A DNA stretch of 64,000 nucleotides from NCBI GenBank assembly GCA_021822165.1, contig JAKARM010000001.1:42443-106442 (forward strand), written 5' to 3'. A model generated the notes under the pieces. The model had not been told where the DNA came from and did not search any database. It was given only the letters and a program-made list of their open reading frames with translations. Positions within the stretch are counted from its first letter, which is position 1; every line of letters starts with the position of its first letter. Source of the DNA: Candidatus Micrarchaeota archaeon. GTDB taxonomy: Archaea; Micrarchaeota; Micrarchaeia; Micrarchaeales; Micrarchaeaceae. Shown here piece by piece: positions 1-64,000 of this stretch. A program made the translations under genes and the position numbers.

Positions 1-2
1 GC

Positions 3-368
3 TATAGCAGCACGTACATAGACTTCATGAGTGTTGAAACGACGACAAGGAATGAAACCCCGCTGGGGGTGCCGAACGGGATTGAGAACGCCACGATAAC
101 CAAATTTGATTCGTCGGGAGGAATACCGTTCATCGACTTCGGAAATAAGACCGTACAGAACGGGGCGGAGGTCGTACCTTCTACGATAGATAAATATACA
201 TGGAGCCAGATAATATCCGAATCGGGCAACCCGAACTCCGGCATAGCCAAGGGGATAATCGGCAGCGCAAACATTTTTACCGCAGAGATTTGCTCGATCG
301 ACAATTTCACCCCTGCCACGGTATGCAACCAGCCATATGTGAAAAGCATATTGAAGATTGCGGGATAG
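3..368 (+). CDS. C-terminal part of a hypothetical, probably exported protein (5' end outside window)
   Basis: Frame is open from the window edge (TAT AGC AGC ... no stop before the listed ATG at 27) to the stop at 366-368; several N-x-S/T sequons; no recognisable domain; preferred over antisense ORF 2..349 only on composition. Confidence 0.35.
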   Translation, partial: YSSTYIDFMSVETTTRNETPLGVPNGIENATITKFDSSGGIPFIDFGNKTVQNGAEVVPSTIDKYTWSQIISESGNPNSGIAKGIIGSANIFTAEICSIDNFTPATVCNQPYVKSILKIAG

Positions 369-376
369 GCAGACGG

Positions 377-1918
377 CTAGGCAAGGTTGGCACCGCGTAG
401 CATCCCGTTGGCCACATGCCGGTGGCCGCCCAGGATGTTATCAGTCTCATGAGGGTCGGTGGAGATGTTATAAAGCTCGTCCTTCATCTTTCCGAAATAG
501 TGTATTAGCTTCATATCCCCTTTGTATACGGCTGTCGCCCTTGAGTTGTACTTGCTTTTGGCCGCATATATCAAACCTGCATATTTTGACCGCTGCCTGA
601 TCATTCGGAGGAATTCCTCGTCCCACCCCTCGCTTATACCGGTATGTTCGCTCAAGACATATCTCCCCGACCTTAAATTCCCGTCAAGGTAGTCGCAGCG
701 ACCCGAAGCAAGGTCGTATACTGCGTCATGCAGGGAGGTCAGGCTTACAGGACTATCGATATGCTCGTTAGGGCCTGTCGGCTTCCCATTCTCGTAATTA
801 ATGGCGACCAAGGGGACCTTCACACCTTCATCATAGGGGAAGAGGGAATGATAGAGGAGCCCGTGCTCCCCGAAAAACTGGCCATGATCAGAGGTGATTA
901 TCACAGACGCGTTTTCCAGCATGCCGCCTTCTTTAAGCGTATCGAGGGTCTTGCCCACCATCCTGTCAAGATACTTAATCCTGCGGAGATATGCTTTATG
1001 GAGTTTCCCTGCGACTGTGCCGTCCAACTCTTCTATGCCGCTCATATACAGCCATTTATCCTGTATTATCCCCTTGTCCTTTCCGAGCAGGGGATAATTT
1101 TCGTGGGCCTCGATCAGATTTACGAAAATAAAATGGGGCAACCCGTTATATTCCGTTTGGAAATAGTTTTTCATTTCCACGTTCGTATCAGACGCGCCGC
1201 GATCCAGCCTGTATGTCCCATCGGTATCTGCAACCTTCCGGTCCAATCTTTTGCGCAGGTGCAGGTACATCTTGTCGAATATTGGGCGGGGAAGCGGCAT
1301 CGTAAGCGCATTGCTTATCCTGAACATCTTTCTCCTTGCCGAATGACCCCCGTTTATTATAGCGGAAACCCTCTTCACAATCTTCTTGTCGTACTTGACA
1401 TTCGAGTGCATCCACATGTCATATATCCTGTCGAAGCCGCTGCCCAGATTGGTAAAGCTGGTAAGAAACGGATTATTTGAGAAAAGGATTGAATAGTAGC
1501 CCTTCCTGGAAAGTTTGCTTGCTATCGTGTCTGCATTTTCAGGAAGAAAACGGGTCTTTACCATCCATGGATCTATGCTTACAGAACTGGGAGAGAAGAA
1601 ATCCCTTGAAACCTCGCTTATGTTTGTGACATTCCTACCGGTAAACAATGAGGCGTGGGAGGTCGCAGTCCACGTACCTGGAGATATTGTGTTGGTGTAT
1701 ATTGCGCTGGTCTTGATCAGTTTTTGGATATTGGGCAGTGACATGTTTCCGTAAACGTCGCCTGCCCTCACCGAATCCAACAACAAAAACACAATATTCT
1801 TCTTTTTCCTTATTCTCTTTATCATGTCAGTACCGTACGATATTGGCAGATGGAGGTGTGAAACCATATAAATAGTTTCTGATGAAATCGTTTCACCTGT
1901 AATTATCTCGGTTCGCAC
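377..1918 (-). CDS. Alkaline-phosphatase-superfamily sulfatase-like enzyme (probably a phosphotransferase/hydrolase rather than a true sulfatase)
   Basis: N-terminal metal-site region LLLDSVRAGD, T-A-T-S-H-A-S-L-F-T-G where sulfatases have C/S-x-P-S-R-A-S-L-L-T-G, and C-terminal ITSDHGQFFGEHG motif; alternative start at M32 (1825, MIKRIRKKK). Confidence 0.75.
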   Translation of the reverse strand: MRTEIITGETISSETIYMVSHLHLPISYGTDMIKRIRKKKNIVFLLLDSVRAGDVYGNMSLPNIQKLIKTSAIYTNTISPGTWTATSHASLFTGRNVTNISEVSRDFFSPSSVSIDPWMVKTRFLPENADTIASKLSRKGYYSILFSNNPFLTSFTNLGSGFDRIYDMWMHSNVKYDKKIVKRVSAIINGGHSARRKMFRISNALTMPLPRPIFDKMYLHLRKRLDRKVADTDGTYRLDRGASDTNVEMKNYFQTEYNGLPHFIFVNLIEAHENYPLLGKDKGIIQDKWLYMSGIEELDGTVAGKLHKAYLRRIKYLDRMVGKTLDTLKEGGMLENASVIITSDHGQFFGEHGLLYHSLFPYDEGVKVPLVAINYENGKPTGPNEHIDSPVSLTSLHDAVYDLASGRCDYLDGNLRSGRYVLSEHTGISEGWDEEFLRMIRQRSKYAGLIYAAKSKYNSRATAVYKGDMKLIHYFGKMKDELYNISTDPHETDNILGGHRHVANGMLRGANLA

Positions 1919-1956
1919 AAGTTATTAAGCTTTACCGCATATATCTCCAACGTCTA

Positions 1957-2688
1957 TTGTTCTGTCCGGATAATGGTGGTATATTGGTAAGGATAAGCGT
2001 TGTCATACCCTCGTTCAACGAAGGGAAGTACATAAAGAACGCGATGAGTGGGCTGGAGAGGCAGAGTTTTAGGGATTTTGAGACCATAGTGGTAGACAAA
2101 AACAGCACGGACGACACAATAAAGATAGTGAAAAGATACCGGAACGTAAAGATCATAAATGAAATAAGAAAGGGCATAAGCATAGCGAGGAACAGGGGAG
2201 CACAAGAGGCAAGGGGAGAGATACTAGTTTTTCTGGATGCTGATACCAAGCCTTCGGAAAAACTTCTCGAATCATATAACAAAGCCTTCAAAAAGAAAAT
2301 TATAATGGCTACCGGGCCGATAATGCCGCTAGAGAACACAGATATCTTCATATGGTTGGGTTACATATTTGTTTCTGTGTTGATGACGTACGCGGGAATC
2401 GTGATAAATGACCCTGCCATTATAGGATCTAATTTCGCTGTACGGAAAAAGGAGTTCCTAAGGGCAAGGGGATTCGATGAAAAGATGGACACGTACGAGG
2501 ACTGGGACCTCTCCAAGAGACTCGCCAGACATGGGAAGGCGGTATACATACTTGAGGCAGTAGTCTATACGAGCGTCAGGAGGGTTAAAAAATGGGGGAT
2601 GTGGGGGTATATCGCATACCACGTGGACAACATGGTAAGATACAACAAGGGTAAAAAAACAAGGGACGATTATAACCCGGTGCGATGA
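1957..2688 (+). CDS. Family 2 glycosyltransferase
   Basis: VVIPSFNEGKYI ... ETIVVDKNSTDDT ... VFLDADT (DxD-type) motifs typical of GT2; divergent from the sulfatase-like gene. Confidence 0.85.
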   Translation: MFCPDNGGILVRISVVIPSFNEGKYIKNAMSGLERQSFRDFETIVVDKNSTDDTIKIVKRYRNVKIINEIRKGISIARNRGAQEARGEILVFLDADTKPSEKLLESYNKAFKKKIIMATGPIMPLENTDIFIWLGYIFVSVLMTYAGIVINDPAIIGSNFAVRKKEFLRARGFDEKMDTYEDWDLSKRLARHGKAVYILEAVVYTSVRRVKKWGMWGYIAYHVDNMVRYNKGKKTRDDYNPVR

Positions 2689-3698
2689 CAATGGTAAAAG
2701 ATGAACGAGGAGGGAAGAGGGCGGACTCCGCCAAGGCGTATAGCGGAAAATATCTAAAAAACATCAAGATGGTCGAAAGGTACACGATAGTGGGGATATT
2801 GCTAGGGGTTGTGGTTTTTGTGGCAATAGCCCTTTTCGGCGGGGTTGCCCCGATGGCAAAACTCATTTCCTCGATGAACGCGAACACATATGCGATGGCA
2901 TTTATCTGCGTGTTCGGAGGATACCTATTGAGATATGTGAAATGGGAGTACTATCTCGGCCTCATCGGCCTGAAGGTCAAGAAATCAAAAAGTTTCGTCA
3001 TATACATGTCACTTTATTCCATGAATATAACCCCGGGGAAGATTGGCAGGATAATATCCGCATACACCCTCAACAAAGTCACTAAGGCAGGGCTGAGCAG
3101 GATAGCACCCATCATAGCTATGGACATATTCACCGACTTCCTCGGTCTCGCCATCCTGACAATGATATCGGCATTCTACTTCGGGAAAGACATCATTTAC
3201 ATAATCGGCTTGGAGGCGATCCTGCTTATCCCCCTGTTTATCGTACTGAGCGGGTGGGGATATAAGAAGATAGGAAAACTGTTCGGAGGTAACAGTACTT
3301 TCAAAAGGCTCAAGGAGCATGGCGACAGGTATTTCGCCGCGCAGAGCAACCTGAACAGGCCATCGGTATACATCATATCTTCGGTAGTGACGGTTCCGGC
3401 ACTGGTGCTCAACGCGCTGGGGCTCTACTTCACGATGAAGGCGTTCGGGTTGGTCCCGGCCATAGGGAAGAGCATATTCACATTCTCGCTGGCGCAGCTA
3501 ATAGGGGTTGTGTCGATGGCACCCGGAACAATAGGGGTTACTGATGGCGCCCTCGTCGCGCTTTTGGGCAGCATTTTCGGAATTGGCAAGGCCCTCAGCT
3601 CGGCAATAACGATAACCACAAGGTTTGCCACATTATGGTTCGGGATAGGAATAGGCCTTATCTTCCTGTTCTACAGCTTCAGATATTGGAAAGAGTGA
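2685..3698 (+). CDS. Multi-pass membrane protein, flippase-like / LPG-synthase-TM (UPF0104)-like
   Basis: ATGA overlap with upstream GT2 gene; about 8 predicted hydrophobic helices; GT2 + UPF0104 pairing is common in archaea (family assignment is from memory). Confidence 0.55.
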   Translation: MTMVKDERGGKRADSAKAYSGKYLKNIKMVERYTIVGILLGVVVFVAIALFGGVAPMAKLISSMNANTYAMAFICVFGGYLLRYVKWEYYLGLIGLKVKKSKSFVIYMSLYSMNITPGKIGRIISAYTLNKVTKAGLSRIAPIIAMDIFTDFLGLAILTMISAFYFGKDIIYIIGLEAILLIPLFIVLSGWGYKKIGKLFGGNSTFKRLKEHGDRYFAAQSNLNRPSVYIISSVVTVPALVLNALGLYFTMKAFGLVPAIGKSIFTFSLAQLIGVVSMAPGTIGVTDGALVALLGSIFGIGKALSSAITITTRFATLWFGIGIGLIFLFYSFRYWKE

Positions 3699-3703
3699 GA
3701 TTC

Positions 3704-4060
3704 TCACTCGTATTCCGTATCAGATTGCTCTGGGGACTCTTCCTCGCCGGAAGAATCTGATTTCTCCACTATCTTTATCTTTCCGAACTTTCCTGTCGAA
3801 AGCTGGGGGGTTCCCCTGAATTCGCCGACATAGCCATTTGCCACCTCGACGGTATCCCCTACACTTATGGAGTTGATGTCATCTCCCCAGAGGGACATGT
3901 TGATCTTCCCTGTACCATCCTCTAGAACAACATCAGCCACGCTGACCCTCTTGCCGTACTTGGTGACTACCTCTCTCGGTTCGCCTTTCTGGACTACCTT
4001 GGCCTTAATGGTCACATTGCTAGCTCCTGCTTTGAGTTCATTTATCTGCACACATAGCAC
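3704..4060 (-). CDS. Single OB-fold ssDNA-binding protein (SSB/RPA-like) with acidic C-terminal tail
   Basis: About 95-aa OB-like core (VADVVLEDGTGKINMSLWGDD ... GEFRGTPQLS) followed by the acidic tail SDSSGEEESPEQSDTEYE; GTG start. Confidence 0.65.
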   Translation of the reverse strand: MLCVQINELKAGASNVTIKAKVVQKGEPREVVTKYGKRVSVADVVLEDGTGKINMSLWGDDINSISVGDTVEVANGYVGEFRGTPQLSTGKFGKIKIVEKSDSSGEEESPEQSDTEYE

Positions 4061-4203
4061 CTAAAATCAGTTTATGCACTAATAGTATTTAAGAAGGTAT
4101 TTAAGCCTTACCCCTCTACTGCACCCATTTATAAATCACCCATGCGGGTTAAAATCTTTATAGGGGATGACAGGACAACGGCCCTACCACCCGGCATGGG
4201 AGT

Positions 4204-5070
4204 TTACATATATTCCTTGAGGACAGCTTCAACCTCCGCCGTTGTTGGAGGAGACCTTCCGACCACAGGGCCTTCCATTATAACAGGGTCGAGCTCTTCA
4301 TACAAGGGCTTGGATGTTTTATAGAATAACCCCAGGGGCATCTTGCTCCCGTCCCTATCGAACTCGGTCGCCTTCTCGAATGCCTTAGCCATGTCTGACG
4401 GATCGTGCTGCTGGTCCTCGAGCTTGTATATCCTCTTTCTTAACCAGTCATATGTATTGTCATGGTTGAAGGTGACACACGGACTCATGATGTCGATAAG
4501 GGCAAACCCCTTATGGGTTATCCCGTTCTTTATCAACATGGAAAGATGATTGGGATCTCCGGAAAAGCCCCTGGCCACATATGTAGCTCCGGCGGAAATG
4601 GCAAGCGAGAGGGGGTTAATGGGATTCTCCGTCACTCCGAAGGGAGTAGATTTCGTCTTCATCCCGATAAGGCTCGTGGGGGATGCCTGTCCTGTCGTAA
4701 GGCCGTATATCTCGTTGTCCATGACGATATATGTGAGGTCTATGTTCCTTCTTGCCGCATGGATAAAGTGGGCGGCGCCTATCCCATATCCATCCCCGTC
4801 TCCCCCGGCGCCTATCACAGTGAGCTTTGGGTTGGCAAGCTTTACCCCTGTTGCGATGGGAAGGAGTCTGCCGTGTATCCCGTGTATCCCGTAGGTGCTA
4901 AACTGCCCGGAGATTGCCGAGCTGCACCCTATACCCGTAACGACCATTATGTCGTTCTTTGGGATGTTGAGCTCGCCAAGAGCCTTCATTATCGCCGCAG
5001 ACACGCCGTAATCTCCGCAGCCGGGGCACCATACGGGTTTTTCGCCAGATCTATATTGAGCATCCGTCAT
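4204..5070 (-). CDS. 2-oxoacid:ferredoxin oxidoreductase, beta (TPP-binding) subunit
   Basis: WCPGCGDYG motif, GIGCSS, GAGGDGDGYGIG TPP-binding signature; directly downstream of the alpha subunit. Confidence 0.9.
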   Translation of the reverse strand: MTDAQYRSGEKPVWCPGCGDYGVSAAIMKALGELNIPKNDIMVVTGIGCSSAISGQFSTYGIHGIHGRLLPIATGVKLANPKLTVIGAGGDGDGYGIGAAHFIHAARRNIDLTYIVMDNEIYGLTTGQASPTSLIGMKTKSTPFGVTENPINPLSLAISAGATYVARGFSGDPNHLSMLIKNGITHKGFALIDIMSPCVTFNHDNTYDWLRKRIYKLEDQQHDPSDMAKAFEKATEFDRDGSKMPLGLFYKTSKPLYEELDPVIMEGPVVGRSPPTTAEVEAVLKEYM

Positions 5071-5074
5071 CTTA

Positions 5075-6808
5075 TCACCATTTACTTACAAGTTCCAGTG
5101 CCTTATCGGCAATCTCCCTCCCTGTGAACGCCTCGCCGTCGTACTTCAGTATCCTGTGGCTTATATCTATGCAGGTGTTCGCCTTTATCAGATAGGCGAG
5201 CTGGGCTGTAAAATTATACTCGACATCTATCAGCTTCTTTCCGGATAGCAAGGCCTTCGTTTTCTCGACATCGAGGGGCATGAGATACTTGAAGGATATT
5301 ATACCGAACTTCTTGCCAGAAGGTGAAAGCAGCTCCACCGCCTCCATCACGCTCTCGGTGGTCGATCCGAAGGTCACGAAGAAGTATTCCGCATCCGCAT
5401 TGGAAACATCAGGCACGAATACCCCCTTTTCCTCCTTCAGCATCGTATCGATCTTCCTCATCCTTTTTTCGTGCATCTGCCGCCTGATCCCGACATACTT
5501 GTCGATACCGGCATTGAAGTCCGTAACCAGGTTGCCATACTCGTCATGCTCGTCGCTGGGGGCGATGAACTCGAGGCCGGGAGTCCCGGGGAATGAACGG
5601 GGCGAGATGCCATCCGTGGTTATCTCGTACCTCTTGAACCTGCCGTCTGATTTCGTGGCTATCTTCCCCCTATCGACCTTTATGCCTTCAAGCTCGAACG
5701 TGTTGATGCTCTCCGCATGCTCGGAGATATACAGGTCCATAAGTATTATGACAGGGCACTGGTACTTTTCTGCGAGGTTGTGCGCCTCGGCACCCACATA
5801 GAGGCTCTCTTTTATGTTTCTAGGCGAAACGACGATCCTGGGAAACTCCCCCTGAGACGCATGGCTGACGAAAAGCAAATCGCCCTGCTCCGTCTTCGTA
5901 GGGAGCCCTGTGCTTGGGCCGCCCCTTTGCGAGTCAACTACGACGATCGGCACTTCAAGCATCCCTGACAGCCCCAATGCCTCCACCATCAGGGAGAACC
6001 CGCCCCCGCTCGTGCCGCACATCGACCTTGCGCCCGCGCTCGCCGCGCCAATCGTCATGTTTATCGCCGCAATCTCGTCCTCCGTCTGCTTCACCACGAC
6101 TCCTAATTTTTGATGGGCCGCGAACCAATGAAGTATGCCGGAAGCGGGTGTCATGGGGTAGGCGGCATAAAACCTGCAACCGGAAGCGAACGCGCCTATT
6201 GACAACGCGGTGTTGCCGTCCATCATGTACCTCTTCTTGCCATCGCCCTTGAGCTCCATTATGTTTTTGACCGCCGGGTCATCATACCCTGCCTTTGCGC
6301 TGTTTATGTTGTTGTTTACTATCATTTCCCCTTTTTTGCCGAACTTGGACTTTATTATGTCCGAGAAAACCCCTATGTCGATGCCTGTCATCTTCATTAT
6401 GGCCCCTATCGCCACGACATTCTTCAGAAGCGGATCGCCGCCGTTTTTCAATACGATGTCCAGCATGGGGAGATTGACAAGGTTCAGCCCCCTGTCCTTG
6501 AGGGCATCGACATTGCTCTTCGAGCCGTCGTATATTACGCTCCCGCCCTCCGCCATGTGCGCTGACTGGAGATCGATCGAATCCTGGTTCAGCGCCACAA
6601 GTATGTTTATCTTCTCTCCCGGGCCGTGGAGCTCGTTCTGTGATATCCTGACCTGATGCCATACATGGCCTCCGCGTATTATTGACTGGTAGCTCCGATA
6701 GGCAAACACATTGAGCCCGACATTCAGGAAGACCTTGGCTATAAGGTCTCCGCTGGAATCTATCCCGTCGCCGTTGGCGCCTGCAATCCTTATTGTTATA
6801 TCATTCAT
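5075..6808 (-). CDS. 2-oxoacid:ferredoxin oxidoreductase, alpha (fused gamma-alpha) subunit
   Basis: 577 aa; N-terminal gamma-like domain (IRIAGANGDGIDSSG) fused to the alpha domain (AAYPMTPAS, TSGGGFSLM); two-subunit type as in Sulfolobus/Thermoplasma. Confidence 0.9.
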   Translation of the reverse strand: MNDITIRIAGANGDGIDSSGDLIAKVFLNVGLNVFAYRSYQSIIRGGHVWHQVRISQNELHGPGEKINILVALNQDSIDLQSAHMAEGGSVIYDGSKSNVDALKDRGLNLVNLPMLDIVLKNGGDPLLKNVVAIGAIMKMTGIDIGVFSDIIKSKFGKKGEMIVNNNINSAKAGYDDPAVKNIMELKGDGKKRYMMDGNTALSIGAFASGCRFYAAYPMTPASGILHWFAAHQKLGVVVKQTEDEIAAINMTIGAASAGARSMCGTSGGGFSLMVEALGLSGMLEVPIVVVDSQRGGPSTGLPTKTEQGDLLFVSHASQGEFPRIVVSPRNIKESLYVGAEAHNLAEKYQCPVIILMDLYISEHAESINTFELEGIKVDRGKIATKSDGRFKRYEITTDGISPRSFPGTPGLEFIAPSDEHDEYGNLVTDFNAGIDKYVGIRRQMHEKRMRKIDTMLKEEKGVFVPDVSNADAEYFFVTFGSTTESVMEAVELLSPSGKKFGIISFKYLMPLDVEKTKALLSGKKLIDVEYNFTAQLAYLIKANTCIDISHRILKYDGEAFTGREIADKALELVSKW

Positions 6809-6838
6809 CGTCTCATTCCCACTATAGTTAGCATAGGT

Positions 6839-8014
6839 TCAAATCATCTCGACAGAGAGTGCTGTAGCGCCGCCTGTGCCGTGGCATATGCTTGCCACCC
6901 CGCTATTCGCATTGTTGCTCGACAGAACATTAAGCAGCGTTGCTATGATCCTTGCCCCGCTTGCGCCTATGGGATGTCCGAGGGCTATCGCGCCGCCGAA
7001 GGCGTTCATTTTTTCGTAATCGATCCCGAGGCGCCTGTTCATCACGACACTGTTCAAGGCGAATGCCTCGTTGTTTTCATAATAGTCAAAGCTTTTAATA
7101 TCTAGGCCGCTTTTCTTAGAAAGCTTTTCCAATGCTGCCACAGGGGCCTCTATGAATCTCTCGCTCTCCACCCCGGCCCAACTGTAACCTGTTATGCGCG
7201 CGATGGGTGTGATCCCTCTTTCCTTTACCGCATTTTCCCCGGCTATGACAAGCGCAGCCGCCCCGTCGGAAAGCTGCGAGGAGTTGCCTGCAGTGTGCAT
7301 GCCATCTTTTGAAAAAACGGGTTTTAGCATTGAGAGCTTCTCCATCGTGGTATCGGCCCTGATCCCCTCGTCGATTGAGACCGGCTTCCCGGAGACATTG
7401 ACCGGCTCTATCTCTTTCTGCAAGAATGACGCTGAGAGCGCCTTTGATGCCCTCATGTGGCTGTCGAAAGATACCCGGTCCAGCTCTTCCCTCATCACGC
7501 CGTATTCGCGGGCAAGGGCATCCGCCTCTTCACCCATCGGCTTCATGTTGAAGGGATCCGTCAGGCCGTCGACCTGCATCGTATCCACAAGATTGTTCTT
7601 CCCAGATGGCAGCAGCTTCACCCCCCAGCGCATATCGCCTTTCAAAGCGATTGATGACTGGCTCATGCTTTCCATACCGCCGGCGATTACGATGTCGGCA
7701 TCTCCGCTCTTTATCATCTGCGCTGCATTGGCCACGCTCATCATGCCGGAGGAACAGACCATGTCTATGCCATAGGCCTCCTTGTCCATCGGGATGCCTG
7801 CTGCGGTTGCGGCCTGCCTGCTGACGTTCTGGCCATGGCCAGCCCTTAGGATATTCCCCATTACGGCGATATCTACGTCGCCGGGTTCGATGCCCGCCCT
7901 GGATATTGCCCCTTTTATGGCAACCGAGCCAAGCTCAACCGGAGTCACGGACCTGAAAACACCGCCAAACTTCCCGAGAGGGGTTCTTGCTGCAGATACG
8001 ATATATAGTTCCAT
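6839..8014 (-). CDS. Acetyl-CoA C-acetyltransferase (thiolase II, AtoB-type)
   Basis: MELYIVSAARTPLGKFGG N-terminus, active-site region VCSSGM, C-terminal GGAIALGHPIGASGARI and CHGTGGATA motifs. Confidence 0.9.
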   Translation of the reverse strand: MELYIVSAARTPLGKFGGVFRSVTPVELGSVAIKGAISRAGIEPGDVDIAVMGNILRAGHGQNVSRQAATAAGIPMDKEAYGIDMVCSSGMMSVANAAQMIKSGDADIVIAGGMESMSQSSIALKGDMRWGVKLLPSGKNNLVDTMQVDGLTDPFNMKPMGEEADALAREYGVMREELDRVSFDSHMRASKALSASFLQKEIEPVNVSGKPVSIDEGIRADTTMEKLSMLKPVFSKDGMHTAGNSSQLSDGAAALVIAGENAVKERGITPIARITGYSWAGVESERFIEAPVAALEKLSKKSGLDIKSFDYYENNEAFALNSVVMNRRLGIDYEKMNAFGGAIALGHPIGASGARIIATLLNVLSSNNANSGVASICHGTGGATALSVEMI

Positions 8015-8023
8015 ATAACAACC

Positions 8024-9724
8024 TCAATACCTAATTAGTACGGGCTCCGTCACGCTCCCGTCAGAATAGACGTACTCCCCTGTGCCGTCGGGGTTTCTCC
8101 TGCGCACATGGAACCCTTCCGACAAGGCAGGCACATGGAGGAACTCCATGTCTTTCCTTACAAGATCCTCCTTAGTTATTGTGCGCGCTGCGTCCCCGGT
8201 TATAAGAGACTTGTGCAGTTCCAGATACTGCTCCGCGGAAAGATATTTGGGCATCCCCGTAGGGATGGTGATCTGGCTCTTGACGTTGGATTCGGAAACA
8301 TGGAGTTCGAGGGGGAGGACTTTCGCTATGGCCCCGCTGCCATAAAAAGCAAGGATCCCTTTTATGCCCTTGCCCGTGTGAAGCTTGGCGGCATTTTTCA
8401 CCAGGCTGCTGAATGCGACGAACGCGGAACTCGAATACGAGTTGCCTATCTCGGATGGAAGGATAAGCGCGCTATTTATGTGCAGCCCCTCGAGGAAGCT
8501 GCTAAACTCCGGCTGGTTCCTGAGCCTCTTCATCCACTCCCAATAGGCGGAGATCTCAGCGTCATCCTCTATGAATCGTATTATGCTCTCTTCTTGCTTC
8601 CCCCCTTCCGAATTGAACTCCCTGAACTTCCTGTCCATCAGGTTCGTTATCCTGCCGTTGTCCCCTATCGGTTCCCTGCCGACATCCGGCCGGGCCTGGA
8701 TCTCGTCGAAAAGCTCCTTTCTGTAATTTTTGAGGTAGTGGGCGAAAAGGAAACTGGCAAAATATATCGATTGCTTGGGGAAGGGTACATGCGTCACGAA
8801 AAACCCCATATCCCTTAATGGAAATTCCCCGGAACCTTCAAGCTTCTCCAACGCCTTTGCAACAGTATATACGTAGACCCTTTCCGAGAACTTGCCGTGG
8901 ACGATGGGGGTTTCATGCCCGAACTTCGTGAAATCGGAAAGCGGCATATGGAACCCGCCATACCTGTTGTCATATAGTATGGTGGCTATCTCGGGATCCC
9001 TTGTCAGCCATACAAGGGTTGCGCCTGCGCCCTGGGTGAACTCTGCGTTAGGGGCCCTGCTGTTATCGTATATCGAGGTGTCGGCCGTTATTATCAGTGC
9101 AGATTCGGGGCTGCCATAGTGGCAAGATGCCCGTACATGCGCAGCCGCATCGGCCAAGGATATCCCGCCCCCGGCGCATGCATAGGTCACTGGTATCATC
9201 GTTGCTTCCTTAAACATGTCCACGATCCACCTATAGCCATCTGCGTCCATCCCTAAAAGCTTGGAATAGACCAGCAGAAGGGAGGCTTCCGCTTCGGGCC
9301 TGCTCCTATCCGGATTGCTTTCGGAGGCATAGTAGATATTCCGCACAGGATCGCCCCTTATCCTCTCCGTATCGCGGTCGGACGAGGTCACCTTCATGAT
9401 GAAGGTGTATATCGCATCCGCGACGAAGGTAACGTTAGATTCAGAATAGCCAGGCAGCCGTATCTGCTTTATCCCGAGACCCTCCTTCATCTTCCCGACA
9501 TCCTTGGTTATGGCTTCGGAATTCTCGCTTTCCGTGTTGCCGTTCCTTGAATGGAATGCACGTACCACCTCCTCCGCCTTGACGGCGAGCCCTGGTACGG
9601 TCACTATAATCTCGTTTATGCCAATCCTGCCGTCTGACCGGCGTATATCGTTTCCTGAGGACATAAAGATCGCATGGTAGTTAAGGCAGGAAGCATTATT
9701 AAACGTGAAAACCCCATTAGACAT
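8024..9724 (-). CDS. Hydroxymethylglutaryl-CoA synthase-like condensing enzyme (long form, 566 aa)
   Basis: YASESNPDRSRPE, catalytic-Cys region TYACAGGG, ITADTSIYD, GAGATLVWL, THVPFPK (His) motifs; about 100 aa N-terminal and about 150 aa C-terminal extra sequence; alternative start at M21. Confidence 0.8.
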   Translation of the reverse strand: MSNGVFTFNNASCLNYHAIFMSSGNDIRRSDGRIGINEIIVTVPGLAVKAEEVVRAFHSRNGNTESENSEAITKDVGKMKEGLGIKQIRLPGYSESNVTFVADAIYTFIMKVTSSDRDTERIRGDPVRNIYYASESNPDRSRPEAEASLLLVYSKLLGMDADGYRWIVDMFKEATMIPVTYACAGGGISLADAAAHVRASCHYGSPESALIITADTSIYDNSRAPNAEFTQGAGATLVWLTRDPEIATILYDNRYGGFHMPLSDFTKFGHETPIVHGKFSERVYVYTVAKALEKLEGSGEFPLRDMGFFVTHVPFPKQSIYFASFLFAHYLKNYRKELFDEIQARPDVGREPIGDNGRITNLMDRKFREFNSEGGKQEESIIRFIEDDAEISAYWEWMKRLRNQPEFSSFLEGLHINSALILPSEIGNSYSSSAFVAFSSLVKNAAKLHTGKGIKGILAFYGSGAIAKVLPLELHVSESNVKSQITIPTGMPKYLSAEQYLELHKSLITGDAARTITKEDLVRKDMEFLHVPALSEGFHVRRRNPDGTGEYVYSDGSVTEPVLIRY

Positions 9725-9907
9725 ATGACGATTCCCATTTTAGGGGATTCCGGATTATAATCTTACGGGAATTTTACCGCATGGATAGTGGCTGTTTTGC
9801 CCGTTTGCCGGCTGGCGCGGGAAGCCGCAATCCGACAGTAACAGCACGGCACCAAAAGGATTTTAAAGATAAAAACCCCATGTAACATACGGCTTTTTGA
9901 TGATACG

Positions 9908-11809
9908 ATGAGCGATGAGTATTCAGCGAAGGACATAACCATCCTTTCCGGCACGCAGGGGATACGGAAAAGGCCTGCCATGTATATCGGCTCTACTGGA
10001 AGCTCCGGTTTTATCCACCTGCTGTATGAGGTGCTGGACAACGCCGTCGACGAGGCGCTGGCTGGCTATTGCAAGAACATAACCATCAAATTGAGCACCG
10101 AGGATGGCGGAGACGTCGCGGAGGTAAGCGACGACGGGAGGGGGATCCCGGTCGACATGATACCAAAGGTGAACAAGCCCGCCCTGGAGGTATTGATGAC
10201 ATCCCTCCATTCCGGGGCGAAATTCGACAACAGCTCCTACAAGGTGGCAGGCGGGCTGCACGGAGTCGGGCTCACGGTTGTAAATGCCCTGTCGGAATAC
10301 ACGGTAGTCACGGTGAGAAAGAATGGGAAGGAATACAAGCAGGAATTCAGCAGGGGAATCCCGACGACACAGTTAGAGGTTATCGGGGAATCGGAAGGCA
10401 ACGGAACCACGATAAGATTCAAGCCCGACGCCCAGATATTCTCTTCGAAGAGTTTCGATACCTTGATACTGACAGAGAGGCTGAGATACCTTTCCTACCT
10501 GAACCCGGGGATAAGGATCGAGCTGGTGGATTCGAGAGAAGAGGAAGAGAAGAGGGCGGAATTCTTCTCGAAGGACGGGATATCCGGGTTCTTGGAATAC
10601 ATAAGGGGGGAAAGGAACCCGATAAGCAAACCGCTCCTGATGAAAGGGTTGCAGGACAGCGTGAGCGTTGCCATAACGATGCAGTATGTCCAAAGCTACA
10701 GCGAGGAGATAGTCTCGTTCGTGAACAACATAAAGACCCCATATGGAGGGACGCATGTAACAGGATTCCACAGCGCATTGACAAGGACGATATACAGCTA
10801 TATGCAGAAGAACCCAAAAACGCAGACAAAGGCGAACGTCGAGGGGGACGATACAAGGGAAGGGCTGCTATGCATAATATCCGTCCTGATGCCGAACCCT
10901 GAATTTGAGGGGCAGACCAAGGAGAAGCTCGGCAATACGCAGATAAAGAGCCTTGTGGAGAACCTTGTATACAAGGAGCTTTCCACATACCTGGAGGAGA
11001 ACCCGGCAGAGGCGGTAAAGATTGTCGGAAAAATAACCAACGCGGCAGATGCGAGGGAGGCTGCGAGAAGGGCGAAGGAACTTGCAAGGAACAAAAGCGC
11101 TTTCGAAGGATCGATACTCCCTGGCAAGCTGTCGGACTGCACCGACAGGGACCCGGAAAGGTCTGAGATATTCATAGTGGAGGGGGAAAGCGCCGCAGGG
11201 TCGAGCAAGCAGGCGAGGGACAGGATGTACCAAGCGATATTGCCGCTCAAGGGAAAGATACTCAACGTGGAAAAGGCGACAGACGAGAAGATATTCAGCA
11301 ATGCCGAACTGCATACGATGGTCGTCGCATTCGGCACAGGGATAAGAGAGACATTCAACCCGAACAAGCTTAGGTACGGGAAGGTCATATTCCTCACCGA
11401 TGCCGACGTTGACGGGAGCCATATAAAGACGCTTCTCCTCACGTTCTTCTACAGGTACCTCAAGCCCCTGATAGAGAAGGGAAATGTCTACATAGCGAAC
11501 CCCCCGCTCTACAAGATAACCAAAGGGAGGGAGGTCAAGTATGCCTACTCGGAAAGCGAGAAGGAAGGCATTCTGAAGGGGATGGAGGGCAAGATAGGTT
11601 TACAGAGGTACAAGGGGCTCGGGGAAATGAACCCGGAGCAGCTATGGGAGACGACGATGAACCCGGAAAACAGGGTATTGAGGCGGATTACGATCAAGGA
11701 TGCCGTCCTGGCAAACTCCATGTTCACAATACTGATGGGCAAGGACGTCAGTGAGAGGAGGAGGTTCCTAGAGGAACATTCGACGGAGGTAACCTTCCTT
11801 GATATATGA
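9908..11809 (+). CDS. gyrB: DNA gyrase subunit B
   Basis: GHKL ATPase motifs (LYEVLDNAVDE, GLHGVG), Toprim (EIFIVEGESAGGS, LTDADVDGSHI), QRYKGLGEMNPEQLWETTM C-terminus. Confidence 0.97.
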   Translation: MSDEYSAKDITILSGTQGIRKRPAMYIGSTGSSGFIHLLYEVLDNAVDEALAGYCKNITIKLSTEDGGDVAEVSDDGRGIPVDMIPKVNKPALEVLMTSLHSGAKFDNSSYKVAGGLHGVGLTVVNALSEYTVVTVRKNGKEYKQEFSRGIPTTQLEVIGESEGNGTTIRFKPDAQIFSSKSFDTLILTERLRYLSYLNPGIRIELVDSREEEEKRAEFFSKDGISGFLEYIRGERNPISKPLLMKGLQDSVSVAITMQYVQSYSEEIVSFVNNIKTPYGGTHVTGFHSALTRTIYSYMQKNPKTQTKANVEGDDTREGLLCIISVLMPNPEFEGQTKEKLGNTQIKSLVENLVYKELSTYLEENPAEAVKIVGKITNAADAREAARRAKELARNKSAFEGSILPGKLSDCTDRDPERSEIFIVEGESAAGSSKQARDRMYQAILPLKGKILNVEKATDEKIFSNAELHTMVVAFGTGIRETFNPNKLRYGKVIFLTDADVDGSHIKTLLLTFFYRYLKPLIEKGNVYIANPPLYKITKGREVKYAYSESEKEGILKGMEGKIGLQRYKGLGEMNPEQLWETTMNPENRVLRRITIKDAVLANSMFTILMGKDVSERRRFLEEHSTEVTFLDI

Positions 11810-11820
11810 AGTGAGAGGGT

Positions 11821-14217
11821 ATGGCGGATATTGGAGATACATCAATAGAAAAGGAGATGCAGGCCAGTTACATAGACTACGCCATGAGCGTGATAATCGG
11901 GAGGGCGCTTCCCGATGCAAGGGATGGGCTGAAGCCAGCGCAAAGGAGGATATTGTATGCAATGCACAAGCTGAACAACCACCACAACCAGCCGACCAAG
12001 AAAAGCGCAAGGATAGTCGGTGACGTGATAGGAAAATACCACCCCCACGGAGACATGGCCGTATACGAGGCGCTTGTCAGGATGGCGCAGACCTTCACAA
12101 TAAACTATCCGCTGGTGGAGGGGCAGGGGAACATGGGCTCCATAGACGGAGATCCGCCCGCGGCGCAGAGGTACACGGAGGTGAGGCTGAGGGCCCTTGC
12201 CGAGGAGATGCTTTCGGACATAGAGAAGAACTCGGTGGAGTTCGTGCCGAACTTCGACAATACCGAAGAGGAGCCGATAGTGCTCCCATCGAAGATACCG
12301 AACCTGATAATGAACGGGGCATCGGGCATAGCTGTCGGGGTTTCCACCAACATATTGCCGCACAACCTCAGGGAGGTATGCGATGCCGTGATAGCATACG
12401 TGGAGAAACCGGAGATAACCAACGAGGAGATGGCAGGGATAGTGAAGGGGCCGGATTTCCCGACAGGGGGGATCGTCTTCTATAACGATAGCCTTTTGAA
12501 ATCGTACATGAGCGGAAGAGGATCGGTCGTCATCAGGGGAAGGGCGGCGGTGGAGGAGGGCAAGCCGAAAAAGATAGTGATAACCGAGATCCCATACTAT
12601 GTGAATAAAGCCACACTTGTCGAAAAGATCGCCAACCTATCCAAAGAGAAGAAACTCCAGGGGCTGTCGGACCTGAGAGACGAAAGCGGCAAGGAAGGCA
12701 TCAGGATAGTTATAGAACTGAAGGGGGACGCAAACCCGGAGCAGATCCTCAATATGCTATATGCCCACACCCAGCTGCAGGTATCGATGCCTGTGATAAA
12801 CGTTGCCGTGATGGGGAACAACCTCCTGACGCTTACGCTTAGGGACATGATAAAGGTCTTTGTTGACTACAGGGTGCAGATAATAAAGAAAAGGACGAGA
12901 TTCGACCTGGAAGTCGCCTCCGACAGGATGCATATCGTAGAGGGATTGAACGTGGCGGTAAAGGACATCGACAGGACGGTCGGAATAATAAAAGGCAGCA
13001 AGGATCCGAGAACCGCATCGGAAGCGCTTATCAGGGAATACGGGATATCCGACAAGCAGTCCAACGCGGTGTTGGAGATGAAGTTAAGCAGGCTAACTTC
13101 GATAAACGTGGAGGAGCTTGCCAAAGAACGCGAGGAGCTCAAGGCCAAGATATTGGAATTCAACAGGATACTTTCGAATGAAAGCGCTGTCTATGAGGTG
13201 ATCAAGCAGGAAACGGGAGGAATAAAGGAAAAGTACGGGATAGATAGAAGGACAGAGATAGATTACGGGACCCTTTTCAAGAACGTCATCGACGAGGACC
13301 TCATAACCGACAAGGAAAGCATCGTGATACTCACCAGCAGGGGGTACATAAAGAGGATACCCGCCGCGGAATACAGAACGCAGGGCAGGGGCGGAAGGGG
13401 CGTGATTTCGATCGAGCTGAAAGACAACGATTTCGTAGAGCAGATAATATCATGCATGTCGAAGGACTATCTCCTCCTGATATCCAATACAGGAAAGGCG
13501 TTCTGGCTAAAGGCATACCAGATAGCCGAAAGTGGAAGATACAGCGGGGCAACGGCGGCGGTGAACATGCTCAAGCTCCAGGAAGGGGAGAAGATCACAA
13601 ACATAATAAACACAAGGTCGTTCAAGGAAAGCTTCCTGGTATTTATCACGAGAAGGGGGAGGGTGAAGAGGGTGAATGCCGAGAGGTTTTCGAAACCTAG
13701 ATCCAGCGGGATACGCGCGATACCGATACCCGAAGGGGACGAGCTGGTGGAGGTCTGCATCTCGAAAGGCAACTCGGAACTCCTTATAGCCACGGCATCA
13801 GGAAAGGCCCTGAGGTTCGGTGAAGAGGACATAAGGGCGACCGGACGGCAGGCGGCAGGGGTAAGAGGGATAAGGCTCAGGGAAGGCGACGAAGTCGCAA
13901 CCATACTGGCAGCGGGGAAGGAAAGCGTAATAATATCCATAACCAAGAGGGGTTTCGGGAAGGTGACGGAAATCCAGAGATACAGGCTCCAGAGGAGAGG
14001 GGGGAAGGGCGTAATAAACATGAAGCTCAAGGAGGGAGATAAGGTGATAAAATCTGTCGATGGCACCGGCCACGAGAACCTGATGCTGATAAACTCGAAG
14101 GGAATATCCATAGAGATACCGATATCTTCCATAAGGACGACAGGAAGGGGGGCGTCAGGGGTGAGGCTCATGAAGCTCGATGCAGGCACAGAGATAGTCG
14201 ATGCGAAAGGGACATGA
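11821..14217 (+). CDS. gyrA: DNA gyrase subunit A
   Basis: [28 protein letters not shown], catalytic AAQRYTE, C-terminal beta-pinwheel repeats with GRGGRGV-type GyrA box. Confidence 0.97.
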
Positions 14218-14221
14218 TACC

Positions 14222-15079
14222 ATGAAATCCCAAACGGCAATGGAATACCTTATCACATACGGATGGGCCATATTGATAATATCGGTGGTTATCGCGGCCC
14301 TCTTCATGCTGAACGTATTCAACCCCGCGACCTTTTCGCAAAAGGCTGCTCCGGGCTCGTGCAGCGTATATAGACCGGACGGGGCCGGAACGGTATTCGA
14401 CATAAGCACCGTCGGCACATGCACAAATGAAATACCGCAATATGTTGCCAGTTTTGATGGACAAACTAGCAATATTACGATAGGCCAACCCGTAATCGTT
14501 GGAAAGTCATCGGTAACATATGCATTATGGATATATCCATCCAACGTACCGTCCGGCACAGCGACAGTGGCAACAACCGAACCATATAATCTGGCACAGG
14601 GAGAATCTATGAATATAAACCAGCCAGGAGGAATGAATGTAAATTACTGGGTCAACATAGGAGGGACATGGTATTCGGCGGAATGCTGCAATCTTAAATT
14701 AAATCAATGGTACTTTATAGCCGGAACATATAATGGCAATAACATAAGCGTTTATGTAGATGGTGTCTCGGAAAACAGCATAGCGCTAACAGGGAATATA
14801 ACACAACCGACAGGATATGGATATATAGGCAGTTTTGGTCCGATAAACCATTTCCCTGGAGAGATAGCAAATGTCCAAATCTATAATAGCGCTCTTCCGG
14901 AAAGCGAGATAGAAGATCTGTATAAGAATGGCATAGGGGGCGATCCGATAGACATCAAAAACCTTGTTGGATGGTGGCAGCTTGACGGGAATGCGAACGA
15001 CTATGGAGGAAACGGGTATAACGGAACTGGGCAGGGGGTCACATACATAAGCAACTGGGAAAATAGCTATAGCACCTGA
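14222..15079 (+). CDS. Archaeal type IV pilin-like protein (class III signal peptide) with LamG/concanavalin-like lectin domain
   Basis: MKS-QTAMEYLITYGWAILIISVVIAALF N-terminus (K-S|Q cleavage context, Glu at +5, hydrophobic helix); C-terminal WYFIAGTYNGNNISVYVDG ... ANVQIYNSALPESEI resembles LamG; ATG 14222 preferred over 14201, which overlaps gyrA. Confidence 0.7.
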   Translation: MKSQTAMEYLITYGWAILIISVVIAALFMLNVFNPATFSQKAAPGSCSVYRPDGAGTVFDISTVGTCTNEIPQYVASFDGQTSNITIGQPVIVGKSSVTYALWIYPSNVPSGTATVATTEPYNLAQGESMNINQPGGMNVNYWVNIGGTWYSAECCNLKLNQWYFIAGTYNGNNISVYVDGVSENSIALTGNITQPTGYGYIGSFGPINHFPGEIANVQIYNSALPESEIEDLYKNGIGGDPIDIKNLVGWWQLDGNANDYGGNGYNGTGQGVTYISNWENSYST

Positions 15080-15103
15080 CAAAGTATGGAAAGGCTCGTT
15101 GGT

Positions 15104-17086
15104 CTACTTCTTGCTTTTTTTCCTTGTTCTTCGGACTACAAACCAAGAGAAGGATACCAAGATTACCATTAGGGCAATGATCGCCGCGATGCTGTAAGGA
15201 TCTACCAATGTCACAACTGGGTTTGTCCCATGTTGGGCTGCCAGTGATTGGGATACACCACCGTATTTCACATCTCCTGAAAGATACCCATAAGGCACAT
15301 TATGCAGTGTTAATTTCCCGCTGCTGTTGAGTTTTGCGGATATGGAGGTCCCGTTATAGAAGGTTATGTTTGCGGTCGCGGCCAATGGATATCCGAGCAG
15401 GTCTTTTACGGATATGTTGATGTTGTAAACAGGCAATTTCACCACGACCGTGGAGGGGGCAGATGCATTAAACGTTATATGGCTGGGCAGTGTGACATTC
15501 TTAAAGTATACATAGGTCAGGGAATAGTTCTTCCCGGAAGGAAGGTAAGCGTTTTCTGGAAGGGTCAGGTTGCTGACTCCGAACAAGCTCGCATTGATTG
15601 GTTCCCCATAATCGTTCTCGGCGGCGAAATGGATGAGGTTTTCCTTGTTATAAACTGCCATTATAGATATCGGGCTGCTGGCTTCCAGATGCATGCTCGC
15701 ATTCCTGTTACCGTTGCTCCACGATCCGAAAACATATCTTGTCCTGTTCCCGACATATACAATGGATGGGGAAACGGTAAGGTTTACTACAGATCCGGAA
15801 TCATGCCATCCGGAACCGCTTATGGTGCCATGGCTCGATGTCGCGTTTACGAGATACTGCATAATCCAGTCTGCAGAGAGATTGAGTGGCCGGTCCATCA
15901 GGATCGACTCCGTGCCGGAATGCATACCATTACTCCATCCGCCGAAGACCATGCGGCTTCCACGGCCCATAGAGATATTAGAAGTGTTAGTGGCAACTAT
16001 CGCCGTGGCGTTGGCGTCGTACCATCCGCCGCCGCTAACTGCAGTATAGTTAGAGCTCGCATTAAGATAGTACTGCCTCTGCCATACCGCGGTCTCGGTT
16101 ATGTTCGAATACATGTCAATTTCCGCCGATGGAGCATTCCCGGTATAGGAACCTTGCCCGGTGCCATCCCACCCTAAAAAGAGAGCCCTTGCGCCGTCAC
16201 CGATGGACACGTTGGCAGGGGCCGTGATATTCTCGGATGAATCTGCAAAATACTGGTTAGAGGAATTAATGGCCCCGTAGGGGGAGACTATATTGAGCAT
16301 GTATCCGAGGGTCCACAGCTGGCTGTTGTTTTGGGCGGATGCAACTCCGGAGCCGACCATAAAAGACGCAACCGCATTATCTATTTCCTTGACGCCATAA
16401 GGGTTGGGTAGCGAGGTTTGGCTGCCCTTCCCATAACCCACATAAGCGTAGGCTTTCGGAAGGAGTTCGAAGCTGCCGGATTGATAAAACTTAAAATTAT
16501 TGAACCGTACGGTATTCATCAGGGCGTCATTGTTGTTGGTGTCGGCATACTCCCCGAAGGCGACAGGGGAATAAGAACCCGACGTGGAAGTCCCCATATT
16601 CACGCTCCCTATCGAAACGTTGTCCATATAGAAATTCCAGACATTGCCATTAGACAGGAAAGAATACGAATTGAAGCCGCCGTTCGGCCCTATAGAATCG
16701 TTGCCCCCTATATTCCCAAGGAAATTCCCGCCAGTGTAGCCGTTAGGGAAATATTCCCAAAACCATGTAGGTATCCCTTTCTGGAGATACTTGCTGCCTG
16801 TACATCCCGACTCCGTGCAGTTTGATTTGATCATCCCCGTCGAGTTGGGTATGAAATACCCGACCTGTATAAACCCGCCATTAGAGAGGTCTTCGCCGAG
16901 CCAGAACCCCATGGACCCGTTAGTCGCATTCTGTGGGAAGACGGTCTGGATTGATACCATCGCCCCCGTATTGTATGCGGAGGAAGAAGACCCTCTTGCG
17001 CCGGATTGAAACCAGTACTGTGAAGACGCAAGGGTAGAAAACACAACCAAAGCCATCATTAGGTAGATGGAGCGGGTCTTAAACAT
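15104..17086 (-). CDS. Large cell-surface (glyco)protein, signal peptide + C-terminal TM anchor, internal G-x-G-W-[YH]-D repeats
   Basis: N-terminal signal (MMALVVFSTLASS), C-terminal hydrophobic helix followed by RRTRKKSKK, more than 25 N-x-S/T sequons, 2-3 tandem repeats of about 65 aa (SGGGWYDANAT...VFGGWSNG / SGSGWHDSGS...VFGSWSNG). Confidence 0.6.
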   Translation of the reverse strand: MFKTRSIYLMMALVVFSTLASSQYWFQSGARGSSSSAYNTGAMVSIQTVFPQNATNGSMGFWLGEDLSNGGFIQVGYFIPNSTGMIKSNCTESGCTGSKYLQKGIPTWFWEYFPNGYTGGNFLGNIGGNDSIGPNGGFNSYSFLSNGNVWNFYMDNVSIGSVNMGTSTSGSYSPVAFGEYADTNNNDALMNTVRFNNFKFYQSGSFELLPKAYAYVGYGKGSQTSLPNPYGVKEIDNAVASFMVGSGVASAQNNSQLWTLGYMLNIVSPYGAINSSNQYFADSSENITAPANVSIGDGARALFLGWDGTGQGSYTGNAPSAEIDMYSNITETAVWQRQYYLNASSNYTAVSGGGWYDANATAIVATNTSNISMGRGSRMVFGGWSNGMHSGTESILMDRPLNLSADWIMQYLVNATSSHGTISGSGWHDSGSVVNLTVSPSIVYVGNRTRYVFGSWSNGNRNASMHLEASSPISIMAVYNKENLIHFAAENDYGEPINASLFGVSNLTLPENAYLPSGKNYSLTYVYFKNVTLPSHITFNASAPSTVVVKLPVYNINISVKDLLGYPLAATANITFYNGTSISAKLNSSGKLTLHNVPYGYLSGDVKYGGVSQSLAAQHGTNPVVTLVDPYSIAAIIALMVILVSFSWFVVRRTRKKSKK

Positions 17087-17258
17087 AATCTATACCGATC
17101 GGAGTGCAAAAGAAATGCATCCATTGCTTTTCACCATATAAAACAATAAATACCTAATGTTCCAAGTTCGTACATCTATGTTTGTTTTAGCAAACCAAAA
17201 CATCCGCAGATCCGTTATTTTATAATGTCAGGAGAGGTGAAGGTTTTTTATAACTATA

Positions 17259-17921
17259 ATGAGAGAACGCCTTGGTGATTATATAAAGTGTATAAAAGAG
17301 GCCCAACAGGCGGTCAGGACCATACTCCACCCGAATAAGTATACGGGGAAAAAAATGACCGTCTCAGAAACATTGAGTTTCTATTACAAGGTAGGAGGAA
17401 TGTCGTTTGTCCTTGCTGCCGTTGTTGAACTCGCAGTATACTGGTTTGGGGGCGGCGCAACAAAAATAAGCGGCGTATTAGGGTTATACACCCGGCTGTT
17501 CGGATTCGGGCTGCCAGAACCATTTGCAAATATAGTGATGACTGCGATAGTATTACTGGTTATAGCTCCACTTTCGTTCTTCATAAACTCGGCGATATAT
17601 CAATTCGTATGCAAGGACATATTCGGCATATGGAAAGGGAATTACTCAAGGACATTTACAGCTAGCGTGTTTTCGTATCTGCCAATTGCGCTCCTCTTTT
17701 GGGGGCTTATGCTCCCTTACGTGCATCCATTATTCATGGTTGCGGCTGTCATATGGTCCCTAATAGTGCTCTTGATATCGCTTTCAAACCAGCAGAACAT
17801 AAGCGTACTTAAAGCAGCCGGGGCTGTATTGCTGACAGCGCTGTCGGTGATGGTAGTGATCATGATGCTGGGATTTGCGATCGGTCTGGCCTTGAGGCAC
17901 CTCGTACCTGCCATCATCTAG
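17259..17921 (+). CDS. Integral membrane protein (possibly Yip1-like), function unknown
   Basis: Soluble N-terminal segment of about 40 aa followed by 5 hydrophobic helices; no catalytic motif recognised. Confidence 0.45.
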   Translation: MRERLGDYIKCIKEAQQAVRTILHPNKYTGKKMTVSETLSFYYKVGGMSFVLAAVVELAVYWFGGGATKISGVLGLYTRLFGFGLPEPFANIVMTAIVLLVIAPLSFFINSAIYQFVCKDIFGIWKGNYSRTFTASVFSYLPIALLFWGLMLPYVHPLFMVAAVIWSLIVLLISLSNQQNISVLKAAGAVLLTALSVMVVIMMLGFAIGLALRHLVPAII

Positions 17922-17997
17922 CGCCAATCCTGAAATACTGGAAATGGAGAAGAAAGAGGGTTTATTAAGGAATGCCAGTTAAAATGGAGTGATTGGA

Positions 17998-18357
17998 ATG
18001 CTTTACGACTATGTTGCCCTTGTGTTTTTTGGGATTGTGTCCATCCTGTTTCCGCTATCCATAGTGCTCACATCGATGTCGATAAGGAAAAGGAAGGAGG
18101 GAAACAGCGTAAAGAGCGCCCCATATGAAAGCGGGGAAGAAAGCATAGGGGAAGGCAGGATCGTCGATACAGAATACCTACCTTTCATGATGCTATTCCT
18201 GCCGCTGGAGGTGGTGTCCATACTCATTCTTATGTGGTCAGAATACGCCTATGAGACCCCGTACGCATATGGGGTTGCCGTTGTTGGGCTGCTAGGGATT
18301 TCTGCGCTGTTTTCCGCTGTTGGATACAAAGTAATTGGCGATAATCATGGAACATGA
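17998..18357 (+). CDS. nuoA: NADH:quinone oxidoreductase (complex I-like) subunit A
   Basis: 3 TM helices, APYESGEE and EYLPFMMLFLPLEVV motifs; ATG 17998 preceded by GGAGTGA; ORF track start 17989 is GTG. Confidence 0.85.
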   Translation: MLYDYVALVFFGIVSILFPLSIVLTSMSIRKRKEGNSVKSAPYESGEESIGEGRIVDTEYLPFMMLFLPLEVVSILILMWSEYAYETPYAYGVAVVGLLGISALFSAVGYKVIGDNHGT

Positions 18358-18949
18358 ACAGGATGAGAGATTGCCCAACGCGGAAGAGGAGATGACCAGG
18401 ATAATGGAGGAGGCGTCCAAAAAGTACAAGGTAGAAAACAACGTGATGTTCGCAAAGCTTAGCGACGTAATCGGCCATATGTCGAAAGACGTTGTTAAAT
18501 GGAGCAGGGAAAAATCGTTATGGCCGATGCAGTTCGGTCTTGCATGCTGCGCCATGGAGATGATGGCTTTTGGATCCCCGAGGATTGACGGGGAAAGGAA
18601 GGGCTACCTTATGTTCAGGGGAACCCCGCGGCAATGCGACGTGATGATTGTCGCCGGATGGGTGACGAAGTCGATGATCCCAAGGATAAAGCGCCTTTAC
18701 GAACAGATGCCGGATCCGAAGTACGTGATAGCGTATGGGGAATGCGCGACATCGGGGGGGCCGTGGTGGGAAAGCTATAACATCATACAGGGAATCGACC
18801 AGGTCATCCCGGTCGACGTATACGCAATCGGGTGCCCGCCGAAGCCGGAAAACCTGTTCGCGGCATTCATAAAATTGCAGGATAAGATTGGTGGTAGAAG
18901 TGCGGGAGATACAAAAAGAACACTTAGCCCAGGAATGTGGAAACATTAA
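18347..18949 (+). CDS. nuoB: Complex I-like subunit B (N2 Fe-S subunit)
   Basis: WPMQFGLACCAMEMM, GECATSGGPW, GCPPKPE cluster-ligand motifs; ATG 18347 overlaps the nuoA end by 11 nt. Confidence 0.92.
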   Translation: MEHEQDERLPNAEEEMTRIMEEASKKYKVENNVMFAKLSDVIGHMSKDVVKWSREKSLWPMQFGLACCAMEMMAFGSPRIDGERKGYLMFRGTPRQCDVMIVAGWVTKSMIPRIKRLYEQMPDPKYVIAYGECATSGGPWWESYNIIQGIDQVIPVDVYAIGCPPKPENLFAAFIKLQDKIGGRSAGDTKRTLSPGMWKH

Positions 18950-19274
18950 GGCAAAGGGGTTCGATTATTTAAAAAAGATAACTGCAGTTGACTATGCTAC
19001 ATACCTGGAGGTAGTATACATAACGTACAATACGGAAACGAAGGCGCAGGAGCTTTTTTCAATCAAACTGCCGATAGACAATCCGGAGATCACAACAATC
19101 ACCCACATATATCCTGCTGCGGATTGGTATGAAAGGGAGATGTCGGAGATGTTCGGGATAAAGATTATCGGCGGAAATGGCGAAAGGCTCCTTCTTGAGG
19201 AGTGGAACGGGACAGATCCGCCGTTGAGGAAAAGCTTTGCATGGGGCAAGGAGTATAAAAGGCGCGAGATATGA
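18888..19274 (+). CDS. nuoC: Complex I-like subunit C (short, 128 aa)
   Basis: ITAVDY ... AADWYEREMSEMFGI ... motifs; listed start overlaps nuoB by 62 nt, so the true start is uncertain. Confidence 0.8.
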   Translation: MVVEVREIQKEHLAQECGNIKAKGFDYLKKITAVDYATYLEVVYITYNTETKAQELFSIKLPIDNPEITTITHIYPAADWYEREMSEMFGIKIIGGNGERLLLEEWNGTDPPLRKSFAWGKEYKRREI

Positions 19275-20365
19275 CGATAATGAGGATAAACGTCGGCCCA
19301 ATACATCCCAGCACCCACGGGGTTCTCAAGCTGGTAGTCGATGTCGACGGAGACAGGATCGAGAACATAACCCCGAAGATAGGCTTCCTCCACAGAGGGG
19401 TGGAGAAACTGATGGAAACGAGATCGTACATGCAGAACCCGGTGTATACGGAAAAGCTCGATTATATTGCGCCGCTCGCATGGGACGAGCTCTATGTATC
19501 GGCGGTTGAGGTTGCCTTGGGAAAGGAGGTGAAGGAAGCAGCACAGTATGCGCGGGTTATCCTGCTTGAATTCCAGAGAATTGCAAGCCACCTGTTGTGG
19601 CTTGGGACATTTGCAAACGATCTCGGGCAGCTTTTTACCTCGTTTATGTGGGCATTCAGGGAGAGGGATATCGTAATAAGGTTCCTTGAGGACATATCTG
19701 GGAGCAGGATGTTCTACGTCAATATGAGAGTTGGCGGGTTGGATAAGCAGCTCCCGGCAGACTTCAGGGAAAGGGCATACGGCATTGCCGACTACATAGA
19801 GGAAAAAGTCCTCCAGTACCCGGACATGCTGGATTCGAATAGCGTATTCATGGAAAGGACAAGGGGTGTGGGAATCATAACAAGGGATAATGCAATAGGG
19901 CTAGGGGTGGCAGGGCCTGTGCTGAGGGCATCGGGTGTGGAAGAGGACGTAAGGAAATCTGCACCATACTACATATATGACAAGATTAGTTTTAGAACTC
20001 CGGTGAGGTCGGAAGGGGACAGTTATGCCAGATATAGGATAAGATACGAGGAGATAATCGAAAGTATAAACATAATAAGGCAGGCGCTCGATTCGATGCC
20101 AGATGGCGATATGACGGGACTCCCGTTAAAACTTATAGGCCCTGCGGCAAAACCTGAAACCGTAGTGGTAAGCAGGGAACTGCCGAGAGGGGAGGGACTG
20201 ATATATATGGTGCCGGACAAGCAGAAGCCGTATAGGGTATCGCTTCGGTCCCCGGCATTCATAAATCTCGCTGCGTTGTCGCATGCGGCAAAGGGGCTGA
20301 AATTTGCAGACCTTTTCGCAGTATTAGGCAGTTTGGACGTAGTGATGGCTGAGATAGACAGGTAG
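19271..20365 (+). CDS. nuoD: Complex I-like subunit D
   Basis: INVGPIHPSTHGVLKL, FLHRGVEKL, EGLIYMV ... LRSPAFINL, DVVMAEIDR motifs; ATGA overlap with nuoC. Confidence 0.92.
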   Translation: MTIMRINVGPIHPSTHGVLKLVVDVDGDRIENITPKIGFLHRGVEKLMETRSYMQNPVYTEKLDYIAPLAWDELYVSAVEVALGKEVKEAAQYARVILLEFQRIASHLLWLGTFANDLGQLFTSFMWAFRERDIVIRFLEDISGSRMFYVNMRVGGLDKQLPADFRERAYGIADYIEEKVLQYPDMLDSNSVFMERTRGVGIITRDNAIGLGVAGPVLRASGVEEDVRKSAPYYIYDKISFRTPVRSEGDSYARYRIRYEEIIESINIIRQALDSMPDGDMTGLPLKLIGPAAKPETVVVSRELPRGEGLIYMVPDKQKPYRVSLRSPAFINLAALSHAAKGLKFADLFAVLGSLDVVMAEIDR

Positions 20366-20382
20366 GGGACGGGGCGCAAACA

Positions 20383-20392
20383 TTATAAAATA
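20383..20392 (+). promoter_or_regulatory. TATA-box-like element upstream of the prefoldin gene
   Basis: TTATAAAATA located 28-37 nt upstream of ATG 20420, right after the nuoD stop; implies prefoldin has its own promoter. Confidence 0.4.
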
Positions 20393-20419
20393 AGGCGGAC
20401 AATAGGTATAGATGATGGC

Positions 20420-20761
20420 ATGGATCAGGACCAGGTTGAAAAGCTCTCGATAGCATATCAGAAACTCCAAGGGCAACTGCAGACATTATCGATGCAGAAG
20501 GAACAGTTTAACATCCAGAAGGAGGAGCTAAAGGAAGCGCATGCAGAGGTGGAAAAGGCGAAGGGGAAGGTGTATGTCACGATTGGGGGCATAATAGTGG
20601 AAACCGCAAAGGAAGAGGCGATTAAAAACATAGCGGACAAACAGGAGCTTTTAAGCCTGAGGCTGAATATCGTCACCAAACAGCACGAGGAAACGGCAAG
20701 GAAGGAGAAGGAACTGAGGGAGCAGATATCGGCCATGCTGAAAGAGCAGGGAAACCAATGA
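20420..20761 (+). CDS. pfdB: Prefoldin beta subunit
   Basis: 113 aa, two heptad coiled-coil arms flanking a central beta-hairpin region (KVYVTIGGIIVETAKEEAI). Confidence 0.75.
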   Translation: MDQDQVEKLSIAYQKLQGQLQTLSMQKEQFNIQKEELKEAHAEVEKAKGKVYVTIGGIIVETAKEEAIKNIADKQELLSLRLNIVTKQHEETARKEKELREQISAMLKEQGNQ

Positions 20762-20765
20762 TGGG

Positions 20766-21782
20766 ATGAAGAGGCTTGGCAGCATCAAGGAACTTCACGA
20801 ATTCATCATCGGAGAATCTAGAAAACGGACGCTTATCACGTTTCATTCGATGGGAGACATGGACTCCGTCTCCTCTGCCGTAGGGATAGCGAAATTCTTC
20901 CCAGAATCAAAGATATCTAGTTCTGACAGGATAACGGCAAACGCGAATAGGATAATAAATGACGTCGGGTATGACGAGTCCCTAATTGGGAACGGATTCG
21001 ATAGGGATGCCGAGCTCGTCATCCTTGTGGACGTCAACAATTTTGAAGGATGCGGAAAGTTCAAGGAAGAGCTGGAAAAGTTTAAGGGAGGGATACTCGT
21101 AATAGACCACCATGCAGAGACAGACCTTGCGGGCGGAAACATTGCCGTTTTTGACGACGAATCCTACGATTCGACAGCCAGCATAGTGTTTGAGCTCCTG
21201 AGGTTTGGGAAGGAAAACATCGATTATAAAACGGCAAAACTTCTGTTAATAGGGATAATATCGGATTCCGCGGAATTTAAGAACTCCACCCCAGGAACCT
21301 TTTCCAGGATATCCGAACTCCTTACGATGGCGAACATGGATTACGTATCCCTCCTGGAGGAGATAAACCACGTGGTTGAACCGGAAGAGCGGATATTGAC
21401 GATCGAAGATCTTGCCGGTGCCAAAAGGCAGATAGTCAACGGGCTGCTGCTGCTATACGGAAAGTCGCATGCCCATGCAAACATAGCCGCAGACTACGCC
21501 ATCAAGATAGGCGCCGACGTCTCGCTGTTTTGGTCGGAAAATAGGGAGGAAATAGCTTTTTCTGCAAGATTGCGGCCGCCGCTTGATAAAAGGAGAGACA
21601 TGCACATGGGAAAGGTCATGAAGTCGCTTGCGCAGATAATAGAGGGCAATGGCGGGGGGCACCCGTGCGCTGCCGGCGCTTACGGGAGGAAAAAGAGTTC
21701 AGAACAGGAATTCATCGAGGAATTCATATCGCGAATGGCGAACGCGCGGAAGTATGGCAGCCAGCAGCAAAATGGAGGATAG
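20766..21782 (+). CDS. DHH-family phosphoesterase (NrnA/RecJ-like)
   Basis: DHH motifs: HSMGDMDSVSSA, LVDVNN, VIDHH, and DHHA1 GGGHPCAAG. Confidence 0.8.
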   Translation: MKRLGSIKELHEFIIGESRKRTLITFHSMGDMDSVSSAVGIAKFFPESKISSSDRITANANRIINDVGYDESLIGNGFDRDAELVILVDVNNFEGCGKFKEELEKFKGGILVIDHHAETDLAGGNIAVFDDESYDSTASIVFELLRFGKENIDYKTAKLLLIGIISDSAEFKNSTPGTFSRISELLTMANMDYVSLLEEINHVVEPEERILTIEDLAGAKRQIVNGLLLLYGKSHAHANIAADYAIKIGADVSLFWSENREEIAFSARLRPPLDKRRDMHMGKVMKSLAQIIEGNGGGHPCAAGAYGRKKSSEQEFIEEFISRMANARKYGSQQQNGG

Positions 21783-21822
21783 TGAACAATCCCGCGCCCA
21801 TGAAAGGTATGGGATTTCCCGT

Positions 21823-22266
21823 TCATTTCGTCAACTCCTCCGAATTCCAGGTCGACGTCTGGGATTTCCTCCTCTTCGGGATATAGATATATTCATGGCC
21901 CCACGGGTCCTTGGATTTTACCTTGGTCGGGCGGGATTTCGTGTACTTGGATAATGAGAACTCGTCCTTCGGCGTCTCAATGGTCTGCATCGGGCCCTGC
22001 TTGGGATAGTACTGGGGTTCGGTTTCGGTTTTTTCGATTGTTATGCAGGACACGGGGCACTCCTCAGGGCATATCATGCAGCCGATGCACTTGGACACCT
22101 GTATAGGATATTCCGTCATGTCGGCCGTAAAATCTGTGCTTAGGCGCGTGTCTTCCACTTTCTTGTGGAACGGTCTGGTGAAATCGAGCGTATTAACGGG
22201 GCAGACATCGCCGCAGATGCCGCACTGGATGCACTTGCCATTATCGAAAGTGAACTTGTACGGCAC
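21823..22266 (-). CDS. 2x[4Fe-4S] ferredoxin with about 70-aa C-terminal extension
   Basis: CIQCGICGDVCP and CIGCMICPEECP motifs; 8 nt downstream of the 320-aa membrane protein gene, co-directional with nuoH-N. Confidence 0.85.
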   Translation of the reverse strand: MPYKFTFDNGKCIQCGICGDVCPVNTLDFTRPFHKKVEDTRLSTDFTADMTEYPIQVSKCIGCMICPEECPVSCITIEKTETEPQYYPKQGPMQTIETPKDEFSLSKYTKSRPTKVKSKDPWGHEYIYIPKRRKSQTSTWNSEELTK

Positions 22267-22274
22267 TTATCTCA

Positions 22275-23237
22275 CTATGATTTTTCAGTTTCATCCTGTC
22301 CTTGAGCGCCTGCCTTCCCTGCCTTGTTCTGGGGCTTGCCGATGACACGTTGCTTGCCGCCTTTGCCCTTGGGCTTTTTACCCCCGTTTTCTATGCGCTC
22401 TATCCTTTGGACGAGATCGTGGATCAGGCTATTATGCGCTGCATTTTCATTGCCCTTCCTTGAAAGGGAAGCTGGCGGAGGGGTCGACTGAGGGAATGGA
22501 AGCTGCACGGTCTGGAGCGGTTGGGATTGCTGTGGATTGGCCGTTTCCTTGATGGTTGGATTGGGCTTTGGCTCAGAAAACTTCCCGGCACCATCCATGA
22601 ACGAATACACTGTGACGATAAGTCCGCACAGGGCAAGAACCCCTATCCCGACGTAGAAGGTATATATGGAAAGCGCAGGGTTGTTCATCGAATTGAAGTT
22701 TAGGTTGAAAAAGCCCCATATATTGCTAGCCGCAACCGACACTGTCGGCGGAAGCACGGCAAGCTGGACTGCGCTCTCCGTTACGAATATCGTACCTATG
22801 GCATAGAGCGACGTCCCGATTATGACAAAGACGGTGAGTAAATTGTTATAGAACCTGTCTTCGTCGGTATCCTTCAGCAGCATGAGCACAAGGGCCATGG
22901 CGAAGAAATCGATGGCTATCGGCTGGAACGGAACGGCAATCGCGAAGTCCTGGTATGTGCCCGGCCAAAAGAGCATGAACCCCATCAGCACGACCAAGAA
23001 TATGCTTGCATCCCGTATCAGGACAAACAGGAGCCACCAGATGTCTGCGGCAAGCCTCAAGGTGAATTTCCTTAGTATCCTGAGGAAGTACTTCCTCGCC
23101 ACCTGGACCGAGAGCGCAAGAAGCATTATCAGCAGTATGGTATTTGCTATGGTGGTTTCCGAATACGTTGCAAGAGCCGTGACATAGACAGACCCCGGGG
23201 CCTGAAGCACAATAGGAATCATAAATATCACTAACAT
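22275..23237 (-). CDS. Membrane protein of unknown function with disordered P/Q/K/G-rich C-terminal tail
   Basis: About 6 hydrophobic helices, then PKPNPTIKETANPQQSQPLQ ... GGKKPKGKGGKQ tail; 50 nt downstream of nuoN on the same strand. Confidence 0.55.
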   Translation of the reverse strand: MLVIFMIPIVLQAPGSVYVTALATYSETTIANTILLIMLLALSVQVARKYFLRILRKFTLRLAADIWWLLFVLIRDASIFLVVLMGFMLFWPGTYQDFAIAVPFQPIAIDFFAMALVLMLLKDTDEDRFYNNLLTVFVIIGTSLYAIGTIFVTESAVQLAVLPPTVSVAASNIWGFFNLNFNSMNNPALSIYTFYVGIGVLALCGLIVTVYSFMDGAGKFSEPKPNPTIKETANPQQSQPLQTVQLPFPQSTPPPASLSRKGNENAAHNSLIHDLVQRIERIENGGKKPKGKGGKQRVIGKPQNKAGKAGAQGQDETEKS

Positions 23238-23287
23238 CTACATGATTGATTAAAAGCTTTTAAACCTTTGTGAGAGGCATGGCTCAT

Positions 23288-24694
23288 TCATACCAAAGCC
23301 AGGAGAGACCTGCTAGCCTCTCCCGCAAGGGAGATTAGGGGCTGGGGGTATATGCCGACTATGACTACCATGAACAGCGCCACGGCAACCGAGAAAGCCA
23401 CGCTGCGGGTCAATCTAAGCTTCTCCTTATGCCTCTCGGAGTATACCGATGAGATAACCTTCCAATAATAGTACATCGATATGAAGCTGTTTATAACCCC
23501 GAAGAATGCAAGCGGGAGCATGCCCGCATAGGCCGCGCTGGTGAACAGGAGAAATTTACCGTCGAAACCTATGAGCGGGGGGATGCCGGCCATCGACAGC
23601 ATAAAGAGGGTAAGGGAGAGGGAGGCTATCCAGTTCCTCGATGCCAGCCCCGCATAATCCCCTACCGTTTTTATGTTGCGGGACTCGAGCCATGCAACTA
23701 TTGAGAATGCTCCCACGACCATGAACGCGTGGGCGAATATCTGGAATATCGAAGATTCTATACCGTACTGGGTAGCCACCGCTATGCCCACCATTATGTA
23801 ACCTGCCTGCGATATCGATGAGTATGCAAGCATCCTCTTCACGTTGTCCTGCACCAGTGCGAGGAGGTTGCCGAACAGCATCGTAGCCGCCGAAAGCGCC
23901 ACGAACAGCAGAGGGAAAAGATGGACATAATAGCCAAACGTTATGAAAAGGATGCTGATCATCGCTACGAACGCGACCTTCTTGTTTATCCCGGCAAGCA
24001 TGGGAGTCATATACCCGGGGGAGCCCTCATAGACGTCAGGTATCCATAGGTTGAACGGGAATATCCCTGCTTCGAATGAGAGGGAGGCAGCGATGAGGAA
24101 CAATGAAAGGGAGATGAGGTATTTGCCGGCGCCGGGCAGGCCGGGTATCGCAGCAAGGGAAAGCGCCGGATCGTAAGGCAGGAGAAGGGCGATGGCAAAG
24201 GCGAATACTGCCGCAGCCACAGAGCCCATAAGGAAGAGCTTTATCGCTGCCTCGACATGGTGCCTGTGCTCTATGATTATCATAAAGGCTGTTGCTATCA
24301 TCATCGCCTCTATGCCCAGGAAAATCGCGAGGAGGGAGGATGCGAATACCACGGCGAACATGCCCAACGAGGCGAATCCGAATAGGGAGAGGAAAGCGTT
24401 ATAGTCTCCGGAAGCCCCGAACGCCTGTATATTGACCAGGAGGAGAAGGGATGCGATAAGCATCCCGAACAGGTCGGAGAAGGGATAGACCCTGAAGATG
24501 TTCAGGAAAACCGTGTTGGAGCCGGAGAGGAAAAGGAAGTATGAGGCTAATACCACGGCAATCAGCGCTGCCGAGGACAATGCGAATAGGACTTTCCTGC
24601 CATTGTAGAGCTTGGCGACCGCGGATACAAGGACGATGATAAATATAGATCCTGCAAGGATCGAATAGGGCAATGCGGATATATCGTAAGCCAT
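23288..24694 (-). CDS. nuoN: Complex I-like subunit N (antiporter-like)
   Basis: About 14 TM helices, Mrp/antiporter-like proton-pumping family pattern (LAYSSISQAGY), last gene of the H-N series. Confidence 0.85.
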   Translation of the reverse strand: MAYDISALPYSILAGSIFIIVLVSAVAKLYNGRKVLFALSSAALIAVVLASYFLFLSGSNTVFLNIFRVYPFSDLFGMLIASLLLLVNIQAFGASGDYNAFLSLFGFASLGMFAVVFASSLLAIFLGIEAMMIATAFMIIIEHRHHVEAAIKLFLMGSVAAAVFAFAIALLLPYDPALSLAAIPGLPGAGKYLISLSLFLIAASLSFEAGIFPFNLWIPDVYEGSPGYMTPMLAGINKKVAFVAMISILFITFGYYVHLFPLLFVALSAATMLFGNLLALVQDNVKRMLAYSSISQAGYIMVGIAVATQYGIESSIFQIFAHAFMVVGAFSIVAWLESRNIKTVGDYAGLASRNWIASLSLTLFMLSMAGIPPLIGFDGKFLLFTSAAYAGMLPLAFFGVINSFISMYYYWKVISSVYSERHKEKLRLTRSVAFSVAVALFMVVIVGIYPQPLISLAGEASRSLLALV

Positions 24695-24698
24695 GGTC

Positions 24699-26102
24699 TC
24701 ATCCCTTAAGTATCTTTATTATGACGAACGGGAACACCCCGAATGCGAATATCGCTAGGAGCAACAGCGCTATGCCGATTTTCTGTTTCAGCCCCGGAGG
24801 ATTCAGGACCGGCAGCGGGTTCTTGGAATTCATTATGGACCTATCGATTACAAGATATAAATACCACCCCATCACCGCTATCGTGAAAATGGGAAGGAGG
24901 GAATAGATCCCGAACGCGCCCAGAGATCCCAGGAATATCAGGATGTCTGCCACGAATGTCGCAGTCAGGGGTATCCCGGTTGTTGCAAAAACGCCTATGA
25001 TGAAGGCATAGGATAACGTTTTAGACCCGGACAGCGCCCCCCGCAGTTTCGAGATGTCGCGTTCGCCGAAGACGTAGTGGAGCACCCCGACCACCAGGAA
25101 CAGGAGGGCGATGGTGACCCCGTGGGAAAGCATGGCATAGACTGCGCCAAAGGTCCCGAACTGGTTCAACGTGCTGACCCCCAGCATTATGATCCCCATC
25201 TCCACGATGGTAGAATATGCGATGACCCTCTTTATGTCCGTCTGTTTCAGGAGCAGGAAGGCGGCATAGAACGCGGAGAAGGAGGCGGCAACCGCCGTAT
25301 CGAGCGCATATGCATGCGCTATCGGGAGCATGCCGAAAAGGAGAAGCATGCCGAACCCGCCGAACTTGGTAAGCACCCCGGAGAGGAGCATTGATCCCTG
25401 CGTCGATGCCTCGGTATGCGCATCTGGAAGCCACGCATGCATGGGGAAGAGTGGCATGTTGGTCATGAAAGCCACGAAAAGGGAGAGGAAGATGGCCGCC
25501 TGGTAAGGCAGCGGGATAGAGGATGCGTTAGCGGTTATATATCCAATGTCCAGGGAATGCGTGGTCATGTATAGCAGGATTATCCCGAAAAACAGCATTG
25601 CGCTGGCGAATATCTCATACATGAGGAACTTGTACGATGCCTTTTTCCTGTTCGAGGAACCGAGGCGGTTTATCATAAAGAAGAGGGCTATGACGCCGAT
25701 GTCCCAGAATATGAAGAAGGCAAAGAGGTTCCTTGCGGTGAAAATTCCGACGGCTGCGAGCTGGAAAAGAAGGATGAGGGTTCCTGCAGTGCCCTCTTTC
25801 TCGGCCTCTGGGTTGCCAGATAATGCTGTGGCAAAAAGAACTATTGACGCCATAAGCAGGAGCACTACTGAGAAGGGGGTTGCCGCAAACTTCAGGTTTA
25901 TTCCCAATGCCGATATGTACCCATACGTTTCCGACGGCGCAAAATTCCCGAAAAACGTAGATGCTGCAAGATACAGTGAAAGAACCATCGTTGCAAGGGT
26001 CGACGATATTGATAGCCGCTTCCCGAAGCGCCCGCCCGTCAGGACTGACGCCAACAATGCGACGGCAGGTATGCCGATGATGATTGCAAACAACGGAAAC
26101 AT
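24699..26102 (-). CDS. nuoM: Complex I-like subunit M (antiporter-like)
   Basis: WLPDAHTEASTQGSMLLSGVLTKFGG and IAYSTIVEMG motifs; ATG 26102 (MFPLFAII) avoids the overlap created by the listed start 26129. Confidence 0.85.
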   Translation of the reverse strand: MFPLFAIIIGIPAVALLASVLTGGRFGKRLSISSTLATMVLSLYLAASTFFGNFAPSETYGYISALGINLKFAATPFSVVLLLMASIVLFATALSGNPEAEKEGTAGTLILLFQLAAVGIFTARNLFAFFIFWDIGVIALFFMINRLGSSNRKKASYKFLMYEIFASAMLFFGIILLYMTTHSLDIGYITANASSIPLPYQAAIFLSLFVAFMTNMPLFPMHAWLPDAHTEASTQGSMLLSGVLTKFGGFGMLLLFGMLPIAHAYALDTAVAASFSAFYAAFLLLKQTDIKRVIAYSTIVEMGIIMLGVSTLNQFGTFGAVYAMLSHGVTIALLFLVVGVLHYVFGERDISKLRGALSGSKTLSYAFIIGVFATTGIPLTATFVADILIFLGSLGAFGIYSLLPIFTIAVMGWYLYLVIDRSIMNSKNPLPVLNPPGLKQKIGIALLLLAIFAFGVFPFVIIKILKG

Positions 26103-26106
26103 TCTA

Positions 26107-27879
26107 TCACAGGTAAAATATGGCGACAATGGCGATCATGCCGACCACCATTGCTATTATGTAGACATTTGTCTGGCCATCCTCCGCCCTCCTCAACAGG
26201 TAGGCTGCCTTTATCGATAGCCCGGTGGCATAGCCTACAGCACTGCCCAATAGGCCATCGAATGCAGAGACTGCGGCCGCCGCTGAGAAAAGAATCCGGA
26301 CCAAGAGCATATAGAACATGTTTATGTAGGGACTCGAATATGCGACCCTGTTGAAAAACCCGTTGGCTGTTTTTGCCCTTGCTCTTGCCGGGACATTCCT
26401 TCGATATAGGAAATTTGCGAGGTAGCCGCCTGCGGCTATCGTGGCCGTAACGGCAACCCATTCTCCAAAACTTATCGCGACGGGATGAAATCCGAGATAG
26501 CCGGGAAGATAGAGGTATGTCAATGAGGAAAGAGCGGCGAAGATGGCCAGCAATAGAACAGGGGATAACATTGACAGAGGAATTGTCTTATAACCTATCC
26601 CCACATCTGTTTCTGAGACGTTAGGAGTCCTATGCAGGGGAATGAAGAACCAGCGGAATATGTATATGACGCTTACGAACTGCACAACCAGCAGCAGGGC
26701 ATACATCGGCAGGGTGTTAGAGGATGCATCCACTGCCGCCTTCCCGAAGAACCCTCCAAGGGGGAATAAAGCGGCGAGCGAAAGGACGCCGACAAGTGTC
26801 GCACCCATCAGCAGCTTTCCCGACCCGTCCCAGTAAATGGAGGTTATGTCTGTCCTGCCGTCATTTGCCTCCATCATTATCCCTGAGCTCATGAAGAGCA
26901 GTGCCTTATAGAACGTCTGCACTACGAAAAGGAGCAGTGCAGCCACAACCGAACCGAGACCTATAGCCACGAACATGAGGCCGAGATCCTCCATGGTGGA
27001 GTAGGCCAGTATCCTCTTTATGTGCTTCTCGGAAAGCGCGTTTAGGGCACCTATGATCGCCGTTGCGCTCCCGGCAACAAGGAAGAGGCCGAGCAGGGAT
27101 GCCTCCTTATACAGAGGAAACAGCACGAGGACAAGGAATACCCCTGCCTTCACCATTGTCGACGAATGGAGGAATGCCGATACGGGAGTCGGCCCTTCCA
27201 TAGCATCAGCGAGCCATTCGTTTAGCGGGAACTGGGCGGATTTTGTGAATGCTGCGACAGATATGAGGACGAGCGCGGCGTAAAGGGCTGGGGATGCTGG
27301 GGCATGGAGTACCACGGAGAAATCCAGGCTGTTGTAAGCGTGAAAAATCAAAATAAGGGCGGAGAGCATCGCCAGGTCCCCTGCAAGTATGGTCGTTATC
27401 GCCTTCCTTGCCGCCTGCGATGCGCTTTCCTTCCAGTACCAGAACCCTATCAGGAGATAGCTGGTTATCCCAAGCATCTCCCATGCAACCATCAGCGTAA
27501 GGAAGCTTGCGGAGATGGCGAAGAGCATCATCGACGCGGCGAAGAGGCAGATCAGAAAGTAATACCTTGGCTGTTCGCTGGAAACCTTCATGTACCCCGA
27601 AGAATATACCAATATAAGGGGGGTCATCAACGCGACAATGACAAGCAGGAGCAGGTTCAACGGGGCCGTGGACGTAACGAAGTTGGCAGTGGCGCCCCCG
27701 AGGGAGAACCATGTCATGCTGTTGACTACGCCAGGGTACAAAGCCATGTATAGCACGACCGCCAACGAGGCGATGCTGGAGGCAATGGCGACATGCTTCA
27801 CATATGTCGCCTTCCGGGCCATCGCAAGCGAGATAAATGCACCGGCAAGCAAAGGCACAATTGCGAATATCGGAATCAT
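26107..27879 (-). CDS. nuoL: Complex I-like subunit L (antiporter-like, long)
   Basis: WLADAMEGPTPVSAFLHSSTMVKAGVF, ILAYSTMEDLG motifs, C-terminal lateral-helix extension; ATG 27879 (MIPIFAIV) abuts the nuoK stop. Confidence 0.88.
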   Translation of the reverse strand: MIPIFAIVPLLAGAFISLAMARKATYVKHVAIASSIASLAVVLYMALYPGVVNSMTWFSLGGATANFVTSTAPLNLLLLVIVALMTPLILVYSSGYMKVSSEQPRYYFLICLFAASMMLFAISASFLTLMVAWEMLGITSYLLIGFWYWKESASQAARKAITTILAGDLAMLSALILIFHAYNSLDFSVVLHAPASPALYAALVLISVAAFTKSAQFPLNEWLADAMEGPTPVSAFLHSSTMVKAGVFLVLVLFPLYKEASLLGLFLVAGSATAIIGALNALSEKHIKRILAYSTMEDLGLMFVAIGLGSVVAALLLFVVQTFYKALLFMSSGIMMEANDGRTDITSIYWDGSGKLLMGATLVGVLSLAALFPLGGFFGKAAVDASSNTLPMYALLLVVQFVSVIYIFRWFFIPLHRTPNVSETDVGIGYKTIPLSMLSPVLLLAIFAALSSLTYLYLPGYLGFHPVAISFGEWVAVTATIAAGGYLANFLYRRNVPARARAKTANGFFNRVAYSSPYINMFYMLLVRILFSAAAAVSAFDGLLGSAVGYATGLSIKAAYLLRRAEDGQTNVYIIAMVVGMIAIVAIFYL

Positions 27880-27880
27880 T

Positions 27881-28180
27881 TCAACCCCTAAACCTCGACA
27901 GCTTCGATACGTCAAGGCTTACCTCTTCCTTTACCATATATCTGTAGAACGCTATCAACGCCATCACCTCGGCAGCCGCAATCCCCCAGATCGAGAACAG
28001 GAGGGGGATGGCATAGCTGCTTCCGGAGACATCGAAAAATAGGACGGCGAGGAGCGCGGCGGCCGAAAGGGCGACCTCGACGAAAACCACCATCACAAGG
28101 AAGTGCCTTGTCGATGCCACGCCGGCTATGCCGATAGAGAAGACCGCGAAGGCCAATGCCAGCATATAGAGTTGAATCAT
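27881..28180 (-). CDS. nuoK: Complex I-like subunit K
   Basis: 99 aa, 3 TM helices with conserved membrane Glu residues (FVEVAL, AAAEVMAL). Confidence 0.85.
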   Translation of the reverse strand: MIQLYMLALAFAVFSIGIAGVASTRHFLVMVVFVEVALSAAALLAVLFFDVSGSSYAIPLLFSIWGIAAAEVMALIAFYRYMVKEEVSLDVSKLSRFRG

Positions 28181-28656
28181 CGCATCGCCTTCTTGAAAAG
28201 AACTATGGAACCTATCGAGATCCCGAAGAGGAGGGTTGCCAGGAGGTAGAAGGGGGCTATCCCGGACTCCATCGCCGCCTCGGTCGCACTGGCGGTCAGG
28301 GGAGTGAGGGGGAAGCTGCCGCCGAAAGCCCCGGAAGAGACCACAGGATAGAACAGCATGCCGAAAAGGACGAGGGAGAGGATGGCGCCGGCAAGCACAT
28401 TGGAATGCTTGAAGCGGGATACGACTGCAGACGCTGAACCAACCATGAGGTAGGTCGACACCCCCCCGACCATTATGAACACCTGGACTACAGCAAGCAG
28501 CGGCTGCCCGAGTATCAGGTATACCGCGGAGAGCGAAAGGAAAAGGAAGGCGAGGGCTATTGCGACATGCATGATGTCCTTAAAGTAGAATATGAGGGAG
28601 GCAAATGCCACAGAGGCAAGGGCCCACAGAGCAAATACGACGATATCCAGCGCCAT
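28177..28656 (-). CDS. nuoJ: Complex I-like subunit J
   Basis: 159 aa, 5 TM helices, position between nuoI and nuoK, ATGA overlap with nuoK. Confidence 0.8.
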   Translation of the reverse strand: MALDIVVFALWALASVAFASLIFYFKDIMHVAIALAFLFLSLSAVYLILGQPLLAVVQVFIMVGGVSTYLMVGSASAVVSRFKHSNVLAGAILSLVLFGMLFYPVVSSGAFGGSFPLTPLTASATEAAMESGIAPFYLLATLLFGISIGSIVLFKKAMR

Positions 28657-28676
28657 TCAGCATCACATAACTGATT

Positions 28677-29039
28677 CTATTCCTGGTCCTCAGGGCGCAA
28701 TATGAACTCCCTGCGGTCATATTTCTCATAATCATAGTCCTTGGTGAGTATGAGGCAGTCCGTCGGGCAGACCTCCTCGCAGAAGGCGCAGAAAAGGCAC
28801 CTCTCCAGATGTATCTCCGGCATCTTCTTTGTCCCTTTCTGCGTCTCCGTGTCCACCATATCTATGCATTGGTTCGGGCATATGTGGGCGCATGCGGCAC
28901 AGCTTATGCAGGTGCTTATGTCGAGCTTGTGTATGCCGCGGTAGTTGTCGGGCTGGCTCTCCCGCGATTCCGGAAAATCCATAGTGAAGGGTTCCGACAG
29001 CATCTGCTTTACCGCGCTTGCGATGGACTTGAACACCAT
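28677..29039 (-). CDS. nuoI: Complex I-like subunit I (2x[4Fe-4S])
   Basis: CISCAACAHICP and CLFCAFCEEVCP motifs, 120 aa. Confidence 0.9.
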   Translation of the reverse strand: MVFKSIASAVKQMLSEPFTMDFPESRESQPDNYRGIHKLDISTCISCAACAHICPNQCIDMVDTETQKGTKKMPEIHLERCLFCAFCEEVCPTDCLILTKDYDYEKYDRREFILRPEDQE

Positions 29040-29057
29040 AGTGACCCCTGCCGATAG

Positions 29058-29084
29058 TAAATCCTTTCGGTGGCAAAGGATTTA
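29058..29084. other. Perfect 10-bp hairpin in the nuoH-nuoI spacer
   Basis: TAAATCCTTT-cggtggc-AAAGGATTTA; not followed by a T-run on the transcribed (minus) strand. Confidence 0.5.
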
Positions 29085-29146
29085 TATCTTGCCCAATTGA
29101 ACCGCTGGGGAATTGGCAGACCCTGCACAGCTGTCAGATGTGAGGG

Positions 29147-30193
29147 CTATTTGACAAAGAGGAAAAAGTACGCCATGAAGTTCAGTATGGCCAATGGAAG
29201 GAGATAGCCCCACCCCAGCTTCAGCAGTTTGTCCAGGCGCATCCTGACTGTCGAGGCACGGATCACCACCACCAACAGCGCCACGAACACCACCTTCAGC
29301 GCAATCCATGCGAATGGCGGAAGGAAAGGACCATTCCACCCCCCGAGGAATAACAGGGAGATAAGGAGCGAACCGACGAACACCCGCATATAGTCGAGAA
29401 GCAGGGCGATGGCGTAGTAGGGGGAACCCATGTCGGTCATCCACCCTGCTATGAGCTCGCTGTCTGCTTCCCTTATGTCGAAGGGGGGGCGCTCCAGTTC
29501 CGCCAGCATCACTATGAAGAATATCAGGAAGCCGACAGGCATGAGGGCTGCAAACCATACGCTTTTCTGCGCCCCGACTATCGAAAAGAAGCTGAAGCTG
29601 TGGGACACCATGGCGATCGTGGCTATGACTATTATCAATGGAATCTCATAGCTCAGCAGCATCACTATGGACCTCTGGGAGCTTATGAACCCGAACTTGT
29701 TTCCGCTAGACCATCCGGCGAGCAGTACCATGAGGGGGGTGAAGGAGAGGAGCAGGAATACCACCACGAGGCCGATGCTGGAGCCGATGCCCACGAAGAA
29801 GGAGTTGAAGGGTATCAAGACGAGCATGAGGAAGAATACGGAAACGAGCAGGGGGAGGATGGACTTGAATATTGCGGTATCCGAACGCGCCAGGTGTATG
29901 TCTTCCTTAGAAAGGAGCTTTACAAGGTCCGCCAGGTTCTGGAAAAAGCCGTACTTCCCGACATAAGTGGGACCCCTTCTCGCCTGTATGCGCGCGATCA
30001 GCTTTCGTTCGACCCACCCGAAGGTGTATGCGAACGCCGAAAGGACAACCGAGAGTATGACGGTGAATACCAGGAGGGATATAAGGAGGGAGAGCGGACC
30101 GACCAACGAGCCCTGTAGGTAGGGAGATAATACCGAACTTACATATGCATAATACTGCTCTATGGACGGGGAGGAGAACTGAAGCATTACCAC
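29147..30193 (-). CDS. nuoH: Complex I-like subunit H
   Basis: 8 TM helices, GWVERKLIARIQARRGP and AELERPPFDIREADSELIAGW motifs; AT-rich TATA-like spacer (30194-30234) upstream. Confidence 0.9.
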   Translation of the reverse strand: MVMLQFSSPSIEQYYAYVSSVLSPYLQGSLVGPLSLLISLLVFTVILSVVLSAFAYTFGWVERKLIARIQARRGPTYVGKYGFFQNLADLVKLLSKEDIHLARSDTAIFKSILPLLVSVFFLMLVLIPFNSFFVGIGSSIGLVVVFLLLSFTPLMVLLAGWSSGNKFGFISSQRSIVMLLSYEIPLIIVIATIAMVSHSFSFFSIVGAQKSVWFAALMPVGFLIFFIVMLAELERPPFDIREADSELIAGWMTDMGSPYYAIALLLDYMRVFVGSLLISLLFLGGWNGPFLPPFAWIALKVVFVALLVVVIRASTVRMRLDKLLKLGWGYLLPLAILNFMAYFFLFVK

Positions 30194-30234
30194 AACCGAT
30201 ATAGATTCACTAGCAATAATATTATAGTTTTATC

Positions 30235-30534
30235 TTGAATCATGGGTGTGGTTCAGTGCTTAGCGAAACAGCAAGGAAGATCGTTGCGGAAGGGAGCATA
30301 CGGGTGAAGGTGAAGAGAGCCGGGATGCTGCAGTTCCAGACCCTGGTCATACGGAGGGTGCCGCTGGGCAATGGCAACTTCGTGGAGCTATTCCTCGACA
30401 AGGTCATGGATCTGAAGGAGGTTATGAAACTGTCGGAATCGACGGGGCTACCGGTAGAGACAGAGAACGGCAGGGTATTCCCGGAAGGGACCGGCGCAAA
30501 GGACTTTATGGAGGAACCGGATGCCACGGGCTAG
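30235..30534 (+). CDS. Hypothetical small protein
   Basis: 99-aa ORF with TTG start, balanced charged composition; preferred over antisense ORF 30240..30527; no motif recognised. Confidence 0.35.
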   Translation: MNHGCGSVLSETARKIVAEGSIRVKVKRAGMLQFQTLVIRRVPLGNGNFVELFLDKVMDLKEVMKLSESTGLPVETENGRVFPEGTGAKDFMEEPDATG

Positions 30535-32216
30535 TTCGTCATGTTGAGATAGCCTGTAGCGGTCGCGGTCCTGTTGCCCGTTGCTGTATACCTTACCGAA
30601 AGGGCGTAGCTCAATAAGGCGCTTGCCAGGGGAATCGGGGGCGTGTAGCAGGCCACAACTATGTTCGCCGAAGAGGCCGGGGCTATCGTCGAATTTACAG
30701 TCTGGTTGCTCGCCACCTGGGAGAGGGAGCATATGGCAGACGTTATGTGTATGGTATAGTTGTATCCATTTGTAATGGATAGATTCACAGCGCTTGTGGA
30801 GGAATTTATCCCCTCGATCTTGCAGCCGAGAGAGGAATTGTTGAAAGCGCAGGAGTTCTTGAATGGGCTTGTCCATGACAGCGGCGTCTGGTTTATCCCC
30901 AGGCTTGCTATAAGGCTTGCGCCGTTCAGGTGGGCCAGCACGGCGTTGGTCTTGTTCACCAGGGAATATACCCCGACCACATAATCAGGGGTTATCTCTG
31001 TTGTGTTTATCATTGAGAAGTTGCTCGTTGATGAGGGTATCTCATATATGGAGCAGACATCCACATTCCTGCTCTGGTTGTATATCAGCCCCCTGCAGGT
31101 TGAATTGATTAATGAAATATTTATCGGTGTCTTGAGCTCCTTGAGGTAGGTGGCGAATAGCCCGAAGGAGTTCTGGAACATGTTCGCTATGGCGAGGCCG
31201 CTGCCGCTCTGTTCTATCATGAACCCTGTCTGGGAGGAATTGGTATAGACGAACCTTGACTTATCATTGAAGAGGGTCGTATTCGATTTGAGCATGTTGG
31301 TGAGCGTATTGCTCTCGGACGGGGAGAAGTTCCTCCCAATGAACGAGAGGCAGGTCCCGTCGGATAGGGAGTTGTTGAGATATGTGACAATCTTCGTCCA
31401 TCCGCCGTCGTAAGCTACGCACATGCTGGTGTTGCTGTTAATTCTCGCAAAACTTGCAGTCTGGTTGCCTATCGTATGGTTTGTCACGCCGACCCTGAAC
31501 GTCCCGAGGACTATATCGACCATCGCAGGGTTTATATCGCCCTGCATCCATGAGACATATGCCGATGTCCCGTTAGAATAGGTGACATATGCGCCATTTA
31601 TCTCCCTTATGTAGCTGAGGAGGTCCGAGTACACAGCGCTTATCTCAGCACCATGGGCGCCATAGAAATTCTCCGCCATGCTCATATTGTATACTTTGTC
31701 GAGCACCTCCAGCTGGCTGACACCGGGCGTGAATATGGAGAACGCCTCTGTATAGTTTATCCCGTTATTAGGTATTGCCGTATAGACATTGGGGTGCTCT
31801 GGAACCAGGACGTTGATGGTTATGCTGCTCTGCGAAGCAGACCTGTTCGCTATATGGATCACATGTGCAGGATCCGCTACAGCATCAAAAGAGTAGTTCC
31901 CGCTCTCCCTGTACGTATAATTGGCATCCACCACCGCCTGCTTTAACGGAGGTATGCTTACAGTATAGGAATTGAGCAGCCTGCCGTTTATGTATAGGTC
32001 CAGCGGGAGATTCCTTACATATGATGAGCCGTTGTTTGATACAAGTATGCGCATTAGCGTCGTCTGGTAAGGGTATGTTGAATTGCTAGGATTAACCTGC
32101 TCCAGCCTAACGGTGATGTTATTGGACGTGTTCGAAGAAACATAGACGTATGCGAGTACGATAACCGCCACTACGGCTATGGCGACGTATAACAACCTTG
32201 CATCATGTACCTTCAT
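30531..32216 (-). CDS. Large exported, sequon-rich surface protein (signal-anchor N-terminus)
   Basis: N-terminal hydrophobic helix (LLYVAIAVVAVIVLAYVYV), more than 30 N-x-S/T sequons, no C-terminal anchor; 7 nt downstream of the 152-aa ORF. Confidence 0.6.
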   Translation of the reverse strand: MKVHDARLLYVAIAVVAVIVLAYVYVSSNTSNNITVRLEQVNPSNSTYPYQTTLMRILVSNNGSSYVRNLPLDLYINGRLLNSYTVSIPPLKQAVVDANYTYRESGNYSFDAVADPAHVIHIANRSASQSSITINVLVPEHPNVYTAIPNNGINYTEAFSIFTPGVSQLEVLDKVYNMSMAENFYGAHGAEISAVYSDLLSYIREINGAYVTYSNGTSAYVSWMQGDINPAMVDIVLGTFRVGVTNHTIGNQTASFARINSNTSMCVAYDGGWTKIVTYLNNSLSDGTCLSFIGRNFSPSESNTLTNMLKSNTTLFNDKSRFVYTNSSQTGFMIEQSGSGLAIANMFQNSFGLFATYLKELKTPINISLINSTCRGLIYNQSRNVDVCSIYEIPSSTSNFSMINTTEITPDYVVGVYSLVNKTNAVLAHLNGASLIASLGINQTPLSWTSPFKNSCAFNNSSLGCKIEGINSSTSAVNLSITNGYNYTIHITSAICSLSQVASNQTVNSTIAPASSANIVVACYTPPIPLASALLSYALSVRYTATGNRTATATGYLNMTN

Positions 32217-32222
32217 CGCAAA

Positions 32223-32681
32223 CTACCTTACGCCGAGCTCCTTTATGGCAGAGGTGATGCCCTCCTTTATCATGCCTACTTCGAAATTCAGATAGTGCTG
32301 GGCCCAGGCAGACTCATCATACTTTTCCACATTTGGCGGAAGCACCATAAAGTACTTGCCCTTTGAATTATCCAACATGTTTATCTTCTTCAACTGAAGG
32401 AGGTGGTACCTCAGCGTCTTCTCGTTTATAGGCTCCCAGATGCTGTCGATGTAGCTTTTAATCTCCTGCACGGTTGGGTCTTTCTTCTGCACAAATTGGA
32501 AACTGAGCATCGCGTCAAACACAGGTATAGCATTCTGCCTCGATTCGCCCGGGTTTATTATGCCAAGGCTTAGCGCGAGCCACCGCACTATCGAGCGCCT
32601 TGTCTCAAGCACCTCCTTGGGCAGCCTCAGCTTCCGCAAGGTTATTTCTCTTTCGATGAGGTGGGATTCGTTGAGTTCCAT
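32223..32681 (-). CDS. Hypothetical protein with winged-helix-like segment
   Basis: TVQEIKSYIDS ... EKTLRYHLLQLKKINMLDNSKGKYF resembles a wHTH recognition helix plus wing; first gene of a two-gene unit with the 561-aa surface protein. Confidence 0.45.
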   Translation of the reverse strand: MELNESHLIEREITLRKLRLPKEVLETRRSIVRWLALSLGIINPGESRQNAIPVFDAMLSFQFVQKKDPTVQEIKSYIDSIWEPINEKTLRYHLLQLKKINMLDNSKGKYFMVLPPNVEKYDESAWAQHYLNFEVGMIKEGITSAIKELGVR

Positions 32682-32765
32682 TGAAGCACGCAGCAGAATG
32701 ATTATCCTCTTAAGTTATTGAAATTATTTAAACTTATTGTGAGTATCCCTATAGTTGGTGTACCG

Positions 32766-33146
32766 ATGCCGCAAAACACGATAGATATCAAATTTGAGCC
32801 AACCCCTCCGTCAGCAAGCCTGCGGAATGAGGTTTACATGGTAATAGAGGTGAAGAACTGCGATGCGGCAAAGATATACTGGTGCGAATGCGAAGTGAAT
32901 GTGAAACCCCCGTTGTCGCTATCGCATGATGGAGAGCTGAACACGGGTAAAACCAGGGTTGGGATGGTGGGGCCATCGCAGTCGAGGAGCAAGAAGGTAA
33001 AGATATTCACGAGACCAAACAGCACGCCTGGCAGCTACCACTTAGGCGTAATCGCCTACATGTATGATGAAGACGGCGCGATATCGGAAAGGGTTGAGAA
33101 GAAAGAGGATGTCGAATGCATGCTCATCGACAACATGGTAAGGTGA
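32766..33146 (+). CDS. Hypothetical protein
   Basis: ATG 32766 (MPQNTIDIKFEP) within listed ORF 32718..33146; beta-rich composition, no motif recognised. Confidence 0.4.
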   Translation: MPQNTIDIKFEPTPPSASLRNEVYMVIEVKNCDAAKIYWCECEVNVKPPLSLSHDGELNTGKTRVGMVGPSQSRSKKVKIFTRPNSTPGSYHLGVIAYMYDEDGAISERVEKKEDVECMLIDNMVR

Positions 33147-33157
33147 CAGGTAGGCCG

Positions 33158-33457
33158 TTATGTCGGTTCTATGACGAACTCTTCGGGGATTTTACCCGAA
33201 CGGGTTTCGATGGCTACAGATTCCATATGCATGACGGACGGTCCTGATGGCATGTCGACGGATATGCTTTCCTTGAACATATCCAGGCGTCCAGGGTCCC
33301 CATAGGCTGAGATCTTCACGCTTCCGTCTGGCATGTTCCTTACCGACCCCGTTATCCCGCACCTCTCTGCAGAGACCTTGACAAGCCAGCGATACCCAAC
33401 ACCCTGCACGTTGCCATGGACGACAAAAGAGACTCCCGCGACCCTTGCCTCTGCCAT
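33158..33457 (-). CDS. acyP: Acylphosphatase
   Basis: VHGNVQGVGYR signature and GSVRNMPDGSVKI, 99 aa. Confidence 0.85.
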   Translation of the reverse strand: MAEARVAGVSFVVHGNVQGVGYRWLVKVSAERCGITGSVRNMPDGSVKISAYGDPGRLDMFKESISVDMPSGPSVMHMESVAIETRSGKIPEEFVIEPT

Positions 33458-33461
33458 CCCG

Positions 33462-34148
33462 TTACCCCCTGGACTTTTGTTTTGTTTTCACCCTTCCCAT
33501 GCCCCCCGTCCGGGGAGGGGGAAGGCTCTCGTATATTTCTGCCGCCCCCCTCAACATTATCATGGCGAAGAGCGCTGCAACCAGCAAGTACCCGACGATA
33601 TGAGGATAGTTGGAGACGTACATCAATACAAGATAGGAGAATGCGGCAAACTTCAATATGTTGACAGTGGCCCTGCTTACATTGGACGAATAGACAGCCT
33701 TGGCAAACCTTGTCTTCATTTTAGACGAGGTCCCATGCGACCCCATGAGCGCATCTGCAAAGGCATGCCTGATCATAACAAATAGGAATAAGAAAAGGGG
33801 GATTATCCGAAGATAGGTGAAAAGTATCCAAAAGGAATATTCTATGACCCTGTCCCCGGCAACGTCAATTCTCGCCCCATAAGGGGCCGTTTGCGATATG
33901 CTCTCTTTTATAGTGCGTACGGCGCTTTGTGCTTTCGCGTTGCCGAAGGCGGATTTCAGGTAGGTGAGGAATCCCACGCTGCCATGGCTTGCCTCGCGGA
34001 CTGCCAGATATCCGTCAATCCCGTCCGTTATGAATGCGATCGCTATGAGGACTATGGTGATGTAGGGATTTGCCCGGACAATGACGAGGTAGACTATCAC
34101 GAGGGAAAGCAAGACTCTTGCCAATGTCGCTTGATCGCTGCTCCTCAT
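33462..34148 (-). CDS. CDP-alcohol phosphatidyltransferase family protein
   Basis: DGIDGYLAVR ... GARIDVAGDRV (D-G-x2-A-R ... G-x3-D-x3-D, with an unusually long insert between the halves), 5-6 TM helices. Confidence 0.65.
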   Translation of the reverse strand: MRSSDQATLARVLLSLVIVYLVIVRANPYITIVLIAIAFITDGIDGYLAVREASHGSVGFLTYLKSAFGNAKAQSAVRTIKESISQTAPYGARIDVAGDRVIEYSFWILFTYLRIIPLFLFLFVMIRHAFADALMGSHGTSSKMKTRFAKAVYSSNVSRATVNILKFAAFSYLVLMYVSNYPHIVGYLLVAALFAMIMLRGAAEIYESLPPPRTGGMGRVKTKQKSRG

Positions 34149-34188
34149 TCAGCACACCAGATACAAAACTTCTTGCTGCTACTGTTAT

Positions 34189-34794
34189 TTATACCGGACT
34201 GCCCATACCGAACATCGAAAGTATCTCCGCGGTCGTCTTGACCATCCCTATCCGGGGAAATATGAACTTTCGCGTGGATTCGTGCTCTTCGCCGCTCATC
34301 GCGCTCATGGCATCTATCGCAAAGAGCTGGTTGTAGCCATGCTGGTATGCCTCCCGGGCCGTAGTTTCCACGCCTATGTTCGTCGAGACGCCGCAGAGGA
34401 CTATCGTTTTTACATTCCGTCTTCTTAGCTGTAGGTCCAGCTCGGTGCCGTAAAAGGCGCCCCACTGCCTCTTTGTTATTACTATATCGCTCTTGGTTGG
34501 TTTCGCCTCTTCGGAAAACTCGGCCCAGTCTTTCGGGCGCTCGCCAAGGTTTATCGCCATTGGCATATCAGCCACCGGTTTAAGCATGTCGTTGCCGTCC
34601 TTGGTGTCAACGTGCACCAAAAAAACAGGGGATTTTACCCCCCTAAACCCTGCCAAAAGGCGCAAGACGTTCCCAACAACCTCCGTGGTGGAATAGGGCT
34701 CCAATTTTCTTGCCGGGGAAACTATGCCTTTCTGTATATCTATCACTACAAGCGCCGTCTGTTTGAGGGCTTCGGGACCGTTAACCATACTCAC
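34189..34794 (-). CDS. Isochorismatase-family cysteine hydrolase
   Basis: TALVVIDIQKG, KRQWGAFYGTELD, VLCGVSTNIGVETTAREAYQHGY (catalytic Cys region). Confidence 0.8.
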   Translation of the reverse strand: MSMVNGPEALKQTALVVIDIQKGIVSPARKLEPYSTTEVVGNVLRLLAGFRGVKSPVFLVHVDTKDGNDMLKPVADMPMAINLGERPKDWAEFSEEAKPTKSDIVITKRQWGAFYGTELDLQLRRRNVKTIVLCGVSTNIGVETTAREAYQHGYNQLFAIDAMSAMSGEEHESTRKFIFPRIGMVKTTAEILSMFGMGSPV

Positions 34795-34836
34795 AATATC
34801 ACCATGTGCTTATGAACCTGTTAGGTTATTAGGATT

Positions 34837-36669
34837 TTACAAAGGGGCAGGGGAAGGGTTGTGCAATAACCCCAACACCCTTTGCATATCGCCTGCCCCA
34901 ATAACAAACACCCTGTCCGTCTTGAAATAATTGGAGTAGAAGTCAACCGCCATGTCGTTGACAACCATGATCACCCTGGAGAATGTCAGGAGCCTTTTCC
35001 CCACCATTCCCGCAGTTTTGCTTATGGATTTCCTGCCGGTCTCGTATTCTATTGCGATTTTTTCATGCCCACCGTAAACTTCTATGTCCGGACCTGTCGA
35101 ATTGTTTACTATGCGGTGTTCTACAGAATTGGCGGAAAGCATCTCAGATATCTTGAACACGATAACCTGGTGCTCTATACTTGTCGCCCCGCTCATGCGC
35201 ATTATCCACCTCTCAGGCACGTCGCCGGAGGGAATATCGATTTGGTCGATGGACCCGTCAGATAGCAAACTTTCGACAACACCCCTGCACCCTGGCCCAA
35301 AACGTTTTTCTATTTTTTCATAACGCACCGGATCCCCAGCCATAAACGCCAAGAGCTGGGATGCGGTTACATGCTGCCCCATTTTTGCCACGGCCGGGTG
35401 GCCGAAATGGTATGTTGCTGCGCGGGTATTTATGAGAAATGGGTTCCGTATCGTATCGCTTATAATGATTGCCTGGTTTGGCCTCATCGAGTTCAACATC
35501 TGCTTTACCACGAATCCTTTTTCGTTGTCTCCCCCAGCCATAATATTGGAGACGTAGTTGATTTCCGACGGTTCCCTGGGATAAAAAGATATGAAAGTTG
35601 AGGCATTTGCAATTATTTCCTTCGGTAGCGATGTTGAGAGATGTGTGGCGATAATCACCCCGACCCCGTATTTCCTGCCTTCCTCTATCAAACGCTTTAT
35701 CACAAGCCCTTCGACGGTATTGCCAAGTATGAACTGCGCCTCGTCTATGATGACGTAAAGTTTTATCCCCGATTCCTTGGGATTGTCCTTCATGGAATTA
35801 TAGAGCCTCCTCAGGAGCTCGCTTATGTATATTATGCGGGACTCCCTAGACTTTGTCGATGCGAGGGAAAACGAATTTATCTTGGTCTTCATCAAACCGA
35901 AATCCATAACAGAATCGGAAAAGGACGCACCGTCGACAGCCGATATCCTTTCTTTCAGGTGCATCAGCGTGTTCTTTTCCGATAGCGTCTTTGAATTCCT
36001 GATGAAGATCGCCAGTTCCGCCAATAGGTCCTTTAGGGTGGGGGCGGATGGAAGCTCGTTCTGCATCCGGGTGCGTGCGCCTTTCCTCCTATATGCGTAC
36101 CACATGCATTCGGAGAGCTTTAAAGTTTGGATATGGCCGAGGGAAAATACTGCCCTCAGGGTCCCCGACAGTTCTGATATCCTTTCGCCCACCGTGGACC
36201 CGTCAAGAGCGAACAGGTTTACCCCTTGCCTTGAGGAATCGTATACCCCGCCGCCCATAGAGGATACGATCTCGCTGTATTCGTCATGGGCGTCCAGTAT
36301 TATCGCTGCCCTCCCGGATGCGAAAATATCCCCGACAATCGATTTCAGGAGAGTGCTTTTGCCGAACCCGCTCATGCCCACTATTAACATGTGGGGGTTG
36401 GAGTTCCGTTCCGGCATGATGGATACATCGCCATGCTTCCGTACCCAGCGCCATTGCGAGATTAACTCGTGCCTCCAAGCGGTAGAGGTAATGGCATATC
36501 TACGCGAAATCACAAATTCCGACTTTCCGAGATTGAGGTTAAGATACCCCATATTCCCCTTCCGAAAAGAAGGTAGGGCTCTTAAAAACCTTTTCAAAGC
36601 ATTATATATCGTTTTCATATCGTCACCGTTTGGAGGTGTATCGGCCAAACATACAGGACAAGCGGGCAT
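34837..36669 (-). CDS. HerA/DUF87-like P-loop ATPase fused to C-terminal wHTH-like and PD-(D/E)xK-like nuclease modules
   Basis: Walker A MLIVGMSGFGKSTL, Walker B LYVIIDEAQF, GVGVIIATH sensor region; C-terminus: VRYEKIEKRFG...LLSDGSI (wHTH-like), then HQVIVFKISEML ... GPDIEV ... IAIEYETGRK (nuclease-like core); alternative start M18 (36618). Confidence 0.7.
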   Translation of the reverse strand: MPACPVCLADTPPNGDDMKTIYNALKRFLRALPSFRKGNMGYLNLNLGKSEFVISRRYAITSTAWRHELISQWRWVRKHGDVSIMPERNSNPHMLIVGMSGFGKSTLLKSIVGDIFASGRAAIILDAHDEYSEIVSSMGGGVYDSSRQGVNLFALDGSTVGERISELSGTLRAVFSLGHIQTLKLSECMWYAYRRKGARTRMQNELPSAPTLKDLLAELAIFIRNSKTLSEKNTLMHLKERISAVDGASFSDSVMDFGLMKTKINSFSLASTKSRESRIIYISELLRRLYNSMKDNPKESGIKLYVIIDEAQFILGNTVEGLVIKRLIEEGRKYGVGVIIATHLSTSLPKEIIANASTFISFYPREPSEINYVSNIMAGGDNEKGFVVKQMLNSMRPNQAIIISDTIRNPFLINTRAATYHFGHPAVAKMGQHVTASQLLAFMAGDPVRYEKIEKRFGPGCRGVVESLLSDGSIDQIDIPSGDVPERWIMRMSGATSIEHQVIVFKISEMLSANSVEHRIVNNSTGPDIEVYGGHEKIAIEYETGRKSISKTAGMVGKRLLTFSRVIMVVNDMAVDFYSNYFKTDRVFVIGAGDMQRVLGLLHNPSPAPL

Positions 36670-36689
36670 CGGCCCGTAATTTCAGAAAT

Positions 36690-36813
36690 GCCAGGGTGGC
36701 AGAATCTGGTAACGCGCTGGTCTTGAAATTTTAAATTATCAAGAGCTGATTAATGATGCAACAAGCCAACCAGTGCCCTCACGGGCTTTAGGGTTCGAAT
36801 CCCTACCCTGGCG
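36690..36813 (+). tRNA. tRNA-Ser(UGA), class II, with 40-nt intron at the canonical 37/38 position
   Basis: Acceptor GCCAGGG/CCCTGGC, discriminator G73, anticodon arm CTGGT-CTTGAA[intron 36728-36767]A-ACCAG, long variable arm GCCC-TCAC-GGGC, T arm TAGGG-TTCGAAT-CCCTA; D stem has one A.C mismatch. Confidence 0.85.
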
Positions 36814-36961
36814 AACCATAATGAATTTACAGGCCACTTATCGCCGGAAAGGCGGTTATTGACAAGTTTTAAATAATTACCCGCTAAAGGATATCTACCA
36901 TTAATACAGCACCGGCGTTTCTTGATAATCAGAATCCCTACTGCTATATTTGCTTCCAGTG

Positions 36962-37759
36962 ATGTTGATGAAAGCCATAATTTTATGCGGCGGCTTCGCC
37001 GTAAGATTGGAACCCATAACAAAATTCATACCTAAACCGCTTTTACCGATAGGCGGGATACCGCTTCTTGAATACATAATAAACGACCTTCACATAATAA
37101 GCGGCCTGGAAAACGACAACATAAGCAACATATACGTGTCTACCAACCACAAGTTCCACGACCAGTTCCAGCACTTCGTGGAAACGCACCACGTCCATTT
37201 CGAGAACAGCAAGGTAGAGGTAATAGCCGAGCCGACGACCAGCAATGCCAATAAGTTCGGAGCCATAAAAGGGATACTGTATGCAATAGAAGAGGCAGGG
37301 ATTGACGACGATCTCATCATAATCGCAGGGGATAACTTCTACGACTTTAGCTTAAGGGAGATAATAAAGAAGTTCAAGCTCTATAGGAGGCCCGTAGTAT
37401 GCCTCCACAAGGTAGATTCCAAAGAATATGCAAAGCGCTTCGGGGTAGTAGAGGTCGAAGGTGGCAAGATACGGTCTTTCGAAGAGAAGCCGGAAAACCC
37501 GAAATCCACGCTGATAAGCACGGGCATATACATATTCCCGAAAGAGATGCTATACCTTTTCAAGAAATATATCCAGGACAAGAACAACCCCGATGCCCCG
37601 GGATTCTTCATACAGTGGCTGATAAACAACAAGGTAGAGATATACGGGATTGAAAACGACGGGATGTGGTTCGACATAGGGAATGTCGAGATCTACGGAG
37701 AGGTGTTCGAGCTCTACAAACAGAAGGGATATGGAAAGGTAACCCACGTACCGAAATAA
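36962..37759 (+). CDS. Sugar-1-phosphate nucleotidyltransferase (NDP-sugar pyrophosphorylase)
   Basis: KAIILCGGFAVRLEPITKFIPKPLLPIGG N-terminal signature, IIAGDNF; ATG 36962 or 36968 inside the listed TTG-started ORF. Confidence 0.85.
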   Translation: MLMKAIILCGGFAVRLEPITKFIPKPLLPIGGIPLLEYIINDLHIISGLENDNISNIYVSTNHKFHDQFQHFVETHHVHFENSKVEVIAEPTTSNANKFGAIKGILYAIEEAGIDDDLIIIAGDNFYDFSLREIIKKFKLYRRPVVCLHKVDSKEYAKRFGVVEVEGGKIRSFEEKPENPKSTLISTGIYIFPKEMLYLFKKYIQDKNNPDAPGFFIQWLINNKVEIYGIENDGMWFDIGNVEIYGEVFELYKQKGYGKVTHVPK

Positions 37760-37760
37760 T

Positions 37761-38204
37761 TTACTTGCTGTACGTTTCCGTGCAGTAGCTGCTGATGCAG
37801 GAACACCCTATATTTCCCATAACAAGGAACATAGGGCATAGATAACCTGTCTTGTTTTCGCCCTTGGTGAGATTCAGGTACTGGCCATAGTACTTGCCGT
37901 TTATACATATGAACTGCGATGGGAGATTGTTATCGCATCTTGAGAGAAGCAGCTTGGCGCACTGAAGGCTGGAGCTGCAGGAAAATTGTGATGCCCCGAT
38001 CCCTATCCCGAATGCAGAAGCATGCGATATCTCGTTGGAATAGCTGTATAGCGTGGTGTTCGGGGGAACCGGTGTCTGGTTATGGGTCGCCGTCAACCTG
38101 CCGGGTATAGCGGCGGTGAATAAATAATACATGGCTGCTATGAAGACCACCGTGATTATATAGACTAGGGCGAGACGTCGCTTATTCTTTACCGCCTCTT
38201 TCAT
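37761..38204 (-). CDS. Small signal-anchored Cys-rich exported protein
   Basis: N-terminal KNKRR + hydrophobic helix, 8 Cys in the C-terminal 80 aa, sequons. Confidence 0.5.
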   Translation of the reverse strand: MKEAVKNKRRLALVYIITVVFIAAMYYLFTAAIPGRLTATHNQTPVPPNTTLYSYSNEISHASAFGIGIGASQFSCSSSLQCAKLLLSRCDNNLPSQFICINGKYYGQYLNLTKGENKTGYLCPMFLVMGNIGCSCISSYCTETYSK

Positions 38205-38213
38205 AGTACCGCC

Positions 38214-38651
38214 TCAGAGTTTGTATCCGGTCTTCCGCAGGAATATCTTCCTTTCTGCCTTCTCCCCTTCCCCTTCAATCCCTTTCGGGCTATTTCCGTC
38301 CACCACCCCCACGACAGCTTTTCCGAGGCCGGTTTGGGCAACAAGCACTTCGGTCGGATTCGAAGTTGCGCAAAAAACCACCGATACCTCGACGACGGAC
38401 TTTATGGCGTTTATCACGTTTATGGGATACGCCCCAATAAATAGCACTACGAAGGTATGTCCCGCGCCTATAGCCATGGCGTTCTTTTTTGCAAGCGCTT
38501 CCATCTTCGGATCATTTCCTTCCCCCCGCACCAGGCAGGGGCCGCTTGCCTCTGTGAATGCGACCCCGAAGCGCACGGATGGCGCCGAATTGATCATCGC
38601 TTCATAGATATCCTCGACGCTCTTTATGAAACCCGCATGCCCCACCACCAA
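38214..38651 (-). CDS. Adenosine-specific-kinase family (PF04008/DUF355-like) protein
   Basis: GHAGFIKSVEDIYEA ... FTEASGPCLVR ... GAGHTFVVL ... AYPINVINAIK ... FCATSNP ... FLRKTGYKL matches my memory of this archaeal family; coding potential continues upstream of the listed TTG start (see finding). Confidence 0.65.
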   Translation of the reverse strand: MVVGHAGFIKSVEDIYEAMINSAPSVRFGVAFTEASGPCLVRGEGNDPKMEALAKKNAMAIGAGHTFVVLFIGAYPINVINAIKSVVEVSVVFCATSNPTEVLVAQTGLGKAVVGVVDGNSPKGIEGEGEKAERKIFLRKTGYKL

Positions 38652-38771
38652 CTGGACCTCCTCGGGCTTCTCGATGCGGACAGGGTTTATCAGGATAGCA
38701 CCACCATTGACTCAATCATATTGGACAGCAAGATTTTTATACAGGACCCGATAAAATCTTCCGTTGGTCTT

Positions 38772-39332
38772 ATGGGGTTGCTTCTCGTGCTGCTTCTGAT
38801 AGTGGATATAGTGATATCGTTGTGGAACGCATACGCGAGCGGTTACAACATAGGGATGATTAGGAAATCGAAAGCCAAAGCAGGCGCGTTAACCAGGGCA
38901 GCCGCTTATTCGGGTCTTGGTTTGGGGTTCGCAGGGATCGCCTATGTCCTGATAATGGCAATAAGCTACATAGCCTATGCGCTCGGCTATGTAGGGGCAG
39001 GGGTTGTAAGCTATGCCGCCAGCCTAAACTTCCTTGTGTTCGGGTTTCTCATAATAGGGTTCGGACTCATGGTAACGATACAGTCGATCGCGATAGCCGT
39101 AAAGAAACGCAGCCTGTTCAGCATCGTGATCGCCCTTTGGAACGTGTTTGCGGAAGTGTGGGACATCGCAAGCTACGTGCAAGGATTCAAGGAGGCGACC
39201 GGGGTAATAAGAGGAAACAGGAACAGCAGGAATGGCGCGATCGAGATAACCCTAATATCGGTGCTCCTGGCTTTCTTCATAACCCATGCGGCATACAGGC
39301 ACGGGCTCAACAAAGCAATGGATTCTGCCTGA
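38772..39332 (+). CDS. Integral membrane protein, unknown function
   Basis: ATG 38772 (MGLLLVLLLIV) inside listed ORF 38457..39332, whose 5' part is antisense to the kinase-family gene; 5 hydrophobic helices. Confidence 0.5.
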   Translation: MGLLLVLLLIVDIVISLWNAYASGYNIGMIRKSKAKAGALTRAAAYSGLGLGFAGIAYVLIMAISYIAYALGYVGAGVVSYAASLNFLVFGFLIIGFGLMVTIQSIAIAVKKRSLFSIVIALWNVFAEVWDIASYVQGFKEATGVIRGNRNSRNGAIEITLISVLLAFFITHAAYRHGLNKAMDSA

Positions 39333-39335
39333 GGG

Positions 39336-39881
39336 CTAGAACTTAAGGACGACCAGCTCTTCGAACGGGAACACCCTTCTAGATACAATCTCGGAATTAA
39401 GCAAATCCACGTCGGCAGGATAGTTGTTCAGAGAGCTTTCCAGAAGCAGCACCACATGTCTCGGGTTGACAAATCCATTATACGAATCGATAAACCTCTT
39501 TATGTAATGACGGCCGTCCCTGCCACCGTCAAGGGCGGTTTCGGTGAAGGAATCGGAAGGGAGATATGGAGGATTGAAGATTATCGTGTCGAATGACCCA
39601 TGGATCCCAGAAAAAAGATCGCTTTCGATAAATTTTCCCTTCACGCCGTTTGCCGCCGAATTCGCCTCTGCACACCTTAATGCCAGTGGATCTATGTCTG
39701 AGAATGTCACGGCGCACCCTTTCCTGGCGGCTATTATGCCCTGTATCCCGCTGCCGGTCCCCATGTCCAAGACCCTGCCATAGGCATATTTCTCGACGGC
39801 ATCTGCAAGCAGTTCCGAGTCTTCTCTCGGGTGGTATACACCGCGGCAAGCGCCTATTTTTACATTATTATAGCCGGACAT
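39336..39881 (-). CDS. Class I SAM-dependent methyltransferase, HemK/Mtq2-like (N5-glutamine type)
   Basis: VLDMGTGSGIQG (motif I) and IIFNPPY (NPPY motif IV), 181 aa. Confidence 0.8.
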   Translation of the reverse strand: MSGYNNVKIGACRGVYHPREDSELLADAVEKYAYGRVLDMGTGSGIQGIIAARKGCAVTFSDIDPLALRCAEANSAANGVKGKFIESDLFSGIHGSFDTIIFNPPYLPSDSFTETALDGGRDGRHYIKRFIDSYNGFVNPRHVVLLLESSLNNYPADVDLLNSEIVSRRVFPFEELVVLKF

Positions 39882-39947
39882 GCCATCTAGGATACTTATG
39901 TCCTTTAGAATAAAAACCCTTTCCTGTCAGGAGGAGAGGGGCAGTGG

Positions 39948-40259
39948 TTACCCCTTGGTTGCGCGCCTTCTTATGCAATATTCAAAAAAATCCCCTCCTA
40001 TGCGCACATTGAACTCTGTTACGGAATCCCTAAGCTCGTCGCGCAGGACGATCTCGCTCGTTTTCCTGCAGTTGACCTGGTCTATCACCTCCCTGACCAG
40101 CTTTCCCACCAGGTCGGTATCCATCGAGGAGACGCTTGCCGCTTCCTCGGCGCGATTCTCGTCGTGCAGGTCTTTCCCGTACAGTTCCCTGTTCATCTCT
40201 CCAACCACTGCAGTTATCCCATTACGAAGCTTGCGCTCCGCTATGCTTGTCGGCTCCAT
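39948..40259 (-). CDS. Hypothetical protein
   Basis: 103-aa charged ORF; chosen over the overlapping Ser/Leu-rich + strand ORF 39880..40263; no motif. Confidence 0.3.
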   Translation of the reverse strand: MEPTSIAERKLRNGITAVVGEMNRELYGKDLHDENRAEEAASVSSMDTDLVGKLVREVIDQVNCRKTSEIVLRDELRDSVTEFNVRIGGDFFEYCIRRRATKG

Positions 40260-40274
40260 TTAGATACCCCTTTT

Positions 40275-40300
40275 GTTAACCCAGTTAGTTAACCCAGTTA
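40275..40300. repeat. Perfect tandem duplication of a 13-mer, GTTAACCCAGTTA x2
   Basis: 40275-40287 and 40288-40300 are identical; each copy contains the palindrome GTTAAC; lies 16-41 nt upstream of the start of ORF 39948..40259. Confidence 0.9.
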
Positions 40301-40512
40301 TGCGGCCCCAGGACAAGATACCCTATTTGGCGTTGTGCCAAACTTCCAGTAACCCTCTTATATAGCGTGGGTTTACGCTTTCCGCAGGATTATTTGTAAC
40401 GGCAATTATATATACTTTACTACATGTTAGGATATAATGATAAAAAAATAGGTAATAAAAGAAACATTTTTATTTGTTGGCTTCCAAGATAAACATGCCG
40501 GGCAACTGGCGG

Positions 40513-40553
40513 CTCTAGATACCCTAGAGTGGCCGGCGAATAGGTCGCCGGCC
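40513..40553 (-). terminator. Two adjacent GC-rich hairpins followed (minus strand) by a T-rich tract, 3' of the 605-aa surface-protein gene
   Basis: CTCTAG-atacc-CTAGAG (40513-40529) and GGCCGGCGA-atagg-TCGCCGGCC (40531-40553); downstream on the minus strand: TTTCTTTTATTACCTATTTTTTTATC. Confidence 0.45.
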
Positions 40554-40571
40554 GCATACCGGATCCTGGAA

Positions 40572-42314
40572 TTACGTTGCCGTGACATTTGCCGCCGCAT
40601 ATGCCCCCCCGTCCCCTGTGACGGCCAGGTTGTACGGCTGATTGTTTATCATCGTTATGTTCCTGCAGAGGCTAGAAAAGGGCAGATGGCCAGGGATCTG
40701 CAAGCCGGGATTGCAGATACCGAACCCGACAGAGGAATTATAATCTAACGTTATGGTGTTCCCGGGGGCAAGCGAATATCCGCTTGCGGGCAGCGGGACA
40801 GTTGCCGAAGAGTTGCCTATGACGAATATCGGGATGCTCTGCAGGGGCAGCACCAAGGTGCCGTTTGGGGACACCATGAAGTTGAGCTGGTTGTGGAAGC
40901 TCTGCTGATAGACTGCGCTTTCCAGTATGTCGGTGCTCATGTTTGCGAGCGCGGCGGATATGTTGACCCCTACGCGTTTGAATATGCTCCCGTTTTCGAA
41001 CATCTTCTGGAATTGGTCCCCGGTAAGGTTATACCCCTTCAGCCCCGCCGACCCCATGTACATGTCCCTGAAGATGTTCTCTGTCACCCCGGTGGTGATG
41101 TTTGGTACCTGTATAGGGGCTGTGTTGACCGAGTTGTTCAGGTACTTCGATGCGTTTTCTGCAACTATGCGGCTTAGGTTGACGCTTGAGCTGTTGAATA
41201 GCACGGTGTCGTTGCAGGAGTTGAACACCACGACATTCCCGTTTACCGTGTTTATGTGGAGGCAGGAAGGGAAGGAGACGCCAGGGGGCAGGGTGATGTT
41301 TAGCTTGGTGATGTTGAAGGGAGAGGTTGTTGAATTTGTCGATATGGTGTTCGTTGTGTTGAGCGTTGTGTTCGTAGAGGTATTGAGGGACGTGGAGTTA
41401 AACTGCTGGAGCTGTTGCTGGACCTGGGCGGATTTGGTGATTACAGATATCGCGGTGGTGGCAAGCGAAAAGGGCACTTTCATATAGCCCGACATCGTCA
41501 GGTGCCTTAGCGTGACAGATGAATTCGCGTTGTTTTTCACCGTTACGGCAAGGTCTGTCCTATTGCCGGTGATTGAGAGGGTTGCAGCCGTTATCGTTAT
41601 GTTTGGTCTTGCCGCATCCAGCTGCAGCTTTGTAGGTGGCTCTAAGGGCGCCATGGCCCCTATGCCCGTCATGCCTTCCTGGTTTATCAGGTTCTTGTTT
41701 ATCGGTATCGCCCTTGCCGACGGTGCCATTACGAACATCCCATGCTGGGCAGTATAGACCTCCAATATGGCGGGCGTAAGATCAACGAGGACCCCCCCGT
41801 ATGAAGAATTCGTCTGCCCCGTGACATTGACGACCACCCTGCTGTTTTGCATGCTGACGTTGTAGGTCGTATTCCCGATTGCTATTTGTGCGGAGGTGAT
41901 ATTGAAGCTCACCTGGTTCACGCTGACGTTGTTGTTGAAATTGAAGATTGCCACGGTCTTGGCATAATCGGTAAGGTTAAGGAGGTTTACCGTTCCAGTG
42001 ATATTTTGGCTCAGGAACTTGCTCCCGGTCCCGGGCACATGGACGCCTACCGCGTCATACGAGACCGTTAACGAGGACGTCCCCTGGGGGACGGTTGGAG
42101 GATCCGTCAGCAAGACATAGAGCTGGTTGGGCGTCGTAATATTGGATATCGTTATCGTCGAATTGGAGAGGGTCTGGTTGGCAGAGGGAAGAGAGGTGAC
42201 TGGCGTCGGCTTCTTGGCCGTCACCGTATGCGGCCTTGGGGCGAACAGCACGACGAGAAGCAGACCGGCCAATACTATGGTTACGGCGATGAGCAGGAGG
42301 TTTCTCACTTTCAT
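40572..42314 (-). CDS. Large exported sequon-rich surface protein (signal-anchor N-terminus; DUF4382-like N-terminal region possible)
   Basis: MKVRNLLLIAVTIVLAGLLLVVLF start at ATG 42314; more than 35 N-x-S/T sequons; LYVLLTDPP...VSYDAVGVHV...VNLLNLTDYAKT pattern. Confidence 0.6.
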   Translation of the reverse strand: MKVRNLLLIAVTIVLAGLLLVVLFAPRPHTVTAKKPTPVTSLPSANQTLSNSTITISNITTPNQLYVLLTDPPTVPQGTSSLTVSYDAVGVHVPGTGSKFLSQNITGTVNLLNLTDYAKTVAIFNFNNNVSVNQVSFNITSAQIAIGNTTYNVSMQNSRVVVNVTGQTNSSYGGVLVDLTPAILEVYTAQHGMFVMAPSARAIPINKNLINQEGMTGIGAMAPLEPPTKLQLDAARPNITITAATLSITGNRTDLAVTVKNNANSSVTLRHLTMSGYMKVPFSLATTAISVITKSAQVQQQLQQFNSTSLNTSTNTTLNTTNTISTNSTTSPFNITKLNITLPPGVSFPSCLHINTVNGNVVVFNSCNDTVLFNSSSVNLSRIVAENASKYLNNSVNTAPIQVPNITTGVTENIFRDMYMGSAGLKGYNLTGDQFQKMFENGSIFKRVGVNISAALANMSTDILESAVYQQSFHNQLNFMVSPNGTLVLPLQSIPIFVIGNSSATVPLPASGYSLAPGNTITLDYNSSVGFGICNPGLQIPGHLPFSSLCRNITMINNQPYNLAVTGDGGAYAAANVTAT

Positions 42315-42428
42315 AATGATCCCTACTTTCTTGTGTGACAAGTTATTTAAACTATTACAAGCAGGCAGAATCCAAGGATGAAAGCCCATTCATCGGTTAC
42401 AGAAAGATATTCACACAGGAAAAAGAAG

Positions 42429-42545
42429 GTGCCAAACAGCAATATGATTTCCCACCCGAAGGCAGTACACACATATCGTAGGCAGGCTTAGCTTCCGAGT
42501 TCGGAATGGGATCGGGCGTTTCCCTGCCCCTGTTACCGTTTGACA
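42429..42545 (-). rRNA. rrf: 5S ribosomal RNA (not linked to 16S/23S in this window)
   Basis: Minus strand reads GTCAAACGGTAACAGGGGCAGGGAAACGCCCGATCCCATTCCGAACTCGGAAGCTAAGCCTGCC...TACTGCCTTCGGGTGGGAA...GCTGTTTGGCAC; loop C/helix III signature CCCATTCCGAACTCGGAAG; helix I GTCAAAC/GTTTGGC; T-run downstream; ends +/- 3 nt. Confidence 0.8.
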
Positions 42546-42608
42546 TTGATATATTCTCCCGCAAGGTTTTTATTAAAGGCGGGAGCGGATGTTGAGAGAA
42601 GTACAGGG

Positions 42609-44264
42609 CTACTCCTCGCCCATGCCTCCCATCCCTCCGGGCATCCCTGCGCCAGGGCCGCGTGACCTGCTCCTGGAGCTTATCATATCGTCTATCCTCA
42701 GGATGATTTCCGTGGCTTCGCTTGCACTGTTTATTGCCTGCACCTTCACCTTCGACGGCTCGATGACGCCCGACTTCGTGAGATCCCCTATCGACCCCTT
42801 GAATATGTCCACCCCATACGCTGTCCCGCCCTTGGACCTGTGCTTATTCCTGAGCTGCACCAGGGTCTCTATCGGGTCCATGCCTGCGCTTTCCGCAAGC
42901 GTCTTGGGGATTATCTCGAGCGCATCTGCAAACTTCTGTATCGCCAGCTGCTCCCTGCTCCCGACTTCGCTGGAGTAGTTCCTGAGCCCGTTTGCCACGT
43001 CTATCTCTATGCTGCCCCCGCCTGTGACGCACTTGCCGTCCTTTATGACACTTGAAAGGGCGCCTATGACGTCCGCTATCGCGCGCTCCGCCTCGTCCAC
43101 GACCTGCTGGCTTCCCGCCCTCAGGAAGAGGGTCACGCTCTTCGGGTCCTTGCACTTCTCGACGAAGACCATCTGCTCCCCGCTTATCTTCCTCTCCTCC
43201 ACCATCCCTGCGAAGCCGAGGTCTTCGGGACCGAGGTCCTCAAGGCTCGTCACGACCCTTGCGCCGGTAGCCCTTGCCAGCTTCTCAAGGTCGCTCTTCT
43301 TGACGCGCCTTACCGCTATTATCCCCTGCTTTGCAAGGTAATGCTGGGCGACGTCGTCGATCCCCTTCTGTGCGAATACGACATTGGCGCCGCTCTTCTT
43401 TATCTTCTCCACCATGCCCTTCAGCATCTGCTCCTCCTGGTTCAGGAAGGCCTGCATCTGGTCCGGCGAGGTTATCTCTATCTTCGCGTCCGTCTCCGTC
43501 TTCTCTATCTCTAGAGGGACGTCCAGCAGCGCGATCTTTGCATTATGTATAGACTTCGGCATCGAGGGGTGCGTTATCTCCTTGTCGACAAGGACCCCGT
43601 TTATCAGCTGCGTGTCCGCTATGCTTCCACCAGCCTTTTTCTCCACCTTTATGAAGTCCGTATCGATGACCATGTTCCCGCTGGCATCCTGGGCGATTAT
43701 CTGCTTTATCCCCCTTATCACAAGCTTTGCAATCTGCAGCTTCGTTGCATCGTCGCCTATGTTCTTCGACCCCAGCGCAACCATTGCTATCTTCTGAAGT
43801 ATTGCCTCATCGGCAGCCTTCACCTCCCTCGAATGCTGGCCCACTATGTCGACCGCCTTTGATGCGGCCATCTTGTATCCGCGCACTATCGTGGTGGGGT
43901 GCACGCCCTGCTCCAGCAGATCCCCGGCGCCCTTCAGGAGCTCCCCTGCAAGAACTACGACCGTTGTCGTGCCGTCTCCGACCTCCTTGTCCTGGGTCTT
44001 TGCTATGTCGACCATTATCTTCCCGATAGGATGCTCGACATTCATTTCCTCTAGAATCGTCGCGCCGTCGTTGGTTATCACTATGTCCCCGAGGTCGCTG
44101 ACCATCATCTTGTCCAGCCCTTTCGGACCGAGTGTCGTCTTCACCGCATTCGCGACAGCCATGCCCACGGCTATGTTGGTCTTCTGGGCATCCCTGCCCA
44201 GTATCCTCGACGAACCTTCAGGCAGCAATAGATACTGTTGTCCCCCAAACTGATTTTCTGGCAT
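42609..44264 (-). CDS. ths: Thermosome subunit (group II chaperonin)
   Basis: TLGPKGLDKM, ITNDGATIL, VGDGTTT, GGGSIE, C-terminal GGMGGM tail; ATG 44264 preceded by AGGTG (the listed GTG start at 44273 is part of that SD-like motif). Confidence 0.95.
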   Translation of the reverse strand: MPENQFGGQQYLLLPEGSSRILGRDAQKTNIAVGMAVANAVKTTLGPKGLDKMMVSDLGDIVITNDGATILEEMNVEHPIGKIMVDIAKTQDKEVGDGTTTVVVLAGELLKGAGDLLEQGVHPTTIVRGYKMAASKAVDIVGQHSREVKAADEAILQKIAMVALGSKNIGDDATKLQIAKLVIRGIKQIIAQDASGNMVIDTDFIKVEKKAGGSIADTQLINGVLVDKEITHPSMPKSIHNAKIALLDVPLEIEKTETDAKIEITSPDQMQAFLNQEEQMLKGMVEKIKKSGANVVFAQKGIDDVAQHYLAKQGIIAVRRVKKSDLEKLARATGARVVTSLEDLGPEDLGFAGMVEERKISGEQMVFVEKCKDPKSVTLFLRAGSQQVVDEAERAIADVIGALSSVIKDGKCVTGGGSIEIDVANGLRNYSSEVGSREQLAIQKFADALEIIPKTLAESAGMDPIETLVQLRNKHRSKGGTAYGVDIFKGSIGDLTKSGVIEPSKVKVQAINSASEATEIILRIDDMISSRSRSRGPGAGMPGGMGGMGEE

Positions 44265-44342
44265 TATATACACCTTTTATTGATTACGCATTATAGAGTT
44301 AGACCGTCATCGCCATTCAGATATGCCCTTTACACACCAAGA

Positions 44343-44390
44343 CAGCAACATAGGATAGATGGCCCGAAGGTCCCTTACTATCTATTGCTG
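44343..44390. promoter_or_regulatory. Imperfect 13-bp inverted repeat upstream of the thermosome gene
   Basis: CAGCAA(C)ATAG(G)ATAG ... 19-nt spacer ... CTATCTATTGCTG, 80-125 nt upstream of ATG 44264 and upstream of a TATA-like CTCTATAATG element. Confidence 0.4.
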
Positions 44391-44478
44391 CTTTGTTTAT
44401 TTATATCTTGCTGTTTGGGATTTTTCCTTATGTTCGTTTCCAAGGGGCAGGGGATACCGTTGCCATCCGGGCACATTG

Positions 44479-45255
44479 CTATCCGAGCAGGTTCTGCACG
44501 ATCCCGAGATATGCGTCTGCCGCTTCCCGGTCTTCCAAGACGGCCACCTTCCCGGAGTCGGAGCAACTGTTGAAGATATCATCCCTCTTGACGGAACCGA
44601 GCACGTCTGTCCCTAGTTCGTCCGCTACCGCTTTCGTATGCTTGCTTATCTCGCCGGAGGACATATTCTCCACGACCCCGAGGATGGGCGCCCCGAGGCG
44701 CTTTGCCATGATTCCCGAGCGGATAGAATTCACAGCCGATATCTTCTGAGGGGTGGTGACAATCACGAAGCCGTCAAGGCCCAGCAGCTGCATTATGGTC
44801 AGAGGAGAATCAGAAGTGCCGGGGGGCAGGTCTATGACCAGGTAATCGAGATCCCCCCATTCGCTGTTGGCAAGCAGCTCCCAAACCATCTTCGTTATGA
44901 TCGGCCCGCGCCATATCATCGGCATCTTCATCTCGTCTACGACCATCGCGGTGGAAAGCACCTTGACCCCCTGGTGGACTATGGGACGCATGGGCTGCAC
45001 GGAATCGAGCTTTGCAGACTCCATGCCAAGGAACATCGTCACGTTGGGGCAGTCGATATCCGCATCAAGAAGCCCGACAGAATGGCCGAGCTTGGCGAGC
45101 GAATAGGCGATATTGACTGCGGTCGTCGTCTTCCCGACCCCGCCTTTGGCGCTGTATACGCCGATCTTATGTTTTATCGACGATAATTTCTTCTTCAAGT
45201 GCTCCTTCTGGGCTATCACGCGTGCGAAGGAGGGATGCATATGTCCATTGTCCAT
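44479..45255 (-). CDS. Mrp/NBP35/ApbC-family Fe-S cluster carrier ATPase
   Basis: KIGVYSAKGGVGKTTTAVNIA deviant Walker A, DADIDCPN, DYLVIDLPPGTSD. Confidence 0.9.
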   Translation of the reverse strand: MDNGHMHPSFARVIAQKEHLKKKLSSIKHKIGVYSAKGGVGKTTTAVNIAYSLAKLGHSVGLLDADIDCPNVTMFLGMESAKLDSVQPMRPIVHQGVKVLSTAMVVDEMKMPMIWRGPIITKMVWELLANSEWGDLDYLVIDLPPGTSDSPLTIMQLLGLDGFVIVTTPQKISAVNSIRSGIMAKRLGAPILGVVENMSSGEISKHTKAVADELGTDVLGSVKRDDIFNSCSDSGKVAVLEDREAADAYLGIVQNLLG

Positions 45256-45411
45256 TTTACCACAAACAGGCGTCTACGCCTTTATCGATGATGCGTCACT
45301 ATGGTTAGTTGCTAGGGTTATTTAGCGTATGGAACGGCAAAATTATATTCATGTGCATTTTATGTCCAGCATGTTTGGTGGCGGTCAGGAAAGGCCATGA
45401 CAGCGGAATAA

Positions 45412-46995
45412 CTATTTTACCGTCCCGAAGGTCACGCTGGGCATTACACCCGCCGGAGGATAGGCGCGGATGCGAAGCCATTGGAATTCTGGATTATTTG
45501 TGTCAGGATCGCCACCGTCAAATATTCCGAGAAAGCCGTAGAAATTTGAATATGAGGGTGCCGTAACATTGCTATTTGATGATGTGCCTGTTTGATAATT
45601 ATATGCATACCATTGAGAACCAGAACCGAGCCACGCAAACGAAAAGATTCCTCCGAAATTTACCGTTGTGGAAGGGGTTACCGCAACATAATTATCCCCG
45701 TCATTACTATTACTAGCATATGCGCCGTTTAATGGAGTAGGAGCACCGTTATTATAAAAATTATTTTCATAGCTGTTGTAAAGGGTGTTCTGATACCCCC
45801 TGCTTGTAGTTGTGCTCCAACCCAATCTTGGACTATACGGTGTTGCTATTGTAGGCGTATATGCTTCTATAATGCTTGGTTGTGGGGTAATGTTTGTGGC
45901 GACATATGCATAACTCGAAGTATAGTTTTTATACAGAAATGTCATCCCGTTGTCGATAGAGATTCCGTCACCGAATGTTGCTGATACAAGGCCATTAGGC
46001 AATGTTTTCCCAGCAAAGTTCCAATAGTTGGTGAACACGCTCACGCCGTCGTCGTATTCGGCGTAGGAGGAGCATGCGCTTGTCGGGATGGACCCGCAGG
46101 GAAGCTGCGGCGCCTCCCCGGTGGAGGCGCTGTTGAGCACGTTTATCCCCTTTGGCGCGAACCCCATGTAGACGGTCATCGTGTTGCCGGGAGTTATTGC
46201 GGGGAGCTTTATCCAGTATAGGGAATTTGTGGACGTATAACTGTTGTTGTCCTCGAGCCAGGAGGGTATTATCGTGCCGTTGGCGTAAAAGAAGAAGATG
46301 TTTTGGAGATTGGGCGATTCGTAGGTCTTGTATGCGCTAGGGTCGAACGCGACCATCTGCTGGAAGGGCGAAGGGGTAGAGAGCGTCGGGTTGGGGTTGG
46401 TGATGTTTACCGGCATGTAGTTGAAAGATGACTGGAAGGGGTTGCTTCCTGCCCCTACGATGGTCTGTGTCGATGTTCCCGTAGACTTGTATGCCCCCTT
46501 GCAGCTGCCAGGGTTTGATTGCGAGGAGCAGATGCTGTACGTTATCGTGAACGAATCGTAGACTGTCGACCCTATGCCGGGTTCGAGCGGCGTAGGTATG
46601 TATACTATGCACGTCGCCTGCGAGCCGCTAGGCAGGTACCACGGGAAGCACTGCCCGGTATAGTTATGCTGCCCTATGGAACCGACATTCGCTACGCTGA
46701 GGTTTATGGAGTTGGTAGGGGTCAGAAAACCTTTCGAAAGGGATATCGGCACCCCCAAGTCGTTGACAAAGCTCACGGCATAGGTTATAGGGACGGTGGG
46801 GCTGTGCTGTGCGAGCAGGGGCTGGCTGCAGGGGAGCGCTGGCTGGAACTCGCAGCTCGAGGAGAGGTATGTCCTCGGGGATTTCGCGAGCGCGATGACG
46901 AATATGAGGGAGAGGGCTATGCCTATCACAAGGAACGCCCACCCATATACCGTAAGCATCTCTAATGCGGACTGGGACTTTTCCATTTTGACCAT
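45412..46995 (-). CDS. Archaeal type IV pilin-like protein (class III signal peptide) with DUF2341-like and lectin-like domains
   Basis: MVKMEKS-QSALEMLTVYGWAFLVIGIALSLIFV N-terminus (same KSQ[ST]A[ML]E..L..YGWA pattern as 14222..15079); YMPVNITNPN...FQQMVAFDPS...IFFFYANGTIIPSWLE...LYWIKLP...MTVYMGFAP resembles DUF2341. Confidence 0.7.
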   Translation of the reverse strand: MVKMEKSQSALEMLTVYGWAFLVIGIALSLIFVIALAKSPRTYLSSSCEFQPALPCSQPLLAQHSPTVPITYAVSFVNDLGVPISLSKGFLTPTNSINLSVANVGSIGQHNYTGQCFPWYLPSGSQATCIVYIPTPLEPGIGSTVYDSFTITYSICSSQSNPGSCKGAYKSTGTSTQTIVGAGSNPFQSSFNYMPVNITNPNPTLSTPSPFQQMVAFDPSAYKTYESPNLQNIFFFYANGTIIPSWLEDNNSYTSTNSLYWIKLPAITPGNTMTVYMGFAPKGINVLNSASTGEAPQLPCGSIPTSACSSYAEYDDGVSVFTNYWNFAGKTLPNGLVSATFGDGISIDNGMTFLYKNYTSSYAYVATNITPQPSIIEAYTPTIATPYSPRLGWSTTTSRGYQNTLYNSYENNFYNNGAPTPLNGAYASNSNDGDNYVAVTPSTTVNFGGIFSFAWLGSGSQWYAYNYQTGTSSNSNVTAPSYSNFYGFLGIFDGGDPDTNNPEFQWLRIRAYPPAGVMPSVTFGTVK

Positions 46996-47076
46996 GTTAT
47001 AAAGCTATGATAATAATATAAAAACTCTCTTAACAGTAATAACTTTGTTGTTTTGGTTTTTAGGGAAAGTGATGCC

Positions 47077-47952
47077 ATGAATAAATTCTCGGGGATTACG
47101 AAGCTTACGCGGATAGAGCATAGCGCAATGCTTGTGCTTGCCGTGATTGCCGCCGAAGCGATCTCTGGAACCGTGCCTTCGCTGTCACCGCTGCTGGTGA
47201 GCCTCGTCCCGCCGGTATTCATAAGCGCGGCGGCCTTTGCCATAAACGATTACTTTGATGTGGAGGCGGACAGGGAGAACAGGAAGACCGAAAGGCCGCT
47301 GGTAAACGGCATCGTCACGCCCAACGAGGCCCTCTTCATCTCTGCAGCCGGATTCGCCATAGGAATCGGCACGAGCCTGTTGATAAGCAGGTATGCATTT
47401 TATATCGCCCTTATGTTCTCCGTCCTTGCGGTGATGTACAGCGCCAGGCTGAAGGATATGTTCGTCATAGGAAACGCCTACATAGCGTTCACGATGGTCA
47501 TACCCTTCCTCTATGGGAGCTATGCCGTATCAAACAGGATACCGCTGAGCATACTCGCCATAAGCGCGACGATATTCTTCGCTGGGTTTGCAAGGGAGAT
47601 ACATGGGATGGTGAGGGATTACAAAGGGGATTCGAGGGCGAGGGGGTCGAAGAACCTTGTAAAGGCCATAGGGACGAGGAATTCTTCATTGGTGGCGGCG
47701 GCATTCTATGCCGCTGCAGTTGCATCGACAGCCGTGCCTTTCCTCTATCTCCCGCCGTTCAGGATGAACCTCGCGTACATTATTCCGCTTGGTGCGGTCG
47801 ACCTGGTGCTGGCCGCCATAGCTGTAGCCTACATCAAGGCAGACAGAAGGAACAGGAAGTTCTACGACTTTGCCAGGAACGCAAGTCTCTTCGCGATGGC
47901 AATAGCGGTGCTGGTATACCTTGTTTCGGCGGTTGTTTATGTACCGGTATAA
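47077..47952 (+). CDS. UbiA-family prenyltransferase, probably digeranylgeranylglyceryl phosphate synthase
   Basis: NDYFDVEADRENR (first Asp-rich motif), second motif region REIHGMVRDYKGD, 8-9 TM helices; ATG 47077. Confidence 0.75.
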   Translation: MNKFSGITKLTRIEHSAMLVLAVIAAEAISGTVPSLSPLLVSLVPPVFISAAAFAINDYFDVEADRENRKTERPLVNGIVTPNEALFISAAGFAIGIGTSLLISRYAFYIALMFSVLAVMYSARLKDMFVIGNAYIAFTMVIPFLYGSYAVSNRIPLSILAISATIFFAGFAREIHGMVRDYKGDSRARGSKNLVKAIGTRNSSLVAAAFYAAAVASTAVPFLYLPPFRMNLAYIIPLGAVDLVLAAIAVAYIKADRRNRKFYDFARNASLFAMAIAVLVYLVSAVVYVPV

Positions 47953-47958
47953 TCGGGG

Positions 47959-48159
47959 TCAGTGAAAGAGATCGCTGTCTCCGCTGCCGCCCTCGTTGAA
48001 GTGCGGACTGCCGTCCCCCCTTCGCTCCCTGATAGAGCTGCCGGGGCCGACATCCACCCTATCGACTCCGCTCTCCCTGTCCCTCCTTAAGAGAGGAGAA
48101 AAAGAACCTTTCACCACCCCCACGGGCAGCTTCTCTGTTTCCTTTGTTTTGATTGCCAT
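47959..48159 (-). CDS. Possible small disordered protein
   Basis: ATG 48159 (MAIKTKETEK) with TATAAATA on the minus strand 32-39 nt upstream; Gly/Ser/Arg/Asp-rich, no motif. Confidence 0.25.
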   Translation of the reverse strand: MAIKTKETEKLPVGVVKGSFSPLLRRDRESGVDRVDVGPGSSIRERRGDGSPHFNEGGSGDSDLFH

Positions 48160-48647
48160 TATATCATCAATACCTTTAACCTCCCAGAAATATTTATAGT
48201 TTTTGGAACCTATACTCTGTTGATATCTTATTTGTTGCAAATGAGAATTAGAAGCAAAGCCGCAGAAACCAATCCAAATACCCCCATAGTGTATTCATCT
48301 ATACTCCATGTGAAAGATATCAATGAGCTGAACCGTATAATATTAGTTAGGAAAAGTGTAGTAAAGTTAGAATTTTTAGGTGCTGTTGGACTCCAAAATA
48401 ATGACGAAGACGATATTGTAGCCCCTGATGGAATTCATAAGAAGAAATAGAGAGAACATAGCTGCCATAGTGGGGGATACGCCAAAAACCTCACACATAC
48501 CAAACAAGATAAAAGGTCACTTCTTTATCCCATATATGACTATTAAAGAGTTTGAGGATAAACGTAGTGCAATAACACTCATTAGGTGCTAAGACGGGAA
48601 CAATAGAACTGATATCTATCGTCTACATATATGACAAAAATGGTAAT

Positions 48648-49037
48648 GTGTTATTGACAAGGAATTCTGAAGCAAAAGGGGGTAGGTGGGGAATGCCTGG
48701 AGGGCATATAGGATTTGGGGAAACGATATTCACTGCTGCAAAGAGGGAGTCTCTTGAAGAGGTGGGCCTTGACGTGAAACCAATCGGTGTTTTCGGTATG
48801 AATGAGAATGTACCTAAGGACCCAACAAGGAAGCATTACATTTTATTCCATATAATTTGTTCTGCAGATTCAACTGATGTGAAAATCGATGGAAAGGAAT
48901 TGGTTGAATATGCTTGGCTTTCTCAAGAGGAGTCTATGAACCTTTTGCATGCGAGTGCATATAAAGAAATAATTAGAGAGTACGCCAATCAGTCTAAAAA
49001 AGGAAAGATTGAGTGGGTCTTTACACCATCACCGTAG
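48648..49037 (+). CDS. Nudix hydrolase (5' end uncertain, possibly degraded)
   Basis: Nudix box GGHIGFGETIFTAAKRESLEEVGL; typical N-terminal strand TIELISIVYIYDKNGNVLL is encoded in frame upstream of the first canonical start (GTG 48648) with no ATG/GTG/TTG after the stop at 48573. Confidence 0.65.
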   Translation: MLLTRNSEAKGGRWGMPGGHIGFGETIFTAAKRESLEEVGLDVKPIGVFGMNENVPKDPTRKHYILFHIICSADSTDVKIDGKELVEYAWLSQEESMNLLHASAYKEIIREYANQSKKGKIEWVFTPSP

Positions 49038-49331
49038 CTAAACATAAGATGATGAGTAATTTTATGCTAGAAAAGGCTCGCCCTAGGAAGGACGCCTGTA
49101 AATTAACAGTCCACCCATGATATACAATGCAATACACCCACTTAAGAAAACGTTTAGGAACCAACATTCTGTAAGTAATATGAAAAGCAAGTATGAATAG
49201 ATATGTAGCGATAAAAGATTAACCCGAAACGTTATTCTGGCTTTGCAGTTCATACTGCCATGTTGAAGGAAGTAATAGCTAATTAGATAAATAATCGAAC
49301 GTTTTGGGCATAAAAGAGGGTTTGTTGAATT

Positions 49332-49667
49332 CTACAGAAAGCTGATACTTCGCCGCAGCCAATGATGGGATGAAACGATTCGATAGCCATCTTCGTCCGG
49401 AAGGGGAACCTCCTTGAGGCCGTTCTGGACCCTGCGCCCGAGCGAACTGACGCTGTTGTACCCGACGAACACTATCGTGTTCTTGGGATCGTCCGCAAGC
49501 CTCTTGAAATACTCCAGGCTCGCGCCCCCGTTCATCATGCCGCCGCTGGCCAGTATTATAGATGGCCCTTTCTTGAAGACCTCCCCCTTTCCCGAACCGC
49601 GCAGGGAACCGAAATTGTTGGCATATGAAGGAGAAAAATGGAGAAAGGATAAGCAACCGCCGAAAGA
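49332..49667 (-). pseudogene. Remnant of a beta-CASP / aCPSF1-like metallo-beta-lactamase ribonuclease gene (about 100 codons only)
   Basis: In-frame translation FGSLRGSGKGEVFKKGPSIILASGGMMNGGASLEYFKRLADDPKNTIVFVGYNSVSSLGRRVQNGLKEVPLP matches the beta-CASP region of archaeal CPSF1-type nucleases; no room for the N-terminal 450 aa (S2 gene ends at 49679); similarity is lost after about residue 100. Confidence 0.6.
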
Positions 49668-49678
49668 TTATTGACAGC

Positions 49679-50446
49679 TCACTCTTCCGCGGCAGGGGCG
49701 GCTTCCGCTTTCTTCGCTCCCTCTTCCTGAGGGGCTGGAGCCTCTGCCCGCTTCTGGGCGGAAGGATGATCTGCAGGGCGCTGCGCCTGGGTTTCGCCGC
49801 GGCGCGGCGCGGGCTTTGCGCTCCTGCCGTCGTCCATCTTGGCCTCGAAACTGTCTACGCCATAGCTGAACTCGGCATCGGACTTTATGTCGCCGCGGTA
49901 GACGAGCACCGCCCTGGCAAGCAGGTAGAATATGAATGCCAATGACTTCCTGCCCCTGTTGTTCGAAGGGATTATGAAGTCGACGAACTTCGTGGGGTTG
50001 TCGGTGTCGCTTATGGCTATTATCGGTATGTTGATCTTGCTCGCTTCCTTGATCGCCTGCTTCTCGTTCCTGGAATCGCTCACTATGAGCAGCTTGGGCT
50101 CGGTGAAGTCCTCCCTCTTCGGGTTCGTGAACACCCCCGGGTTGACCCTCCCCTTCCTGAAGTCTGCACCTATTATCTCGGAGAACCTCTCTGCAGGGGT
50201 TATCGCATAGAGCCTGGATGCGGTGACCACGATCTCCTTCGGATTGTACTTGGCAATCATCTTGGCGGCAAGCATTATCCTTGAATCTATCGTCTTTATG
50301 TCGAGCCTGAAAAGGCCGTCCTCCCTCACGCCGTAGACAAAGCGCTTCATTCCGGGGCTCTGCGTCCTGGTACCGATATGTATGCCTGATCCGAGATAAT
50401 CATTCTGGTCTGCTAGATGAATTTCACTTTGTTTTTCTTCTACCAT
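49679..50446 (-). CDS. rps2: 30S ribosomal protein S2 (uS2) with Ala/Pro/Glu-rich C-terminal extension
   Basis: LGSGIHIGTRTQ ... FRLDIKT ... LLIVSDSRNEKQAIKEASKINIPIIAISDTDN; ATG 50446 chosen because the listed start 50500 would overlap tRNA-Pro. Confidence 0.9.
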   Translation of the reverse strand: MVEEKQSEIHLADQNDYLGSGIHIGTRTQSPGMKRFVYGVREDGLFRLDIKTIDSRIMLAAKMIAKYNPKEIVVTASRLYAITPAERFSEIIGADFRKGRVNPGVFTNPKREDFTEPKLLIVSDSRNEKQAIKEASKINIPIIAISDTDNPTKFVDFIIPSNNRGRKSLAFIFYLLARAVLVYRGDIKSDAEFSYGVDSFEAKMDDGRSAKPAPRRGETQAQRPADHPSAQKRAEAPAPQEEGAKKAEAAPAAEE

Positions 50447-50458
50447 ATATAACACCTT

Positions 50459-50557
50459 TGGGGCCGCCGAGATTTTCATTGGTATTTTGAATTCCCGCAA
50501 TAGTCTCGGGTCGCCAGCACCCCAAGCTGGAAGCCTACCAAGCTAGCAGACGGCCCC
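50459..50557 (-). tRNA. tRNA-Pro(GGG) with 26 extra nt inside the T arm (two putative 13-nt introns)
   Basis: Acceptor GGGGCCG/CGGCCCC + A73, anticodon arm CCAGC-TTGGGGT-GCTGG, T-stem halves CCGAG/CTCGG separated by ACTATTGCGGGAA-TTCAAA-ATACCAATGAAAA-T; synteny (after rpoN) matches the tRNA-Pro position I recall in other archaea. Confidence 0.6.
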
Positions 50558-50574
50558 ATAATAGCTGTAGCATA

Positions 50575-50775
50575 TCACCATTTCCTGCCGATGGTCACGA
50601 ACTCGTCTATCAGATCGACGTTGCCGAGCATCATGCGCCTGCAACAGTACCTCTTTATCCCGAGGCTGTCAAGCACCGGACCGGACTCCTCCTTGTCCTC
50701 CGTGGTCCTCTTCTTGTACTCCTCCCACTTGTCAGCAATCACTGCGCCGCACGTAAAGCATCTTACAGGGATCAT
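50575..50775 (-). CDS. rpoN: DNA-directed RNA polymerase subunit N (Rpo10)
   Basis: [10 protein letters not shown] ... RYCCRRM zinc-binding motifs; start at ATG 50775/50778. Confidence 0.9.
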
Positions 50776-50789
50776 CATAGCAACACCAA

Positions 50790-51263
50790 TCATCTATACG
50801 AGGTCTGGAACCTTGCCCTTGCCTTAGGACCGAGGAACTTCTTGGGCTCGACCCTCCTTGAGTCATCCACAATCAGCGACCTGTCATAGTCCATTAACTC
50901 CTTCCTCACGGAACCGCTCTCGTCAAGATCGGCTATGCACCTTGCTATCGCGGCACCAACTGCCTGCGCCTGGGAGCTGTATCCCCCTCCATAAACGCTC
51001 ACGGTTATGTCCGTCCTCTTCGATATGTCGTTGCCGAGCTGCGAGACCTTGATTGAGTTAAGCATCATCCCGCGTATCTCGGCGGGCTCTATTATGTTTA
51101 TGTCCGTGCCGTTCACCCTTATCTTTCCGGTGCCCGACTTGGCGGACGCCCTGGCGACGGAGGTCTTCCTCTTGCTCTTCGAGAGGACGATGTGCTCTTT
51201 CTTCTTAACGGCCCTCTTCGGGGCCTTTTTCTTCTGTTTTTCTTCCTGCATCTTGTCTGCCAT
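50790..51263 (-). CDS. rps9: 30S ribosomal protein S9 (uS9) with Lys-rich N-terminal extension
   Basis: [18 protein letters not shown] ... [25 protein letters not shown]-terminus. Confidence 0.92.
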
Positions 51264-51266
51264 TAA

Positions 51267-51716
51267 CTACACCGTATATCCCAGAAGGGATGATAGCTCC
51301 TTAACCGTCATGTATCCCGAATACATGAGCTTAAGGTTCTTCGACTTGGATTCGGCATTCACCTTGCCCTTGAACTCTTCAGGGGTGCCCATGAATACGC
51401 GGAGGTTCCTGTATGCGTTTTTGCCGCTCGGCTTCCTATAGGGAAGCATTCCGCGCACGACCCGCTTCACCAGCAGGTCAGGCCTCTTCGACCAATAGGG
51501 GGAATGGTCGGGGTTCGCTTTCTCTGTCAGCCCCACCCTTACGAAATACTTCTTAACTATCTGCTTCTTCCTTCCCGTTATGACCGCCTTTTCCGAATTA
51601 AGTATCACCACCTTTTCGCCTGAGAGCAGGCGCTTGGCGGACTCGCTCGCCACCCTCCCGAGTATCCTGCCTTCCGCGTCGAATATGTGGTATCCGCTAC
51701 TCTTGTTCGTTTCCAT
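51267..51716 (-). CDS. rpl13: 50S ribosomal protein L13 (uL13)
   Basis: IFDAEGRILGRVASESAKRLL ... VVRGMLP ... LRVFMG motifs. Confidence 0.92.
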   Translation of the reverse strand: METNKSSGYHIFDAEGRILGRVASESAKRLLSGEKVVILNSEKAVITGRKKQIVKKYFVRVGLTEKANPDHSPYWSKRPDLLVKRVVRGMLPYRKPSGKNAYRNLRVFMGTPEEFKGKVNAESKSKNLKLMYSGYMTVKELSSLLGYTV

Positions 51717-51726
51717 GTGAACGCCA

Positions 51727-52074
51727 TTACACTATGATCCTTATCCCTTTCTGCTTCAGCATCTCCTTCAACGGAAAGATCTTAGATCCAGATTCCATGA
51801 GGGATTTCCTCGCCTTCTCTGAATAGTTGACTGCCGCTATGTTGACCTTGTGGTCCATCTTGCCTATTGAAAGCACCTTGCCAGGGACGATCAGGCTCTC
51901 CCCGTCCTTGGAATATTTGTTGATCTTATGGACATTCACCTTTACCCTCTGCCTCTTGGGCTTTGTGACCAGCTTGTTAAGCCTCTTTGCCAGCGGATGC
52001 CCGTCGCTGCCCCTCTTGACGTCGCCAAGTACTGCGACCCATTCATTTATTTCATTCGCCTCTATATGCTTCAT
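51727..52074 (-). CDS. rpl18e: 50S ribosomal protein L18e (eL18)
   Basis: 115 aa, KRQRVKVNVHKINKY ... LIVPGKVLSIGKMDHKVNIAAVNYSEKA, conserved position between rpoD/tRNA-Leu and L13. Confidence 0.85.
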   Translation of the reverse strand: MKHIEANEINEWVAVLGDVKRGSDGHPLAKRLNKLVTKPKRQRVKVNVHKINKYSKDGESLIVPGKVLSIGKMDHKVNIAAVNYSEKARKSLMESGSKIFPLKEMLKQKGIRIIV

Positions 52075-52084
52075 TACAACACCA

Positions 52085-52193
52085 TGCGGGGGGCGAGATT
52101 TGAACTCGCGCAGTCTCTAAAGACACAGGAGTTCTGAGCAGGGAATACCTGCACCTCAGTCCTGCACATTTGGCCAAACTCTGCCACCCCCGC
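52085..52193 (-). tRNA. tRNA-Leu(GAG), class II, with 22-nt intron at 37/38
   Basis: Acceptor GCGGGGG/CCCCCGC + A73, anticodon arm CAGGA-CTGAGG[intron 52132-52153]C-TCCTG, intron forms CTGAG/CTCAG and GCAGG/CCTGC helices (BHB-like), variable arm GTCT-TTAG-AGAC, T arm GCGAG-TTCAAAT-CTCGC. Confidence 0.85.
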
Positions 52194-52197
52194 CCGT

Positions 52198-52770
52198 CTA
52201 GAGCTTTCCTACCGCCTTGCCTATCTCTTTAAGTTCATCCTTTATTACCTCGCAAGCCTTATTAATTATTTCTTTGGGAGGCATCTGCCCGAAAGACTCA
52301 ACATAAAAATTGAAGCTCTCGCCTTCCTGGTCATAAGAGACAATACCGGGCTGGAACTTGGAATGCCTCGATGCCTTTCCGAGGACGGCCTTCCCCTCAG
52401 CCCTTATCTTCTGCCCCTCCGCGAGCTTTATCAGCGGGATATTCGGGTTCGCCACCTTCACTGCGGGGTCGGAGCTCACCAGCTCGGCGGAATATACAGT
52501 TTTCGGGCCGACGGCTTCGAGGGTGAACAATATCTCGTCCTCGGCGCCATACCCTTTGGACGGCGTGACCAATGGGACAAGCCCTATCCTATGGGCGATG
52601 TAGTCGTCGAACATCGCACTGGTATTCTCATAGAAGGATATCTTGTCTATCGCGAAGGTGCTGACGCTGTTGATAGCTGCGCGCCTAAGCGCATTGGCGG
52701 GGCCTGTGCCGGTTCCCTCCAGAGAGAACCGAAGCATGCCCTGGCCCTCTTCCTTGACCTCTATCTTCAT
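52198..52770 (-). CDS. rpoD: DNA-directed RNA polymerase subunit D (Rpo3), short form
   Basis: ANALRRAAINSVSTFAIDKISFYENTSAMFDDYIAHRIGLVPL; 190 aa, no Cys-rich Fe-S domain. Confidence 0.85.
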   Translation of the reverse strand: MKIEVKEEGQGMLRFSLEGTGTGPANALRRAAINSVSTFAIDKISFYENTSAMFDDYIAHRIGLVPLVTPSKGYGAEDEILFTLEAVGPKTVYSAELVSSDPAVKVANPNIPLIKLAEGQKIRAEGKAVLGKASRHSKFQPGIVSYDQEGESFNFYVESFGQMPPKEIINKACEVIKDELKEIGKAVGKL

Positions 52771-52935
52771 CTATTCACTTAGTAAATTTAACAATCCGAT
52801 TATCTGCACGTACGGAATACACGCAGAGGACAGGACATAACCGGTCGGACAAGGGGGCAATTTTCGCGCCTGCCATCTCCCAAAACGATTAATATATTTA
52901 TAGACACTAACGTTTTTATACTTTGAGGTGGTCGG

Positions 52936-53556
52936 ATGAGTTTTGAGGACATATTTTTACTGGAGATTTCAAAGGCGTCTGCAAATAAAAGCAGGTGGAA
53001 CCTCGCCTATAGGGAGAGAAGGAATCTCTCGAATACCAAACTGGACAAATATGAAAATTCCATCTCCCTCGCGGGAGACGGGCATGCCGAGGGCAGGTAT
53101 GGCCCGAGAGGGCCGAGATACATAACAGCGGCAGGGCTCACGTCCGGCCTCATATTTTCCATATACGAGATAAACTCTGCCAGCGCGCTGGTTACCAGGA
53201 TAGAGAAGTCCATGCCCCCCGCATCGGTATTCGAGAATTTTTTCAAGAAATTCAAGAAGCCGAATGTAGAGGCTCGTTTCATAGGGCTCCAGAACGGAGA
53301 TGGCACGGCTCCCCTCTATGGCGCATATGACATACTTTCCAGGCGCAAAATACCGATCTGCGAAGCAGATCTCTTCGGGGACGAAACCAGGAACCTGGCG
53401 ATGGACCTGAAAACAGGGATGTTCTTCAACGTCCTCGTTGAGAATAGGCTCTACAGGCCAGGGGAGCTGAAGAACAAGGGGCTGGCTGTCGTAGGGGAAA
53501 CCGGAGCCGTAGCTGCGCCCCAGGCAGAAAGGATGGAGGAAAAGAAGGAGACGTAA
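52936..53556 (+). CDS. Hypothetical protein (weak CheD-like pattern, unverified)
   Basis: ATG preceded by GAGGTGGT; central AAGLTSGLIFSIY ... FIGLQNGDG ... ICEADLFGDETRNLAMDLKTGMFFNVLV loosely recalls the CheD fold, but the Cys nucleophile context is not conserved. Confidence 0.45.
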   Translation: MSFEDIFLLEISKASANKSRWNLAYRERRNLSNTKLDKYENSISLAGDGHAEGRYGPRGPRYITAAGLTSGLIFSIYEINSASALVTRIEKSMPPASVFENFFKKFKKPNVEARFIGLQNGDGTAPLYGAYDILSRRKIPICEADLFGDETRNLAMDLKTGMFFNVLVENRLYRPGELKNKGLAVVGETGAVAAPQAERMEEKKET

Positions 53557-53621
53557 AGGAATCGCGTTCTGTAGTTAAAAGGGTTTTGCATGCACTACTA
53601 TTGTTTCCATTCGGTGTCTTT

Positions 53622-54953
53622 ATGGTTAGAAAAAAGGTTGTGATACTCGGGGCGGCAGGGAGGGACTTTCATGACTTTAACATGCTCTTCAGGGACAACA
53701 AGGAATACGAGGTCGTTGCCTTCACCGCGGCGCAGATACCGTTTATAGCGGACCGTACATACCCCAGGGAACTCAGCGGGAAGCTTTACCCCAGGGGCAT
53801 AAGGATCCATGACGAATCCGAGCTTTTGGATGTGATAAGGAAGCACAGGGCGGACATATGCCTGCAGGCATACAGTGACACCACATACAACAACGTCATG
53901 CACAATTCTGCCATAGCTAACGCGGCAGGGGCCGATTTCTGGATCGTCTCGCCAGAAAGGACGATGCTCCGTTCCAAAAAGAGGGTCATAGCGATCTGCG
54001 CCGCCAGGACAGGGAGCGGAAAAAGCCAGACGACCAGATATGTATCTGAATTCCTGAGGAGAAAGGGGGTGAAGGCTGTGATAATAAGGCACCCGATGCC
54101 TTACGGCATACTCAAGAACGAGATCGTAGAAAGATTTGAAAGGAAGGAGGACCTCGACAGGTATAAGACAACGATAGAAGAGAGGGAGGAATACGAACAG
54201 CACATAAACAACGGATTTATCGTATACGCAGGGGTTGATTATGAGAAGATACTGCGTTCTGCGGAGAAAGAGGCTGACGTGATAATATGGGACGGCGGGA
54301 ACAATGATGCCCCGTTTATCAGGCCTGACCTGATGGTGGCCGTCATAGATCCGCTAAGGCCCGGGGACGAACTGGCCTATTACCCAGGGGAGGTCGTGGT
54401 CAAGATTGCCGACATCGTTTTGATAAACAAAGCGAATTCCGTGACTGAGGGGGTTATAGCTTCGGCGAAAAAGCGGCTGGGGGAGATAAACAAGGATGCC
54501 GTGATCGTCGTCGCGGATTCTGAGATAAAAACAGACAACAAGGAGGGGATAAGGGGCAAGAGGGTCCTGCTTATCGAAGACGGGCCCACGATAACACATG
54601 GCGGGATGCCGTTCGGGGCGGCCATGGTGGCTTCGCAGATGTTCGGTGCGAAATCGGTAGTCGAGGCGCGTAAATATGCGGTCGGCACCATAAAGGAGAC
54701 ATTCGAGAAATACCCGTTGCTGAAGGAGGAACTTCCAGCGATGGGGTATTCGAAGGGGCAGATATCAGACCTCGAAAAAACAATAAACAGGGCGAAGTGC
54801 GACATCGTCGTCTCCGCCACTCCGATAGACTTGCGGCGCATACTAGACATACGGAAACCCATGGCACACGTAACATACGATCTGGCCCCGAGGACCAGGG
54901 AGTTCGACAGGCTGCTGGAGGAATTCGCGCGCAGCACCAGAAAGCAGAGGTAG
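53622..54953 (+). CDS. COG2403-type P-loop protein (predicted GTPase / cyclic 2,3-diphosphoglycerate synthetase-like)
   Basis: VVILGAAGRDFHDFN N-terminal Rossmann-like region, P-loop ICAARTGSGKSQTT, VIIWDGGNND; ATG 53622. Confidence 0.65.
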   Translation: MVRKKVVILGAAGRDFHDFNMLFRDNKEYEVVAFTAAQIPFIADRTYPRELSGKLYPRGIRIHDESELLDVIRKHRADICLQAYSDTTYNNVMHNSAIANAAGADFWIVSPERTMLRSKKRVIAICAARTGSGKSQTTRYVSEFLRRKGVKAVIIRHPMPYGILKNEIVERFERKEDLDRYKTTIEEREEYEQHINNGFIVYAGVDYEKILRSAEKEADVIIWDGGNNDAPFIRPDLMVAVIDPLRPGDELAYYPGEVVVKIADIVLINKANSVTEGVIASAKKRLGEINKDAVIVVADSEIKTDNKEGIRGKRVLLIEDGPTITHGGMPFGAAMVASQMFGAKSVVEARKYAVGTIKETFEKYPLLKEELPAMGYSKGQISDLEKTINRAKCDIVVSATPIDLRRILDIRKPMAHVTYDLAPRTREFDRLLEEFARSTRKQR

Positions 54954-54956
54954 AGG

Positions 54957-55376
54957 ATGGAGATGGCGGTCGGAGGAAAATACTCGAAAGGCATGAAGGC
55001 GGGGCTCGCGATAGGGGTCATTATATCGCTCTACCTTACATATGTCCATTTCCACCCTGCGGCGCTCTACTGTTCGAACAGGGGGATAATTGATTGTGCG
55101 ACCGTGTTGGGGAGCAGGTTTTCGATGGTGTTCGGCATCCCGCTTTCTGTTTATGGGGTTGTCTGGTTCTTGGGCGCCCTGGCATTCTCTTCCGCCAGGG
55201 GGCCTGCAAGAAACATCTGGGCGATAGGAGGGATTGGCGGGGTCGCTTATTCCATGGCCGCCATGTCGGTCATCGGCAAGATATGCATATATTGTGCAGG
55301 GGTGGACACGCTGATCCTGTTATACGTCGTCTATTCCATATTTGGAGGAGGGAGCCCGACAACGGATAACACATGA
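54957..55376 (+). CDS. VKOR-family (vitamin K epoxide reductase-like) membrane thiol-disulfide oxidoreductase
   Basis: 4 TM helices, loop Cys pair (YCSNRGIIDCATVLGSRFS...GIPLSVYG) and TM4 CIYC (CxxC) motif. Confidence 0.65.
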   Translation: MEMAVGGKYSKGMKAGLAIGVIISLYLTYVHFHPAALYCSNRGIIDCATVLGSRFSMVFGIPLSVYGVVWFLGALAFSSARGPARNIWAIGGIGGVAYSMAAMSVIGKICIYCAGVDTLILLYVVYSIFGGGSPTTDNT

Positions 55377-55390
55377 AATGCAGGAAAGGT

Positions 55391-55397
55391 TTTTATT
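55391..55397 (+). promoter_or_regulatory. TATA-like element for tRNA-Lys
   Basis: TTTTATT located 27-33 nt upstream of the tRNA 5' end at 55424. Confidence 0.4.
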
Positions 55398-55423
55398 CTG
55401 CTCTTGACAAACCAGAATATTAT

Positions 55424-55517
55424 GGGCCCATAGCTCAGGTTGGAAGAGCGGCTGGCTCTTAACCAGTAGGCCGAGGGTTCAAAATGGATCTGTTCCAGGG
55501 ATATCCCTCTGGGCCCG
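55424..55517 (+). tRNA. tRNA-Lys(CUU) with 20-nt intron in the T-loop (position 59/60)
   Basis: Acceptor GGGCCCA/TGGGCCC + G73, D arm GCTC/GAGC, anticodon arm GCTGG-CTCTTAA-CCAGT, T stem GAGGG/CCCTC separated by TTCAAA[ATGGATCTGTTCCAGGGATA]T; removing 55484-55503 restores TTCAAAT. Confidence 0.85.
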
Positions 55518-55522
55518 TAATA

Positions 55523-56692
55523 TCAAGGCTGCAGCCAGTCTATCTCATAGTACTCGTATTCGCTTTTCGGCAGGTCTATCCTCCGAACCTTGTAATAGGT
55601 GACTGCCGTTTCTCTGTCCGCAATCGCTATGATCAGCTCGAGCTTGCGCTGCTTGGCCTCGTTTATTATAGCGGAAAGCTCGCTGCCCCCTATATACTCG
55701 TTCTCGCTCAGGGAGAGCATCGCGAACCTCGGGCTTTCCGAATTAGGCACCTCGATGGTGCCGTTTTTCCTATGAAAGAGGATGAAATCTATCGAGACGT
55801 TCTTCTTCCTGCTCTTGCCGGGTATTGCCAGGATGAAGGTCTTGCGGACGGAGTGGGCGACCCTTATAACCCTTGCCCATTCGGACGTCAGCATCTTTAC
55901 GTCGCGCGGAAAGACATGCAGCACGTGCCTTGAGTGCACCCATGTATTGTCGGTCTTCTGGGGTTTCGCCCCGGGGAAGTATATCCTGAAATGGGTCCCG
56001 AACTTGAACCCTGTTTTTATTATGTACCCTTTGCTCCTCCAGTCGGAATATACGTTGTAGAGCTTTGTGAAGTCTTCCCGGCGTTTGGTCGCGACTTCCA
56101 TTATTCCGGCCCTCTTGTAGTTTACCACTTTCAGCACCCCCGCATCCATAAGGAACAAGGTCTCGAATATGTCGAGCTTGTTGAGGATGCCGTGGTTATC
56201 CACCTTGTAGGTCCCGTACTGGCCGAACCACCCCTCCGCATATACCTCTTTCCCATCCTTGTTGTTGTCCACCACCGTCGTGAGGTCGTCCGGGAAGAAT
56301 AGCCCTTCCATATGCCACCCCTTGAGGCTGAAGGTGGAGGAGGGATACCCCTTGAGGGGGATCTTATAGCTCTCTTTCTGGGAAAATTTAAACTTTGCAT
56401 CCTTTATTATGAGTCCCCTGTCCCTCCAGTCCTTGTAGGTGAAATATCTCGCCATGAACTTCTTCTTGCTCACGTACGCAGAGGCAAGGTCGTTGAAGGG
56501 AACTTTCAGCCCTTTTGGAGTCGAGCAGTCGGCGTTTCTTACATCTATGAGGAATAGCGCCTCCTCTGGGAGGAGATGGAGCTTCCTGTCCTTCATCTCC
56601 CCAAAATGGCCGGACCGGAGTATGTCGATTGTTGACTGGTCCTCGGCGTATAGCCCTTTTTTAGCATTAGATATAATCTTCAGGACCATCAA
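55523..56692 (-). CDS. endA: tRNA-splicing endonuclease, three-unit single-polypeptide form (389 aa)
   Basis: Central catalytic unit SDWRSKGYIIKTGFKFGTHFRIYFPG...WVHSRHVLHVF; degenerate N-terminal unit (YKDWRDRGLIIKDAKFKF); additional C-terminal unit (ELIIAIADRETAVTYYKVRRI). Confidence 0.85.
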   Translation of the reverse strand: MMVLKIISNAKKGLYAEDQSTIDILRSGHFGEMKDRKLHLLPEEALFLIDVRNADCSTPKGLKVPFNDLASAYVSKKKFMARYFTYKDWRDRGLIIKDAKFKFSQKESYKIPLKGYPSSTFSLKGWHMEGLFFPDDLTTVVDNNKDGKEVYAEGWFGQYGTYKVDNHGILNKLDIFETLFLMDAGVLKVVNYKRAGIMEVATKRREDFTKLYNVYSDWRSKGYIIKTGFKFGTHFRIYFPGAKPQKTDNTWVHSRHVLHVFPRDVKMLTSEWARVIRVAHSVRKTFILAIPGKSRKKNVSIDFILFHRKNGTIEVPNSESPRFAMLSLSENEYIGGSELSAIINEAKQRKLELIIAIADRETAVTYYKVRRIDLPKSEYEYYEIDWLQP

Positions 56693-56700
56693 AGCACGGC

Positions 56701-57651
56701 CTAATCGGTTATGCCCTTAGCCGTTATCTTTATCACGCATTCCCCTTCAGGCATATTCGGGGAATCGACAAGGCGCACTATCCTCTTCTCTTCCTTGCTC
56801 TTCCGCATGTACAGCCTCGTTGTAGCCGCATGCGCAAGCACGTTCCCCCCTATGGGGGTTGTTGGATCGCCAAACATTATCCCGGGGTTGTCCATCACCT
56901 GGTTTGTTATGTATATCGCCAGGCCATACTTGTCGGCGAGGGTCTGGAGGTGGTGTATGTGCAGGTTCAGCTTCTGCTGCCTCTCCCCGAGAGCGCCCCT
57001 GCCGACGAACTCCGACCGGAAGAGGGAGGTGATGGAGTCGACGACTATCAGCTTTATGTTCCTCTCCACTATCAGCTTGTCTGCACGCTCTATCGTAAGT
57101 ATCTGCTGGGCGGTGGTCGCTGCCCGCACCACCACTATGTTTTTCAGCACCTCGTTGGGGTCTAGCCCCGCCCTCTCTGCCATGCTTTCGAGCCTTTCCG
57201 GCCTGAAGGTGCCTTCCGTATCCACGAACAGCACATTGCCGTCCATCCCCCCCTTGTCTTTCGGAAGCTGGACATTCACGGACAGCTGGAAGCCGATCTG
57301 GGACTTGCCGCTAGCGAACCTGCCATATGCCTCGGTTATCCCGTTGGCCTCGACGCCGCCGCCTATCAGTTCGTCAAGCGCGCTTGAACTGGTCGTTATC
57401 CTGCCTATGTTCTTCCTCATTTCGGAGATCACGTCCCCTGTCGAGAAATTGATCGTTGTTGCGTCTATCGCCGCCTGGACCGCCTTCTTCGCGTTTTCCA
57501 GGCTTATACCTGCAGTTTCCGAAAGCTCGTGGGGAGGGGTTGTCGCCACCTTTTCCAGGGAGTCTATGCCTGCGGCCCTCAGCTTCTCCGCGGTAGTCTC
57601 CCCGACACCGGGAAGGTCCTCCAGCTCCTTTATCGCTTTCTCTTTCGGCAT
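56701..57651 (-). CDS. radA: DNA repair and recombination protein RadA
   Basis: HhH (LEDLPGVGETTAEKL), Walker A GRFASGKSQ, Walker B LIVVDSITS, GGNVLAHAATTR; ATG 57651 with TATA-like TTTATAG about 35 nt upstream. Confidence 0.95.
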   Translation of the reverse strand: MPKEKAIKELEDLPGVGETTAEKLRAAGIDSLEKVATTPPHELSETAGISLENAKKAVQAAIDATTINFSTGDVISEMRKNIGRITTSSSALDELIGGGVEANGITEAYGRFASGKSQIGFQLSVNVQLPKDKGGMDGNVLFVDTEGTFRPERLESMAERAGLDPNEVLKNIVVVRAATTAQQILTIERADKLIVERNIKLIVVDSITSLFRSEFVGRGALGERQQKLNLHIHHLQTLADKYGLAIYITNQVMDNPGIMFGDPTTPIGGNVLAHAATTRLYMRKSKEEKRIVRLVDSPNMPEGECVIKITAKGITD

Positions 57652-57788
57652 TTGAACACGGCATCTGGTTGAAGACATAACTATAAATAAGTCATGCGGC
57701 AAAGTAAAATATAATATCAAGACATATATCATACTGCTGGAACTCTTTTATTTGTTTGTGTCTGGTGCCGCAAAAGAAGTAGGAAAAG

Positions 57789-57829
57789 GCCAGCACGGAT
57801 AAATCCGCGCTGGCAAGCGACCAGTTTTT
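57789..57829 (+). other. 12-bp hairpin followed by T5 in the radA upstream intergenic region
   Basis: GCCAGCACGGAT-aa-ATCCGCGCTGGC (one A.C mismatch), then 10 nt and TTTTT (57825-57829); no + strand gene upstream. Confidence 0.4.
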
Positions 57830-57940
57830 ACGACCCTCTTACAGTTCCAGGACATTATATCCTGTAATAAGCCTTTTGATGCCCATATTTAAAAAGCTTT
57901 CTAAATACCGGAATATTTCTCATATAAATGGAATGGTTTT

Positions 57941-58642
57941 ATGGACTTTCTCACTCTTGACGCCAAAGGAATTTTCGTCGCCATCATCCTCGCGGCCCTT
58001 CTGCTGTTCTTCGGCGGAGGGATCCATGCAGCCGGCGGGTTCTTCCTGGTGATGATGCTGTGGTTCCTGTTTTTCTCAGCCATAACGACGCGGATCGGAA
58101 AGCCCATGAAAAAGAGGCTGAACCTGTACGAGAGCTCGAGGGGGTTTAAGAATGTGATAGCCAACGGGGCCGGGCCCTTGCTTTTCAGCATGGTGTTCTA
58201 CCTGTCCGGCGGCAGCCCCTTCCTGCGCTACGCCGCAATCGTAGGGTTTGTATCAGGCATAGCCGCGGTGACCGCAGACAAATTTAGCAGCGAGATAGGA
58301 GTGCTCGACGGAACCCCGATAATGATAACGACCCTTAAACATGTCAAAAAAGGGACATCTGGCGGGATAACTCCGGTGGGTGTGGCTGCTGGGGCGCTCG
58401 GGGCTATCCTGATATCGGTGTCGGCGTTGATGTATGCCGGTATGCTCAACTCGTACGGGTCGTTGTTTAACCCCCTCGTCTTCGTGGCCTCCTGCGCGGC
58501 GGCCGGGATCATCGGCACGGTTGTTGATTCTGTAATCGGTTATTACGAGACAAACGGGATAGGCAATAAACACACCACAAACTTCATGGCTGCCGTTGCC
58601 GGAAGCCTTGCGGGAATCCTCATCTATTTCCTATTTTTATGA
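57941..58642 (+). CDS. DUF92/TMEM19-family integral membrane protein
   Basis: 7 TM helices, SRGFKNVIANG, AAVTADKFSSEIG, TSGGITPVG motifs recalled from the DUF92 family. Confidence 0.65.
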   Translation: MDFLTLDAKGIFVAIILAALLLFFGGGIHAAGGFFLVMMLWFLFFSAITTRIGKPMKKRLNLYESSRGFKNVIANGAGPLLFSMVFYLSGGSPFLRYAAIVGFVSGIAAVTADKFSSEIGVLDGTPIMITTLKHVKKGTSGGITPVGVAAGALGAILISVSALMYAGMLNSYGSLFNPLVFVASCAAAGIIGTVVDSVIGYYETNGIGNKHTTNFMAAVAGSLAGILIYFLFL

Positions 58643-58706
58643 TCGTCGCAAGATTAGAACCAGGAGCCATAAACAAGCCTATGGTGGCCTCTTTTCCTCT
58701 ATTATA

Positions 58707-58779
58707 TGCGGGTACCGGGATTTGAACCCGGGCTACAGCCTTGGGAAGGCCGTGTCCTGCCAGGCTAGACTATACCCGC
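58707..58779 (-). tRNA. tRNA-Gly(CCC), intron-less
   Basis: GCGGGTA-TA-GTCT-AGCCTGGCA-GGAC-A-CGGCC-TTCCCAA-GGCTG-TAG(C)-CCGGG-TTCAAAT-CCCGG-TACCCGC-A. Confidence 0.9.
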
Positions 58780-58787
58780 GCCATTAT

Positions 58788-59582
58788 TCATCTTATATAA
58801 GTAGGGCTTTTCAGATCCTTCCCGAAATCCGGAGCACCGGGCACCGATATGCCCCCAGAAACCCCTGCCTGTTTTTCAAGCTCTTTTATAGAATCGGTTG
58901 TTCTTGTTATTATAGTATCCAAATTCGCTGTTGATATGTTTACCTTGAGATTGTTATTAAGCACTGTTATCACAGCCTTCGCCGCCGCCGCATCGAAATC
59001 AAGGAAATTAGACTCGCCCATCAAGCATATGCCATCGATGCCTTTCATCTTTGCGAAGGCGATTATAAGGCCTGCCGACCCCCAGATCATCCCTCTCGTC
59101 TCCCCAAACACCACACCGCATTCCTTGAAGGCATCTATCATGTGTTTTTTATTTACATTCCCAAAGACCCGGGGAGACTCGGTAACCATCCCTTCCCTGT
59201 TATAACCGCCTATTGTATAGATAGTGGTACAGTTTAGTTCGCCGGCCAGAAAATCAACAATCATCGAATTCACCTCATACTGCCCCTCAGAGGTTGCTGC
59301 CTGGGCATCTCCGGTTATCACTATGATGTCCCTTCTCTTTTGTTTTCCTTTTATCAGATAGAATTTGTTGCTTGGGATCCTTATCCCCCCGCTTTTCAAC
59401 ATCGTTACGTGGTGTGGAAAATGGGGAGAGTATAATGTGGCAAACTTTACACCCTTAAACTCTTTTATCATCTGGGTGGATATAAGGTTGCCCACATTGC
59501 CTATTCCAGGAAGGCCGACTATTGCCAGAGGGTTGTTTGTTTTTGGCGACTTGTGTTTTATTATCGTTGTTTTTGTTATCAT
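58788..59582 (-). CDS. PAC2-family proteasome assembly chaperone (COG1938)
   Basis: PLAIVGLPGIGNVGNL, YSPHFPHHV, VITGDAQA, YTIGGY motifs; conserved position downstream of aIF2-alpha. Confidence 0.8.
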   Translation of the reverse strand: MITKTTIIKHKSPKTNNPLAIVGLPGIGNVGNLISTQMIKEFKGVKFATLYSPHFPHHVTMLKSGGIRIPSNKFYLIKGKQKRRDIIVITGDAQAATSEGQYEVNSMIVDFLAGELNCTTIYTIGGYNREGMVTESPRVFGNVNKKHMIDAFKECGVVFGETRGMIWGSAGLIIAFAKMKGIDGICLMGESNFLDFDAAAAKAVITVLNNNLKVNISTANLDTIITRTTDSIKELEKQAGVSGGISVPGAPDFGKDLKSPTYIR

Positions 59583-59604
59583 CAGTTAAACCTTGTTTGT
59601 TGTT

Positions 59605-60429
59605 TTATTTAAACATATAATCTAGTAGGCTTTCTTTATCACGTTTTAGTTTCTCCTTTTCCACTTCAAAAGTTAGGTCCTTGGTTTGTTTTGATTTTAT
59701 CAGCTCCACAACCTGCTTGATTTTGTTTTCAGCATCCATAAAGTCCTTTCCTTCTGAGCGCATGCGGTATTTGGGTGCGCTTATGTAACGTATATCCACT
59801 CCCGTCGTCTTTATACTTGAAAATAGGGATTTTAGCTCCGATACCCCTTTAGAGGTGTTTGTTGTTGATGTTATCAGCAGATAAGAAACGACATACCTCT
59901 TTTTCTTCTTATTTTCTTCTATTTCGTTGATTATCGTGTCTTTTATCAGTTTTGGGAGTTTTGAATTTTTGAACTCTTCTGTGTTCCTTATAGCATTACT
60001 TATAAGGTTTGTATATGTCCCGAATTCCGATCGGACGGTGTCTTCAAGCTGTTCCGGCTTTTCATCCTTCACGCTCTTTGATTTCTGGATGAACAACGTT
60101 TTAAATCTTTTTTCCAGGTTGTACGCCCCCATTTTTTCTTTTGAATCGGCAGGAGTTACTCTTTTCAGAGATATATCTATCGTATTTTTATCCTTGTCGA
60201 ACAGGATAACCTTACAGACTATCTGCTGGCCTTGATGCAGAAATTCGTGTATGTTTTTTATCCACCCTGAAGAAACTTCCCGTATAGGTAAGAACGCTTC
60301 CAGATTATCATATTCTAGCAACCTGCAATAACCCCCAAGTTTTGTTATTTTTGTTACTTGTACTATTACAAGTTGGGAGGGTTTTGGAAATTTGTTTGAT
60401 TGCATCTCACTATCATGCGTTGTATGCAC
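59605..60429 (-). CDS. eif2a: Translation initiation factor 2 alpha subunit
   Basis: S1 domain (VIVQVTKITKLGGYCRLLEYDNLEAFLPIREVSSGWIKNI...ISLKRV), helical and alpha-beta C-terminal domains; alternative start M9. Confidence 0.9.
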   Translation of the reverse strand: MHTTHDSEMQSNKFPKPSQLVIVQVTKITKLGGYCRLLEYDNLEAFLPIREVSSGWIKNIHEFLHQGQQIVCKVILFDKDKNTIDISLKRVTPADSKEKMGAYNLEKRFKTLFIQKSKSVKDEKPEQLEDTVRSEFGTYTNLISNAIRNTEEFKNSKLPKLIKDTIINEIEENKKKKRYVVSYLLITSTTNTSKGVSELKSLFSSIKTTGVDIRYISAPKYRMRSEGKDFMDAENKIKQVVELIKSKQTKDLTFEVEKEKLKRDKESLLDYMFK

Positions 60430-60430
60430 C

Positions 60431-60712
60431 TTATTGTTTTAATTCAATTTTCTTCTTCGTACGGGTACCTAGCACGCGTTCCACACCATACTTACAATCT
60501 TTACAATAGAGGATCACTTTTTGGCGCTTGCTTATTTTCTTTACTTTGGCTTGCCCCTTTACCTTTCCAATATAACCCGTTCTCTTCCTCTGGGCCCTCC
60601 TAGTACCTACGCTCAACCCCGATTCTGGTTTTTTAGAATATAATTTCACAGTATGTGCTGTGTGTTTATCGCATTTAGGGCAATATGTTTTTACCTCTTT
60701 CACAATTTTCAT
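60431..60712 (-). CDS. rpl44e: 50S ribosomal protein L44e (eL42)
   Basis: YCPKCDKHTAH ... RRAQRKRTGYIGKVKG ... LYCKDCKY zinc-ribbon pattern, 93 aa. Confidence 0.9.
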   Translation of the reverse strand: MKIVKEVKTYCPKCDKHTAHTVKLYSKKPESGLSVGTRRAQRKRTGYIGKVKGQAKVKKISKRQKVILYCKDCKYGVERVLGTRTKKKIELKQ

Positions 60713-60919
60713 AAAATCTCCTTTATAATATATCTATTATTACTATAGTTATTAAGTTTAAAGTATTTATCTATTAAGAACGCATATTTTTATCCCATAT
60801 TTTAATAAAAATTAGTGTTGTTATTTGTCGTTTTTAGTGTTTATATAAGGTATTTTATATAGATTAAATACTACAATCTTATATAGGTTGTATAGTACAT
60901 AGTGATGTTGTTTTAATTT

Positions 60920-61432
60920 TCAACCCACATCGATACATATAGAATTGGTTATTAAAAACTCCTTATCATCAGCATCGCGTATAGATATTATTTGGTTTTT
61001 TGATAGCGGCCCAATTTTACTATTACTAGGGAGGATTATTTCCGGGATGTCGTTCAGTACTTTAAGGGAGTGGTCATTATTTTTAGTAAAATTAATTTTT
61101 GATGATTTGTTCAGAGAGACCAGGTTGTTATAAAATTCCATTTCTTCTTTTATCTGGTTTTGTGATATCTGTTTACCATAAGCCACATATAACATTATTT
61201 TTTGTTTTCTTTTATCATACAGCCCAGTGACCAGCCGTATTGCATTTTCTTTGATGTTAGGTGTGTTACCTATTATCTGATTTGGGTTGTAGTTATTGAT
61301 AAAACCAATGACATCTGTATAAAAATTTTTAGGAAGGTGTTGGAGTTCATTTGTTTTCTTCTCGTTTTGGAAAGCTTGCCATAAAACATTATACACTTCC
61401 TCATCAACCATCCCTACACCCCACAATTCCAC
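60920..61432 (-). CDS. GINS-like replication protein (Gins51-type), tentative
   Basis: N-terminal helical part (LWQAFQNEKKTNELQHLPKNFYTDV ... YDKRKQKIMLYVA) and C-terminal small beta domain (LKVLNDIPEIILPSNSKIGPLSKNQIISI...FLI) fit the archaeal GINS layout. Confidence 0.5.
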   Translation of the reverse strand: MELWGVGMVDEEVYNVLWQAFQNEKKTNELQHLPKNFYTDVIGFINNYNPNQIIGNTPNIKENAIRLVTGLYDKRKQKIMLYVAYGKQISQNQIKEEMEFYNNLVSLNKSSKINFTKNNDHSLKVLNDIPEIILPSNSKIGPLSKNQIISIRDADDKEFLITNSICIDVG

Positions 61433-61557
61433 TATTCATATCTTTTTTTATATATATAAGGATTGATAAATTCAACATATAATGAAATAATACTGAGTTT
61501 TTGAAATTTGTGAAAATAATACCGGAACTCTACCCTCCTTTCCCAACCAAAACAGAA

Positions 61558-61632
61558 TAGCGAGGAATGGATTTGAACCATTGATCTCCGGGTTATGAGC
61601 CCGGCGGGCACTCCAGACTACCCTACCTCGCT
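61558..61632 (-). tRNA. Initiator tRNA-Met(CAU)
   Basis: A1:U72 terminal pair (AGCGAGG/CCTCGCT + A73), three consecutive G:C pairs at the base of the anticodon stem (CCGGG-CTCATAA-CCCGG), T arm ATGG(T)-TCAAAT-CCAT. Confidence 0.88.
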
Positions 61633-61675
61633 TTAATAAAACAACGAAACAGACAAATTATATTTAAACCACATG

Positions 61676-62470
61676 TTATAATTCTTTCATTTTTTTGTTA
61701 GTGCTTTCCACTACAAGGTTTTCGGCAGATTTTCTATCAATCCTTTCCAAGTCCCTGCCACAATAACATTTAAAGTTTGACTCGAAAACAGCATCGAAAT
61801 TCAATACAAGTTTATCATCCTGGTAACATTTCTTACAAATAAAATAATCATCACAACTATCTGTTATTATTGTTGTTTTGTTGTTTTTATTTATATATTC
61901 GAAAAACTGGTCAATTTTTGTCGTGTTTATACTCCAGAAGAAAGAAAGCCACCCTTTATTATCCTTATATGTATTGTAGTTTGTTATACCGTATCCTTGC
62001 AAAATGTTCAAGATCCTCCTAACACTGTTTATCTTCATATCTAATATCTCTGCAATCTGCTCGTCTGTTTTAGGTACAGCTAGCAACGATATAACCTCTG
62101 CTGCGCGTTTATTGACATTCTGCCCTATGTAGGAATTAGCCCTTTCATTACTTAATAATTTTTTAATAACCTCTTTAACGAAAATTTCATCGCTTTCGGC
62201 CTTTTTAGCTATTCTGAGTTTATTGTCTGCATCCCTCTTTTTTATCCTGGCGGCTGCATTGTCTGCCTTGATAATATCCCTTGCTTTAGGATTGGTGTTT
62301 TTAAGGTTTTTAAAGGTGTTTTTTGTTTTGATGATCTTTTTGTTGTTATTAACCTTCTTTACAACCTTTCTTTTACTTGCCTGTGCCCTCTTTACCTGTG
62401 CCTTGACATCTTTCTTACCTTTCTTAATATTCTTATTATATTTAGGTTTTTTATTGTTCATATACATCAC
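61676..62470 (-). CDS. tfe: Transcription factor E (TFE alpha-like) with about 95-aa Lys/Asn-rich N-terminal extension
   Basis: wH domain (KTDEQIAEILDMKINSVRRILNILQGYGI...KGWLSFFW) and Zn-ribbon-like C-terminus (FICKKC...CYCG); extension MMYMNNKKPKYNKNIKKGKKD... Confidence 0.7.
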   Translation of the reverse strand: MMYMNNKKPKYNKNIKKGKKDVKAQVKRAQASKRKVVKKVNNNKKIIKTKNTFKNLKNTNPKARDIIKADNAAARIKKRDADNKLRIAKKAESDEIFVKEVIKKLLSNERANSYIGQNVNKRAAEVISLLAVPKTDEQIAEILDMKINSVRRILNILQGYGITNYNTYKDNKGWLSFFWSINTTKIDQFFEYINKNNKTTIITDSCDDYFICKKCYQDDKLVLNFDAVFESNFKCYCGRDLERIDRKSAENLVVESTNKKMKEL

Positions 62471-62720
62471 AAAATCAAGAGCTATAGTATGTATTTTCTA
62501 TTTTCTATTATTTAAACCTTCTGTGGCGTTCTCCCCTCTATTGCGCCGTTAAGTGTTTCCTGATCACACCTAACCTCATTGTCCTATAAAACCGCCATTC
62601 ACCTAAAATAATCATGGTCTTGTTAATAAAAATGTAATCAGTTTTAAATATCTTCTCACCAAATATAGTTTAACGTCAGTATTTCTTGAACTAATATTTA
62701 TAATCTGAAACAGTGATCCT

Positions 62721-63293
62721 GTGGGAATATACAAACATATAAAAGAAGCCTTTAGGTCTGAGTACAAACAAAAGGACAGCGCATATAAAACAAGGCTCGT
62801 GCAATGGAATGCCGAACCCACAGTGATAACCATAGATAAACCTACGAACATCCCGCGCGCAAGAGAGCTTGGCTATAAGGCCAAACAGGGCGTTGTGGTG
62901 GTAAGAGTCAACATAAAGAAAGGAAAGAAAAAAAGGGTAACCCCCGGCGGCGGAAGAAAGCCCTCAAGGAGCGGCAGGTTTTTCTCGAGAAAAAAGAGCA
63001 TGCAATCAATAGCGGAGGAAAAGGCGAAAAGGAAATATATGAACTGCGAAATACTCAACTCATATTTCGTCGGCAGGACGGGCCAAAAGGAGTTTTTCGA
63101 GGTGATTCTCCTGGACAAATCCCACCCTGTTATAATATCAGACAAGGAATATAATCCGATTATCAACACCAACGGCAGGGCATTCAGAGGGCTTACCCGT
63201 TCTGGCAAACAGCATAGGGGGCTGATGAATAAAGGATACGGCGCAGAAAAACAGAGGCCAAGCGTCAGGAGCGCTACGAGGAAAAAGGGCTAA
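62721..63293 (+). CDS. rpl15e: 50S ribosomal protein L15e (eL15)
   Basis: GIYKHIKEAFR ... RLVQWNAEPTVITIDKPTNIPRARELGYKAKQGVVVVRV ... GRKPS; GTG start. Confidence 0.92.
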   Translation: MGIYKHIKEAFRSEYKQKDSAYKTRLVQWNAEPTVITIDKPTNIPRARELGYKAKQGVVVVRVNIKKGKKKRVTPGGGRKPSRSGRFFSRKKSMQSIAEEKAKRKYMNCEILNSYFVGRTGQKEFFEVILLDKSHPVIISDKEYNPIINTNGRAFRGLTRSGKQHRGLMNKGYGAEKQRPSVRSATRKKG

Positions 63294-63323
63294 TCTTTAT
63301 AGTTTGTTGGTCTTGTTGGTGGG

Positions 63324-63602
63324 TTGTTGATTTATCTGACAATATCCCGCCGCAATAACAAAGAAAGGGACCTTCTCTATTCTTTTATCCAAAAACATTA
63401 TTCAAAGACAAAAGAAAAAATAATTGTAAGGAGGGGCCATAAAAACATCACCGACATGATAAAAGACGCGCACAAAAAAGGCGCAAAAAACATAATTATT
63501 GCCGGTATGCAAAATGACCGGAGCATATCTGTCAGGAGGCTATTGCTGGTGGGAGACGGGGACTATCTCTGGAAAACGGATATCCCTCAAAAGGCGATTT
63601 AA
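63324..63602 (+). CDS. Hypothetical small protein (weak Brix/Imp4-like N-terminal pattern)
   Basis: LTISRRNNKERDLLYSF ... RRGHKNITDMIKDAHKKGAKNIIIAG recalls archaeal Brix-domain proteins often found next to rpl15e, but at 92 aa is only about half their length. Confidence 0.3.
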   Translation: MLIYLTISRRNNKERDLLYSFIQKHYSKTKEKIIVRRGHKNITDMIKDAHKKGAKNIIIAGMQNDRSISVRRLLLVGDGDYLWKTDIPQKAI

Positions 63603-63878
63603 TTGGGAGCAAAAACCATGACCGGCGCCTATAAAGTGACAATGGTGCTATTGAAAAAAGAGCCGGCGCTTTATACGAAAATAATCGGCAAGGCGCGGCA
63701 GTACGAAAGAAGCGACATGCAGGTCAAGGAATCGAAAAACCGGATAACAATATCCATCACGGCAAACGACCTGGCCGCCATGAAAGCATCGATAAATTCT
63801 GTGATGCGGGATCTGCAAACATTGGAAAACGTTGTAGGCAGTCTACCGGCACCCAGCACCGGCATGTCCGATAGGTAA
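63603..63878 (+). CDS. KEOPS Pcc1-like protein
   Basis: AYKVTMVLLKKEPALYTKI ... NRITISITANDLAAMKASINSVMRDLQTLENVV fits the Pcc1 beta-beta-beta-alpha pattern; TTG 63603 or ATG 63618 start. Confidence 0.5.
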   Translation: MGAKTMTGAYKVTMVLLKKEPALYTKIIGKARQYERSDMQVKESKNRITISITANDLAAMKASINSVMRDLQTLENVVGSLPAPSTGMSDR

Positions 63879-64000
63879 TATATGTTTATTCCGCAATTAC
63901 GACAAACAATATAAATATAAATATGTTCTCAATACTATAAAATTTACAATAGTCACACCGAGTGTTCTTGCACAGTTTTGAACAAAAATACGGCTAAATT

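Follow-up and report, generated by a model that had tools for sequence, protein, structure and literature searches.

Locus Organization

The 64-kb stretch of DNA that was analysed (hereafter the window), from a very small acidophilic archaeon of the Micrarchaeota, holds six tRNA genes, four of which contain introns (Table 1). One of the four, a tRNA-Pro(GGG) gene, belongs to an rps9-rpoN-tRNAPro-rps2 cluster, with the rpoN stop codon 17 nt before it and the rps2 start codon 12 nt after it. Read on its own strand from 50557 to 50459, the gene has the letters GGGGCCG TC TGCT AGCTTGGTA GGCT T CCAGC TTGGGGT GCTGG CGAC CCGAG ACTATTGCGGGAA TTCAAA ATACCAATGAAAA T CTCGG CGGCCCC A, and the CCA end is not encoded. 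Re-reading of the sequence confirms a preliminary description as to the acceptor stem, the discriminator A73 and the anticodon arm, and as to the T-stem halves, which a gap of 33 nt separates. The same description had located two inserts within that gap, at 50492-50504 and 50473-50485; these coordinates are exact, and all the elements it quoted lie at the places it quoted.

Ten independent public assemblies of this species, NCBI GCA_027319935.1 among them, carry the gene with 100% identical sequence. An assembly artefact is therefore ruled out, and no strain-level variation is seen at the tRNA-Pro locus among the 10 same-species contigs. Elsewhere, between rps2 and a UbiA-family gene (window positions ~48200-49660), same-species strains are separated by an indel of ~1.4 kb (comparison with loci L003, L004 and L009). 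It contains a NUDIX gene and small ORFs, and adjoins a 68-aa beta-CASP fragment, apparently a truncated gene.

The D arm (50532-50549, minus strand) has C9 and a U10-U25 mismatch (TGCT/GGCT), so that its stem consists of two Watson-Crick pairs and one G-U pair. This form, TCTGCT...GGCTT, is common to many tRNA-Pro orthologs, and other orthologs have G10-U25. The D-arms of tRNA-Pro(CGG) and tRNA-Pro(UGG) in ARMAN-2 are weaker still (Fujishima 2011, PMC3239211).

Table 1. Coordinates of the tRNA-Pro(GGG) gene and its parts, of the splicing endonuclease gene, and of the other intron-bearing tRNA genes in the window
Feature	Position	Strand	Description
Pre-tRNA-Pro(GGG) gene, 99 nt	50459..50557	(-)	Spliced 73-nt form called tRNA-Pro(ggg) by ARAGORN
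Exon 1	50505..50557	(-)	tRNA positions 1-53: acceptor 5' strand, D arm, anticodon arm, variable region CGAC, T-stem 5' strand CCGAG
Intron 1 (53/54), 13 nt, ACTATTGCGGGAA	50492..50504	(-)	A (third bulge base), C-TATT-G mini-hairpin, CGGG helix strand, AA bulge
Intron 1 central BHB helix, exon strand CCCG	50507..50510	(-)	Last variable-region base and T-stem 49-51; partner CGGG at 50494-50497
Exon 2, TTCAAA	50486..50491	(-)	T-loop 54-59; TTCA (50488-50491) is the exon strand of the intron 2 central BHB helix
Intron 2 (59/60), 13 nt, ATACCAATGAAAA	50473..50485	(-)	A bulge, T-ACCA-A mini-hairpin, TGAA helix strand (50475-50478), AA bulge
Exon 3	50459..50472	(-)	T60, T-stem 3' strand CTCGG, acceptor 3' strand CGGCCCC, discriminator A73
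EndA, 389 aa	55523..56692	(-)	Three-unit epsilon2-type tRNA-splicing endonuclease; Pfam tRNA_int_endo and N-terminal domains
tRNA-Lys(CUU)	55424-55517	(+)	20-nt intron at 59/60 (55484-55503); Lys(ctt) called once 20 nt removed
tRNA-Leu(GAG)	52085-52193	(-)	Long variable arm; strict 22-nt intron at 37/38, helix CTGA/TCAG, 5-bp intron hairpin
tRNA-Ser(UGA)	36690-36813	(+)	40-nt intron at 37/38, helix CTTG/CAAG, 4/4

Among the other intron-bearing genes, tRNA-Lys(CUU) ends 5 nt from the stop codon of the convergent endonuclease gene on the opposite strand. Its intron, which had been reported from the sequence at exactly 59/60, is indeed found there; the helix TTCA/GGGA has three of four pairs, and a 4-bp hairpin is formed by TGGA/TCCA. 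In its unspliced form this gene receives no ARAGORN call and scores 28.6 bits with Rfam, just below the 29-bit threshold. At the tRNA-Leu(GAG) gene, ARAGORN in intron mode calls a tRNA-Arg(cct) with a 27-nt intron; this is a miscall, and BHB-guided removal yields Leu(gag). ARAGORN also sets different boundaries for the tRNA-Ser(UGA) intron (32 nt vs 40 nt).

Recovery of the Cloverleaf by Intron Removal

The intact tRNA-Pro(GGG) locus is called by ARAGORN neither with the intron option on nor with it off, and a 221-nt slice around it yields no Rfam tRNA match even at E<=10. Upon removal of both inserts, ARAGORN calls tRNA-Pro(ggg), the canonical cloverleaf being restored as is expected of BHB-type introns; removal of either insert alone gives no call. 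In an exhaustive series of 3,465 single deletions, one (of 9 nt) produced an ARAGORN call, which is an artefact, since it depends on a T-stem with a mismatch and on a displaced acceptor stem. This bears out the earlier statement that no single excision works.

The 700 double deletions that leave a 7-nt loop were likewise enumerated. TTCAAAT arises only from the 13+13 solution, for which four placements are sequence-equivalent; another 13+13 placement gives TTCAAAA. The 73-nt cloverleaf with a TTCAAAT loop, which the preliminary description had predicted from joint removal of the two inserts, is thereby recovered. Furthermore, a TTCRAN core together with both BHB helices did not arise in any of 300,000 shuffles of the 33-nt segment.

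The sensitivity of the detectors can be gauged from intronless orthologs. The intronless gene of locus L055 (7792-7864), which differs at 4 positions, in the anticodon stem, reaches 47.5 bits against Rfam RF00005 (threshold 29) in a scan of a 251-nt region. When four whole loci (62 kb total) were scanned in Rfam gathering mode, this plain tRNA-Pro and the one at L052 7836-7908 went unreported. The whole-locus miss, set against the hit in the 251-nt region, indicates that speed filters can lose the tRNA body even without introns.

Bulge-Helix-Bulge Geometry

In the archaeal bulge-helix-bulge (BHB) motif, a 4-bp helix lies between two 3-nt bulges and holds the two splice sites at a fixed distance, the cuts being made after the second base of each bulge. 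For each intron, the exon bases that precede the 5' splice site at -6 to -3 were set against intron bases L-5 to L-2, with which this rule expects them to pair. The names hBHBh', hBH and HBh' for the motif classes follow PMC3488258 and PMC6379350.

Both tRNA-Pro introns form the central 4-bp helix that characterizes BHB-type introns, each with four of four Watson-Crick pairs: exon CCCG with intron CGGG at 53/54, and exon TTCA with intron TGAA at 59/60. Intron bases 8-11 provide the helix strand in both 13-nt introns, and each intron ends in AA. The two helices are also found in the unconstrained minimum free energy (MFE) structure of the 99-nt precursor. As an internal control, the canonical 37/38 introns of tRNA-Leu(GAG) and tRNA-Ser(UGA) in the window give 4/4 pairs by the same rule.

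The boundaries of intron 1 are unambiguous. Intron 2 could be placed at 56/57, 57/58 or 58/59 with the same spliced product, and these placements were rejected in favour of 59/60, since they leave the helix with one to three of its four pairs and the full 4/4 helix exists only there.

A strict hBHBh' motif, with an intron-side helix h' beside the 5' bulge, is not formed by either intron. The intron interiors, CTATTG and TACCAA, each have one base pair closing a tetraloop. A single closing pair does not amount to a true intron-side helix, and both motifs are therefore assigned to the relaxed hBH (bulge-helix-loop) type.

On the exon side, where a BHB-type intron has a 3-nt bulge at its 3' splice site next to a helix h, the two introns were considered separately. 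With intron 1 removed, the MFE structure of the T-arm around intron 2 consists of the T-stem, a 3-nt bulge (AAU), the 4-bp helix and a 9-nt loop. For intron 1, the exon-side helix read from the sequence has 2 bp (A47-U55 and G46-C56) and competes with the T-stem; in T-arm-sized constructs, the T-stem fold and the intron-1-helix fold have energies of -8.6 vs -5.0 kcal/mol. With a 2-bp exon-side helix and a T-stem fold that is as stable or more so, thermodynamics does not guarantee that the first BHB forms.

Comparative Series across Micrarchaeota

The adjacent ribosomal protein S2 was used as the search handle for orthologs. It led to 54 loci (designated by L numbers) from different Micrarchaeota species, with S2 identity to the window of 59-71%, among them the complete genome of Ca. 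Micrarchaeum sp. A_DKE (L038). Parsing of the tRNA-Pro gene succeeded at 50 of these loci, in 46 of which it lies directly upstream of rps2. Loci L015, L019, L020 and L025 have no tRNA-Pro upstream of rps2; a divergent, intronless tRNA-Pro(GGG) is located on the opposite strand of the same locus, at about 8750-8825 in L015, L019 and L025 and at 3935 in L020.

Locus L064 falls outside the parsed set, as the gene upstream of its rps2 has a T loop that could not be parsed. From 7876, this ortholog reads CCGAG AAGTCCAAAAAGGCTTCGGGA TTCGAAAAT CTCGG, with an intron-1-like insert that is one base short and a resulting T-loop of 9 nt. This could be an imprecise loss of intron 2, a degenerate gene or a sequencing error. 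A further locus, L033 (JAVYSI010000009.1), comes from a metagenome-assembled genome (MAG) labelled Methanothrix sp., and its rps2 locus is of the Micrarchaeota type, with tRNA-Pro exons and intron 1 identical to those of A_DKE; the label probably reflects bin contamination.

When the window is included, the 51 parsed genes fall into four states. Both introns are present in 25 genes (from 12+13 up to 14+27 nt), the 53/54 intron alone in 7 (20-35 nt), the 59/60 intron alone in 10 (14-19 nt), and neither in 9. The intron junctions are precise in all parsed orthologs. Intron sizes range overall from 12 to 35 nt. The preliminary description had called the pair of inserts in the window an extreme case, which does not hold, as four relatives carry a 12+13 pair, shorter than the 13+13 of the window.

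The central helix is preserved throughout this series. For intron 1 it has 4/4 pairs in 31 of 32 copies (3/4 in L057), and for intron 2 in 35 of 35. A compensatory change is present in L011, where the T-stem is CTGAG/CTCAG and exon CCTG faces intron CAGG instead of CGGG. Across 25 distinct sequences per intron, the conserved part is limited to the last six bases, which comprise the helix strand and two bulge bases: the ending CGGG plus 2 nt is kept in 24 of the 25 distinct intron 1 orthologs, and TGAA/TGGA followed by AA/AG is invariant in all 25 of intron 2. Longer orthologous introns additionally have h' hairpins beside the helix, in which base pairs covary (AT/TA/GC at the first pair, AT/GC at the second).

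The exons behave in the opposite manner to the introns. In eleven other species the mature tRNA is identical to that of the window at 73 of 73 positions around unrelated introns of 12-16 and 13-22 nt, even though S2 is only ~65% identical in these species. This indicates purifying selection on a spliced, functional tRNA, and on these grounds a decaying pseudogene, whose T-loop was broken by two insertions with a fortuitous likeness to introns, is highly improbable. The two features that might suggest decay are the failure of the standard detectors at the locus and the U10-U25 mismatch of the D-stem, and the U10 variant recurs in many orthologs, including intronless ones that score 47.5 bits. 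Neither relaxed exons nor unconstrained inserts, as a pseudogene would have them, are found: the inserts vary freely save for the six bases that build the BHB helix and bulge, and the substitution in L011 is compensated. Moreover, a single tRNA-Pro(GGG) is present in each 16-kb ortholog locus and in the 64-kb window.

The same series bears on a claimed interaction between the two inserts. Complementary ATTG and CAAT tetramers do exist in the window sequence, and it had been suggested that they could pair in the precursor, in which case the inserts might act as one composite unit, a single BHB-like structure in which every splice site is displayed. When the helix strands are left out, complementarity between the inserts extends over 3 nt at most, a length reached or surpassed in 49% of shuffles, and the T of CAAT is part of the TGAA strand of the intron 2 helix. 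Complementarity between the introns is likewise at chance level among 20 distinct two-intron orthologs, so that the pairing is not conserved in relatives; it is with the upstream exon that each insert pairs. The existence of species with only one of the two introns implies that each intron is self-sufficient, and a composite unit is accordingly most unlikely.

With regard to the history of the introns, the deep branches of an S2 neighbour-joining tree carry two-intron genes, and sisters occur in different states: L041 (23+13) stands by L030/L031 (0+18), and L011 (20+0) by L012 (0+19). This distribution suggests an old double intron with repeated precise losses, the tree of a single 200-aa protein being too weak for event counts. 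Two deep-branching loci, L060 (from 7863) and L061 (from 7866), contain the orthologous gene with anticodon AGG (A34) and discriminator G73, and have introns at the same two positions (14+27 and 14+13, respectively). An A34 tRNA-Pro was noted earlier for ARMAN-4 and ARMAN-5 (PMC3239211).

The Splicing Endonuclease

The gene at 55523-56692, which the preliminary description had taken for a tRNA-splicing endonuclease, is confirmed as such by its Pfam domains and by its match to the ARMAN-2 EndA (PDB 4fz2/9w2k); public gene calls start it one codon later (388 aa). The match extends from end to end, with 577 bits and 64% identity, and all ten of the functional residues considered are kept (Y160, K161, K224, K228, Y236, H251, R275, K282, D357 and W384). 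In the ARMAN-2 enzyme, Y160 and K161 belong to the specificity loop (ASL), Y236, H251 and K282 form the catalytic triad, K228, R275 and W384 contact the bulge, and K224 and D357 are needed for dimerisation (PMC3239211, PMC3488258, PMC12397907). The genome thus encodes an enzyme of the broad-specificity group ((alpha-beta)2 or epsilon2) that possesses the specificity loop. It is presumed to process both tRNA-Pro introns.

The ARMAN-2 EndA cuts both strict and relaxed motifs in vitro (PMC3239211), and among the introns that it excises there is the 13-nt hBH intron at 59/60 of tRNA-Cys(GCA) (PMC3239211 Fig. 4B; PMC3488258). A comparison of EndA occurrence with intron state covered 6 ortholog loci, the only ones with EndA within the 8-kb flank; 2 of them have an intronless tRNA-Pro.

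These data also address whether the inserts might stay in the mature tRNA as a 33-nt T-loop, or leave it by a route other than the BHB endonuclease. The relaxed motifs and the exon-side helix of only 2 bp at intron 1 would be compatible with either; on the other hand, sister species have a plain 7-nt TTCAAAT loop, or a single insert, at exactly the same junctions, and within the introns only the bases that make up the endonuclease motif are conserved. The canonical introns of the window obey the same BHB rule, and the genome encodes the type of broad-specificity endonuclease that cuts a 13-nt intron at 59/60. Retention or an alternative route is consequently considered very unlikely.

Proposed Splicing Pathway

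Collectively, the precise presence or absence of either intron in ~50 orthologs, the BHB geometry, the exon conservation and an EndA gene 5 kb away support the core of the earlier reading, namely a tRNA-Pro(GGG) that is interrupted at 53/54 and at 59/60 by very short introns of the endonuclease type. The locus is very probably a functional, twice-interrupted tRNA-Pro(GGG) gene, whose minimal BHB-type introns would be cut by EndA and whose exons would be ligated to a 73-nt tRNA.

From the geometry, the conservation and the EndA gene observed above, we infer cleavage, ligation and their order as follows. In the precursor, bases 8-11 of each intron would pair with exon bases -6 to -3 to give a 4-bp central helix, and the two bases before each 5' splice site, together with the terminal AA of each intron, would sit in a flanking bulge or loop. 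The epsilon2 EndA would then cut four sites, and an RNA ligase would join the three exons into the 73-nt tRNA with its TTCAAAT loop. The 53/54 intron would be removed first and the 59/60 intron second.

The predicted order follows from bases that the two motifs share. The intron 1 helix takes C48 and T-stem positions 49-51 and leaves 52-53 bulged, while the intron 2 motif needs the intact T-stem as its exon-side helix, stacked directly on TTCA. As the intron 1 helix occupies the 5' strand of the T-stem, the 59/60 motif would fold after its removal, and excision at 53/54 is therefore predicted to come first. This remains a weak, model-based prediction, the energies of the competing conformers being too close to decide; a thermodynamic proof of the splicing order was dropped for that reason.

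A more far-reaching proposal combines several elements: the two BHB motifs would be mutually exclusive, the order would be obligatory (53/54, then 59/60), the double intron would be ancestral to the clade and would have been lost precisely and independently many times, and the functional size floor of an epsilon2 substrate would lie at 12-13 nt. Taken as a whole, this proposal is tentative and somewhat more likely to fail than to hold.

Relation to Known Systems

The two-intron T arm of the preliminary description is already known. Candidatus Micrarchaeum acidiphilum ARMAN-2 has a pre-tRNA-Pro(GGG) for which introns at 53/54 and 59/60 were published in 2011 (Fujishima et al. 2011, Nucleic Acids Res 39:9695, Fig. 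1C; PMC3239211), so that the feature is correctly described without being new. The window gene agrees with the ARMAN-2 case in isoacceptor, in both intron positions, in phylum (a Micrarchaeota genome) and in the epsilon2 type of the endonuclease. In A_DKE, a cultivated relative, the tRNA-Pro gene likewise lies upstream of rps2; its introns are of 16+20 nt, and the mature sequence matches that of the window at 73 of 73 positions. The slot upstream of rps2, shared by 46 related species including A_DKE, supports the view that the window gene is an ortholog of the published case. In contrast to ARMAN-2, the window comes from another species, its EndA is 64% identical, and its introns are of 13+13 nt, relaxed and without an intron-side helix.

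The ARMAN-2 pre-tRNA-Cys(GCA) intron offers a second comparison. It resembles intron 2 of the window in its length of 13 nt, its 59/60 position, its relaxed hBH motif and the enzyme family that acts on it. It differs in belonging to another tRNA with a single intron, whereas in the tRNA-Pro of the window the 53/54 intron splits the 59/60 motif and has to be removed before the motif is whole. The Pro substrate is not discussed in the later EndA papers (PMC3488258, PMC12397907).

Multiple-intron tRNA genes are also described for Thermoproteales and other Crenarchaeota, which have (alpha-beta)2 endonucleases (Sugahara et al. 2007, 2008, as cited in PMC3239211, PMC3488258 and PMC6379350). As far as these citing papers describe them, the likeness lies in the presence, within a single tRNA, of two or three short introns of the BHB or relaxed-BHB kind at non-canonical sites, and in their co-occurrence with a broad-specificity endonuclease. 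On the same basis, the lineage is different and the enzyme is a heterotetramer as opposed to epsilon2; in the window, moreover, a single arm contains both introns at a spacing of 6 nt, and the two motifs are in competition for the T-stem.

No paper was found in the literature searched that reports a clade-wide four-state intron polymorphism in Micrarchaeota, and the literature examined does not state the mutual exclusivity of the two motifs with an obligatory order, an ancestral double intron or a size floor of 12-13 nt. The four-state polymorphism and the exclusivity of the motifs are modest additions to a known case.

Implications

What the comparative series contributes is an array of ~50 species in four presence/absence states, with introns of 12-35 nt and identical exons, which lends strong sequence-level support to splicing. 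An essential tRNA is silently missed by standard tRNA finders in these genomes, and as a consequence the annotations of Micrarchaeota MAGs will wrongly list tRNA-Pro(GGG) and tRNA-Lys(CUU) as absent. The ~50 species also provide ready natural variants for the study of minimal substrates of the epsilon2 endonuclease and of splicing order. If ordered splicing and an ancestral double intron prove true, this gene family would constitute a natural series for the order of splicing in multi-intron tRNAs and for intron loss.
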